The position numbers and the translations under genes were made by a program. DNA of 63,669 nt, the filler included, from Thraustochytrium aureum (lineage: Eukaryota), in NCBI GenBank assembly GCA_012862495.1. It is 8 parts of 6 records of this genome, joined end to end, with 100 filler letters (N's around TTAATTAATTAA, not from the genome) between each part and the next. Parts side by side here need not be neighbours in the genome. Positions count along the whole stretch, not along the records: positions 34,690 to 49,491 come from BLSG01000388.1; 7 more parts are not named here. The stretch is one strand, 5' to 3'. Of the stretch, positions 1 through 63,669 are shown in pieces. The notes under the pieces were generated by a model. That model searched no databases. It was not told the DNA's origin and saw only the letters and a program-made list of their open reading frames with translations. Numbering within the stretch: position 1 is the stretch's first letter; every line of letters begins with the position of its first letter.

Positions 1-9760: not shown

Positions 9761-12700
9761 TCACGGCGCGGCTGCCGGTACTTTGTACTTTGCCTCGACG
9801 CCGGCGAGGCGCTTGCGGATGGCCTCCGCCTCCTTGAGACGCAGCTTTTGCTCCTCCAGGACACGCTTGGCCTCGAGCTCCTGGACGTGGCGAAGTTGCA
9901 CGAGCGCCTCGATGGCTTGCGCCTTGTTGAGCTTGTTGTCGGCCTGCACTTGCGGGCCGTACGGAATGCCCGCCTTCTCGCACTCGGCGACGAGCGCCTT
10001 GGAGTTCTCAACCCCGCGAAACTCCTTTTCGAGCTTGGCAACGCGGCGCTTGAGCTCGTCCACGGAGAGGTGCTCCTGCGCTTGGCGGTGGAGGTCCTGG
10101 CGCAGCTCGAGCCGAGCTTCTGCCATCTTTTGCAGCATGAGCTCGTGGTAGGCTTTCTTGGAAAGCTCGTCGCCCTCGAGGATGGCCTCGATGTTGACGT
10201 CCTTGTCAGCCTCGCGGCGCAGCATGCGCTCGAGGTAGATCTTTTGCTCGTTGAAGATTTNNNNNNNNNNNNNNNNNNNNNNNNNNNNNNNNNNNNNNNN
10301 NNNNNNNNNNNNNNNNNNNNNNNNNNNNNNNNNNNNNNNNNNNNNNNNNNNNNNNNNNNNNNNNNNNNNNNNNNNNNNNNNNNNNNNNNNNNNNNNNNNN
10401 NNNNNNNNNNNNNNNNNNNNNNNNNNNNNNNNNNNNNNNNNNNNNNNNNNNNNNNNNNNNNNNNNNNNNNNNNNNNNNNNNNNNNNNNNNNNNNNNNNNN
10501 NNNNNNNNNNNNNNNNNNNNNNNNNNNNNNNNNNNNNNNNNNNNNNNNNNNNNNNNNNNNNNNNNNNNNNNNNNNNNGATTTCCTCTTCCTGCGACTTGG
10601 TGTGCTTGAACGGGTTGGCCCAGAAAGGCGCCCGGCGAGGCCAGGAACCGCTGGAATCTGGACCGGGTGGCAAACTCTGCTGGCGCCGCCAGCGCCTCCG
10701 CCTCTGCGTCCTTTTCGTGCTCAAGCGCGTCCTTCCAGCGCTGCAGCGCGTCGATCTCTTCCTGCAGGTCGTCGATGCGCTTTTGCGCTTGCGTGCGAAG
10801 ATCAATTTTGCCGTCTTTTGTCCTTCCTTCTACGGGCATGGCGCCCGCGTCGCCTTCGTTTTGCTCCACCTCCACAAGGACTGCAGGCTTGATCCAGCTG
10901 GTTTCCATTGTGAACGTATTGTAATAGTAGTGCCTGTCTGTCTCGACGTCGTAGAGTTTTTTCCAAGTCGCGAACTCGTTTGCTGGCGTCCAGGCGTGCT
11001 CGGACCTGCGGCCTTTGGCGTGAAACTCGTCGTAGCAGGCATCGCAATAGATATCGACGCAGTGCTTGCACTTGCGCGTCGCCGCGACCATCTCGCAGGT
11101 TGGGCACACCTGATCTCCGTACTGCAGCTCGGGCTCTTCGTCGAAGCGCTTGATGGGTTCATAAGTGTGTTTTGCGCGCGTCGTGCCGCTTGGGTGGGCT
11201 CTTGCCCAACAAAACAAGCAAAACCCGTCTCCGCACGGCTTGCAACGCCGATTTGCGAGCTGCTCTTCGCACACACAACAGACCTGGGTGTCTGTTTCGT
11301 CGAGCCCGAGTATGCCGTGATTCCGCGGGATGCCTTTGCTGTGCGCGCGAAGGCTACAGGCCTCGCAGAAGAGCTTGTTGCAGTGGTGGCAGTACACGTT
11401 GACAGGCCTGTTGCAAACGGCCTCGGCTGAGACCCAGGGCAACTTGGTTTTGCACCGTACTTGCTCGACAGGCCGCACCACGGCTTTGGCCGCCTGGCGT
11501 TCGCTGGCGACCCGCTCGCGTCGTGCCCGCGAGTCGCGAAACGCGCTGCGCTCTGCCGCCTCAGCAAGGCTAGGCGGCATCTCCCACTGCGAGAGCCCCG
11601 TCAGACTGTTGTAGTAGTAAACGCTGTCGTTCGCCGGGTCGCTCTGGACCTCCTCCCAAGCCTTTTCCACCTGGTTGTCGTAGTGCGCGCGTCGCAAGAT
11701 GCGCTCAAGTACGTCGAGATCAGGAAGTCCTCGCGCCCAGCCTGGAGGTTTAAAGCGAATGCGGTCGAGCTCGGCCTCGTTTTCTGCGAATTGCGGTTGC
11801 GGCGGCCTCGGTGCGGATCTTGGCGGTGTCTGCGAGACGTTCCGCCGCGATCCGCTCCTTGCGGTCGAACTTGAGCCGCTCGGCCTCGGCCTTGGCCCGC
11901 CGCTCGCGGACGTACTGCTCTTTGAGCTCGCGGTTTTTCCCTGGCGTATCATTCGCTTGAATCGCTTACGCCCTCGCGAGGCGCGCCAAAGACGCTGGAC
12001 CGTGAGGCTGGCTGCGAGCTCCGCATCCAGCAAGGCGCGTCGAGCCTTGAATCGTGCCAGCAGTGCCCTGTACTCGAGAACGTGGCGGCGGAAAAAGTTT
12101 TGTACGACGGCGGCGGCGCGCCCGCGTCGAGCGCGCTCGAGCATGCGCCGGGCCAAAAGGCCTCGGACTGGGCGCTGTATAGTGGCAGCGGCAGATTCTT
12201 GACGTATGCGCTTGAGTCGGCGCAAAACTGCTCGGGCCTGAAAAGCCCGCACAGCTCGTTGGATCACCATCGCAGAGCGTCGCCGCTCGACTTGCTCCCA
12301 CCTCACTTTGGCGCATACGCGGTCGTGCTGCCGTCTACGCTCCCGCGCGTTGTGGTCTCGGCGTCTTCGGGCGAGAAAGGGCCGGGCAGCGGACCGCTGC
12401 ACCATCAGAGCGGCTCGGAGGCGCCTGAGTGTGAGGACGTAGAGGCGGGCAAAGTGGCCGCGCAGCACGCGTTGAATGTCGTTCGCCGAGCTGCGCTCCA
12501 GCTTTCGGCGAGCCATGATTGCCACATAGTGGACTTTCAGTTTTGCGAGCTCCCGCTGGGCCAGCGTCGACCTCGCCCACGACTGAATGCGCACCACGGC
12601 TCGAAGGTAGCGCGCTCGGCGCGTTGCCCAGACGCGCCTCGCCCAGCACTGTAGGCAGAGCGCCGCGATTCGGCGTCGAAGCCTCTGCCGCGCGACTTTG

Positions 12701-14661
12701 GACCGCCACGCGCACTGCATTGTCGTCGCCGCCCTCGCCTCGCGAAGGAACTGCACTCGTCGTACTGCCGCGACCGACCGCCATAAACATTGAATGGTCG
12801 TGGCAGAGCGAAACAGGAGCAACTGACGAGCGAGCTTGAGACGGAACAGCTTGCGTCGAGCTGCTGTGCAGCGTGCGAAACGCTGAATTGTTAGCACTGC
12901 TCTCAAGCGGGCTCTGCGCTTGGCCACTGCTTTGCGAGCTACATGCCCCCTGTAGGTCTTTTGAATCCTGAGCGACGACTCAAGCTCCCTTTCTGCGTTG
13001 TAGCGGCGCGCGGCGCACCGCATGGCAATCTCGAACTGACCCTGAACGGTCCACCAGAAGATTTGGATTCGCTGCGCTGCGCGGTGGCGCCTGGCGAGCT
13101 CGAGCTCGTGACGCGTCTTTNNNNNNNNNNNNNNNNNNNNNNNNNNNNNNNNNNNNNNNNNNNNNNNNNNNNNNNNNNNNNNNNNNNNNNNNNNNNNNNN
13201 NNNNNNNNNNNNNNNNNNNNNNNNNNNNNNNNNNNNNNNNNNNNNNNNNNNNNNNNNNNNNNNNNNNNNNNNNNNNNNNNNNNNNNNNNNNNNNNNNNNN
13301 NNNNNNNNNNNNNNNNNNNNNNNNNNNNNNNNNNNNNNNNNNNNNNACACCTCGCGCTTGGCGCGCTCGCGTCGTGCGGCGACTTTGACGTTGAGCGCGT
13401 AGCTACCCTGCGAGACCCGCCAGGCCTTTTGCAGCCGGCGCGCCGCCAGGTCCTCGTGCTCCCACTCGCGCTTGCGCATGAGGACGATACGTCTACCGTG
13501 GCGACCCCGCAGAATTCGTTGCAGCTTGACTGCGGCTGCAGATCGAGCGCGGCATTTGTCTCGCAGTTTAAGCGCCTTGCGCTCCAACATTGCGCCTCGT
13601 CGCGCGCGCCGTCGGCGCGCGAACAGGCCACGGAGCGCTGCCTGAATAGTAATGGCCGCCAAAAAGCGGCGAGAGTCTGCGGCTCTGCGACCTCGCAATG
13701 CACAAACATGGCGCTGGGCGCAGAACCGGCGGAAGGTCTGCTGCACCTTTGCAGCGGCGGCCACGCGCAAAGCGGCAGTTGCCGCAAGGTCTGCCCTGAA
13801 TGCTCTGAGCATGCGTCCCTTTCGCTCGAGGAACGCCCCGGCGCATACTGCCCGGATTGCGCTCGCTCTCTCATGATGGCGGCGAAGGCGTAGTCGGCTG
13901 GCCAGCTTTCGCGCTCGCCATCCGCGGACGACTCGTTGCAACACACGTGCGGCCGCCTCCTGCTCTTTGTGCGACTCTTCAGCAGCAGCTCGCTTCCAGT
14001 GCGCCAAGTAGGCGCGCGGCCGTCTGGCTAGGACGCGGCGCGCGATGCGGTTGAGGGAGTGAATGCTCTTTGCCTGCCGGATTGCGAGCTCGCTCTTGCG
14101 GCGAAGCTCCTCCTCTTCCTTGTTGAGGATGTCAACGAAGCGCCGCCACTTGCGCAGCCCGAGTCGAAGCGTGCGCCGCCTAAGGCGAACGACGACGTCA
14201 ACGACTGCGCGCTTCATCCGCTGGCGGCACTCGTTGATGTCTGTTTGAAACAGGAGCGGCATCGGCAGCACCTTGCGGGCCTCCACAATGCTCTCCTCAA
14301 TAGCCTGGCTTGCCCTGAACTCTGCTAAAACATGCTTGCGCAGCATTGCGTCCAATTTCCTTGGGTCGCTTGCTTCAGTAGAAGCTCGGGCCACTGAGCG
14401 TTGTCCAAGCGAGGCCTTGGGTGGCCTCGGCGACGCACCAGTCACCTCAACAAACCTCGTCAGCGGCGCGTCGCCGCCGTCCTCGGTATTGCCCCGGAGC
14501 ATACTCGTCGAGCTCTCGCGCCCTGAGGCGCCTTGCACACGATTTGCGCTGCCCGAGAGTCTCTCTCGCAGCGCCTCGAGTTCGCTGGCGGCAACCTTGC
14601 GGCTCCCATCCGTCCGGGTTGGCACGAACAGAGGCGCTGGCCCGTCGCCAGGCGCCGACAT
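9761..14661 (-). CDS. giant IQ calmodulin-binding repeat protein with two WW domains and tandem B-box zinc fingers (gaps; frameshift near 11830-11945)
   Basis: Many IQ motifs (LQRVVRGWRAR, IQAALRGLFARR, IQKTYRGHVARK, IQRVLRGHFAR). WW domains WEEV..YYYNSLTGLSQWEMP and WKKLYD..YYYNTFTMETSWIKP. B-boxes CHHCNKLFCEACS..H, CKPCGDGFC..CW..H and CKHCVDIYCDACY..H. C-terminal coiled coil in ORF 9761-10225. Confidence 0.85.
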
Positions 14662-15072
14662 CCTTGCTCGCCAGCTGCCTTTGTCGCTGCTCGCTCGCGT
14701 GGAATGGTGCGCCGGCCGGGCTCACCGGCCGATGGCCGGCCGATGACCAGTCAACCGACAAACAAACCTGCTGGCTGGCCAGCTGACNNNNNNNNNNNNN
14801 NNNNNNNNNNNNNNNNNNNNNNNNNNNNNNNNNNNNNNNNNNNNNNNNNNNNNNNNNNNNNNNNNNNNNNNNNNNNNNNNNNNNNNNNNNNNNNNNNNNN
14901 NNNNNNNNNNNNNNNNNNNNNNNNNNNNNNNNNNNNNNNNNNNNNNNNNNNNNNNNNNNNCGCGCTTGAAAGGCGGCGCTGGGCGTCCAGAAGGCAAGGA
15001 AAGGCTGGCGGCTGGCGCGCCGGGCACCTGGCTGGCCCCGGGCAGGCGCGAGCGCAGGTTGGAAGCGACACG

Positions 15073-15939
15073 ATGAGCGAGGAGAAGGCGAGGCAGCAAG
15101 CTCGCGAAGCCGTGCTGAGGAAGCACAAGGCCGAGCGCAAAGAGCTGCGCAAGGTCTGCAACGACGCGCTGAGCGGGAAGAAGGGCGACGAGCGCGCAGC
15201 CGCCGAAAAGGAGAATGCTGAGCGCAGCGATGCGATGGCGGCAAGACACGCAGCCGAGCTAGAGGCGTTCGACGCCGGGGAGGAGGTCGAAGGCGTGGAG
15301 CCAGTCGCCGCGGCCCCGCCCCAGTGCTGGGCGCGAACGGCAAGCCCTTGTCGAAGACGCAGCGGCGGCGCGAGAAGGAGAAGGCGAAGCAGCGCGAGGA
15401 CGAGAAGCGACGCGCCGAGCTCCGCGCAGGGCAGGGCCCTTCCGCGCGCGAAATCGAGCTTGAGCGGATCGCCAAGGCTCTGGGGCAACCTGGGACTTCA
15501 GGTGAAGGAGATGGAAGCAGATGGCCACTGCATGTTTCGCGCAGTGGCCGACCAGCTCGCGCAGAGCGGCAAAGGCAGCATCGACGCATCGACGAAGGAA
15601 CCACACCTGTTGCTCCGGTCGATGTGCACGCAGTTCATGAAGGCGCACCGGCACGAGTTTGAGCCCTTTGTTGCTGCGGAAAGCGAGGAGCCGATGCCGT
15701 TTGAGCGCTACCTAGAGCGGATGCAGAAGACCTCCGAATGGGGCGGCCAGCTCGAGCTGCGGGCGCTCGCGGGCGCCCTGGAGACGCCGATCAAGGTCGT
15801 GGACGCGGAGCGTGGCGAGGCGCTGGTGATGGGGGAGGAGTTTTCGGGCGAGCCGCTTGTCATAACCTTTCACAGGCACTTTCTGGCCCTCGGCGAGCAC
15901 TACAACTCTGCCGAGCCACAGCGCGCCGCGAGCGAGTAG
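15073..15939 (+). CDS. OTU-domain deubiquitinase, OTUD6B/Otu2-like (compensating frameshifts near 15320 and 15485)
   Basis: N-terminal HKAERKELR coiled coil, SKTQRRREK in the alternative frame, catalytic EADGHCMFRAV, WGGQLELRAL, GEHYNS. Confidence 0.9.
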   Translation: MSEEKARQQAREAVLRKHKAERKELRKVCNDALSGKKGDERAAAEKENAERSDAMAARHAAELEAFDAGEEVEGVEPVAAAPPQCWARTASPCRRRSGGARRRRRSSARTRSDAPSSAQGRALPRAKSSLSGSPRLWGNLGLQVKEMEADGHCMFRAVADQLAQSGKGSIDASTKEPHLLLRSMCTQFMKAHRHEFEPFVAAESEEPMPFERYLERMQKTSEWGGQLELRALAGALETPIKVVDAERGEALVMGEEFSGEPLVITFHRHFLALGEHYNSAEPQRAASE

Positions 15940-16932
15940 AGCGCGGGGTAGTCGCCAGCCCACGTCTTTTTTGAATGAAAAGAATCCCTCGTACTGTTGA
16001 AACCGAAACCCGCCCCCGTTGTCAGCTCCTCCGCGCGCGCCCCAACGCTCGCCGGCTGCGAACTCGAACTGCCGCCAGCGGCGGCTTGGCCGAGACTCGT
16101 TTGCTCTCGCAGACCGCCCAAGCCACCGACCTCGGGCCGATTTTTTTGATTTTTTTTGAATTTTAAAAATTTCGTTTCGCCTGTCAGTGTCAGGTGTCAG
16201 GCTCAGTCAGGCAGTCGAGCAAGGGACCTGCACTGGGCTTGACCCGCCGCCGCTCGCCGGGTCGGAGGACCTGCGCAGCGCACTGTCTTCCTTGCGAGCA
16301 AGTCAACGTGCCCGCTGCGCGCGCCTCCACGGCGCTGACCCGCGGGGGCGGAAGCGCGCGCGCCTGCGCCNNNNNNNNNNNNNNNNNNNNNNNNNNNNNN
16401 NNNNNNNNNNNNNNNNNNNNNNNNNNNNNNNNNNNNNNNNNNNNNNNNNNNNNNNNNNNNNNNNNNNNNNNNNNNNNNNNNNNNNNNNNNNNNNNNNNNN
16501 NNNNNNNNNNNNNNNNNNNNNNNNNNNNNNNNNNNNNNNNNNNNNNNNNNNNNNNNNNNNNNNNNNNNNNNNNNNNNNNNNNNNNNNNNNNNNNNNNNNN
16601 NNNNNNNNNNNNNNNNNNNNNNNNNNNNNNNNNNNNNNNNNNNNNNNNNNNNNNNNNNNNNNNNNNNNNNNNNNNNNNNNNNNNNNNNNNNNNNNNNNNN
16701 NNCTCGAGGGGCCGGCCGGGGCGAGCTCCGACCTGGACGCGAGCTCTGGCTTGGACACGAGGAGCACCTCGCCGCGGTCGCGCGCTGCCGACGGATCAAG
16801 CAGGTCCTCCTGGCATGCGGAGGAGCGCAGCAACTCCCGCGACGGGTGCACAGTCCAGAGGCGTGGCGACGCGGCTCGCAAGGAGAACGCCGCGAGCGCC
16901 GCCAATGCCAGCCCCAACAGCAGCGCATTTTG

Positions 16933-18007
16933 ATGCACTCTGATGGCGCTGCGTCTGGATTTCGCAAGACCGCGCTGAAGCGCGGGTCCCCGCAAACTAG
17001 CCAGCAAGAGCGCGAGGCAGACGCTAAGCGGGCCAAGGCGAGCAGCATCGACTCTGCGCGCCTTGTGCACGGTGGAGCGCTCGTGTCCGAGGAGCAGCAA
17101 CTCGCCCTGCCAGAGCCTGCCCCAAGAACGGTCGAGGACCTCGCGCAGCAGGCCGAAACGGAGGCCAGACAGAAGGCAGACGACGAAGCGCAGCTGCAAA
17201 CGGACGTGATGGCCTTTCAAGCGGAAGACCGCGCCTTCTTGCACGGTCTTGAAGCGGAAGCAGAGGCGCTGTGCGCGGGCAGATCGAGTGCGTTTCGCGC
17301 GGCCTTCTTGGCCGAGTGGGCCCAGCAGGTGGCCAAGCTGGACGCCGTGTTCGAGTCGACTGAGGCGGCATTCCAAGGACAAATCGACGACGAGAGGCGG
17401 CGCGAGGACGTGGCGCGCGGCGCCTGGGAGTACCAGATGAACAAGCTGGGGAAACAGATCCAGACGATGCTGGACAAGCGCGAAACGGTCAAGGTAAGTC
17501 CGCAGATGTGCCGTTTTGGTTCGGTCGCAGGGGCGAGGTCTCTAACCGACGTCGAGCGCCGGCGAACCCGCTCGTCGACCTGCAGGAGGAGACCGCGGAG
17601 TGTCAGGCGCAGCTGGAGCGCTACAGTGGGGATGCTGAGGTACTATCCGCGCGCGAGTCAGTTGACGATTTACACCAGCTCATCGGTACGTTGTTTGCTT
17701 CAATCCGCCATCTGAGCGGGAACGTGCCGCTCAGCGCTTTCGCTGACAGAGCCTGTCGCCGAACGAAACTGCGGCAGCCTCGCTGCTCTCCTCGGCAAAG
17801 GCGATCCGCCAAGCCAAAGACGCCAAGTTTGCGTCAAAGGCCGACATGGTCAACTGCATCCTCTGCCACAGCGAGCCGCGCTCGATCGTGCTGCAGCCCT
17901 GCAACCACTTGTCGCTCTGTGGCACCTGCTTGCCCAAGCTGACGAAGCGGCACTGCCCGGTCTGCCGAGCGCCGATCCAAGGCACGGTCCCGGTGATCCT
18001 CGCCTGA
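16933..18007 (+). CDS. coiled-coil protein with C-terminal C3HC4 RING finger (putative E3 ligase), multi-exon; 5' end uncertain (adjacent gap)
   Basis: Last exon [41 protein letters not shown], stop 18005-18007. GTAAGT donor at 17494 with an in-phase CAG acceptor at 17585. Second GTACGT donor near 17686. Confidence 0.8.
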
Positions 18008-18318
18008 CACCCGCCAGGCAACAAGGACCCGCCTCGATACGGCGGCCAGAGTCCGCGGGCCGCAGCCCAAGCCCCGTGGCGCCGACGACAGCAGCAAACC
18101 AACTCAACAACGAGCGCCAACTCGATGCTCGCAGACGGAGAAATTCGAATGGAAGGTGTGCGCCGCAGCAGGTGAAGCGGAGGACGCCGACGCGCAGCAG
18201 CAGTCACAATCGCAGTGACTGCCGCAGCAGCCGTGCAAGGCGGGGGGTCGAGCGAGTATTAAGGCGCGAGCTGTCGAATTGGGGGACCGCGGGCGGGCCA
18301 CGCAAAGCGAGCGAGCAG

Positions 18319-18684
18319 ATGGGGCAGCTCTTTTCCAAGGTGTTGGGCGCGGTGGCCAAGGCCAAGACCCCGTCTCCCACAGCCGCCAAGGAGCTGGCTG
18401 TTGCAGCCGCGCCGACCGCGAGCGACGCAGCGGCTCCTGTAGAGGAGAGCGGCAACGAGGTGGACTTTGAGCAGGTGCGCAAGGACCTGCTCGCGATCAT
18501 GGACAGCGACAACTACGACGACGGGAGCTACGCGCCCGTCCTGATTCGTCTTGGCTGGCACAGCTCGGGCACGTACGACCCGGACGCCAAGAACAAGGGC
18601 GGCTCGGCAAACGCGGGCATGCGCTCGCCCCCGAGAAGAACGACCCCGAGAACGCCGGGCTCCACATTGCTCAGAACGTCCTGG
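18319..18684 (+). CDS. class I haem peroxidase (cytochrome c/ascorbate peroxidase family), 5' part; remainder in N-gap
   Basis: [22 protein letters not shown]...GGS..AGMR carries the distal R-x-x-W-H signature. N-terminus MGQLFSK. Confidence 0.88.
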
Positions 18685-19490
18685 NNNNNNNNNNNNNNNN
18701 NNNNNNNNNNNNNNNNNNNNNNNNNNNNNNNNNNNNNNNNNNNNNNNNNNNNNNNNNNNNNNNNNNNNNNNNNNNNNNNNNNNNNNNNNNNNNNNNNNNN
18801 NNNNNNNNNNNNNNNNNNNNNNNNNNNNNNNNNNNNNNNNNNNNNNNNNNNNNNNNNNNNNNNNNNNNNNNNNNNNNNNNNNNNNNNNNNNNNNNNNNNN
18901 NNNNNNNNNNNNNNNNNNNNNNNNNNNNNNNNNNNNNNNNNNNNNNNNNNNNNNNNNNNNNNNNNNNNNNNNNNNNNNNNNNNNNNNNNNNNNNNNNNNN
19001 NNNNNNNNNNNNNNNNNNNNNNNNNNNNNNNNNNNNNNNNNNNNNNNNNNNNNNNNNNNNNNNNNNNNNNNNNNNNNNNNNNNNNNNNNNNNNNNNNNNN
19101 NNNNNNNNNNNNNNNNNNNNNNNNNNNNNNNNNNNNNNNNNNNNNNNNNNNNNNNNNNNNNNNNNNNNNNNNNNNNNNNNNNNNNNNNNNNNNNNNNNNN
19201 NNNNNNNNNNNNNNNNNNNNNNNNNNNNNNNNNNNNNNNNNNNNNNNNNNNNNNNNNNNNNNNNNNNNNNNNNNNNNNNNNNNNNNNNNNNNNNNNNNNN
19301 NNNNNNNNNNNNNNNNNNNNNNNNNNNNNNNNNNNNNNNNNNNNNNNNNNNNNNNNNNNNNNNNNNNNNNNNNNNNNNNNNNNNNNNNNNNNNNNNNNNN
19401 NNNNNNNNNNNNNNNNNNNNNNNNNNNNNNNNNNNNNNNNNNNNNNNNNNNNNNNNNNNNNNNNNNNNNNNNNNNNNNNNNNNNNNNNNN

Positions 19491-19851
19491 CTACAAGCTC
19501 CGCAAAGTTCGGGAACTGTTTACGCAGGAGGAGCCTGATGACCCTGACCATTTGCCCGTGTTCGCGGCGACACAGGCGCACGAGGCGGCAGCAGCGACGC
19601 CCCTGCCTCAAGTGGCTGGCGTGCCGGTCAAAGCGCCGTGCGACTTTTGCGGTGACGACGGCAAGTGCGAGGGGTTTTCGCCATCGCCCGTTAATCCTCT
19701 TTTCTGCCGTTGCGGTCACGAGCGCGGCTCGCACGACTTTGACCTGAGCGGGGCGGGCGGTGGAGCGCCATCCGCTGATCGCGCTGCCGAAGCGCTGCCG
19801 CTGCGCAAGCTTCGAGCGTCTTTTCTTGCTGCAACAGCTCGCCGGCGCTGA
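19491..19851 (+). CDS. 3' coding fragment with a Cys/His cluster (possibly the C-terminal extension of the peroxidase)
   Basis: CDFC...CEGFSPSPVNPLFCRCGHERGSH, stop at 19849-19851. Confidence 0.5.
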
Positions 19852-21455
19852 CGGTTCATGTGAGCTGGTCCGAGAGCTAGTGTAGACGTCGTCGACTTGG
19901 CTTTTGGATTGAACGATCCATGGGTGGATTGGAGGTGGGCTGTCGACGGAATGGGCTGCGGGCGGCAATGGGCACGACAGAAGCTGCATGTGAAAGAGAC
20001 ATGTGGAAGAGAGGCCAGGCCGGTGTGGCAAGCACGAGTCTAAAGGTGGCGAACAACCTGACCGAATCATAGCCGTCCGGTCTTGGTACCACTTGCGGAA
20101 GTGATGCAAGTAGTTACAAACGGAGTGGACTTTCAATTGAGTTGCCTAATTCTTGACCAAGCAGGTGGTCATCAGCAAATTTTGTCACAGGCGTGTCGTG
20201 TCAATACCGCAAGGCTGTCATCCGGCACGTTTTGCGTCATCTGGGTACCTTTGATTCGCATTGGCGTCTGGTCCTCATGGGCGGCCTGGGTCCTCTCCAG
20301 CGAGCCGCCTCCGTGGCGCAGCCAGACGTCCCTGTTGGTGCTGCCTGACCTAGTCATGGGTTCGGCAGCGCCGTTTCGTTCATCTCTTTGAGGTCGCGCC
20401 TCCCGTCGCTTTTAGAATAGCGTACTCTAGAGTAGCAACACCCTAACCACATGAAGTGATCAAGACACAACCCATCCCAACCAAGCATGTGCTCAGGGCA
20501 CTTCGTGCGGTGATCTTCGCGCCGTCAAGCCGTAGCAGACTCGCAAGAGCTGCAATCGGCGTGCGGGCCAAGCCGGTCGGCCCTCCAATCAGGATCGGTA
20601 TCTCGGAGTTGCCGAAAGTTACCGTTGCAGCGTGTCGGAATAGTGCGCTGGGCGGGGCGGGGCGGGGCGGCACAGGCAGCCCAGCCCGTCCACCGCCCCA
20701 CCTCACACGAGGTGATTTTTCCAGGAGCTAGCCGCCGCGAGAGTGCGACGCGCTGATTATTTATCGCGCTCACGTCAGAACGGTCCTGCCCGGTCCACCC
20801 TCCCAACCCTCCGCAGGTTGACCGCCTCCAAGCGACGACTCCCGACCGGGACGCGCCCCCGGCCGCAGCAAAGCCCACCAGGCTGGCTGGCGAGCTCGTG
20901 GGCTAGCCGAGCTCGCAGTGTTGGCCCTGGTGAGGCCGAGCCTGCATTTGCGACAGCTGCTGCAGAATGTAGCGAGAGTGTACTGACAGGCAGACCTGTC
21001 AGGCCNNNNNNNNNNNNNNNNNNNNNNNNNNNNNNNNNNNNNNNNNNNNNNNNNNNNNNNNNNNNNNNNNNNNNNNNNNNNNNNNNNNNNNNNNNNNNNN
21101 NNNNNNNNNNNNNNNNNNNNNNNNNNNNNNNNNNNNNNNNNNNNNNNNNNNNNNNNNNNNNNNNNNNNNNNNNNNNNNNNNNNNNNNNNNNNNNNNNNNN
21201 NNNNNNNNNNNNNNNNNNNNNNNNNNNNNNNNNNNNNNNNNNNNNNNNNNNNNNNNNNNNNNNNNNNNNNNNNNNNNNNNNNNNNNNGGCTGCGCCGCGG
21301 CTGCGCGGCAGGCGGGGAGAGCGCAGGGGCGGGATCCCGGCGCCCGGCGAGGCGGGTTGTTTGGTGGTCGACGCGCGGTCAGCCGGCAGATTGTTTTGTT
21401 CCGAGGCCTGAAACAGCCGCTCGAGCGGGACTGGGGCGCGCCACGCGCCGGGACG

Positions 21456-23009
21456 ATGCCCTGGCTGGTGATGGACGAGGTGCTGTTTATTCACGTTCCC
21501 AGGTGTGGCGGGACGTCGATCACCAAGCACCACCGCGTGGGCTACAAGGCGCGGCAAGGAAAGAATCCGTACTACAAGTTCGGTAAGTCGGCACAGCGCG
21601 GAGCGGGTTGCACGGACGCGCCGCGCATGTGGAGCGCGCTTGTTGCATGTGGAGCGCGCTTGTTGCATGTGGAGCGCGCTTGTTGCATGTGGAGCGCGCT
21701 TGTTGCATGTGGAGCGCGCTTGTTGCATGTGGAGCGCGCTTGTTGAGCGGCAGCGGGACGAGAGGGCCACCCGGCTAACGGGCGCCGCGGGCGATGCGCA
21801 GGACTCATGTACTACTACTACCGGTACAAGCTGTTGGAGAACGCCAACTTCCCGCTGTTCTCCTACGAAAACCTCCTCGCTATGATCCAGATCATGACGG
21901 GGATCTTCATCTATTTCTTCGCCGCAGAAGCGATCCCGGCCCCTTACGTCATGTGGACGACGGCGAGCTTCACCTTTCTGATGTCGACGGTGATCTGGAC
22001 CGCGCCAGTGACGATGCGCAACAACACCTTGCGGTGGCTTTTGATGATGCTCCAGTCCAAGGTCTTGTGCGGGCTTGGCGGGGACAACAAGTACATGGTC
22101 GGGACAAACGAAAAGGCGTACCTGTTCCACATCACGACCAAGCGCGCGATCAAGTTCGGGTACATCACCAAGGAGCAGGCGCAGCGGTGCGCGTTTTCGA
22201 TAGTGCGCAACCCGTACAGTCGGATGGTGAGCATGTACGAGTACAACAAGCGCCCGTTCGAGTCGTTTGAGCACTTTGTGCGGACGTTTCACCGCGAGTA
22301 CTTGAAGACGTACGTCGGCCTGGGGAGCTGCGAGTGCGCGGACATCTATTGCCACATCCTGCCGATGCACGAATACACGCACATCGACGGCACCCAGGTG
22401 GTCTCGTGCGTGATCAAGCAAGAGCACCTCAAGAACCTCGTGGCCACCGACTGGGAGGGCTCCAATGTGCCAGTGACGATCCAAAAGGCAATGACCGGCA
22501 TCCCGCACGCGAACAAGCGCTCGCGCAGCATAGCCTGGCAGCAGTACTATACGCAGGAGACGATGAATACCGTCTTCTCCATGTACGAGAAGGACTTTGA
22601 GATCTTTGGTTATGACCAGTCTATCCCTGGACGGCCGGACCTCGTTCTCGTCAAGTCCGTGGTGCCGGCCAGCCGAGCGCGGAACGACATGGACGACGTC
22701 GAAATACCAATCGGGCCCCGCGCCAAGAAGGATACGGTGCGACGTGGTACGTACTCGAAGATGAAGGACGAGGACGAGATAGCGTCCACAGGGTCGGGGG
22801 ACCAGGATGCTGTACCAGCGAGGTTTGAGGATGTCGAGCTGTTGCAAACGCCGTCGCCTGGGCAGAGGCCAGGCCTTGGCGGGGATGCGCTCGCGACCTC
22901 GTTCATGATGAGCACGGACTCGGCGTCTTGCGAGAGTGGCCAGCCGACGCGCGAGGAGGACGCGAGCGTGCGGCGCGAGGCGTCTGTGTTTGTCTTGGCG
23001 CAGACATGA
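21456..23009 (+). CDS. sulfotransferase family 2 protein; exons 21456-21582 and 21802-23009
   Basis: 5'-PSB FIHVPRCGGTS and 3'-PB FSIVRNPYSRMVSMY. C-terminal YYTQET..V..MYEKDFEIFGY. Intron GTAAGT(21583)...CTAAC...GCAG(21801) splices in frame (KFG/LMYY). Confidence 0.88.
21625..21745 (+). repeat. perfect 20-bp intronic minisatellite (GCATGTGGAGCGCGCTTGTT)x6
   Basis: Six identical units read directly within the sulfotransferase intron. Confidence 0.97.
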
Positions 23010-24181
23010 CATCCTACTCTAGAGAAAGCCAGAGCTGGAGAGCTTGAGAAAGAGAACCACCACCACTTTGTCGCTCGTGCCCGGCGCTGCGGCGACCAGG
23101 ACCGCGCAGCGCTTGAGCCATCGTCCCTGCGCGCCACACACGCGAAGGATTCCCCACCACGCCTGAAGAAAGCTCATTCCGTTGAGAGTGAGTGGAAAAT
23201 TGCTCTCAATCAAACATTCAAAAAACCTGAAGACTCATGCACGATCTCGCACCCCCTCTCGCCCCTGCTCCTGCGCGGCAGGCCAGCAGCAGCAGCAGCT
23301 CAGGCGCGCCGGCGCGCCCGCGCGTCTCGTCGGTTAGGCTCCTCGACTCCCCAAGCCCCGAGCTGGTCGGCCGGCCTGCCGGGGTGCTGCTGAGCCAGTC
23401 CACCCACTCCTGAAGACAGACTCCTGAGTCCTGAGGCAGCAGACAAGACAGGCGGGCAGGCAGGCAGGCAGACCTCAGCCAGGCTGAGGTCCTGCGGGCG
23501 CGCAGAGGAGAGGAGAGGAGAGGCGGCGATGCAACCCAGTTGATGATGGCATCCAGTGGCAAAGACATGAGCGTCCTCCACGAGCCTGATCGAATGGAAT
23601 TGAAATCTGCCAGTGCAGGCACAGGCAAGCACTTGAGCGAGCCTCCTCGCATCTGACAGAGCAGCAGCGCAGCAGCAAGGGGCGCCACGCGAGCCGCGGG
23701 CAGGAGCGCAGGAGGGACCGGCCGCCGCAGGGACAGGCAGCTAGCTGCGCGGGCGGAGGCCGAGCTGTGCGCAGGGGGCCTGCCGGCGCCGGCCAGCAAG
23801 ACAGGCAGGGCTCGAACGCGGTCGCGACCTCCGCGAGCCGCCTGCGGCGCTTGCTTCGCNNNNNNNNNNNNNNNNNNNNNNNNNNNNNNNNNNNNNNNNN
23901 NNNNNNNNNNNNNNNNNNNNNNNNNNNNNNNNNNNNNNNNNNNNNNNNNNNNNNNNNNNNNNNNNNNNNNNNNNNNNNNNNNNNNNNNNNNNNNNNNNNN
24001 NNNNNNNNNNNNNNNNNNNNNNNNNNNNNNNNNNNNNNNNNNNNNNNNNNNNNNNNNNNNNNNNNNNNNNNNNNNNNNNNNNNNNNNNNNNNNNNNNNNN
24101 NNNNNNNNNNNNNNNNNNNNNNNNNNNNNNNNNNNNNNNNNNNNNNNNNNNNNNNNNNNNNNNNNNNNNNNNNNNNNNNNN

Positions 24182-24918
24182 AGAAAACTGGGCCGCACAT
24201 CGCGAACTCGGCGCGCGGTTCGGGCGGGCCAGCAAAGGGTGCGGCGCGGCCCCTCCGGAACGCAAGCAACGGCGCTGCGGCGGGCGCCGGCAGCGGCGCG
24301 GCGCGCAAGCGCAAGGCTGTGCTGTCTAGCGAGAGTCCCGAGGAGCCGCCGAGCAAGCGCAAGGCGCAGGAGAGCGACGACAAGCTCTGGCCGGTGCCGC
24401 GGCCAGAGCACTTTTTCGAGCAGCGGCCGGCGGTGCTCCCGGCGTCGACGACGAACCGAAAGACATACTCTGACTACTATTTGGCCTCCAAGAACAGGTA
24501 TAAGGCGCGCCTCTCCAAGCTGGTGCGGAAAGCTCAAGCGGGCGAGAAGCAAAAGGCCTCCAGTGCCGCGGCCGCCTCGACGTCAAAGGCGGGCGCTGGC
24601 GACTCCAGCGGCAAGGGCTCCAAAGCGGGGGCCGACGCCAAAGCGGCGGAGCGCGAAGCCAACGACATGCGGACCAAGTCCCGCTTCTCCTTCAAGCAGG
24701 ATGCCATCAAAGCGCTCGCGCAGGTCATGGACGTGTTTTGCGACGGCTTCTTCCAGGAGACGACGAAGCTTGTCCAGGAGCGACTGGCAAAGGTTGACGG
24801 CGAGGCGACCGAGGAGGAGAGGAGCGCCCTTCCATGCGACGTTCGCTCGGCGCTTGCGTCGCTGGGGTTTCCGACTGTGAAGGTCGTGGAGGGCGACTTG
24901 ATAAGGAAGGCAGCGTGA
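24182..24918 (+). CDS. basic protein fragment with a probable C-terminal histone-fold-like region; 5' end in gap
   Basis: K/A/S-rich tail with NLS-like RKRK. FKQDAIKALAQVMDVFCDGFFQETTKLV...DVRSALASLGF resembles histone-fold helices 2 and 3 (TAF/NF-YB-like). Confidence 0.45.
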
Positions 24919-25240
24919 TGACGGCACGGTGGAGCGCGCGAGAGAGCGCGACCGCCTGCGACCTGCCTGCGACCTGCCTGCGACCTGCTCTGAGCTGCCG
25001 TTTACACGAGGAGGCCCACGCTTGCCCAAAGTGAGGGGGGGAGCAGAACCCGTTGGAATCGTGGTGGGGGTCTGGCTTCCGCAGAAGGCGTCCGGATGGC
25101 CGCCGAGCTGGCGCGGCCGAGAGAGTAAAGCACATAAAATAATGATCTTCTGGGTTTGTTTGATTGCAGAAAGAAAGGTCAGCAGCCGAGTCGTTGCAAC
25201 CGGGTTAAATACGGGGTGGGAGGGGGGTCAGCAAGTCCGC

Positions 25241-25873
25241 TCAGGTCAAGCTCTGCGCGAGCTTCGCTTCGAAAGCGAGCGACTTGTCCAGCTCGCCCCG
25301 CAGTAGGAGATGGAGCTCTCCGGATGGCTCCGTTGCCTCCTGCTCTGCAGCGGCAGCCTGCGTCGCGTTGTCGTCGGACTGCGTTTTGGGGCACCCTGCC
25401 TCGCTCGCCCCCGCTGGAGGGCCCTCTTCTGGCCTCAGCTTTTTGGCCAGATCTGGGTGCGCCTCGGCGAGCTTGGCGTCAAGCGCCGCGTAGTCGTACC
25501 AACCCGCCCAGCTGTACCCCGCGCGCGAGCGCTTCTCGGGCCCGCCTTCGGAGCCGCTCGGCGAGACCGGGCGGGCCCGCTTGCACCGCCTGCTCGCGAG
25601 CGGGCGAAAGTCGGGCCGCCCGCCGAGCCAGGACCAGCTATTCCCAGGCCCGAGCTGCTCTTCGCTGTCCGAGTCCGCCTCGCCGAGCGCGCCAGTCTGC
25701 GCGTCGCCGCCGAGGCCCCCGAACGTGGTCGGCTTGTCCGCTCCCAGGTCGCGAAGACCAAACATATCGCTGCGCCCCCAGCGCCCTCCCTCTCCCTCTC
25801 CGCGCGGCGCCTCGCTCGGGCTCTGCGCTGTCGCGACCTGCACGAGCGGCAGCGCCTGCGCCGCCCAGAACAT
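25241..25873 (-). CDS. hypothetical protein
   Basis: Open frame with protein-like segments (WSWLGGRPDFRPL, YSWAGWYDYAALDAKL, LLLRGELDKSLAFEAKL). Start and intron structure uncertain. Confidence 0.4.
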   Translation of the reverse strand: MFWAAQALPLVQVATAQSPSEAPRGEGEGGRWGRSDMFGLRDLGADKPTTFGGLGGDAQTGALGEADSDSEEQLGPGNSWSWLGGRPDFRPLASRRCKRARPVSPSGSEGGPEKRSRAGYSWAGWYDYAALDAKLAEAHPDLAKKLRPEEGPPAGASEAGCPKTQSDDNATQAAAAEQEATEPSGELHLLLRGELDKSLAFEAKLAQSLT

Positions 25874-26454
25874 AATTCTTCGTCCATGCTGTCGCTCGCG
25901 TCCGGTCGGGTGTCCGTTACGCCTGCCCAGAGGTGGCTGAATGTCCCTCTGTGCAACCAACTTCAAGTTCACTTTCTCCCTAACAACAGAGAGGGACGCT
26001 GTGGCGGCTCTTGGGGCTCTTGCGTGAGTTTCTTCTAGCGCCGTCAGAGGCGCCACACAAGACACCACTCAAGAGTGTGCGTCGCGTGCATTTCCCAACC
26101 GAACAACCCTCCGCCAGAAGCGAACAAACGCACAAGTCTGTCCGTCACGGAGTCACTCCTCAGTGTGCAGGCCCCCACTGGCAGAGCCACAGCGAGAAAG
26201 AGGGACAGCAAATGCACAAGCACAAACGCGGGAGCCGCAGAAACGTGAAGACTCGGAGAGCGCGCGACCTCACACTGCATCCCCTCAAGAACGCAGCGCA
26301 TCGCCAATGCGCCGTGAGGCGGCCTCTCGCGGGCCAGCTCAAGAGCGCGAGCAGTCGCGAGGCTCTGGGGCCTGTCGCGTTTCGCGAGCCAGCGCGTGGA
26401 GCGTAGACGCTGCCGCGTCAAGAGCAACTCCAACAAAACGCCGCACAGACGGGA

Positions 26455-26735
26455 AGGAACAGAAAGAAGGCGACAGAAACGGGAGACGCGAAAGACACAC
26501 GAGCGCCAAGGGGGGCAGAGGGCAAGCGAGAAAGAGAGAGGGACGAGAAGGGCGGCAGGGAGACAAAAGGAGAAGGAAAGAGGGCTCGGAGAAGGCAGGC
26601 AGAGGGCAAGGGAGAAAGAGAGGGAGAAGGGGGGGGCGAGAGGGCAAGTGAGAGAGAGAGAGAGAGAGGAGAAGGGAGGCAGAGGGCAAGGGAGACAAAA
26701 GCAGAGAGAGAGAGAAAGGGCGAGAAAGAGAGAGA
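26455..26735 (+). repeat. purine-rich (GA)n-like low-complexity tract running into a gap
   Basis: Almost exclusively G/A, with GAGAGA runs and recurring GGCAGAGGGCAAG. Confidence 0.85.
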
Positions 26736-27869
26736 NNNNNNNNNNNNNNNNNNNNNNNNNNNNNNNNNNNNNNNNNNNNNNNNNNNNNNNNNNNNNNNNN
26801 NNNNNNNNNNNNNNNNNNNNNNNNNNNNNNNNNNNNNNNNNNNNNNNNNNNNNNNNNNNNNNNNNNNNNNNNNNNNNNNNNNNNNNNNNNNNNNNNNNNN
26901 NNNNNNNNNNNNNNNNNNNNNNNNNNNNNNNNNNNNNNNNNNNNNNNNNNNNNNNNNNNNNNNNNNNNNNNNNNNNNNNNNNNNNNNNNNNNNNNNNNNN
27001 NNNNNNNNNNNNNNNNNNNNNNNNNNNNNNNNNNNNNNNNNNNNNNNNNNNNNNNNNNNNNNNNNNNNNNNNNNNNNNNNNNNNNNNNNNNNNNNNNNNN
27101 NNNNNNNNNNNNNNNNNNNNNNNNNNNNNNNNNNNNNNNNNNNNNNNNNNNNNNNNNNNNNNNNNNNNNNNNNNNNNNNNNNNNNNNNNNNNNNNNNNNN
27201 NNNNNNNNNNNNNNNNNNNNNNNNNNNNNNNNNNNNNNNNNNNNNNNNNNNNNNNNNNNNNNNNNNNNNNNNNNNNNNNNNNNNNNNNNNNNNNNNNNNN
27301 NNNNNNNNNNNNNNNNNNNNNNNNNNNNNNNNNNNNNNNNNNNNNNNNNNNNNNNNNNNNNNNNNNNNNNNNNNNNNNNNNNNNNNNNNNNNNNNNNNNN
27401 NNNNNNNNNNNNNNNNNNNNNNNNNNNNNNNNNNNNNNNNNNNNNNNNNNNNNNNNNNNNNNNNNNNNNNNNNNNNNNNNNNNNNNNNNNNNNNNNNNNN
27501 NNNNNNNNNNNNNNNNNNNNNNNNNNNNNNNNNNNNNNNNNNNNNNNNNNNNNNNNNNNNNNNNNNNNNNNNNNNNNNNNNNNNNNNNNNNNNNNNNNNN
27601 NNNNNNNNNNNNNNNNNNNNNNNNNNNNNNNNNNNNNNNNNNNNNNNNNNNNNNNNNNNNNNNNNNNNNNNNNNNNNNNNNNNNNNNNNNNNNNNNNNNG
27701 GGCTTGCGCCTGCGGGCTGGCTGGAGGAGGCGGGAGTGGGGCGGTTGTGTCAAGCGGCTGCGCGCGCTCGAAACCGCGTCGTTCGTTTCGCCAAGCCCGT
27801 GGGGCGCCAGCGGCGAGCAGAGCAGAAGGAAGTGCGAAGGGAGCTGCTGCTGGGCGGCAAGCGGCGAGG

Positions 27870-29476
27870 ATGATTGTGTACGACAATCGCGAGCTGCTGC
27901 TCGTCTGTCGGACCACAGGGTCCGCACTGTACAACACGCGGTCTGTCGTCCCAGGGCTCGTGTCCGGGCTGATCGCGTACATCGCAAACGAAAACGATGC
28001 AGTGCGAGCGCTCCTGGCAAAGCAGCTGCAAAATCCTTCCGTCTACTTTAGCGGCGTGGCGTTCCTGGTCTCGTTCGTGGTGGTTTTCCGGTCGCAGCTC
28101 GCGTACAGTCGGTTTTTCGGGGCGCTCAACAACTATTTTCGCATGAAAGCGCGCCTGCTCGACCTCTGCGTGCAGACCAAGGCGTTTTGTCTGGCGAACG
28201 ACGTTGCCGCGGTGGCCCTCAAGGAGCGCGTGTTCCGGTGGGTGCGCCTGTACCACAAGCTCGCGCTGACACGTCTGCGCGGCGGGCACGTCGAGGAGAT
28301 TTACGTGAAAAACCTCGTCACCGAAGATGAGATCGAGATCCTCCTTGCGAGCCGCGAGCGCAACCTGGTGGTCACGTACTGGATCGCGCGCAACATCTCG
28401 GAAAATATGGACCGCTTCACCGTCCCGGCCCCCATCGTGGGCCGCCTCTTCCAGCTCGCGAGCGACGCCGACCTCGAGTATGGCGCCTTGCTCGTCGTAG
28501 CCGAGACCCCGTTCCCGTTCCTATACGCGCAGCTAACCTCTGCCCTGTTGCTGGTCTGGATGCTGGTCACCCCGATTTTCGTCTCGCGGTGGGTCGAAGA
28601 CCAGCCCCTCCTCAGCTGCGTGCTGGCCTTTCTAAGCTCGTGGATCATCTTCGCAGTCAACGAGAGCGCGGTCAACCTCGAAAACCCCACGGACGGCGAT
28701 GCCAACGACATTCCCCTGCTCTATTACGACGTGGTTTTTGACACCAGTGTCGAGAACGCCCAGTTCCTGCCCGAACCGGCAGCCTTTGCACGGACAGCAG
28801 GTGCTACAAGGGCAATGACTTTAAGCGCCGGACGGTCTCGCGCCGAATGGACCAGTCGGTTGCGATCCTTGCGCGCGCTGCAGCTGCAGAGGCCCAGGCC
28901 CAGAACGCCCGCATGGCCGACTCGGATCGCTCGCGCGGCGAGGCGCGCAGCGGCGCCTGGGCGAGCTTCATGGCCTTCGTTTTTGGCTCGGCGCCCAAAC
29001 CGGCGCCGCCGCCCAACTTTGGGCACGGCGTCGAGCCTGAACCGGAAGTCGGGTTGGGTGCCGCGGCGGAGCGCGTTTCCTACTGGACCGACGAGCCCTC
29101 GTCGGCAGAGGGCGGTGCGTCAACTTCTGCCAAGCGCGAGACCGCGGAGGGGGACTCGGACGCGCGGCGCTCTGTGCGAGACCCAGAGGTTGCGCGCCCT
29201 CCCGAGCCGGACGCTATCGAGACTCTGCTCGACGAGCCTGAGGACCGCCGTTTCGCGTCCGTGGAGCGCGCGGTCGTGCTGTTCCGGGACCGGTCGGCGG
29301 CGGCGTCGCTCTCGATGCGCGAGCAGCTCTTTCCGCACTGGATGTGCCACAACATTGTTTCTCGCGCGTTCGCAAAGTCTCGTCGCACGGCGCAGTCGCG
29401 CCTTCGCGAGATCATCGCCAAAGACGCGAGCGCCTCCACGCTGCGCGCGCAGGGCTCGTTCAAGAAGTTTGACTGA
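27870..29476 (+). CDS. bestrophin-family anion channel (bacterial/algal UPF0187 type) with C-terminal extension; frameshift near 28810-28850
   Basis: MIVYD..GS, LVSFVVVFRSQLAYSRFF, ETPFPFLYAQL, NESAVNLENP..GDANDIPL. The tail continues in ORF 28847-29476. Confidence 0.85.
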
Positions 29477-29931
29477 GGTAGTCGACGGCGCTGCGCAGCG
29501 GCCCGCCGCCAAGAGGCCGTTTGAAAAGAATTGACTATTTCTGCAAGTCCCTCGGAGGCCGGCTCATCGTTTGGCTTTGGCAAGGTGTATGCCGCTGGCG
29601 GCGCGGTGCTATCCCGGCCAGCGAGCGAGCGAGCGCTTCTTGCGGCGCTCGTCCGCCAGCGCGCGGTCCGTTTCACGGCACTGGTCAAAGGCTGGGCGCG
29701 CTGGACGCCCCCGACTCACACCCCAACTCGCGCCACGCCGAGCCGAGCCGGCCGGCCCAGGTAACGCGGCACGCCTCCAAGCCCCCCGAGAGAGCCAAGC
29801 ATGCCATCGCCAGCCCCCTCGTCCACAGCACNNNNNNNNNNNNNNNNNNNNNNNNNNNNNNNNNNNNNNNNNNNNTTAATTAATTAANNNNNNNNNNNNN
29901 NNNNNNNNNNNNNNNNNNNNNNNNNNNNNNN

Positions 29932-32900
29932 ACCGCCGCGGAGACGTTACCTTGGCCAAGCAGGAAAGGCTGCAGTCGCTCGAGAGTTGGCCGAGGCAAC
30001 GGCTTCGTCAGTACATCTGCGACTTGGTCACTTGAGGAGCAGTGTACGAGGTGAATGAAGCCCAGGCTGACAAGTTCGCGGATCTTGAGGTAGCGAAGGG
30101 CAAAGTGACGCGTGCGCATGTTCATTCGGTCCGTGCGGAGGAGGCCGATTAGCGGCTCGCTGTCGACGAGCATGGTTGTAGCGTTGGGCAGTTTGACGCC
30201 GATGTCGAGGAGAAGTTGGCGGGCGTAGAGGACTCGAAGGCAGGCCATGTAGAGGGCGAACAGTTCGCTTTCCGTGCTGCTGGTGGCAAGCAGCGATTGT
30301 CGCTTGGATTGTACGATGAGTGGAGTGCCATTCAAGAAAACGGCTATGCCGCTGACACCGTAGCCTTCGTTGTCAGGTAGAAAGCTGGCATCGGAGTAGG
30401 CTGTGAGGTTGAGGCCTTCGGGCCGTTGCGTTCCTTGAATGAGGACACCATGATCCAGAGTTCCCTTGATGTAGCGGACCACCTTCTTGAGCGCCTTCAT
30501 GTGTTCGTCTCCGCTGGCACGAGCGTGCCGCGACAGCAGCTGAGTGGCGAAAGCTAGGTCGGGCCGCGTGTGGCACAAGTAGATGAGCTTGCCCAGTAGC
30601 CGACGATACTCGCTGTGTTCGGGCCCGGGTTCATCGAGATGGGCGAGCTCAGTGGACGTTGAGACGGCGAGTTTGGTCGGGTTGGCGTCTGCGAGACCTG
30701 CCGCTTCGACGATCTCCTTGGCGAGGCGCGGCTGAGAGATCTTGAAGCCGTTGGACGTGCGTTCGATAGTTAGGCCGAGGTACTCGCTTGACGGGTCGAC
30801 CTTGATCGTGAGGTGCTTGCGGAGGAATGAGAGCAGGTCTTCGAAGGCTTGTTCGTGCTTGTACGCGACCAGGACGTCGTCGACGTAGATGACCAGGATG
30901 ATGGTAAGCTCAGTCTCCGCCTTGAGCGTGAAGACCGTCGGGTCGATGGCGCTTTGACAGAGTCCGTGCTCCTTGAGAAGCGAGAAGAAGTGGTCGAGCC
31001 AGCGCCGAGGGGCGCTGTTGATACCGTAGAGACTTTTCTTGAGCAGCAGGGCGAATCGCTTGGTGTCGAGCGTGATCCCTGGAGGCGGTAGGACGAGCAG
31101 GCGGTGCTCTGTGGTGTCAATTGACGCCTGTAGGAAGGCTGTTTTGACGTCGAGCTGTCGCGTTTCCATGCCAAAGGTGGCAGCAAGGTGCAGGACCATC
31201 TTGATTGCGGTTGTGCTCGCGGTTGGACTGTAGCAGTCGGCGATGTCGATGCCTTTGCTCAGTTCAAAGCCACGGGCGACGACGCGTGACTTGAGAATGC
31301 CGTCGACTTTCTTGCGGTACACCCACTTGGTGCTCATTGGACGCGGGTCCGAAGGAGAGCGAGGGACCACCTCGAACGTGTTGGTTGCCAGTAGACTTTG
31401 CCACTCGTCGTTCATGGATTCGAGCCACGCTGTGCGATACTCGGGAACCATCTGTTGCCATTCCTTGAAGGAGTCAGGCGTTGGGACTCCATCATCGAAG
31501 GGTGCGGCGGCTTCGCGGATCGCATCTTCTTGGAGAGAGTCAGCAGGCACACGAGACGTGGAGGACGAGCTGGTGTTCACCGCCGTACTGGCGAGCAGGG
31601 AAGAGAAGAGGGCAAAGACGTCCATGTCGTCAAGGATGGAGGTCGTCTCGAGCTCGGGAGGTGCGTGTTCGATGCGCAGAGGACGAGAGGGCGGCGGAGA
31701 AGAGCCAGCAGAGGAGACGAGCTCAAGCAGGGGAGAGCGCAAAGGAGGCGAGCGGGCTGGAAGCGGGGCGGACAGGAACGTGTCGGGTTTGTCGTCAGGC
31801 AAAGGAAAGACGGACTCGACGAATTTGGCAGAGCGTGACGCGATGAGCTTGTGCGTGTCGAGCGTGTAGAAGAGATATGTCCCGGTGGACAAATCGCGGT
31901 TGTACCCAACGAAGATCGAAGGACGAGTTCGGTCTTCGCCCTTTCGCGGGTTCGGGACGAGAGGCCAGGCCAGGCAGCCGAAGACACGAAGGTGGCCGAG
32001 GGGCGGAGGGCGACCAAAGAGGAGCGCGTACGGCGAGGCCTTGCCTGTCGTAGGAAGGCGAAGGTTGCGCAGGTAGACAGCGGTGTGGAGAGCTTCGACC
32101 CACCATTCCTCGGAGAGGTTGCAGCCCGCAAGGAGAGTGCGAGCGTCTGCAAAGGCTTTGTTAAGGGCCTCCGCTTTGCCGTTCAGCCAGTGGTGGTGGG
32201 GCGTGCTGATGACGTGGTTCCAACCAAGGCCGCGAATGGTTTGCGCGCCAGAACTGTCCCCGAGGAAGTACGACGCGGCGTCGGTGAGGATGGTCCGCGG
32301 GCCAGTTGGGTCGCCAAAGCCGTGCCAAAAGCGGCTCCACGTAAGGATGGCGTTCGGGATGTCTTTGAGCGAGCGCAGCTCAACCGTGAAGGCGAAGCCA
32401 CTGTAGTCGTCGAGAACGTTGAAGGCGTATTGGAAGCCGTTGCGCGAGCGAGGGGCGTGCAGAACGTCGGCATGGCAGAACTGGCCAATGTCCGTGGATT
32501 TGGGCTGGCGCGGGGCCGAGGACCGCGAGGCTTTGGGCATCTTGCCGCGGGCGCACGGGACGCAGTCGTCAGTGGGTAGCGATGAGTGAAGGACCTGAAG
32601 GCCGGAGCCGTGGTCCGCGATGTTGGCGAGGCGAGAGCGGCCAGGGTGCCCGAGGCGGGCGTGCGCCAGCTCAGGGGGGATGGCCGCCGACGCGGTTGGC
32701 AGAGGATTGCCAGCGAGCACCGCCGAGCTGGTGCACACCGCCGCACTGGTAGACACCGCCGCACGAGTAGACACCGCCGGGTGTGCAGAGCCGTGGGTCA
32801 TGCTGGTGTTGGAGATTGGCAACACGTAGACGCCATTTACGGGGCGAAGTGGCACAATGTGACCGGCCGCGAGCTGCATGACGCAGCCTTTGAGGTCGAC

Positions 32901-34250
32901 GTTGTGCTCGAGACGAATGAGCTGGGAGATAGAGACCAGCGTAAGTGGCGCGTCCTCCGAGAGGCGGCAGTTGGGCAGGAGGAGGATGTGCGTGCGACCG
33001 TCGGCACTCTGGACGGGAAGGCGAAGGGTCCCAATGGCCTGGATAGACGCAAAGGACCCGTTGGCGCACATGATGGATTCACCGGTGGCCGGGGTGATGT
33101 CCGAGAGGAGATGGCGATGTGGCGTCAGCGAGTGGCTCGCGCCAGAGTCCAGAAGCGCAATTGTCGGGCCCGTGGCGGGGACACTGGTCGTGGCTGAGGC
33201 GAGGAGATCAGCGTCGACGAAGGCGGACACGATGCGGTCGGGAAGGGTGGGTAGTGGCGCTGACTGCGAGCTGGCCTTTGTGCGGCAGACGGCTTCAAGA
33301 TGGCCGCGGCGATGGCAGAAAGAGCAGTCTGCGAAGCGGAACTTGCAGTCGCGACGGAGATGGCCGGGCTTGCCGCACGATTCGCAGTTCATCGAGGTGC
33401 TGGGCGGCGAGGTTGGTGCGAAGCGTCGCATGGCGGGCTGGCGCTCGGCGAGCATGGCAGAGAGAGCAGAGACCTGCTCGCTGAGCGCGCTGAGGCTGAG
33501 GCCGGACGAGGCGTTCGCGCTGTGCTCTTGCGCGGACTCCTGCGTCGCGAGGGCACGAGCACGGTCGAGGATGGCCGTTCGCGCGCTGGAGAAGGTGAGT
33601 GCAGAGGCGCGAGAGAGCAGTTCCGTAGTAGTGCTGGAGAATTCCCCGGGGAGAGCCGTGGTGAGCAGAATACCAAGGAGCAGGGATTCCACGGTGGCTT
33701 GCGACTGAATGAGGCGATTGCGAGCATCGGCAAAGTCGGCGAGGAACTTGTTGACGTGCTGCGGATCGGTTGACGTGCATGTCATGTTGCGCAGCGCGAC
33801 GAACTGGTCAGCTTGGTGCGCCAGCGTTGTCGACTCAAAGTGGTTGCAGGCAAGTCTGTATGCCTTGTAGCCGCAGGAGTTGTCATTGTCAGTCCACAGA
33901 ATGTGCGCCACCCCCGAGTCCTGAAAGCCAGCGATCATGGTACGGAAGATGAGGTTCGAGGCGCGGATGTAGGCCATCCGTTGCGTCGGCTGTAGGGCTG
34001 GATCAATCTGCCACTCACGGAGGTGCGATGAGAGGATGTGCTTGTAGATCATCCAGTCGTTCAGCGTGGCTGACTTGAGGAGAGGCGTTGGAAATGTGAC
34101 TTTGCTAGTCGGCATGTGACCAACCGAGTCGGTGTCGAAGTCAAAGCCACCAAGGAGAACTGATCGGTCGTCCGCGTCGGATCCGACGGAGCCGCCGGAG
34201 GAGAACTGCATTGTGGCGGTTTTCCGCGCACTTTTGGATCTCCTGCCCAT
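29932..34250 (-). CDS. Copia gag-pol polyprotein (about 1440 aa visible, no stop seen before the contig end)
   Basis: Zinc knuckles CESCGKPGHLRRDC and CSFCHRRGHLEAVC. Protease LLDSGASHS. HARLGH..CVPC. Integrase HADV/LTDAA/NGKAE. RT LDVKTAFL, SLYG, YVDD. RNase H YSDAS, SSTESE, QVADVLTK. Confidence 0.96.
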
Positions 34251-34589
34251 GGTTGATTGTTGAAGTTGTAGGAGCGGTCCGGTCCTGGAGACGGGGACGC
34301 TTGAAGTGGAGAAGGAGTTGATGAATTGGTCGGGCCCTGGAGGCGTTGACGCTGGAAGGTCCTGTGGTGCCTTGAGGGGAGTTTGAGACCCGTGGCGAGG
34401 ACTTGTTGGAGAGTTTTGAGAGGTCCGGAGGACGCTGTGAGGAGGAGCTTGGGCCTTGTGGAAAGAAGAACCGTTCGTTCGTTCTTTCGTTGTGGTGGAG
34501 TGGAGCGCGTGGCTTGGGTCCTGGAGACACCACGGTCCTGCCGGCCTTGGCGCCGGCGGTTTGCTCGTTCGAGAGCACTGAGCCGATAA
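29932..34589 (-). mobile_element. Ty1/Copia LTR retrotransposon internal region (LTRs not assembled)
   Basis: The whole contig is a 5' leader plus one uninterrupted gag-pol ORF in PR-INT-RT-RH order. Confidence 0.95.
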
Positions 34590-34709
34590 NNNNNNNNNNN
34601 NNNNNNNNNNNNNNNNNNNNNNNNNNNNNNNNNTTAATTAATTAANNNNNNNNNNNNNNNNNNNNNNNNNNNNNNNNNNNNNNNNNNNNCTTAATCCACC
34701 TAAGACCTT

Positions 34710-34850
34710 CTAGTTCAAAAACGTCATAACCTTAACCCATTAAGGGGTCAAGATAAAACCGACGAGAAATCGAAGATCACAGGAGGGCACTATCTGGCTG
34801 AAACCAGTTACGACGCCATGTGCCTCCTACCGCCAGGCCTGGCTCGCAAT
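34710..34850 (-). ncRNA. candidate Fanzor omegaRNA scaffold / element right end (boundaries approximate)
   Basis: Inverted repeats overlap and follow the ORF end: 34781-34790 pairs with 34820-34828, an inner hairpin at 34794-34807, a palindrome at 34832-34843, and a hairpin at 34731-34752. The position matches known TnpB/Fanzor omegaRNAs. Confidence 0.5.
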
Positions 34851-36397
34851 CTCTCAAGAGGTGTAGAGGGTGCTCCCCACCTCGTACTACGCTATTGTAA
34901 AAGACATCAAAGATATTGATGGCGGCATTGAAGTCCCTGTCCCATGTCTTGCCACACTTGTTGCAAATGCGCACTCCATGGAGGTCCTTCATCACACCAT
35001 CCTTGTCTAATCCCCGCATAGGTCTCATCGTAAATCCGCGACAACAGGATGACATCTTGGACGTTCTAAATTCGTCCACGGAGATGATTTCATACCCCGA
35101 TTTGATGGCATGTCGCTTGATTTTCTTCGTTGGACCACCCGGTGACGTCCCTTTAAAACCGTTGGTCTTGCTGCAGTCTCCGATACCGAGCGGTTTCTTC
35201 CTGTCAAACGTTACCCAGTTGAGCATCTTGTCTATGGTTCGTTTTTCAGCAATGCGGGCTTCAGCCTTCAATTTGAGCAACTGCCTGTTGTGGTAGTGGC
35301 TGTAGATGGCGTCATAAACCTCACATCGTAAAAGTATGGCCTCACGTAGATTGCCAAAGTCTGTCGTCTTGAGAGAGTGTTCACTGAGCTGTGCTTCAAG
35401 GGCCCGAATGCCCCTGTGTCGTTGGAGGATCTTTACCCTCTCTAGAACTTTTCGCCTCTTCGATTCGTGGATATACCTCTTCTTGGTGTAGTTTCGCATT
35501 TCCATCACAGGTATGCCATGCTCGTCAGTATCTCCAGTGGGAGACACACATGTAAACATGTTGTGATGACCGACGTCTGCAGCAGCGAAGTTGCAGGGGT
35601 TTGAAATGTCTCTGTTCTTGATGTTCTGGAAACTGTACCCGGGGTCCCAGTCTGACTCCATGATGAGCATCGATTTCTTCACTTTCTTTGCGCGCGCCCC
35701 CATCCTCTCTTTGTTTTTGTCGAATGTGAAATGGAACTCAAACCCGTTCGTGCGGAATTGTTTTCCTTCAAACACCCAACCAGGCCCCCGCTTGGGAATC
35801 TCTAGCCAATCAGAAAGGTCCGGGTTACTTTCCCTGAAGTTGTTCCACTCCTCCCATCGCTTGCGCTCATCGTCGTCCTTCCAGTTTTTCTTTTTGTGAC
35901 AGGGTTTGAGGCGCCCCCAGAGTGTTTTGAGCACTGATACATCCATGGGGACAAACTTTGTACCAATGTGACGCTCAGGTATGAGAGTGAACGATTTGTA
36001 CGACAACTCGTCCGTGTTCGCACGCTCAATCTCTTGCATCATCATGTACCTGTACTGCGTGAGCTCTTCGTTGTCAAAAGCTCGATCGAAGAGAGTCGTT
36101 TCTTCGATGATGATTTTATCGATCTCTTCGCGGTCGAGGCCGATAGTCTTTGGGATGTACGTGTACCCCAGGGGATTTTTGTGAGTGACGCGCCCTGAAA
36201 TGAACTTGCCATGGCCTTTTCGGGGTAATCCGTACTTGGCGCGAAGGTAGGTTGCCATGTGATCATAGATTGCTATGTCGTTGTAGTTTTCAGCAGCAGT
36301 TGCTAATTGCGTTGCTTCGTAGCTTGGGATATTCCCATGGCAGCCGGTTTGCACGAGGTTTTCACGGCCGCCCCAAAGCGAACGGTAAACAGGTTCT
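34777..36397 (-). CDS. Fanzor (eukaryotic TnpB-like RNA-guided DNA endonuclease), Fanzor1-like; N-terminus in gap 36399-36958
   Basis: About 540 uninterrupted codons. FRTNG motif. RuvC-I AAADVG (Asp 35575-35577). GIGD. RuvC-II VDEFRTSK (Glu 35071-35073). Zinc finger SSCC...CNKC. RuvC-III WDRDFNAAINI (Asp 34933-34935). C-terminal HPLHLLR. Confidence 0.92.
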
Positions 36398-36958
36398 ANN
36401 NNNNNNNNNNNNNNNNNNNNNNNNNNNNNNNNNNNNNNNNNNNNNNNNNNNNNNNNNNNNNNNNNNNNNNNNNNNNNNNNNNNNNNNNNNNNNNNNNNNN
36501 NNNNNNNNNNNNNNNNNNNNNNNNNNNNNNNNNNNNNNNNNNNNNNNNNNNNNNNNNNNNNNNNNNNNNNNNNNNNNNNNNNNNNNNNNNNNNNNNNNNN
36601 NNNNNNNNNNNNNNNNNNNNNNNNNNNNNNNNNNNNNNNNNNNNNNNNNNNNNNNNNNNNNNNNNNNNNNNNNNNNNNNNNNNNNNNNNNNNNNNNNNNN
36701 NNNNNNNNNNNNNNNNNNNNNNNNNNNNNNNNNNNNNNNNNNNNNNNNNNNNNNNNNNNNNNNNNNNNNNNNNNNNNNNNNNNNNNNNNNNNNNNNNNNN
36801 NNNNNNNNNNNNNNNNNNNNNNNNNNNNNNNNNNNNNNNNNNNNNNNNNNNNNNNNNNNNNNNNNNNNNNNNNNNNNNNNNNNNNNNNNNNNNNNNNNNN
36901 NNNNNNNNNNNNNNNNNNNNNNNNNNNNNNNNNNNNNNNNNNNNNNNNNNNNNNNNNN

Positions 36959-37544
36959 TGTATTTTAACGGACAGGCGCTCGGCGTGGACAAGACAATCA
37001 TTGAGCAGGTGGCAGCGTCTCTGTTTGTAGCTTCGCGTGGGTCGCGGAGTTGTCTGGCCGACATGTACCTGTCTGTGACAAGTCCTTCCAGTTTCACTGG
37101 GCCGCTGCAGACGAGCGGTGTTAGGCTCTGGGGCCGTTGGTTGGTATTCGGAGGTACTGTGAACAAAGTGCACGTGCCTAGGGCCGTTCAGAAACTGCGC
37201 TCAGCGTGGGCCGGTACACTCACACGATTTGAGGCCGGAGAGCCCGTGGCGTCCTACGCGCAGTGCTTTTTCTTACCAACCCACAACCTCCAGGCTGTGC
37301 GGCGGGACCTGCACGAGCTCATCAGAGTATTTCTTCCTTTCCCCATCCGCAGCTGGAAACCGGGATTACCGGAGGTGTGAACAACGACGGTTGCGACCAC
37401 GACCATGTAAACATAAGCGAAGACGAGGAAGACAGCTCGGAGGAGGATTACGTCCCTGACCAGGACAGTCTCGTTGACGGAGAGGACAGCGCCTCGAGCA
37501 ATTGGGACAATCGGGATACCAACCGGCTAGCAACAATCGAGTAG
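36959..37544 (+). CDS. hypothetical ORF fragment(s) divergent from the Fanzor, with an acidic tail in another frame
   Basis: Open frame 36961-37380 (FNGQALGVDKTIIEQVAASLF...) and an overlapping acidic frame ending at 37544 (SEDEEDSSEEDYVPD). Confidence 0.35.
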
Positions 37545-40275
37545 TAGCGCGATCGCCGCCGCGGCAGCTCCAATCGGATAGCCGCAAACGAGTAAGGCGC
37601 GGCCACTCTCCGCGCTGCATCAACTCGATGCAACTAGGCCTAGCCGCTTTCATCACTCTCCCGTCCCAAGGCGCGGCGCGAGAGCCAGNNNNNNNNNNNN
37701 NNNNNNNNNNNNNNNNNNNNNNNNNNNNNNNNNNNNNNNNNNNNNNNNNNNNNNNNNNNNNNNNNNNNNNNNNNNNNNNNNNNNNNNNNNNNNNNNNNNN
37801 NNNNNNNNNNNNNNNNNNNNNNNNNNNNNNNNNNNNNNNNNNNNNNNNNNNNNNNNNNNNNNNNNNNNNNNNNNNNNNNNNNNNNNNNNNNNNNNNNNNN
37901 NNNNNNNNNNNNNNNNNNNNNNNNNNNNNNNNNNNNNNNNNNNNNNNNNNNNNNNNNNNNNNNNNNNNNNNNNNNNNNNNNNNNNNNNNNNNNNNNNNNN
38001 NNNNNNNNNNNNNNNNNNNNNNNNNNNNNNNNNNNNNNNNNNNNNNNNNNNNNNNNNNNNNNNNNNNNNNNNNNNNNNNNNNNNNNNNNNNNNNNNNNNN
38101 NNNNNNNNNNNNNNNNNNNNNNNNNNNNNNNNNNNNNNNNNNNNNNNNNNNNNNNNNNNNNNNNNNNNNNNNNNNNNNNNNNNNNNNNNNNNNNNNNNNN
38201 NNNNNNNNNNNNNNNNNNNNNNNNNNNNNNNNNNNNNNNNNNNNNNNNNNNNNNNNNNNNNNNNNNNNNNNNNNNNNNNNNNNNNNNNNNNNNNNNNNNN
38301 NNNNNNNNNNNNNNNNNNNNNNNNNNNNNNNNNNNNNNNNNNNNNNNNNNNNNNNNNNNNNNNNNNNNNNNNNNNNNNNNNNNNNNNNNNNNNNNNNNNN
38401 NNNNNNNNNNNNNNNNNNNNNNNNNNNNNNNNNNNNNNNNNNNNNNNNNNNNNNNNNNNNNNNNNNNNNNNNNNNNNNNNNNNNNNNNNNNNNNNNNNNN
38501 NNNNNNNNNNNNNNNNNNNNNNNNNNNNNNNNNNNNNNNNNNNNNNNNNNNNNNNNNNNNNNNNNNNNNNNNNNNNNNNNNNNNNNNNNNNNNNNNNNNN
38601 NNNNNNNNNNNNNNNNNNNNNNNNNNNNNNNNNNNNNNNNNNNNNNNNNNNNACCTGCGTTGCTCAGGACACTCTCGAAAACGTCAGGTCCACCTACGTC
38701 AAGTTTGTGAAGATCTCCCAGAACAGAAATAACTCCGGAGAACCTTGCGCTGGCCGGGTTCCTTCTTCTCGTTGCGAAGCAGGTTCACAAGACTGCGCAC
38801 TTCGTCGGAGGCTGGCCTGCAAGAGATTCTATTCTCGACTTTGATGACGCCTTGCGCTTCCGTCAGCACGTCCTCGAGTTTCGCACCCATCCCGCACATC
38901 ATCCTCCGGTATGAGGCCTCCAGCAGTCCTCGCGCTCCCACGAAGCGCTCGTTGCTTTTTCTGCTGTCACGGTTGCACATGGCGCGGCTTCGTAATAAGG
39001 TTCAAGCGTATTCGGGTGGTGCTTATGTTAACTTCTTCACCTAAATATTCTTCTACTAGTCTTGTAAATTCGCACCACGCCGAGTCTCACGTAATTTTAC
39101 TATTTTGTGGTGGACTGCGTNNNNNNNNNNNNNNNNNNNNNNNNNNNNNNNNNNNNNNNNNNNNNNNNNNNNNNNNNNNNNNNNNNNNNNNNNNNNNNNN
39201 NNNNNNNNNNNNNNNNNNNNNNNNNNNNNNNNNNNNNNNNNNNNNNNNNNNNNNNNNNNNNNNNNNNNNNNNNNNNNNNNNNNNNNNNNNNNNNNNNNNN
39301 NNNNNNNNNNNNNNNNNNNNNNNNNNNNNNNNNNNNNNNNNNNNNNNNNNNNNNNNNNNNNNNNNNNNNNNNNNNNNNNNNNNNNNNNNNNNNNNNNNNN
39401 NNNNNNNNNNNNTGGAAACTCGCAAGCGCGGCCACACCGAAGAGTCTCGCTAGCGCATCGACCAGCAGCTTTATGCGCGTCAGCAGATCGGTCGCGTTTC
39501 AGCACGATGATGTCCGACCCATGGCGCGGCGAAGGGGTGCGTTCCAGGCGCGATGCGATTCAATCCTCGTGCCAGGAGATCGCGCTCTAAAGCAGAGTAG
39601 TTTCATAAGAGCGCGCAGGCCACTTCCAGATCACTCGCAGAAGCAATGCATTGCACTTTACGCGCGCCTCTCCGGTGTCTATCGGTAACTTTGCCAGGGA
39701 GCGCGTTTTGCGTTCGGCCAAGCTCGCACGTCACGTTTGCCCTGCCTAGAGGCCTACCCATTCAATCAAGCTTTTGAAGTCGCACCTCCCGTCTTTTAGC
39801 GCTTGGTAGAGCAGCAAATGCCTTGGCTGGCGTTGACTTTCAGCGGTGGGTTGCACTTGACACAACCAGTCAGCACCGCGCTGAACGAAAAGAAAAAAAT
39901 CTGCTGCAATTCAATCAAGAGTGCGAGTAGGTAACTGCCAAATAACGGCGGATCTGACCGTCCTTAGCCCAAGCTGAACTGCTCCTGCTCGGTCATACTG
40001 TCAGCGGCTTCACACGTCCGCGACGCGCTCACAATCCTGAGGTCGCACTGTGAGCGGCTTTGAGACCACAACGCGGTCGGCGAGGTCGGCGAGTCGGGCC
40101 CCCTGGCTGTTGCTTCACCCCAAATGGCCATCATAGCGAAGGGAACCCTGCAGACCCCCAACAGAACAGAGCGCATACGTGCATACTAGTACGTACGTGC
40201 ACAGACGACAGGGAGAGAGCGTGCAGCGAAGTAGGCCTGCCATTGCTGCTGCTCTACTCGACTGGATACTGCTGG

Positions 40276-41088
40276 ATGGGACGAAGCCGCAGGATGGATG
40301 GCGACTCACGCTCGTCCTCGCTGCTCGACACGCTACTTCCGTGGCGGCTGCACGACATATCGGTTTCAAGCGAGCGTCACGCGTACATCAACAACTTGCT
40401 CGACAGCCGAATCGGCGGCCTGCTCAACTGGCTTCCTTTCATTCTCGTGGTTGCGCTGGCTTGTAAGGACGTGCGAGCTGCGGTATGGAGCGCGTTTGGC
40501 GTCCAGATGTTTATGATCCTCGTCAAACTCTACCAATTCAGCGCCAACAAGCGCCTTAGTCCAGTGATGTGGCTGGACGCAGGGCTCGCGCTGTCTTTGC
40601 TGTGCCAAGGTGTTGTGGCCGAGGTAGAAACGCTCCCGTGCGACATCGTCAGCCCAATCAACGTTTCCGTGCTTCTGGCCTCCGCACTCGTGTCCATGCT
40701 GGCCGCTTCACCGTTCACCATGCAATTTGCCCGACTCAAGCCCGAGGTCACGGATGAGGTGCTGGCCAGCGCCGCGTTCCTCAAGCTCAACTACTTGCTG
40801 ACTTTTGTTTGGGTAATCCTCTTTGCGCTCATGTCGTTGTCTTCGTGGCTCGGCTGGGCATTTTTCAGGGACGACACCGATTCGACAGGCCACATCATCC
40901 TCTCCACGGTTGTGCCAATCCTGCTGCCTGTGCTCGGCTCACAAGCGATGCCTTGTCTCGTCGCTTGGTTGCGCCAGAGGGCGGCCAGCAGTCCCGAGTA
41001 CGAGCCGCCTGTGACCGAGGCGGATGCACAACAGCAGAGGGCGGAGAGGCCCACGGGCAGCATACCGTCGTCGATGCAGCAGGTTTGA
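40276..41088 (+). CDS. multi-pass membrane protein resembling bacterial septation-A-like membrane proteins
   Basis: About 6 hydrophobic helices. PFTMQFAR..PEV....AFLKLNYLLTFVW motif. Start uncertain. Confidence 0.65.
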   Translation: MGRSRRMDGDSRSSSLLDTLLPWRLHDISVSSERHAYINNLLDSRIGGLLNWLPFILVVALACKDVRAAVWSAFGVQMFMILVKLYQFSANKRLSPVMWLDAGLALSLLCQGVVAEVETLPCDIVSPINVSVLLASALVSMLAASPFTMQFARLKPEVTDEVLASAAFLKLNYLLTFVWVILFALMSLSSWLGWAFFRDDTDSTGHIILSTVVPILLPVLGSQAMPCLVAWLRQRAASSPEYEPPVTEADAQQQRAERPTGSIPSSMQQV

Positions 41089-41676
41089 ATGTCTCCTCGA
41101 CGCCGCCACGAGCCCGCGCAGATCTGCATCATCGGTGAAAAGACAGATGCCTCGAACGGCAGACAAAGCAAGTACAGTAGGCCTACATCGTTGAAAGAGC
41201 AACGCGAGATTTCTGTCACTTGAAAAAGCGCGAGAGCTGCGCGCTGCGCGAGCATCGCATTCCATTCGCCCTTGCCGACCACGAACGCCAGCGCATTGCT
41301 GCGCCAGATCCCACGATTCCCAACGCGAAGTTCTCGTTGCCTTTACGAACTGATGTGGGCGGACACAACCTTTTTGCAACAGGATTTGCGCGATTCGGGA
41401 CAAGCGCATGTCGTTCCAAGCCCGCGTCGGACCCAACGAGGACTCCGCCGACCGAGCTCCTTGCAGGCTGCCGCCCTTGTCTGAACGAGAGCAGGCCCTC
41501 GCAGCTTGGCACTCTTGTCCAAACCAAGGCAGACCCTGAACCGCGAAGAAGGATCCTACTTGGGCTCGAGCGTGACAGGCAGCCAACGACATCGTCCACC
41601 TCGCGGTTGAGAACTCCTCCCCGGTCCACTTCACGGCTCATCATAGCACGTAGAGTACTCTACACTCGGCTCTACT

Positions 41677-42552
41677 ATGGAGCAGTCCCCGCGGTTGCGC
41701 GTGCTTGTGGCTGGTGCCTCTGGCTACTTGGGCAAGTTCGTAGTGCGCGAAGCAAAGAGCAGGGGCATGTGGGTACGTGCGCTTGCGCGAAGTCGAGACA
41801 AGGTGGCAGAGGTGGCAGACGCTTGTGACGAGGTGTTCGTGGGCGAGGTCACAGACAGCGGCTCCCTCCAAGGCTGCTTTGAGGGCATTGACGTCGTGTT
41901 TTCGAGCATCGGCATCACGCGGCAAACCGACAAGGTGACCTATGAGGACGTCGACTTGAAGGGCAACCTGAACCTGCTCGAGGGCGCCGCAGCAGCCGGG
42001 TGCAAGCGGTTCGTGTACGTGTCAGCGCTCCACCTCGAGTTGGTGGCGCACATCGACATGGCAGCCGCCAAGCTGCGCTTTGAAGAGGAGCTCACAAAGC
42101 AACATCAAGTCGAGTGGGCAGTCGTCAGACCGACGGGGTTTTTCTGCGACATGGCCGAGTTTTTGAACATGGCTCGCAACGGGCGGTGCTACGTGATTGG
42201 CAATGGAAAGACCAAGATGAACCCCATCCATGGCGCCGACCTCGCCGTCGTGTGCGCCGAGGCCATGACCGGAAGTCCCAACCAGAAAATCGATGTGGGG
42301 GGGCCGCGCACCTTCACCTGGGACGAAGTCTGCGGTACTGCCTTTGCAGCGCTCGGCCAGAAGCGCCGCATAACGCACGTACCTGTCTGCATGATCCGCG
42401 CTGTCTTGCCGCTGGTAAAGCTTGTGAACCGGCGCGCGTGGAACTTGGGGAGCTTTGCTCTTTTGTCTCAGCGAGACCTGGTCGGTCCTCCGGCGGGGAC
42501 GCACGACCTCGCAGAGTTCTTTCGAGAGCAGGCCTTCAGCCAGCCCGCGTAA
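41677..42552 (+). CDS. atypical SDR / NmrA-like NAD(P)-binding oxidoreductase
   Basis: VLVAGASGYLG Rossmann motif, DVVFSSIGITRQ, VRPTGFF, NPIHGADLA, VGGP. Confidence 0.9.
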   Translation: MEQSPRLRVLVAGASGYLGKFVVREAKSRGMWVRALARSRDKVAEVADACDEVFVGEVTDSGSLQGCFEGIDVVFSSIGITRQTDKVTYEDVDLKGNLNLLEGAAAAGCKRFVYVSALHLELVAHIDMAAAKLRFEEELTKQHQVEWAVVRPTGFFCDMAEFLNMARNGRCYVIGNGKTKMNPIHGADLAVVCAEAMTGSPNQKIDVGGPRTFTWDEVCGTAFAALGQKRRITHVPVCMIRAVLPLVKLVNRRAWNLGSFALLSQRDLVGPPAGTHDLAEFFREQAFSQPA

Positions 42553-42697
42553 AGCGAATAGGGTAGGCACATCAACGACCATTCCTTTCCTTTTTTTTTC
42601 GCTCTTTCGACTTGCTCGAGATTGTTCGGCTGCCGGAGCAAATGCGCGAGCTTGCCGCTGTCGCCGCTCTTGCCTGCTGTCCCCATCTTTCCAGTGT

Positions 42698-44083
42698 CTA
42701 CATGCGCGAACGAGCGAAACAGGCCACGGCCGTCGCGCCGAGTCCCAACACGGGGACCAGCGGGGCGCCATAGCGAAGCTGCTTTTTCAGCGGCGGGCCA
42801 GAGGCGCGATTCCGAGTCGCGCTCCTCGTGCACTCCAGCTCGTAGTCGATTTTGTGGAACACAAACTGCGCCACGTCCTCGGCAAGCTGAGCGGGCCGCT
42901 CCACGGGGACAAAGTGCCCACCCTCCTCGAGCACCGTGCAACTCCGCACGTCGAACGAGAGTTCGAGCAGAGCGCGAGGCATCTGAAGGACTTCTCCCGG
43001 TGCGTAGAGGAGCGCGGTCGGGACGTTGATGTACTCGGGTCCGCGCACGGAGGCCCCACTCAGCAAGACCTCTCTGTACAGGCGCAGCGAGGAGCCCATT
43101 GAGCGCGTCGCCCAGAATATGGTCGCCATAGTCAAGAGCTCCTCTAGGTGCTCCTCTGGCGCCCACGTGTTGTAGTGGTACTTTTCGCTCACGTAAGCAA
43201 GCAGCCCCGCCGGCGAGTCGTTCAAGCCGTGGCCGATCGTGTCGGGCTTGGTAGCATTCTGCAAAAAATAACCTGCGTGCTGCTTTACGGCACCGAGCAG
43301 CCCCGCCGTTGCGACAGCCTCACGCGCATTGAGCGTCAGCCACGGCGCCCCAAGGTTTGCGGCGAGTCGAATCGACTTGTTGAGCGCGGTGAGCGAAAGC
43401 GTGCGTGGGGCTCGCACAACTGGCAGGTTGGTGTGGAGCGCTACGCACCCTGGATACTCGGCTGCCATAGAGGAGGCGATTTCCCCGCCCCAGTCACCGC
43501 CTTGCACGACATATTTTTCGTACCCGAGCCCGTCCACCATCAGCTTGTTATACAAGCGAGCCATGTCGGTCGCCGACACAGACTTGTTCGAGCGCGAGAA
43601 ACCGTATCCGCAAATGCTTGGGACAACCACGTCAAACCCGCGGGCTGCAAACTCTGGCACCGCGCGCGCAAAATCAAATCCAGTTGAAGGCCAGCCATGG
43701 CACAAAATTATGGGGACTGGCTCGCCGCGTTCGGGCCGCGTCGTGGCCTTCGTAAAGATAAAGTGCAGCTCGGCGCCCTCCTCGACCTCCATCATGAACT
43801 GGTCGAGTTTGTTCAATTCCGCCTCTCGTTCGCGCCACCGCTCCAAGAACGGCCCGCGCCACGCCTCGATCTGCTTCGCAAGCTCGCGCACCGACATGCC
43901 GTGATACCACTCGTCCACCTCGCGCTTGTCCTTGCGCGCGGCGCCGTCCGAGCCGGCTCGTTGCGCTTGAAAGCTCGTAGGCACGCTGGGCCCCATCCCG
44001 AACGTTTCCGGCAGCCTGACATCCTCCAGTTTCTCCTTGAGCTCCGCGAGCACCTCGTCGCTCAGGTTGACTGCGAACGGCCT
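42698..44083 (-). CDS. microsomal-type epoxide hydrolase (EHN + alpha/beta hydrolase) with a C-terminal hydrophobic tail; 5' end in gap
   Basis: RPFAVNLSDEVLAELKEKL (EHN), HGWP oxyanion motif, PSICGYGFS, nucleophile QGGDWG, DSPAGLLAY, GGHF. Confidence 0.92.
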   Translation of the reverse strand, partial: RPFAVNLSDEVLAELKEKLEDVRLPETFGMGPSVPTSFQAQRAGSDGAARKDKREVDEWYHGMSVRELAKQIEAWRGPFLERWREREAELNKLDQFMMEVEEGAELHFIFTKATTRPERGEPVPIILCHGWPSTGFDFARAVPEFAARGFDVVVPSICGYGFSRSNKSVSATDMARLYNKLMVDGLGYEKYVVQGGDWGGEIASSMAAEYPGCVALHTNLPVVRAPRTLSLTALNKSIRLAANLGAPWLTLNAREAVATAGLLGAVKQHAGYFLQNATKPDTIGHGLNDSPAGLLAYVSEKYHYNTWAPEEHLEELLTMATIFWATRSMGSSLRLYREVLLSGASVRGPEYINVPTALLYAPGEVLQMPRALLELSFDVRSCTVLEEGGHFVPVERPAQLAEDVAQFVFHKIDYELECTRSATRNRASGPPLKKQLRYGAPLVPVLGLGATAVACFARSRM

Positions 44084-44671
44084 NNNNNNNNNNNNNNNNN
44101 NNNNNNNNNNNNNNNNNNNNNNNNNNNNNNNNNNNNNNNNNNNNNNNNNNNNNNNNNNNNNNNNNNNNNNNNNNNNNNNNNNCGTCGGTTTCTTCCTCGT
44201 CGTCGCCGCCGCCGTCGTCGTCGTCGGAATCAACTAGGTCGCCGTCAGAGCCCTGCGCGCGCACTGTCACCAGCTTCGCTTCCGATGCGGCTCTGGAATG
44301 CCCGGAGGATGATCATCGCGGTCGATGGACTCGAGCTGTCCTGATCCCTGCGCCATCATGCGCACTCGGAGACCCGCGCCCCGCAATGCACTCGGCTACA
44401 AAGGCGCAAGCGAGGAGGGTTGAGAGTAGAGGGCCGCGCTGCTGAGCGGAATGAAGATTTCAAGAGCGTCGAGGATCGCGGTCAACTGCGCGACAACGCC
44501 GGCAAGGGTACTCTAGCTAGAGGTAGGTAATGGTTGAGGAGGGGAGGGAGGCGTCGGCCTGGGACGCTGCTGTCGCAGCGAGGCGAGCGCCATCTCGTTT
44601 TGTCCAGAGGATCTCGCGGGCTGTGGGCGATGTGTTCTGTTCGATGACTCGGAAGGAAGACGACGGCGATC

Positions 44672-44732
44672 AAAACAACAACAACAACATCAGCAGCAGC
44701 AGCAGCAGCAGCAACAACAACAACATCATCAG

Positions 44733-44763
<31 letters not shown>
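44672..44763 (+). repeat. compound (CAA)/(CAG) microsatellite
   Basis: Alternating AAC and AGC triplet runs. Confidence 0.9.
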
Positions 44764-45143
44764 TCCATCAACCGTTGGCAACAGCCATGCCGCTCCAGCA
44801 CGCCCCGGTCCGGCGACGGACGCACTTGGGTCGCTGCACTAATTTTAAAATCACGTGCAAGCGCGGGCCGCTCCGCCTCGTCAGGCACGCGCGAGCCGAG
44901 GTCGGCCTCCAGCAACAGTCGCGCAGGCCGCCAGCAGTTTCGCAGACGGAGCGCCGCGTCCTACGAAGGCGAGGCCGCTCGGCCTTCGAGAGTGCGCGGT
45001 TTTGTTCGTGAAAAGATACATTCTGAAACACTCACGGACGGGCAGAACAGGTCACAGGCAGACCTCTAGCTAGAGTCCTCGGGAGCCGCGGTTGTCACGT
45101 GCAGGCTGGCGAGGGACTTGCGCTGTGCTGGACCTCAGGAAAG

Positions 45144-45839
45144 ATGGGCCCCGTAAAGACGGCGGGCGTGTTGCTGGCCCTCGCGCTGGCAGCGCTGGTT
45201 GCCGGCGCGGCCGGGTCGAATCCGGCCGGGCAAGCCTTCTTGGAGGAGAATGGCAAGAAGGACGGCGTGGTGACGCTGCCAAGCGGGCTGCAGTACAAGG
45301 TGCTCAAGCGCGGCGCTGGGACGCACCATCCGACGGTGGACAGCAGGTGCTCGTGCCATTACCATGGGACCCTGATCGATGGCACTGTGTTCGACTCCTC
45401 AGTGGACCGTGGACAGCCGATCGACTTTGCGCCCAACCAGGTGATAAGTGGCTGGACAGAGATCATGCAGCTCATGGTCGAGGGCGACAAATTTGAAATC
45501 TATTTGCCGAGCGAGCTCGCCTACGGGGCGCGCGGAAGCCCGCCCAAGATCGGGCCCGACGAGGTCCTCATCTTCACGATCGAAATCATCGAGATTCACG
45601 GGGGCAAGGTCCCAGCCATCTCGTGCGACCCGGAAACTCTCGCGAACTGCAACGAGAAGGAAACCGCTTTTGTGGACAAGGCCCGCTCAAAGCTTGCTGG
45701 CGGGGAAGCAGCCGAGATCAAGCGGCTCGAGGGAATGCTATCCTCCAAGATGAAGCCGGACCTGCGCGAGTGGGTGCAGCGCCGCCTCAACATCCTGCGC
45801 CGCCTCGAGAGCGCGGGTGCGGCGAAGGACGAGCTATGA
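45144..45839 (+). CDS. ER-resident FKBP-type peptidyl-prolyl isomerase (Mip-like) with signal peptide and KDEL
   Basis: Hydrophobic leader, GVVTLPSGLQYKVL, HYHGTLIDGTVFDSS..RG, VISGWTE, PSELAYG, C-terminal helical domain ending KDEL. Confidence 0.93.
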   Translation: MGPVKTAGVLLALALAALVAGAAGSNPAGQAFLEENGKKDGVVTLPSGLQYKVLKRGAGTHHPTVDSRCSCHYHGTLIDGTVFDSSVDRGQPIDFAPNQVISGWTEIMQLMVEGDKFEIYLPSELAYGARGSPPKIGPDEVLIFTIEIIEIHGGKVPAISCDPETLANCNEKETAFVDKARSKLAGGEAAEIKRLEGMLSSKMKPDLREWVQRRLNILRRLESAGAAKDEL

Positions 45840-45953
45840 GAGTCAGCCAACAGGCCTGCAAGATGGCGACGACCGCATGCGGTCTGAAACGAAACGCAAT
45901 TTCAATTGAGAGAGAGCCTGCGAGAGAAAGATGCGAGCAAAGGGAGAGCAAAC

Positions 45954-48104
45954 CTACTCGCGCTCGGACATGCTGAGCTGCCGCAGAGCGCGCACAATTC
46001 GCCGCTGTTGCTCGGTGTTCCCAACGTCCACGTGGCCCAGCTCGCTGTAGATCTTGGTGAAAAAGTTGACCATTTGTCGCCCAAAGAAACGGTCGCTGAC
46101 GCGAGGATTCGGGTGGCGCGCGCGGCAATCGTCGATGAACTCGTGCACGTCGCACATCAGAATCTGCCAGTCAGAGTCATCCATGTACTTGTTGGACGGC
46201 GGCCGCACTGCGCGCTCCTCCGAAGCGCTTGCAGGCTCGCTGCCTACGCCGCCCTGGCCCCCCTGTGCCCAAGTGCACGCCTTACACCATTAGCGGCGGC
46301 GCTCGCGCCAAGGGGGCCCACGCTGACGCTTTCGGCGTCTCGCCCTAGCGGAGGGGACTCGCTCCCAAGAACGAAAAGTCCACTGAGCGCGCGCCGAGCG
46401 CTGTTGTGCCGCGAGGGCGGCCCGTCTTGAACAGCCTCGCCGATGCTCTCCGCGTAGTCCCCCGGTGGTCGACCCAGCGCGAGCGGTCACGCTCGTCTCT
46501 TCCACGGACCTGAGGGCTTTGGCGCTCGCGCTGTGAAGGATGCGAAGCTGCGGAGTCTGTCCGAGCGAGTCTTCGCCCGGTATTTCGTCGTCCTCGTCCA
46601 GGTCTGCAACGTCGCCATCGCCGTTGCCTCTCTCGCCACCCTCGCCGTCCCCCTCCTCCTCCTCCTCGTCGTCGTCCTCGTCGTCCTCGTCGTCGGTCCC
46701 GCTCGCGCTCGTACCGGTTTCGGTGCCACCCGGATCGGCTGCGACGGTCTGGCCTTCGTCGCCCTCCTCCTCGTCCCCCTCTTCGATGCCATCGACGCTA
46801 TCGTGGCTCCCTGGTGAGCGCATCCTGCGCGAGTCGTTGTACCCGAACGACTTGAGCGACTTTGTCGAGGACGCGGCCTCGACGTAGACAGAAGAGACGT
46901 TTGACCCCTGCTGGCTCGTCGAATCGAACGCGCTAGGCTTTGCCGAGGTGAGACGGGATTCCAACCGATGAATATTTCGCTGCAGCGTGGCCACTTCCTG
47001 CTCGTGGCGCTTGAGCTGGAGCGACTTTTGGCGCCCGAGCTCCCTGGCCTGCTCGAGCGCGACGGTCATCTGTCGGATCTGGTCTTCGCGCCCAGAAATG
47101 TCTTCTGCGTAGCCATCCACATCGCTTGCCGCGTTGGAGGCTGCTTGTGCGTCCAAAAACTGCCGCCTCAGCTCCCGCCGAGCGACCTCCTCGACCTGCT
47201 CGCGGCGGGCTCGATCGTGCTCGTCTTGCTCGTTGCGGATGCGTCGCTCCGCGATCGCGAGCTTCTTGACGCGATTTTCTTCGTTGCGAAGTTCCGCGCG
47301 GGCCTCGGAGAGCCGCTCGTCGTGCAGCCTCTTCTCTGCTGCGAGGTTTGCTGTGAGAGCATCCTTCCTGTCCTCGAGCCGCTGCAGCTTTTCGACGAGG
47401 AGCTTGTACTTGCGGGCCTGCTCCTCCTGCGCCTCTTCCGAGTCCCCCCCTGGGGACATCTTGATGTCCAAAATGTCGGCGCGGAGCATCTGGACCTCTT
47501 CAAGCATTTGCTGGGCCGCGCGGGCCTCTTGCTCGAGCTTTCGAGCCGTGTCATCTGCGCTAGCGAGCTCCACAACGCGGGGCGAGCTCGCCGCTTGGGC
47601 CTGCCCGCCAGACATGGCGTCCACTAGGCGTTTCATGTCCATCTCAGCACCCTGCCCTTCCGCGCCAGCACCTGCAGTGGCGTACTGCATGAGCAGCTCC
47701 ATACTGCCCATGTCAATGCCGTGCGACTCGAGCACACTGCGAAGCGCGGGCTGGCTTTGGCTCAGCTGCATCAGCATGACAAGCTCTGCGAGTTGATCTT
47801 GGAGGTTGTCGGTATCCTTGTCCTCGTCCTCGTCGTCCGCGTCCTCGTGCGCCTGCACGAGGTTGGCAGCATCAAACATGGCCCTGGAAACGGCGGCTCC
47901 GTTGCTGCGCGGGGAGCTCGACGCACTCTGGCTTGCGCGACCGGAGCTTCTTCTGGGTGAGCCGCTGTCGCCGTATGAACGTCGTGGAGCCACCGGGGAC
48001 CGCACCTCTTCCATGTGAGATTGGAGCTCTTCGGCGGCATAATCGTCCTCGGCAGCGGTCTGCCCGAACCGCGCGCGCTGTAGATTCTCTTGCATCAAGA
48101 GCAT
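45954..48104 (-). CDS. coiled-coil/acidic hypothetical protein, probably multi-exon (last exon probably within 45954-46208; further exons may lie upstream)
   Basis: 604-codon ORF with E/Q/R heptads and a D/E tract. Downstream protein-like ORF MDDSDWQILMCDVHEFIDDC. Confidence 0.6.
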
Positions 48105-48927
48105 TTCAGCTGCCGCATTTACTCAAAAGTCAGTCAGCCAAGCCAGCCCAGCGCGCAGGTTCACCTTCAAATCCGTGCAGAGCCAACCTCACCAACCACC
48201 GGCCCGCCGGCCGGCCGTTCCAGTCCTCGCGCGCCGTACGGCTACCCCGATGGACCCCTTCACGCGCGCCGCAGCAACCCCCCCCTTGCCTCACACCTTA
48301 CCCAGCTGCTTCTCGAGCGACGCTTTCTCGCGCATGAGGGCCTCGGCCGAGGCCGCGTTGACGTCCATTTCCACCCGCCTCGGCGACTTTTTTTCGCCCG
48401 TTGCGATCCGGCACAGGTCCACTGCGAACCTGCCTCGCGGGGAAACCGATTGCGCAAGGACCTGCGTGGGGGCCCTGAGCTCGTCGCCTGCGCGTTGCTC
48501 TTGCGCCTGCGTCAACGGCTCGTCAGCTCTCGCAGCCGCGCGCTCTCTCGCGTTGCGACTCTGGTGGTCCCCCGAGTGGATCGATCGATCTTGCGTTGGA
48601 CCGTGAGCAGGTAACGCGACCACGTCACGATGGTACCCTTTGTAGACGTGACGCGTTTTGCCGCCGCGAGCGCCCCAGACTCGCAACGACCCGAACGAGC
48701 CAGCGAGTTCGCGGGCGGTGCGCGTGAGCCCCGCGGCAAGCGCAGGCAGCGGGCGATATATAGACCTGGAGGCTGGCTGGGCCAGCGCCGGACGGTGCGG
48801 TCAGACTTTGGCGCGACCCACGACGAAATACGACGAAACCGAAGCTCACCGGCCGCCGACGAAGCACGCTGCCGCTTGTGGCGCGCTCGCCGCGCGCGGA
48901 AGTGGACGGCGTCGCGGCAAGTCGCCG

Positions 48928-49336
48928 ATGCCGCCGAGAAAGCCTGCCTGGCTTGGGGCGCACTTGGTGAGTTTGTTGAGGGCGCCCTGCGGGTCCGAGC
49001 AGGGAACTGGCAGCTGACGCCAGCGCGGTGCGGCACGACCGCGTGGAGATCTTCCCCATTGTGTTTGTTGGAGGCGCCGTCGTACTGGGCGTCATGGTTG
49101 GCGTTCGCACCCTCTTGTACAGCCCGGAGCTCAAGCTAGACTCCAAGTCGCGGCGCAGCCCGATGCTGGACAATCAAGAGAAAGCGGACGCGTACCGGTC
49201 TCACGCATTCCGCAAGATCGGCCGCATGGACACTTACTTTCGGCCCCAGGGGAGCGCAGCAACAAGCAAGGCAAAAGAGCCCGCAGCGCAAGTTGCGCCG
49301 CCGCCCGAGCTCCCGCCCGCCGAAAGCGACGACTGA
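48928..49336 (+). CDS. B12D/NDUFA4-like small mitochondrial membrane protein, with an intron after the first ~13 codons
   Basis: VEIFPIVFVGG..VRTLLYSPEL.L....R...L.N.E....Y..H.FRKI matches the B12D pattern. ATG at 48928 is followed by a GTGAGT donor. Confidence 0.7.
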
Positions 49337-50191
49337 CGTTGTGGGACACTGGTTTGGCATGCCTTGCCAGGCGGCGCCTGAAGCATCGCACACGGCAACA
49401 GAAGGAAGAAAGACTAAGGCCGGTTACGACAACGAATTACAGCTATTTCTCCCTCTGGGCCGTGCGGCGGTGCCTCGGCAGCATAAGACCTNNNNNNNNN
49501 NNNNNNNNNNNNNNNNNNNNNNNNNNNNNNNNNNNTTAATTAATTAANNNNNNNNNNNNNNNNNNNNNNNNNNNNNNNNNNNNNNNNNNNNCAATCTCCA
49601 AGGACGGGGGCTGTTGAAAGGTTTCGTGCCAGCGGGACGGAAGTCCATGTGCCCAGCCGGGTCCATACCGCCCCGCACCGCAGGGCGACAGCTCGCGGGC
49701 GGCCGTGAGACAGCGGGCTGCCAAAGGTCGCTCGGCGCGGGCACTGCGTTTTGTCGCGGCCTTTGCGTGTGCGGCTCGCCTCATTCTGTGGTCCGACAGT
49801 ACAAGGTCCGAACCCTAAAGCTTGCTCTCCATTGCTCGCACTGGCAATTCCGACGATCAAGCTCTCTGCAGAGCTTGAGCTCGAGCTTGAGCAGAGAGAG
49901 CAAGCGCAAGAGAGGCCACAAGTTTACAGTGTAGGAAGGACGAGTGGGCGCGCAAAGACATGATGCATTATTCGATCCGTTTGCGTGCTTTTGCCGTGTT
50001 TCGCTCCCCTGTGCGCTCGAGATCTCCAGAGTCTGCAGCTCTCTAGCTCTAGCTAGAGAACGTCGCTCTCTACCAGAGCAAGCACAACGTGGTCAATTGC
50101 CGTATTCGCACCCGTGCGCCCCGCCCTCGCAAGGAAACGAGCCGCCCGGTCTGCGCGCTGGATAAATCGTCCCCTCAACGAGACGCAACAA

Positions 50192-51590
50192 TCAGGTGAC
50201 GAGGTCGTCGACGAGGTCGTCAAACGTGAACATCTCGAAATTATCCTGGTCGTCCGCGTTTGTGCTGATTCCGAGGACTTCCGAGTTGTTGTGGTCGATT
50301 CGCGCGCCAGACCGCGACTTAAAGAATGACTTGTCCTCGAACGCACTTGCACCATCACGCAGCAAGGCCTTGTGCTTGGTTGTCAGCCCGTGGCCGACAA
50401 CCATAAAGTCGTCCGAGCCTAGTAGCGTGCCTTCGCAATCATCGACAGCGGACTCGTCATGCGCCGGGTCCGAGAGGCTCTTGGCAGGGCTTGTCGCGCT
50501 GTCAGCTTGCTGTTCGTTCCCATCGTTCGCGTTGTCTTCTTTGCCTTTCGCGTCGCTCCCGCCGCTCGGTTGAGAGCTAGGAGCGCTCTTCTCCTTCAAC
50601 TCTTGCTCGGCGCCAACCTTGCTTGAGCTCGTCGCGCTTGCCTTGAAGGCCTTGGGCTTGAGGATCTTAGTTGCGGACTTGGTCTCAGAGCTCGCTGCCT
50701 CGCCTTGCGATGCGCCAGCCCGGCCGCCAAGCGCGGCAATGCCAAGGGCGTCATTCAGCTGGGCTTGCCCGCCAAGCGATGAAAGCGGTTGCGGCGAAAC
50801 CAGCCGCTGGAGGTCGAAGAGGCCGTCAGAACCGAAAAACCCGCTCGCAGTCGGCGAGTGGAGCTTGTTGGGAAGGTCCAGCGGCGACGCAGCCTCGTCG
50901 GCCCCCATGTCCATTTGGTTGCGGCCGGAACCGCCCGAGGCGTTGCCTTTCTTGGTCCGCGCCATCCCGGCGCTGCCACTAGTGGCGCTCGCTGTGGCTG
51001 CGTGCAGAGCAGGCCCGCCAAACCCAAACCCAAACCCAGCCCCGTCGCCGCCGAGCATCCCCGAAGCCTGCAGGAACATCGGGCTGAGGCTGCCCCCAAA
51101 CCGGCCATGCCGCCGTTGTTCTGAAACATGTTGAACCCTCCGGTCCCGTCTCCCTTGTGGCCAGAGCCGTCAGAACCGAGAAAGCTGTTCAAGTTGACCT
51201 TGCCCGTCCCGGCGCCGCCCGCGCCAACCCCGTGGGCGCCGGTCACAAAGCCAGAGCCAAACAGCATGTCGAGATCGTTGAGCGTGGGCGAGGGATTGCT
51301 GCCGTTTCCAGCGAGGCCATTGCCGCTGGCGCCGCCAAAGTTCATCTGGTTGAAAAAATTTGGTGAAATCCGGTTTTGCGCGCCGGCAAAGTTGTTTTGC
51401 GGCCCGCCGTGCTGCCCAGCCTGGACGAAACTCTGCAAGTTTTGCAGGTTTTGCATGTTTTGCATTCCGTGAAAGCCCTGCGGCAGGCCGTAGGCGTGCA
51501 TTTGCATGTCTTGGCCGCCGTTCATGACAGGGTGAATCTGGGCCCCGCCCATCATGTGCTGCTGCATGACTGCGTTCGCGGACGGCGGGG
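50192..51590 (-). CDS. low-complexity Q/N/G/M-rich protein C-terminus (possible transcription factor); frameshift near 51090; upstream part in gap
   Basis: ORFs 50755-51567 and 50192-51079 join into a prion-like/acidic tail ending FTFDDLVDDLVT. Confidence 0.6.
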
Positions 51591-53078
51591 GGNNNNNNNN
51601 NNNNNNNNNNNNNNNNNNNNNNNNNNNNNNNNNNNNNNNNNNNNNNNNNNNNNNNNNNNNNNNNNNNNNNNNNNNNNNNNNNNNNNNNNNNNNNNNNNNN
51701 NNNNNNNNNNNNNNNNNNNNNNNNNNNNNNNNNNNNNNNNNNNNNNNNNNNNNNNNNNNNNNNNNNNNNNNNNNNNNNNNNNNNNNNNNNNNNNNNNNNN
51801 NNNNNNNNNNNNNNNNNNNNNNNNNNNNNNNNNNNNNNNNNNNNNNNNNNNNNNNNNNNNNNNNNNNNNNNNNNNNNNNNNNNNNNNNNNNNNNNNNNNN
51901 NNNNNNNNNNNNNNNNNNNNNNNNNNNNNNNNNNNNNNNNNNNNNNNNNNNNNNNNNNNNNNNNNNNNNNNNNNNNNNNNNNNNNNNNNNNNNNNNNNNN
52001 NNNNNNNNNNNNNNNNNNNNNNNNNNNNNNNNNNNNNNNNNNNNNNNNNNNNNNNNNNNNNNNNNNNNNNNNNNNNNNNNNNNNNNNNNNNNNNNNNNNN
52101 NNNNNNNNNNNNNNNNNNNNNNNNNNNNNNNNNNNNNNNNNNNNNNNNNNNNNNNNNNNNNNNNNNNNNNNNNNNNNNNNNNNNNNNNNNNNNNNNNNNN
52201 NNNNNNNNNNNNNNNNNNNNNNNNNNNNNNNNNNNNNNNNNNNNNNNNNNNNNNNNNNNNNNNNNNNNNNNNNNNNNNNNNNNNNNNNNNNNNNNNNNNN
52301 NNNNNNNNNNNNNNNNNNNNNNNNNNNNNNNNNNNNNNNNNNNNNNNNNNNNNNNNNNNNNNNNNNNNNNNNNNNNNNNNNNNNNNNNNNNNNNNNNNNN
52401 NNNNNNNNNNNNNNNNNNNNNNNNNNNNNNNNNNNNNNNNNNNNNNNNNNNNNNNNNNNNNNNNNNNNNNNNNNNNNNNNNNNNNNNNNNNNNNNNNNNN
52501 NNNNNNNNNNNNNNNNNNNNNNNNNNNNNNNNNNNNNNNNNNNNNNNNNNNNNNNNNNNNNNNNNNNNNNNNNNNNNNNGAGACGGACAGGACAGCTCAT
52601 CCATGATGAAACGCACCAGCCAAACTTGAGCCAAGCGCGCGCCACTCTCCACCGGCGGAGCCAGTGAGTAACCGTATTCTAACGGCAAGAAAGAACGCCG
52701 CGAGCAGTGCTCGGCGTCCGTCCAACGTCCGCCGCCCGGTGCCGTTCTGTTGATCCTGCTGCTGCTGGCGGCCTGCTGCTGCTGCGCTCTTGGTCATTCA
52801 TTCTTGGAAGAGCCCCAAACCGAAGGCGGCCGCGATGCGCTCTGTAGAGCTCGAACTGGGCGCGCGCGGATACACCGGTGGAGGCTAGCGAGGACCGGCG
52901 TCGAAGCGCGCTCCGATTGGAGGGCTGGCTCGCTGCGGGCAAGCACCGCTGTCTGACTGACCCGAGGCTTGCCTGCTTGCCGCGGGAAGGGAAACGGGCC
53001 CGCGGGAAGGACGGCGCAAGACCCGCTCGAGCCTGCGAGCGTCGACGACGTTGACGCGCCTGGGTGCTCTGTATCGAG

Positions 53079-54167
53079 ATGAGGCGCCCGCTGGCTCCCT
53101 CGCAAAAGGTCAACACGAGCCAGGGCGCTCCGAGGCGCCATGGTGCAGGGTTAGGCGGACCAGAGTCCAGCAAACCGGCGGACAAGCTGGAGGCCACAGG
53201 AACGAGCAGCCACCACGACCATGAGGGAGGGACAGGGGGCCGCGCCAACACGGCGTCGCGCGCTGCTGAGGCGGCAGTGGTACCACGTCGGCAAGCCGCA
53301 GGGTCGGCGTACCTGAGCAAACTGCAGCGAGCTGGGGCCAGCGCACGGGAGCGAGCCCTGGCGAACCTCGTTTTGGAGTGTGGGATGATATGCGGCTGCT
53401 CCGGCATGGCGGCCCAAGAGTTTGACGCCAAGGCCGGGGACCTCTTGGAGAAATGCAAGTACAGCCATGGCGCGCTCGAGCGCGAGGTCCTCGCGCTGGC
53501 GATGAGCGCCTTGTCAAGGTGCGCGAGCCGGGTTGAGCCGGACAGCTCGAGTGCCGAGGCGCTGCCAGCCATGCTGCGAAAGGTAGAGGCAATGCAAGCG
53601 CACGTTGCGCTGAACGCCGAGATCGACGGCGTGAAGAGCGTGATCGCGGCGCTGTGGCTCGCGCACGGCGACAACGACGCCGTCGACATGGAGGTCGAGC
53701 TCTTGCGCTACTTGGAGAGCAAGCACGACGGTTGCCGCGACCGCATGGCCGCGGGCGCCGTGTCGCTCGTCGAGAGCCTCAACCGACTTGCCAGTCACGA
53801 CGTCGACATCCGCGTGTTCGGCAAGATCCTGCGCAACGCCGTGGACCAGGGGTTCTGGCGCGTTCGAACCAAGTTGCGGCAGACGGTTCGGGAGTTGGCA
53901 GCGCAGGGGCGCTCGCCAGCGGCGATTGTGGCGCACATGTACAACGACAGGGACGCGCGAGAGCTCTTGCACCGGCTTGAGGCGCGTCGCGGCCTCCTCG
54001 ACTTGGAGGACCTTTTGCTTGAGTTCCACCTTGAGCGGCACGAAGCAGCTACCGCGGGGCTGGCGGAGGAGTATCGCGCCGCGGACGAAGAGTTCAAGAG
54101 CAAGATCAGTTTCTCGGCTTTTGTGCGCGGCAGGCTACTAGCCGGCTCCGCGGCTGCAACGCCATGA
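53079..54167 (+). CDS. hypothetical helical protein
   Basis: About 360-codon ORF with host-like codon usage. No motif recognised. Confidence 0.55.
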   Translation: MRRPLAPSQKVNTSQGAPRRHGAGLGGPESSKPADKLEATGTSSHHDHEGGTGGRANTASRAAEAAVVPRRQAAGSAYLSKLQRAGASARERALANLVLECGMICGCSGMAAQEFDAKAGDLLEKCKYSHGALEREVLALAMSALSRCASRVEPDSSSAEALPAMLRKVEAMQAHVALNAEIDGVKSVIAALWLAHGDNDAVDMEVELLRYLESKHDGCRDRMAAGAVSLVESLNRLASHDVDIRVFGKILRNAVDQGFWRVRTKLRQTVRELAAQGRSPAAIVAHMYNDRDARELLHRLEARRGLLDLEDLLLEFHLERHEAATAGLAEEYRAADEEFKSKISFSAFVRGRLLAGSAAATP

Positions 54168-54506
54168 GACCTACTAACTATCTGATTCAGCGTACTGCGC
54201 GTTAGAGAGCCCTGCGCCTGCCCACGGCCGGCGCGCGCGCTAGCAACCCCCCACTTCGCCACGCAGTGTCTCACTCACTTACGTTCCATCGTCATCTTCG
54301 CTCGACGTGAGCAGGCCCTCGATCGCCCTCAGAACCTCCGTGCTGACGCTCCCTAGCCGCGCGACACCCCGCGTCTGCGTCAGGCGCGCCGCCGCGTTGC
54401 GCTCCGNNNNNNNNNNNNNNNNNNNNNNNNNNNNNNNNNNNNNNNNNNNNTTAATTAATTAANNNNNNNNNNNNNNNNNNNNNNNNNNNNNNNNNNNNNN
54501 NNNNNN

Positions 54507-57500
54507 GTTTCCCAATCTCCTCCCAGGTCAGCGTCCGAAAACGCTGTCAAGGGGTTCTCTCCATCTGCTCCAGGAGCGAATCTCAACTGGACGTGCACCG
54601 TTCCGCGTAGGTATCCCAGCAGGTGCAAGATTGCCCTCTTGTGTTTCAGTTGCGGACTCTGGCCGAAGCGGGCCAACAACCCCACTGCAAAAGCGATGTC
54701 GGGCCGTGTGTAGAGTGCGGGATGGAAGAGCCTTCCCACCATGGATCGATACCATGCGTGTTCCGCCGCCCCGAGTGGAGGGCTTCCGTCCGCTCTGTTG
54801 GTCAAATCCACAGACACGGGAAGCGGTGTGTCCTTGGTCGTCTTGACGTCGGCGTCCTCCACTATCTGCTGGATTGCACTCGTCTGGTCCATCCTCAGCT
54901 CGTAGGTCCCTCCTTCTTGGGAGGGTAGCATCGTGATGTTCGTGCCAACATACTTGATGATCTGGCCAGGTCTCAGCCACTGGAACTTCAGCTCGTACTC
55001 GAGCTCGAGAGCCCGTCTCAGGTCTGTCACGCGCTGGGTGCTCCCAACCATGAGCAAGTCATCTACGTACGTGATCAGGTAGAGGTCTGCGCCAGGCACG
55101 TGGAAGACTCCTTCCTCTGTCCGGAGCGGAACTGCTCCAAACTTCTTGAGGGTGGCCGAGAGGTGCCTGTACCAAAGTCGGCCTGCAGCGCGCAACCCAT
55201 ATAGCGCGCCCTCGATCCGGAGCATCTGCCCAGGTTCTTCAAATCCTGGGATGCCCTTGGTGTAGACCGAATCTACTTCGAGTCGCCCGTACAGGTATGC
55301 CGCCTTGACGTCTGCCACCGCGAGGCTGTAGTTGCGGTTCACTGCGATACTCAGCAGTGTGCGTAACCCAAGGGGGTTGACCGTAGGGGAGTAATTGTTT
55401 TCCCCTGGGCGGTTCCGCTGTGTGAACCCTCGCGCAACGCACCGTGCTCTGTAAGTGAGGCCCTTTACCCCGGGTTTGAATCCACGAGCGAAGACCCACT
55501 TCAGTGTCACGATGTCGGCGTGCCGTGGGATCGTGTCGGCTCGAACGCGCCTGAAAGTCTTCATCCCTCCGAGGGTCTGACGTTCAAGATCCATGGCCGC
55601 GAGCCACTCGCGTGCTCGTTGCGGGTGATTTATCGCCTCTTGGTAGGTCCGTGGGACCGTCTCGCGTAATTCCTCCTCGATGGATCCAGTCTTCTGCGTG
55701 GTTTCCCCTGAGGTACCCACGTCGTCTTCTACGTCTCCTTCCGTCTTCGTGACGTATGCCCGGTAGCTGCCTTTGTCTCCAGCATTCCCGCCGCCTCGCT
55801 GAAACTGCGGTCGGAGGGCGTTTGCCACAGGGTCAAACCGCGTCCGGGGCGCGATGCGCCGCGGGCGGGCCGCGCCGCCTGTTTCAGCGCCGTCTCCTTG
55901 GCTACCGGGGCCGAAGACTGTGAGGTCCGCCGCACGTTCGTCGACCACGTCGCGGCTAGGGTCAACCTCAGGTTGTCCCTCTACCGGGCCTCTGCCCGGC
56001 GGCGCGCCCTCTTCCACCTCGTCGTCCTGGACGACGACAGTGGGTGCAATTTCCTCCGGCGCGTGGTCCTCGTTCGCTGGCACCGCCGTCGGGTCGCGTT
56101 TGGTCGAAGCCAGGTACGGGTACTCGTTTTCCAGGACGATCACATCCCGCGAAACGCGTACGCTGCGCGTGTCATCCATGAGGACTGTCATTGTCCCGTT
56201 GGGTTCCCAACCCAGGATGACGCACTCGAGACCGCGAGCCGTAAGTTTGTGGCTCGGCGTCGGGTCTCGCAGGAACGCGCGTGCCCCAAAAGGGCGCGCG
56301 TGGTGGTAGTGGGGTTTTACACCGGTCCACTTCTCGTACGGCGAGCACGTGCCGCGCCGGGGCAGAATGTTCCGAATCTGCGCCGCAAGTTTGAATGCGT
56401 ACGGGAAGTAACGGTATGCCAATCCGCTCGCCGCCATCATCGTGCGTGCCATGGCAGCCAAATGTGAGTGGTACGCTTCCACCGGGTTCAATTTGCTGTC
56501 GTGTGCTGGCGTCCGTAGGTGCTTGATACCCAACCGCACGAGATGCTGCCCAAAAGCTGTGTGCGGTCCGAACTCGGGACCGCGGTCAGTGATCAGGGCT
56601 TGAGGCAGTGAGCATCCGAGTCGATGCTCCTTCTGCATCTCCGTGAGGAATCGCAGGAGGACGTCCGTGACCAATTCTGCCGTGTGGTTACTGAGGCAGT
56701 ACACCCATGAGTATCCCGTGAAGACGTCCACGAAATGCATTATGTAAAATGCGGGTGCCTTCAAGCCGCGCACTCGGGGTGCGACGATCAGGTCCACAGA
56801 GACGACCTCGTTCGGGGCCGATACAGCGTTTCTCTGGGAACCCTCGCGGCGAGTCTTCGATCGCCGCTGGTTGCCCTGTATGCATGGAATGCACGTACGC
56901 TGCATGGTGTCCACACCTTCCCCGAGTGCGAGTCTGATGAGTTCCGGGTTTGCGTGCCCGAGTCTCGCATGCCAGTCCGGAGTGCGAGGACCCCCATGTG
57001 TTGCCGGGGGAATCGAACTGGGGTGCAGGCGAGCAGTGGGCGCAACGCGTGTAAATGCCACTTTGCGTGCGTCCTCTGCTACTGGAATTGGCCCGGGCTC
57101 CGCCGTAGGGTCGGCGTCCACCAAATGAGCTCGGCCGTTTCCAGCACCGTTGCCACGTACTATTCTGGCCCTCGCGTAGTACAGTCCAGCTCGTTCATCC
57201 AAGAGCCACCGTCTACCGTCAGAGAACTCCAAACACGAGTCCTGGGGTTCTAGGTGGATGCCCACTCTGCCGTGAGCTGCTCGGAGGCTACTCACGGACA
57301 AGATTGTAGCCTGAGCCGGAGCGCAGTACACGCGCTGTAAGGTTATGCGCTCTGAGCGCACTTGACCATCACTCTTTGTGGTGATTTCCAGAGGTAGGTC
57401 GCCGATGTACTCTACCTTGTGTCGAGTTCCAGCGAAACCAAAAAGGTTGGCTTGCGTCACTCGTTGGACGTTGATCAGGTCCTCGACCCGCCCATGCACG

Positions 57501-58918
57501 TGTCTGCTCGCTCCGGTGTCTACCACAAGAAGTGCTTTGGTAGGGCAGTGTGATACCCGCCCCGTGACCGCGTCTTCGGGGCGCAGATCACCGTCCTCGC
57601 CATTGCTCGTGGCGACTTGCACAGTACCATCAAACCCAAGATGCCCCGCGTCCCACGCGTTCTCTGGAATGCCCGGCTCATCGTCTTGGGAGGGTTCTGG
57701 CTCGGTACGGAGCACCATGGACCAGCCTTGTTGTCCGGCATCTCGACCTGCAGGGGTGGCCGCATCTCCCCGCGCCTCGCCTAGGGTGGACAGGGTCCTG
57801 TTCAGTTGGGCGAGCTGCGTCGACAGACGCTCAGCAAAATCCCCCTGGAGGTGGCCTGCAGCATATGTGCTGCTCTGGACGCCCTGAGCCTGTAAGTCCG
57901 GTTGGTGGCTCGTCACATACGTGCCACCGCTGTTTCCTTTTGCTCGGGGTTCCTTGCTGCTGTCGCCCCTTTGGTGCCTTGCATGCGCGTGGCCGTCGTT
58001 TCTTCCCTTTCCGGTCCCACGCGGTCCGTTCCGCCTTGTTCCCTGCGTCCCAAGAAGCGGGCAGTCCCTCTTGTAATGCCCCTGCTCCCCACAGTTGAAG
58101 CAGATGACTTCGCCGTGGGGTTTGCCCTTCGCTTTCGTCGCGGGGCGTCGGCGGGACTGCGCCTTCCCGCCGTGCTGGGAACCCGTCTGTGCACTGTAAA
58201 GCACAGTACCCCCTCTGCCTTGCCTCTCCTTTGCCACTCTGAGGATCGTGGTTAGCTTTGACAGGGCAATGTTGAGGGAGTCTCTCGGCGTCAGTCGCCC
58301 GCGCGTGATTTGCTGTTGGAGTTCCTGCGCGGCGACTGTCTCGCTGCGCAGGTCTTCCTTCAGGTCCGCTCCGAGGCGCCCAACGGCGTCCATCAGGAAT
58401 GAGTGCACGGTCGCCTGTGAAACCGTGTTCGAATCCAGGTCGGGGAAGGCGTCTACGCTCGCGACCCGGAACAGCGTCGCGTTTTCGATACCGACCTTGT
58501 TTAGATCGAACTTCCACTCCTTCAGTCGTCGCAACTCAGGCGGATCGCCGCCTCGACCTGGCACGACGCATGCCTCTTCGAGGAGGCGGTAGGCCTCGAG
58601 GCCACCTCGCATGTTTCTCCTCGTAGGCATTGCCTGGAGTGCGAAGGTTTTCGCAGCGGGCCCGCTCTTGCTGAGCGACACATCGATGAAGATCTGGAAC
58701 ATCTTGTCCAGAGTCTCAGGGATGTAGCCCACTGGGGCCTTGTCGACCAGAAGGATGATCGCTTCGGTGCGCACTCCATGACCTCTCAGCTCGTCACCCA
58801 GTTTCTGGACGAGCTTGTCGCGGTACGCGCCAAAAGCGTTCGGCCCTTTGAATTCGATGTTCGGCACGTCTCGGAGGCGGTCCTGCCAGTCCTTTGGCTT
58901 CATCGTAACCCTAAACAA
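54507..58918 (-). CDS. Copia gag-pol polyprotein; upstream gag portion in another frame (58911-59316)
   Basis: About 1470 uninterrupted codons with the motifs listed for the element. Confidence 0.93.
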
Positions 58919-59316
58919 TCGCCTCTGCGTCCCTCAGGGTCATCCCAGGCGTCGCGTCTCTCAGGTCGCACGACTCTTTAGATGCCGTCGCCGCCCTGGC
59001 ACTGTGTGTCGTGCTGGACGCGTTGGGCGTTCCCTGGGACGTCGCGCTGTGGGGTGGACTGTTCGATCGGTTTCGGTCTCGATTGAGGTGTCTATCGTGA
59101 TCCTCTTCATCCTCGACCACGTCCCTCGGTGGGGGAGTCCCGCTCTCTCGGTAGTAGGTCTCCCCCCTCCCCTCTGCAGGCCCCGGTGCCCGCAGGATCT
59201 GAGAGCCCGGTTCTGGGGTTCTCTGCCGGAATTCGGCCTCGACAAAACTATACTGGATCTCTTCACCAAGTTCCCGGTACATCTGTCGCATCTTCCCGTC
59301 GATCGCTTCGACGAGA
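54507..59316 (-). mobile_element. second, unrelated Ty1/Copia retrotransposon (internal region, truncated in RNase H and at the gag 5' end)
   Basis: Zinc knuckle CFNCGEQGHYKRDC. Protease VVDTGASRH. WHARLGH..CIPC. Integrase VSVDL/TDRGPEF/NPVE. RT ADVKAAYLYG, ALYGL, YVDD. RNase H FSDAD. Confidence 0.95.
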
Positions 59317-59416
59317 NNNNNNNNNNNNNNNNNNNNNNNNNNNNNNNNNNNNNNNNNNNNTTAATTAATTAANNNNNNNNNNNNNNNNNNNNNNNNNNNN
59401 NNNNNNNNNNNNNNNN

Positions 59417-61770
59417 TGCTGCTTGGGCTTGGCGTCTTGATGACTAGCCGGGTTTTGTTGGCTTTCCCAAGCAATCACCGCACAGAGAACGCTTGCCTCG
59501 ATGACTGCCACTGCTATGGCAATCGAGTTGAGACGGCTGCGACCCTGATCAAATGTTGCCCCAACTACCACGGAGGACGCGAGCGAGGCCGTGAGCAGCA
59601 AGCCCAATGAGGCCTCGGCGAGGGCCTGGTCTGCAGCGCGCAGATACGGTTTCCGCTTGACGAGAATTACCAGAGCGACGACAAGGACGAACATGAAGGC
59701 TGGCTGAGCGGCGTACGGAGCGGCGTGGCTGAGGAGTAGGAACGCCGACGTCAGGAGGAGCTTTCGGAGGAGCTCGAGGCACTCGAACAAACTGTTGCCG
59801 TCCGTGTAGTTGCGCGAGAGGAACGCAGCTGCGTCGATGACGGCAAAGTTCTGATAGAGTTCCTCTGCGGTCAGTTTCGAAGGCTGTGACCCAGGCTCGT
59901 CAAGACCCGCCTGCGAAGCATGGGCTTGTGGCGAACCGTCCGAAGCATCTGCACACGGTTCCACGCATTTCTGGTCGCCTTGAATTTGGGGGCCACTGTC
60001 TGCCGTGTCTTTCGAAGAACGCGTGCCTGAATCCGCGTTGTCTGTGCTTGGAGTCGACGAGCGCGTCTTCGAGCGAGGCGTAGGCTCTGCACGCGACTGT
60101 GAGGCTCTCTTGAAGAGATAGACGCAGCACGCGAAGACCAGGATGACGCCGATGGGGTAGACGAACACCATGGCGAGCCCGAACGCGCGCCAGTCCCTGC
60201 TAACAGGATCGTCAAAGTCTATCGACACGTCCGCCGCCAAGGCCCGGCGGAAGCTTATGGGGTCTATCGGTTCTGCGAGGCTATCCACCTGAAATGGCTC
60301 GTCCACGAACAAGCTCAAGACTGCGCTGCTGACTCCAGGATACACCAAAAAGAGGATCTGCAAGGCCAGATAGAGCACCATCCACTTGGCTGCCCGAGAG
60401 CCCGACGGGGCGACCACGGTGACGATCAAAAGAGCGACGAGCATCAGCCCGACGCACACGAGCGGCGCGCAAGCGTACGCGAGCACAAAGTGGTAGTAGT
60501 TGAGGTTTGCGAAGCACTTGATGCGCAAGAGCGCCAGCACGGATGTGACGTCCAGATTGAACACAATGTCGGCAGCGGACCTGGCCTCGTCCAGAGCCTG
60601 GGGCTCGGGCAGTATCGCTGGGAGCGCACTGCCAGTGATCTGCACGTACTGGAACAGGACCTGAGCAAAGCCGATCACGATACGCACCTTGACGCCAGTG
60701 AACAGCTTTGACACGGACCGGAAGAGCCTGGACAAACAGGACGCGCACGTTTCGTATCCCGGAGGCCGTGGCGCCTTTGGCGGGGACGGCACTTTGACGC
60801 AGCAACCCGTTCGGCTTTCTGGCTCTTCGCCAAGCCGCTCCAAGCGCAGCCTCTTCGCCGCAAGCGAACCGTACCAAGTCACAGACACTGCTGGCAGCAC
60901 AAGAATGACCGCCACGGCAACGCACCAACCAAAGAAGCGCGCCCGGTCCTCGCTCTCTACCTCCGGCGTGCACTCTCGGCACCCGTCGGGGCCCATTGCG
61001 TACGACTCGATGCAGCCCATGCAGAGGTTTCCTGTATGGCCCGGGCGGCAGAAGGCCTTGGTTCCAAGTTTCCGGGAAGCTCCTGGTGGAACACCCTGGC
61101 AGAAGTCGACAGGCTCGCACCGCCTGACTTGGAGCGAGTCGAGCGTGGGGCGCCAAGCGCCGTAGAGCAGCCCAACGCTGCCAGTATCGAGCCCTCGCAT
61201 GCTACAGTTGAGCTTGTCCGAAAACTCAGCCGAGGCGCACGAGATCGCAACCGAGCCGTTCTTAAAGTTGCCAGCGACCGTGACGCAGTCAGATATGGAC
61301 TTTGAGCCTGCTTGGGGCGTGGTCGGGAATTGGTCGGGGCAAAGGGTGCATTGAGGCTCTCCAGAGAACGAAATGACGCCGTACTGGCCTGCTGGACAGG
61401 GCAAGCAGCCACGAGTCGGGTCTTTCGCTTCGCCAAGGTCGCACTGTGCGAGCAGTAGCCGCCGCAACAACAGGCGCCCAATTTCCCCAGCCAGCCAGCG
61501 TTCTGGTTCGCACTGCGAACTCGTACGTCGTGCCTGGCTCGAGGCCGCTGATGGTTGCGAACGTGCGTTTTGTCAAGCAGCGCAACGCAGTTCTAACAGG
61601 CTTGTCCCCAGTGGTGAACGGGGGCGCCAACCCGTCCCCTTCCTCATCGGTTGCACTGTCCTTGCAGGTTACTTGGTCGTCGGTTAGCTTGGCATTCCCG
61701 GCCGGCGTGATAACAAACTCGTACAAGTCGATTTGGCCGTTTGGCTGGGCGGGGGCTTGCCACTCGAACC
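59417..61770 (-). CDS. large cell-surface protein fragment: FN3 + Cys-rich repeats + multi-pass TM C-terminus (frameshift near 61460)
   Basis: FN3 ISGLEPGTTYEFAVRTRTLAGWG. Cys-rich CLPCPAGQY..CTLCP and CRPGHTGNLCMGC. TM region VKVRIVIGFAQV, FLVYPGVS, VYPIG, FECLELLRKLLLT, KPY. Confidence 0.8.
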
Positions 61771-63669
61771 NNNNNNNNNNNNNNNNNNNNNNNNNNNNNN
61801 NNNNNNNNNNNNNNTTAATTAATTAANNNNNNNNNNNNNNNNNNNNNNNNNNNNNNNNNNNNNNNNNNNNTTGTGGTTTGGGGTCTGCTCGATCGCTCAC
61901 GCATGGGCTGCTTTGGAGCGCCAAAGGACTTGATCTTCCCTGCGAAGCGTGGCGCACGAGCGTCTTTGGGGACAAGAAGACTGCCATTCCGGTCAGGAGA
62001 GCGATAGAGGCGTTACTCTGCAGGTCCACGAGCGGAGTCCCAGAAGGCCAGCGAGCTCGTGCTCTCTCTTCGGTCAACAACTCCCGTATCGTACTCGTCG
62101 AGCTGGCAAAGCACCTGGATGACCGAATAGATGAGAGGAGAGTGCATCTGAATCTGATGAATTCTGCTGAACTGAACAGCCCTTGGGTTGGACTAACAAT
62201 AAACTCTGACACGGGCCACGGTAGGTAGTCTACTCGCTCTCCGCACAGCAAGAGGCGCGGAGATGTGGCGGCGCAACAAACCCCTCGCGGCTCGGTCCTA
62301 CCAGCCTTGTACGCCCCACGCCACGTCACGCGGCGCGGAGGCCACGTTTTTTGGCGAAAGTTAAAAAAACTGAGCAACAGGACCAGGCCGTCAGAGACCG
62401 CCTCTCGTCATTGCGCAGCGCGCCACTGAACCGCAGCCCTCACAGCCGCCATAGTTCGCCTGACCCTGTTCTCCACGCGCCGCGCCGCGGCGGCTCTCGG
62501 ATGGATGGAGACGGTTCATTTCAGCTTGGGACTCGAATTGTAACGGAAAGTCCCCGAGTCGTTTTCTTGAAAATCCTCGATGCGATGCGCCTTGGAGAAT
62601 GGCGCGGGTGATTGACTCTGAGGAGCCGTGGCTTCGCCGCGCCGGATGGCGACAGCGCGGGACGCGAGCTGCCAGTGGGCTGGCTGGCTCTTTTCCCCAG
62701 ACGTTTGTTTACAAGGTGAGTGGAGAGTTTTTCCACATTCAGTCTCATGCATTCTCGCGTATGCACTGACCATTCGTCCCGTTCCTGCGGGCTGGCGCGG
62801 CGGGCGCGTGGCCGTCTGCTCGAGCCCGTGCTAGCAGCCAACGCGTCTGTTTTCCGCTAGTTGAAGGGCGTACCGGAAGGTGGCGGTTTCGGGTCTTTCG
62901 ACCTCCGTCCCGTCCAACGTGCTTCAAAGTCAGCGGGTTGTGCACGGTTTGGCAGAGTATTGGGACCTGCGACCGGTCTCGTCTGCTGTTTGGGACTCAT
63001 GACTGGTGTCGATGGAAGGGCAGCATGTTATGTGCGCAAGCGCGTCAACCGCCGCTTCGCTCAACCACGCAACTGCCATCAACTCCCATGGTGATCCATG
63101 TGGTTGGGGCTGTTCGGGTTACTCTACCTTGCAGCACCAACAAGGACGACTCGCTGCGCCCCTGAGGCAGCTCGCTGAAGAGGAACCAGGCCACCCCCAT
63201 GAGGGCTGGTAGCCAAGTGCCATGTTGTACTGGCGTGGTGTAGTTCGTCAAGCGTTTCTCCCATCAACAAGTGCAGGAGTGATCAAGATCGGGGTGCCAA
63301 CACCAGCCTGTCAAGCACGCACGGGCCCCGTCGTTGGCCAACGACGGTCCGTATAGATCAAGACAAGATGCACGACGTTTCACGTTTGCGCCGGATGGAT
63401 GATGGGTAGGTATATCACGGAGTCAGCCAGCGCATTCGACCTCATGATCACTCGAGCGGGTAGTAGCAGCCGCCGTACGAATCCGAGGCCATCCTCAACT
63501 GACCACGCTACGTGTCGGACAACGGCGCGCTCGCTCCGTGGAATTAGGCTCCGATCATCAGTCAGAAGAGGCTCTGGTCGCCGCGACTTCGAGGCGGCCC
63601 CGCTGTTCACGGCGTGATTGCTAACACGCTCGACGTTGGTCGGTCGCGTGCGTGCCAAGACTTGCTCTG

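What the first reader, a model, noticed from the sequence alone, without database searches (positions are those of the whole stretch)
34777..36397. Apparently intact Fanzor1-like RNA-guided nuclease in a protist genome
Seen: about 540 stop-free, intron-free codons with AAADVG, GIGD, VDEFRTSK, SSCC..CNKC and WDRDFNAAINI, in DNA visibly less GC-rich than the host genes. Known: TnpB/Fanzor proteins have a split RuvC with a zinc finger. In Fanzors the catalytic Glu is shifted next to the zinc finger (DE.xTS), as here. The FxT(D/N)G motif and length over 500 aa fit Fanzor1. Inference: all three acidic residues are present and there is no frameshift, unlike many host genes here, so this may be a recent, active programmable eukaryotic nuclease. 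The DVG (usually DPG) and TNG variants suggest a divergent lineage.
Basis: partly seen in the sequence, partly recalled or inferred. Interest (0 to 1): 0.9.

Follow-up and report, generated by a model that had tools for sequence, protein, structure and literature searches.

The report
Fanzor1 nuclease in small TTAA-flanked element
This is a genuine gene for a Fanzor1 protein, the eukaryotic cousin of CRISPR-Cas12, with all three catalytic residues kept but its first ~105 residues lost in an assembly gap; it likely sits in a small mobile element and is predicted, not shown, to cut DNA with an RNA guide, and it is one more member of a lineage already catalogued.

Summary
Window 34777-36396 (-) is 539 stop-free codons of a Fanzor1: profile and fold searches put the solved Fanzor1s first (PpFz1 E 6e-25, SpuFz1 Z 15.6), well ahead of Fanzor2 and TnpB. 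The triad D274/E442/D488 is intact and all 71 columns invariant among nine close relatives are kept. The N-terminus (103-119 residues in full-length relatives) lies in a 560-N gap, so 'intact' cannot be confirmed. TNG is not a divergence mark (61 of 132 relatives). DVG is real but derived: it marks a small subclade nested among DPG Fanzor1s, inside a wider clade with a C-C zinc knuckle (44 of 46 versus 1 of 73). Close relatives already stand in a published catalogue (Jiang 2023, Data S1). New here: TTAA sits at both likely ends (the only 2 of 42 segment ends in the window), implying a ~2.27 kb Fanzor-only element, and the 3' end folds into a long hairpin (z -4.8), a candidate omega-RNA; a TTAA TAM is predicted. 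Host frameshifts look like homopolymer errors, so they do not show recency. Activity is untested. Verdict: new member of a known family, modest interest.

The parts
34777..36398 (-). Fanzor1 ORF, visible part (539 complete codons plus stop; 5' end in the gap)
36399..36958 (.). Assembly gap (560 N); inferred to hold the missing 103-119 N-terminal codons and a 5' leader of roughly 200-250 nt
   Evidence: relative L001/L002 has a shared leader of about 255-285 nt
35749..35751 (-). T216 of the WED-domain T(D/N)G motif (FRTNG)
   Evidence: motif described for Fanzor1 in PMC10711439
35575..35577 (-). RuvC-I catalytic Asp274, in DVG instead of DPG
35179..35181 (-). Gly406 of GIGD, inferred to stand where canonical TnpB has the RuvC-II glutamate
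   Evidence: invariant; position inferred from PMC10530073
35071..35073 (-). Shifted RuvC-II catalytic Glu442 (E-alt)
34954..35046 (-). Zinc finger (TNB): C451, C452, C478, C481; first knuckle is SSCC, not CxxC
34933..34935 (-). RuvC-III catalytic Asp488
34696..34786 (-). Long imperfect hairpin over the stop codon and 3' non-coding end; candidate omega-RNA scaffold (predicted)
   Evidence: -35.2 kcal/mol for 34690-34790, z -4.76, 0 of 300 shuffles; opposite strand z -1.78
34691..34694 (.). TTAA at the likely right end (candidate target-site duplication); the contig ends one base beyond it
36965..36968 (.). TTAA six bases past the gap, likely left end (candidate target site and predicted TAM)

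Best explanation
This is a Fanzor1 gene with an intact RuvC triad, likely carried by a ~2.27 kb non-autonomous element bounded by TTAA, and predicted to work as an RNA-guided DNA endonuclease. Shown: the fold, the triad, the zinc finger and the place among Fanzor1-like proteins. Inferred from the family: the transcript's 3' end (about 34810 to the TTAA at 34691, then some 15 bases of flank) would form the omega-RNA; the protein would bind it, read a TAM upstream of the target and cut both strands. Because the guide would be the flank beyond the right end and the TAM the TTAA before the left end, the natural target would be the empty insertion site, so cutting would favour retention or copying of the element. 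The element would be moved by a transposase from elsewhere; none is visible.
For: Profile of 17 relatives against PDB: PpFz1 5.7e-25, GtFz1 2.5e-22, SpuFz1 5.8e-18, then Fanzor2 6.8e-6 and ISDra2-type TnpB 0.014. Model (pLDDT 73.6): Foldseek ranks 1-7 are Fanzor1 chains; VIA Z 15.6, rmsd 6.7, 397 aligned over residues 22-516 for SpuFz1, against Z 11.4, rmsd 5.0, 193 aligned for Fanzor2. D/E/D kept in 128 of 132 relatives of 450 aa or more; the query keeps 71 of 71 columns invariant in nine close relatives. TTAA lies within 12 nt of only 2 of 42 segment ends in the window, exactly those bounding this element; window rate 0.00044 per base. Implied length 2,270 nt if the gap size is right; the three closest relatives lie on contigs of 2,341, 2,337 and 2,386 nt. 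3' hairpin z -4.76, strand-specific. Published precedent: TSDs form part of the Fanzor1 scaffold (PMC10711439); SpuFz1 is a single ORF in a 2.1 kb element (PMC10432273); GtFz1 TAM is TTAAN; in SpuFz1 the listed Mg ligands are D383, N385, E541, D606, not the residue after the Asp, and SpuFz1 itself reads DPN.
Against: No start codon or N-terminus can be seen. One copy only: no genome is held, no second copy or ghost in the window, so the ends rest on one 4-base repeat noticed after the fact; some 4-mer shared by two 12-base ends is common. No terminal inverted repeat between the TCCACC... right end and the six visible bases of the left end. The hairpin z is the best of six hand-picked windows; in a fixed scan of 54 windows the terminal one was lowest (-2.91) but a coding window reached -2.66. 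The downstream regions of distant relatives showed no comparable fold (best z -1.34 in L001, -2.18 in L003) and L001/L002 show no TTAA at their left end. Rfam gives nothing above gathering. An intact triad does not prove activity (CrFNuc).
Confidence: 0.7

Rival explanations
1. A Fanzor1 copy that looks intact but is no longer a working nuclease (broken 5' end in the gap, silent, or binding without cutting).
For: About a sixth of the protein is unseen; relatives include frameshifted and decayed copies (L002, L003); CrFNuc gave no cleavage; the first zinc knuckle and RuvC-I both depart from the usual motifs.
Against: 0 of 71 invariant columns changed; both motif changes are shared by a clade of intact relatives; the two bases at the gap edge fit the Ile codon of the closest relatives.
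Confidence: 0.2
2. The gene is a passenger of a larger element whose ends lie outside; the two TTAA are chance, and the unannotated frames at 36961-37380 and 38653-39120 are remains of that element.
For: Fanzor1s ride in many transposon types (PMC3627910); the two flanking pieces are unannotated and somewhat lower in GC, 58.6% and 52.1%.
Against: No Pfam hit for those frames, no longer homologue at E 0.1 among 537 candidates (weak evidence); closest relatives lie on 2.3-2.4 kb contigs.
Confidence: 0.25
3. The piece is not host DNA: a viral or contaminant contig wrongly scaffolded to a eukaryote.
For: It is tied to host DNA only through an N gap; GC is 10 or more points lower; giant-virus Fanzor1-like proteins head the viral fold search, at 14-19% identity; some relatives lie on contigs of 95-229 kb of unknown nature.
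Against: No relative found in four protein-based and two DNA-pattern scans of IMG/VR or in 50,697 phage records; these scans see close relatives only. The scaffold's genes are ordinary cellular ones. The TTAA on the host-side piece fits a real junction.
Confidence: 0.1
4. A prokaryotic TnpB of the D-hydrophobic-G plus shifted-Glu kind, not a Fanzor.
For: DVG with E-alt is the signature that Yoon et al. give for a prokaryotic clade apart from Fanzors.
Against: Length of relatives 631-681 aa, T(D/N)G motif, Fanzor1 fold over residues 22-516, nesting among DPG proteins; guided_TnpB scores 35.5 against a cut-off of 100; one hit in the GTDB scan, and it looks chimeric.
Confidence: 0.02

Closest known systems
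Fanzor1 (SpuFz1, PpFz1, GtFz1; PDB 8GKH, 9CF0, 9CER)
   Same: Fold, split RuvC with shifted Glu, T(D/N)G motif, zinc finger, size near 640 aa; single ORF in a ~2 kb element as for SpuFz1.
   Different: 13-15% identity in the Foldseek alignments; DVG in place of DPG/DPN; SSCC in place of CxxC; no terminal inverted repeats seen; ends, RNA and TAM untested.
Fanzor50_1834 (labelled family4) and Fanzor50_3678 (unclassified) in Data S1 of Jiang et al. 2023, PMC10530073
   Same: By eye, the first 400 residues shown share this subclade's motifs (KSFTIIPERH, TNGFEFHF, GHAKF; 3678 has FAAADIG and SPGGP).
   Different: Identity was not computed; the RuvC-I motif of 1834 lies beyond the cut of the cell; I saw no sign in the passages read that either was tested, and I could not map 'family4' onto Fanzor1a-d.
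Insect-virus Fanzor1 elements (SfAV, HAgv-1)
   Same: Non-autonomous, Fanzor only, 4-bp TTAN duplications, duplication inside the RNA scaffold.
   Different: Those have 13-bp inverted repeats; none seen here; a different branch by sequence is likely but was not tested.
Prokaryotic TnpB with rearranged RuvC-II (TnpB2, e.g. TvTnpB)
   Same: Shifted glutamate; the D-hydrophobic-G form of RuvC-I described for one such clade.
   Different: TnpBs are shorter (mean 480 aa against 620 for Fanzors); DVG here is nested among DPG Fanzor1-like proteins and so appears secondary.

Membership tests
Fanzor1 | Split RuvC with D-E-D triad and zinc finger between RuvC-II and III | tested here: met
   D274, E442, D488 align with the catalytic residues of PpFz1 and SpuFz1
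Fanzor1 | Shifted RuvC-II glutamate six residues before the zinc finger | tested here: met
   E442-FRTSKM-SSCC; definition from PMC10711439
Fanzor (Yoon et al. fingerprint) | DPG at RuvC-I ('near exclusively') | tested here: not met
   DVG; 105 of 132 relatives have DPG, 15 DVG. SpuFz1 (DPN) also fails it, so it is a tendency rather than a strict rule
Fanzor (Yoon et al. fingerprint) | First zinc knuckle CxxC | tested here: not met
   SSCC; xxCC in 44 of 46 clade members and 1 of 73 others; four cysteines remain
Fanzor1 | T(D/N)G motif in the WED domain | tested here: met
   FRTNG; TNG 61, TDG 54 of 132; motif named TDG in PMC10711439
Fanzor1 | Enlarged REC/WED architecture, closer to Fanzor1 than to Fanzor2 or TnpB structures | tested here: met
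   Fanzor1 chains align over residues 22-516, Fanzor2/TnpB/Cas12f only from about 240-260 on
Fanzor1 | Placement in the Fanzor1 clade in a tree with named references | not tested
   trees held only unnamed relatives; no reference sequences were on hand as stored proteins
Fanzor1 | Eukaryotic or eukaryote-virus host | tested here: inconclusive
   window is eukaryotic (Copia polyprotein, inositol phosphatase, FKBP-ERp29) but the piece is joined only through a gap; lineage unresolved
Fanzor1 | omega-RNA from the element's 3' end reaching into the flank | tested here: inconclusive
   hairpin predicted; no covariation data, no RNA holder listed
Fanzor1 | TAM- and guide-dependent DNA cleavage | not testable with these tools
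   needs a bench assay
piggyBac-type carrier | TTAA duplication with terminal inverted repeats starting CCY (recalled) | tested here: inconclusive
   TTAA at both candidate ends, but the visible termini (TCCACC and AATACA) are not inverted copies; most of the left end is in the gap
Fanzor2 / IS607 | TnpB-like size and fold, serine recombinase next door | tested here: not met
   IS607_TnpB 15.2 bits against cut-off 350; weaker profile and fold matches; no recombinase among the neighbours scanned

The most novel reading that the evidence does not exclude
An active, TIR-less, Fanzor-only element that inserts at TTAA, giving the first defined ends, omega-RNA and TAM for an untested Fanzor1 branch that has lost both textbook fingerprints (DPG to DVG, CxxC to xxCC). 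The return to a TnpB-like D-hydrophobic-G site could change how it cuts, and shows that DPG cannot be used alone to trace Fanzor ancestry.
Probability: 0.25. Interest if true: 0.6.

Novelty: new member of a known kind. Interest (0 to 1): 0.36.

Why it matters
Few Fanzor1s have been tested, and the bottleneck is usually finding the RNA and the TAM. If the TTAA ends are right, this locus hands over both as a direct prediction, for a branch only 13-15% identical to the solved enzymes in structure alignments. The subclade also shows that the 'DPG fingerprint' and the CxxC pattern used in published motif screens miss real Fanzor1s. It is not a new kind of system: a profile of this branch finds 3,697 representatives at E 0.001, and relatives are already in a published list.

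Tried and rejected
No whole genome is held, so copy number and empty sites could not be checked. Sequencing runs: one DNA run with a small share of words, no RNA holder listed; laid on 34690-37688 it gave one 151-base record identical to 34716-34866 and two partial matches near 37500-37665, none spanning the gap or an end. IMG/VR: nothing with the alignment, three single relatives or two 3'-end patterns. Phage records: no match. The ESM Atlas gave no result. The upstream frame 36961-37377: no Pfam family, no longer homologue, single-sequence model unusable at pLDDT 42. Host lineage: the same-scaffold epoxide hydrolase has no relative above 34% among 109 hits; the best named eukaryote is Palpitomonas bilix at 32%, which places nothing. 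Repeat search of 34690-39500 gave only short chance-level repeats. An inner TTAA-CCC at 34732 was considered as a piggyBac end and dropped: the far junction lacks GGG-TTAA. The first two rounds of motif searches in three papers' supplements found no member of this subclade, but the stored cells are cut at about 400 letters; a third round with N-terminal motifs found the relatives in one paper and none in the rows shown for the other two; one PDF supplement of PMC10432273 was unreadable. The published regular expressions match only 1 of 132 relatives each, so failing them says little. Three look-ups of earlier findings returned nothing.

Full report
Observation. Chance gives such a frame with probability 1.4e-12. 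It has no visible start: it runs into 560 N at 36399-36958. The piece holding it (34690-36398, 49.2% GC; GC3 0.60 against 0.74-0.82 in five host genes) begins 87 bases past the stop, at an artificial joint that occurs seven times in the window. The Copia polyprotein to the left is therefore another contig. The piece is tied to host-like DNA only through the gap.

Identity. Pfam finds the Cas12f1-like TNB domain (E 5e-12). Alone, the protein reaches only PpFz1 weakly in the PDB (E 0.088). A profile of 17 relatives ranks PpFz1 (5.7e-25), GtFz1 (2.5e-22) and SpuFz1 (5.8e-18) ahead of Fanzor2 (6.8e-6) and TnpB (0.014), and lines D274, E442 and D488 up with their catalytic positions. An AlphaFold2 model (pLDDT 73.6, pTM 0.57) has Fanzor1 chains at Foldseek ranks 1-7 and matches SpuFz1 at Z 15.6, rmsd 6.7, 397 residues over positions 22-516, while Fanzor2, TnpB and Cas12f align only from about residue 240-260. 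It is a Fanzor1 by profile and fold; I had no named reference sequences for a tree.

Relatives. A single-sequence search gave 16 relatives, nine at 41-85% identity, most 631-681 aa. Eight full-length ones carry 103-119 residues before the query's first residue (the ninth, P0002, 68), which fits the gap. A profile search found 3,697 representatives at E 0.001, of which the best 150 were listed. Among the 132 stored proteins of 450 aa or more, 128 keep D/E/D; RuvC-I reads DPG 105, DVG 15, DKG 4, DPN 4, DTG 2, other 2; the WED motif reads TNG 61, TDG 54. So TNG is ordinary. In a FastTree of 119 rows (13 dropped as fragments, very long or redundant) the query lies in a 14-member clade (support 0.997) with 10 DVG, inside a 46-member clade with 26 DPG, and 71 of the 73 rows outside have DPG. 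An IQ-TREE run on 45 chosen rows, meant to leave the motif column out, gave the same 14-member set at SH-aLRT 95 and six changes between Pro and non-Pro. DVG is thus most simply a secondary change. The 46-member clade has a clearer mark, an xxCC first zinc knuckle in 44 of 46 against 1 of 73 outside. The query keeps all 71 columns invariant in its nine closest relatives: no sign of decay.

Is the lineage known? Yoon et al. (PMC10711439; I read parts 2, 4 and 5 of 7, passages and supplement searches) call DPG near exclusive in Fanzors; it was the only paper listed for 'Fanzor', 'DPG' and 'motif'. But Data S1 of Jiang et al. (PMC10530073; section 6, passages, supplement rows) holds Fanzor50_1834 (family4) and Fanzor50_3678 (unclassified, FAAADIG), which by eye share this subclade's motifs. 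The branch is therefore catalogued, though I found no paper discussing its motif changes (searches; supplement cells are cut at about 400 letters, so more members may be hidden). SpuFz1, which is active, reads DPN, and Saito et al. (PMC10432273; passages and supplement rows) list D383, N385, E541 and D606 as metal ligands, so the residue after the aspartate is not a listed ligand and DVG need not harm catalysis (inference).

The element. TTAA occurs 25 times in 56,645 bases. Of 42 segment ends only two have it within 12 bases: 34691, one base from the contig end, and 36965, six bases past the gap. These bound 2,270 bases if the gap size is right; the three closest relatives lie on contigs of 2,341, 2,337 and 2,386 bases, as a repeated element of this size would assemble (inference). 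This was noticed after the fact, rests on one copy, and no inverted repeats are visible. The sense strand of 34690-34790 folds into one long imperfect hairpin, -35.2 kcal/mol, z -4.76, 0 of 300 shuffles, against z -1.78 for the other strand; it is the best of six chosen windows, and in a fixed scan of 54 windows the terminal one is lowest at -2.91 with a coding window at -2.66. A short hairpin at about 34795-34808 precedes it, which resembles the SL1-SL2-guide order described by Xu et al. (PMC11423790; passages). Distant relatives showed no comparable downstream fold and Rfam has no match above threshold. Yoon et al. report that target-site duplications form part of Fanzor1 scaffolds; Bao and Jurka (PMC3627910; passages) report TTAN duplications for viral Fanzor1 elements; GtFz1 uses TTAAN.

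Mechanism. Shown: fold, triad, zinc finger. Inferred from the family: an omega-RNA from the 3' end through the TTAA, a guide from the flank, a TAM at the left junction, predicted 5'-TTAA, and cleavage of the empty site, which would favour keeping or copying the element; mobilisation would need a transposase in trans. I put Fanzor1 identity near 0.97, the TTAA ends near 0.6 and present nuclease competence near 0.6.

Recency and provenance. The two host frameshifts examined sit at runs of C and restore sensible protein on a one-base shift; they look like sequencing errors, so a clean Fanzor frame does not show recent activity. An intact triad is not proof either: CrFNuc gave no cleavage. The host is a eukaryote whose lineage I could not place. 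Scans of IMG/VR and phage records found no relative; the GTDB scan gave one, on a 5 kb low-coverage contig where a 37% GC Fanzor tail runs into a 65% GC bacterial gene, most likely a chimera. Three JGI-collection loci hold more distant relatives, one complete, one frameshifted, one decayed among eukaryote-like genes.

Verdict. A real, well-preserved Fanzor1 with an unseen N-terminus; a new member of a known and already catalogued kind, with minor motif changes and a testable prediction for its ends, RNA and TAM. Interest 0.36.

Noticed in passing
window 29931-34589 (-) and 54506-58933 (-): Two Ty1/Copia-type gag-pol frames of 1,553 and 1,476 codons without a stop, each filling its own contig; the first was confirmed by Pfam (RVT_2, rve, zf-CCHC), the second read by eye. 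Their clean frames amid error-prone host genes suggest collapsed multi-copy, possibly young, elements.
   Followed up: partly
window 1800-1851 and 15310-15340: Host genes (inositol 5-phosphatase, an OTU-like gene) shift frame at runs of C, as from sequencing errors.
   Followed up: partly
window 8273-8372 and six more places: Contigs are joined by an artificial N44-TTAATTAATTAA-N44 linker; neighbours across it are not real neighbours.
   Followed up: yes
window 36961-37380 (+), 37233-37544 (+), 38653-39120: Unannotated open frames next to the element; the first starts at the TTAA without a start codon, as if interrupted by the insertion. No family or homologue found.
   Followed up: partly
L004:1-850: The 3' part of a related Fanzor1 (37% GC) runs into a 65% GC myxobacterial gene in a Polyangia MAG contig of 0.9x coverage; most likely a chimera, a warning for 'prokaryotic Fanzor1' claims.
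   Followed up: partly
L001:70-2319 and L002: Two copies of a related DPG element share a left end about 255-285 nt before the start codon with differing flanks; L001 has a hairpin and TTAA just after its stop, which would give a similar element length.
   Followed up: partly
protein clusters of P0029: Two short NCBI proteins labelled Xanthomonas citri on 248 and 517 bp contigs cluster with a Fanzor1 of this clade; probably contamination of those assemblies.
   Followed up: no
P0076 (1,740 aa): A relative with the Fanzor region at 1154-1719 behind 1,150 residues without a confident Pfam family; a fusion or a read-through gene call.
   Followed up: partly
window 42701-44083 (-): The host's epoxide hydrolase has no relative above 34% identity among the candidates scored, which suggests a poorly sampled eukaryotic lineage.
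   Followed up: partly
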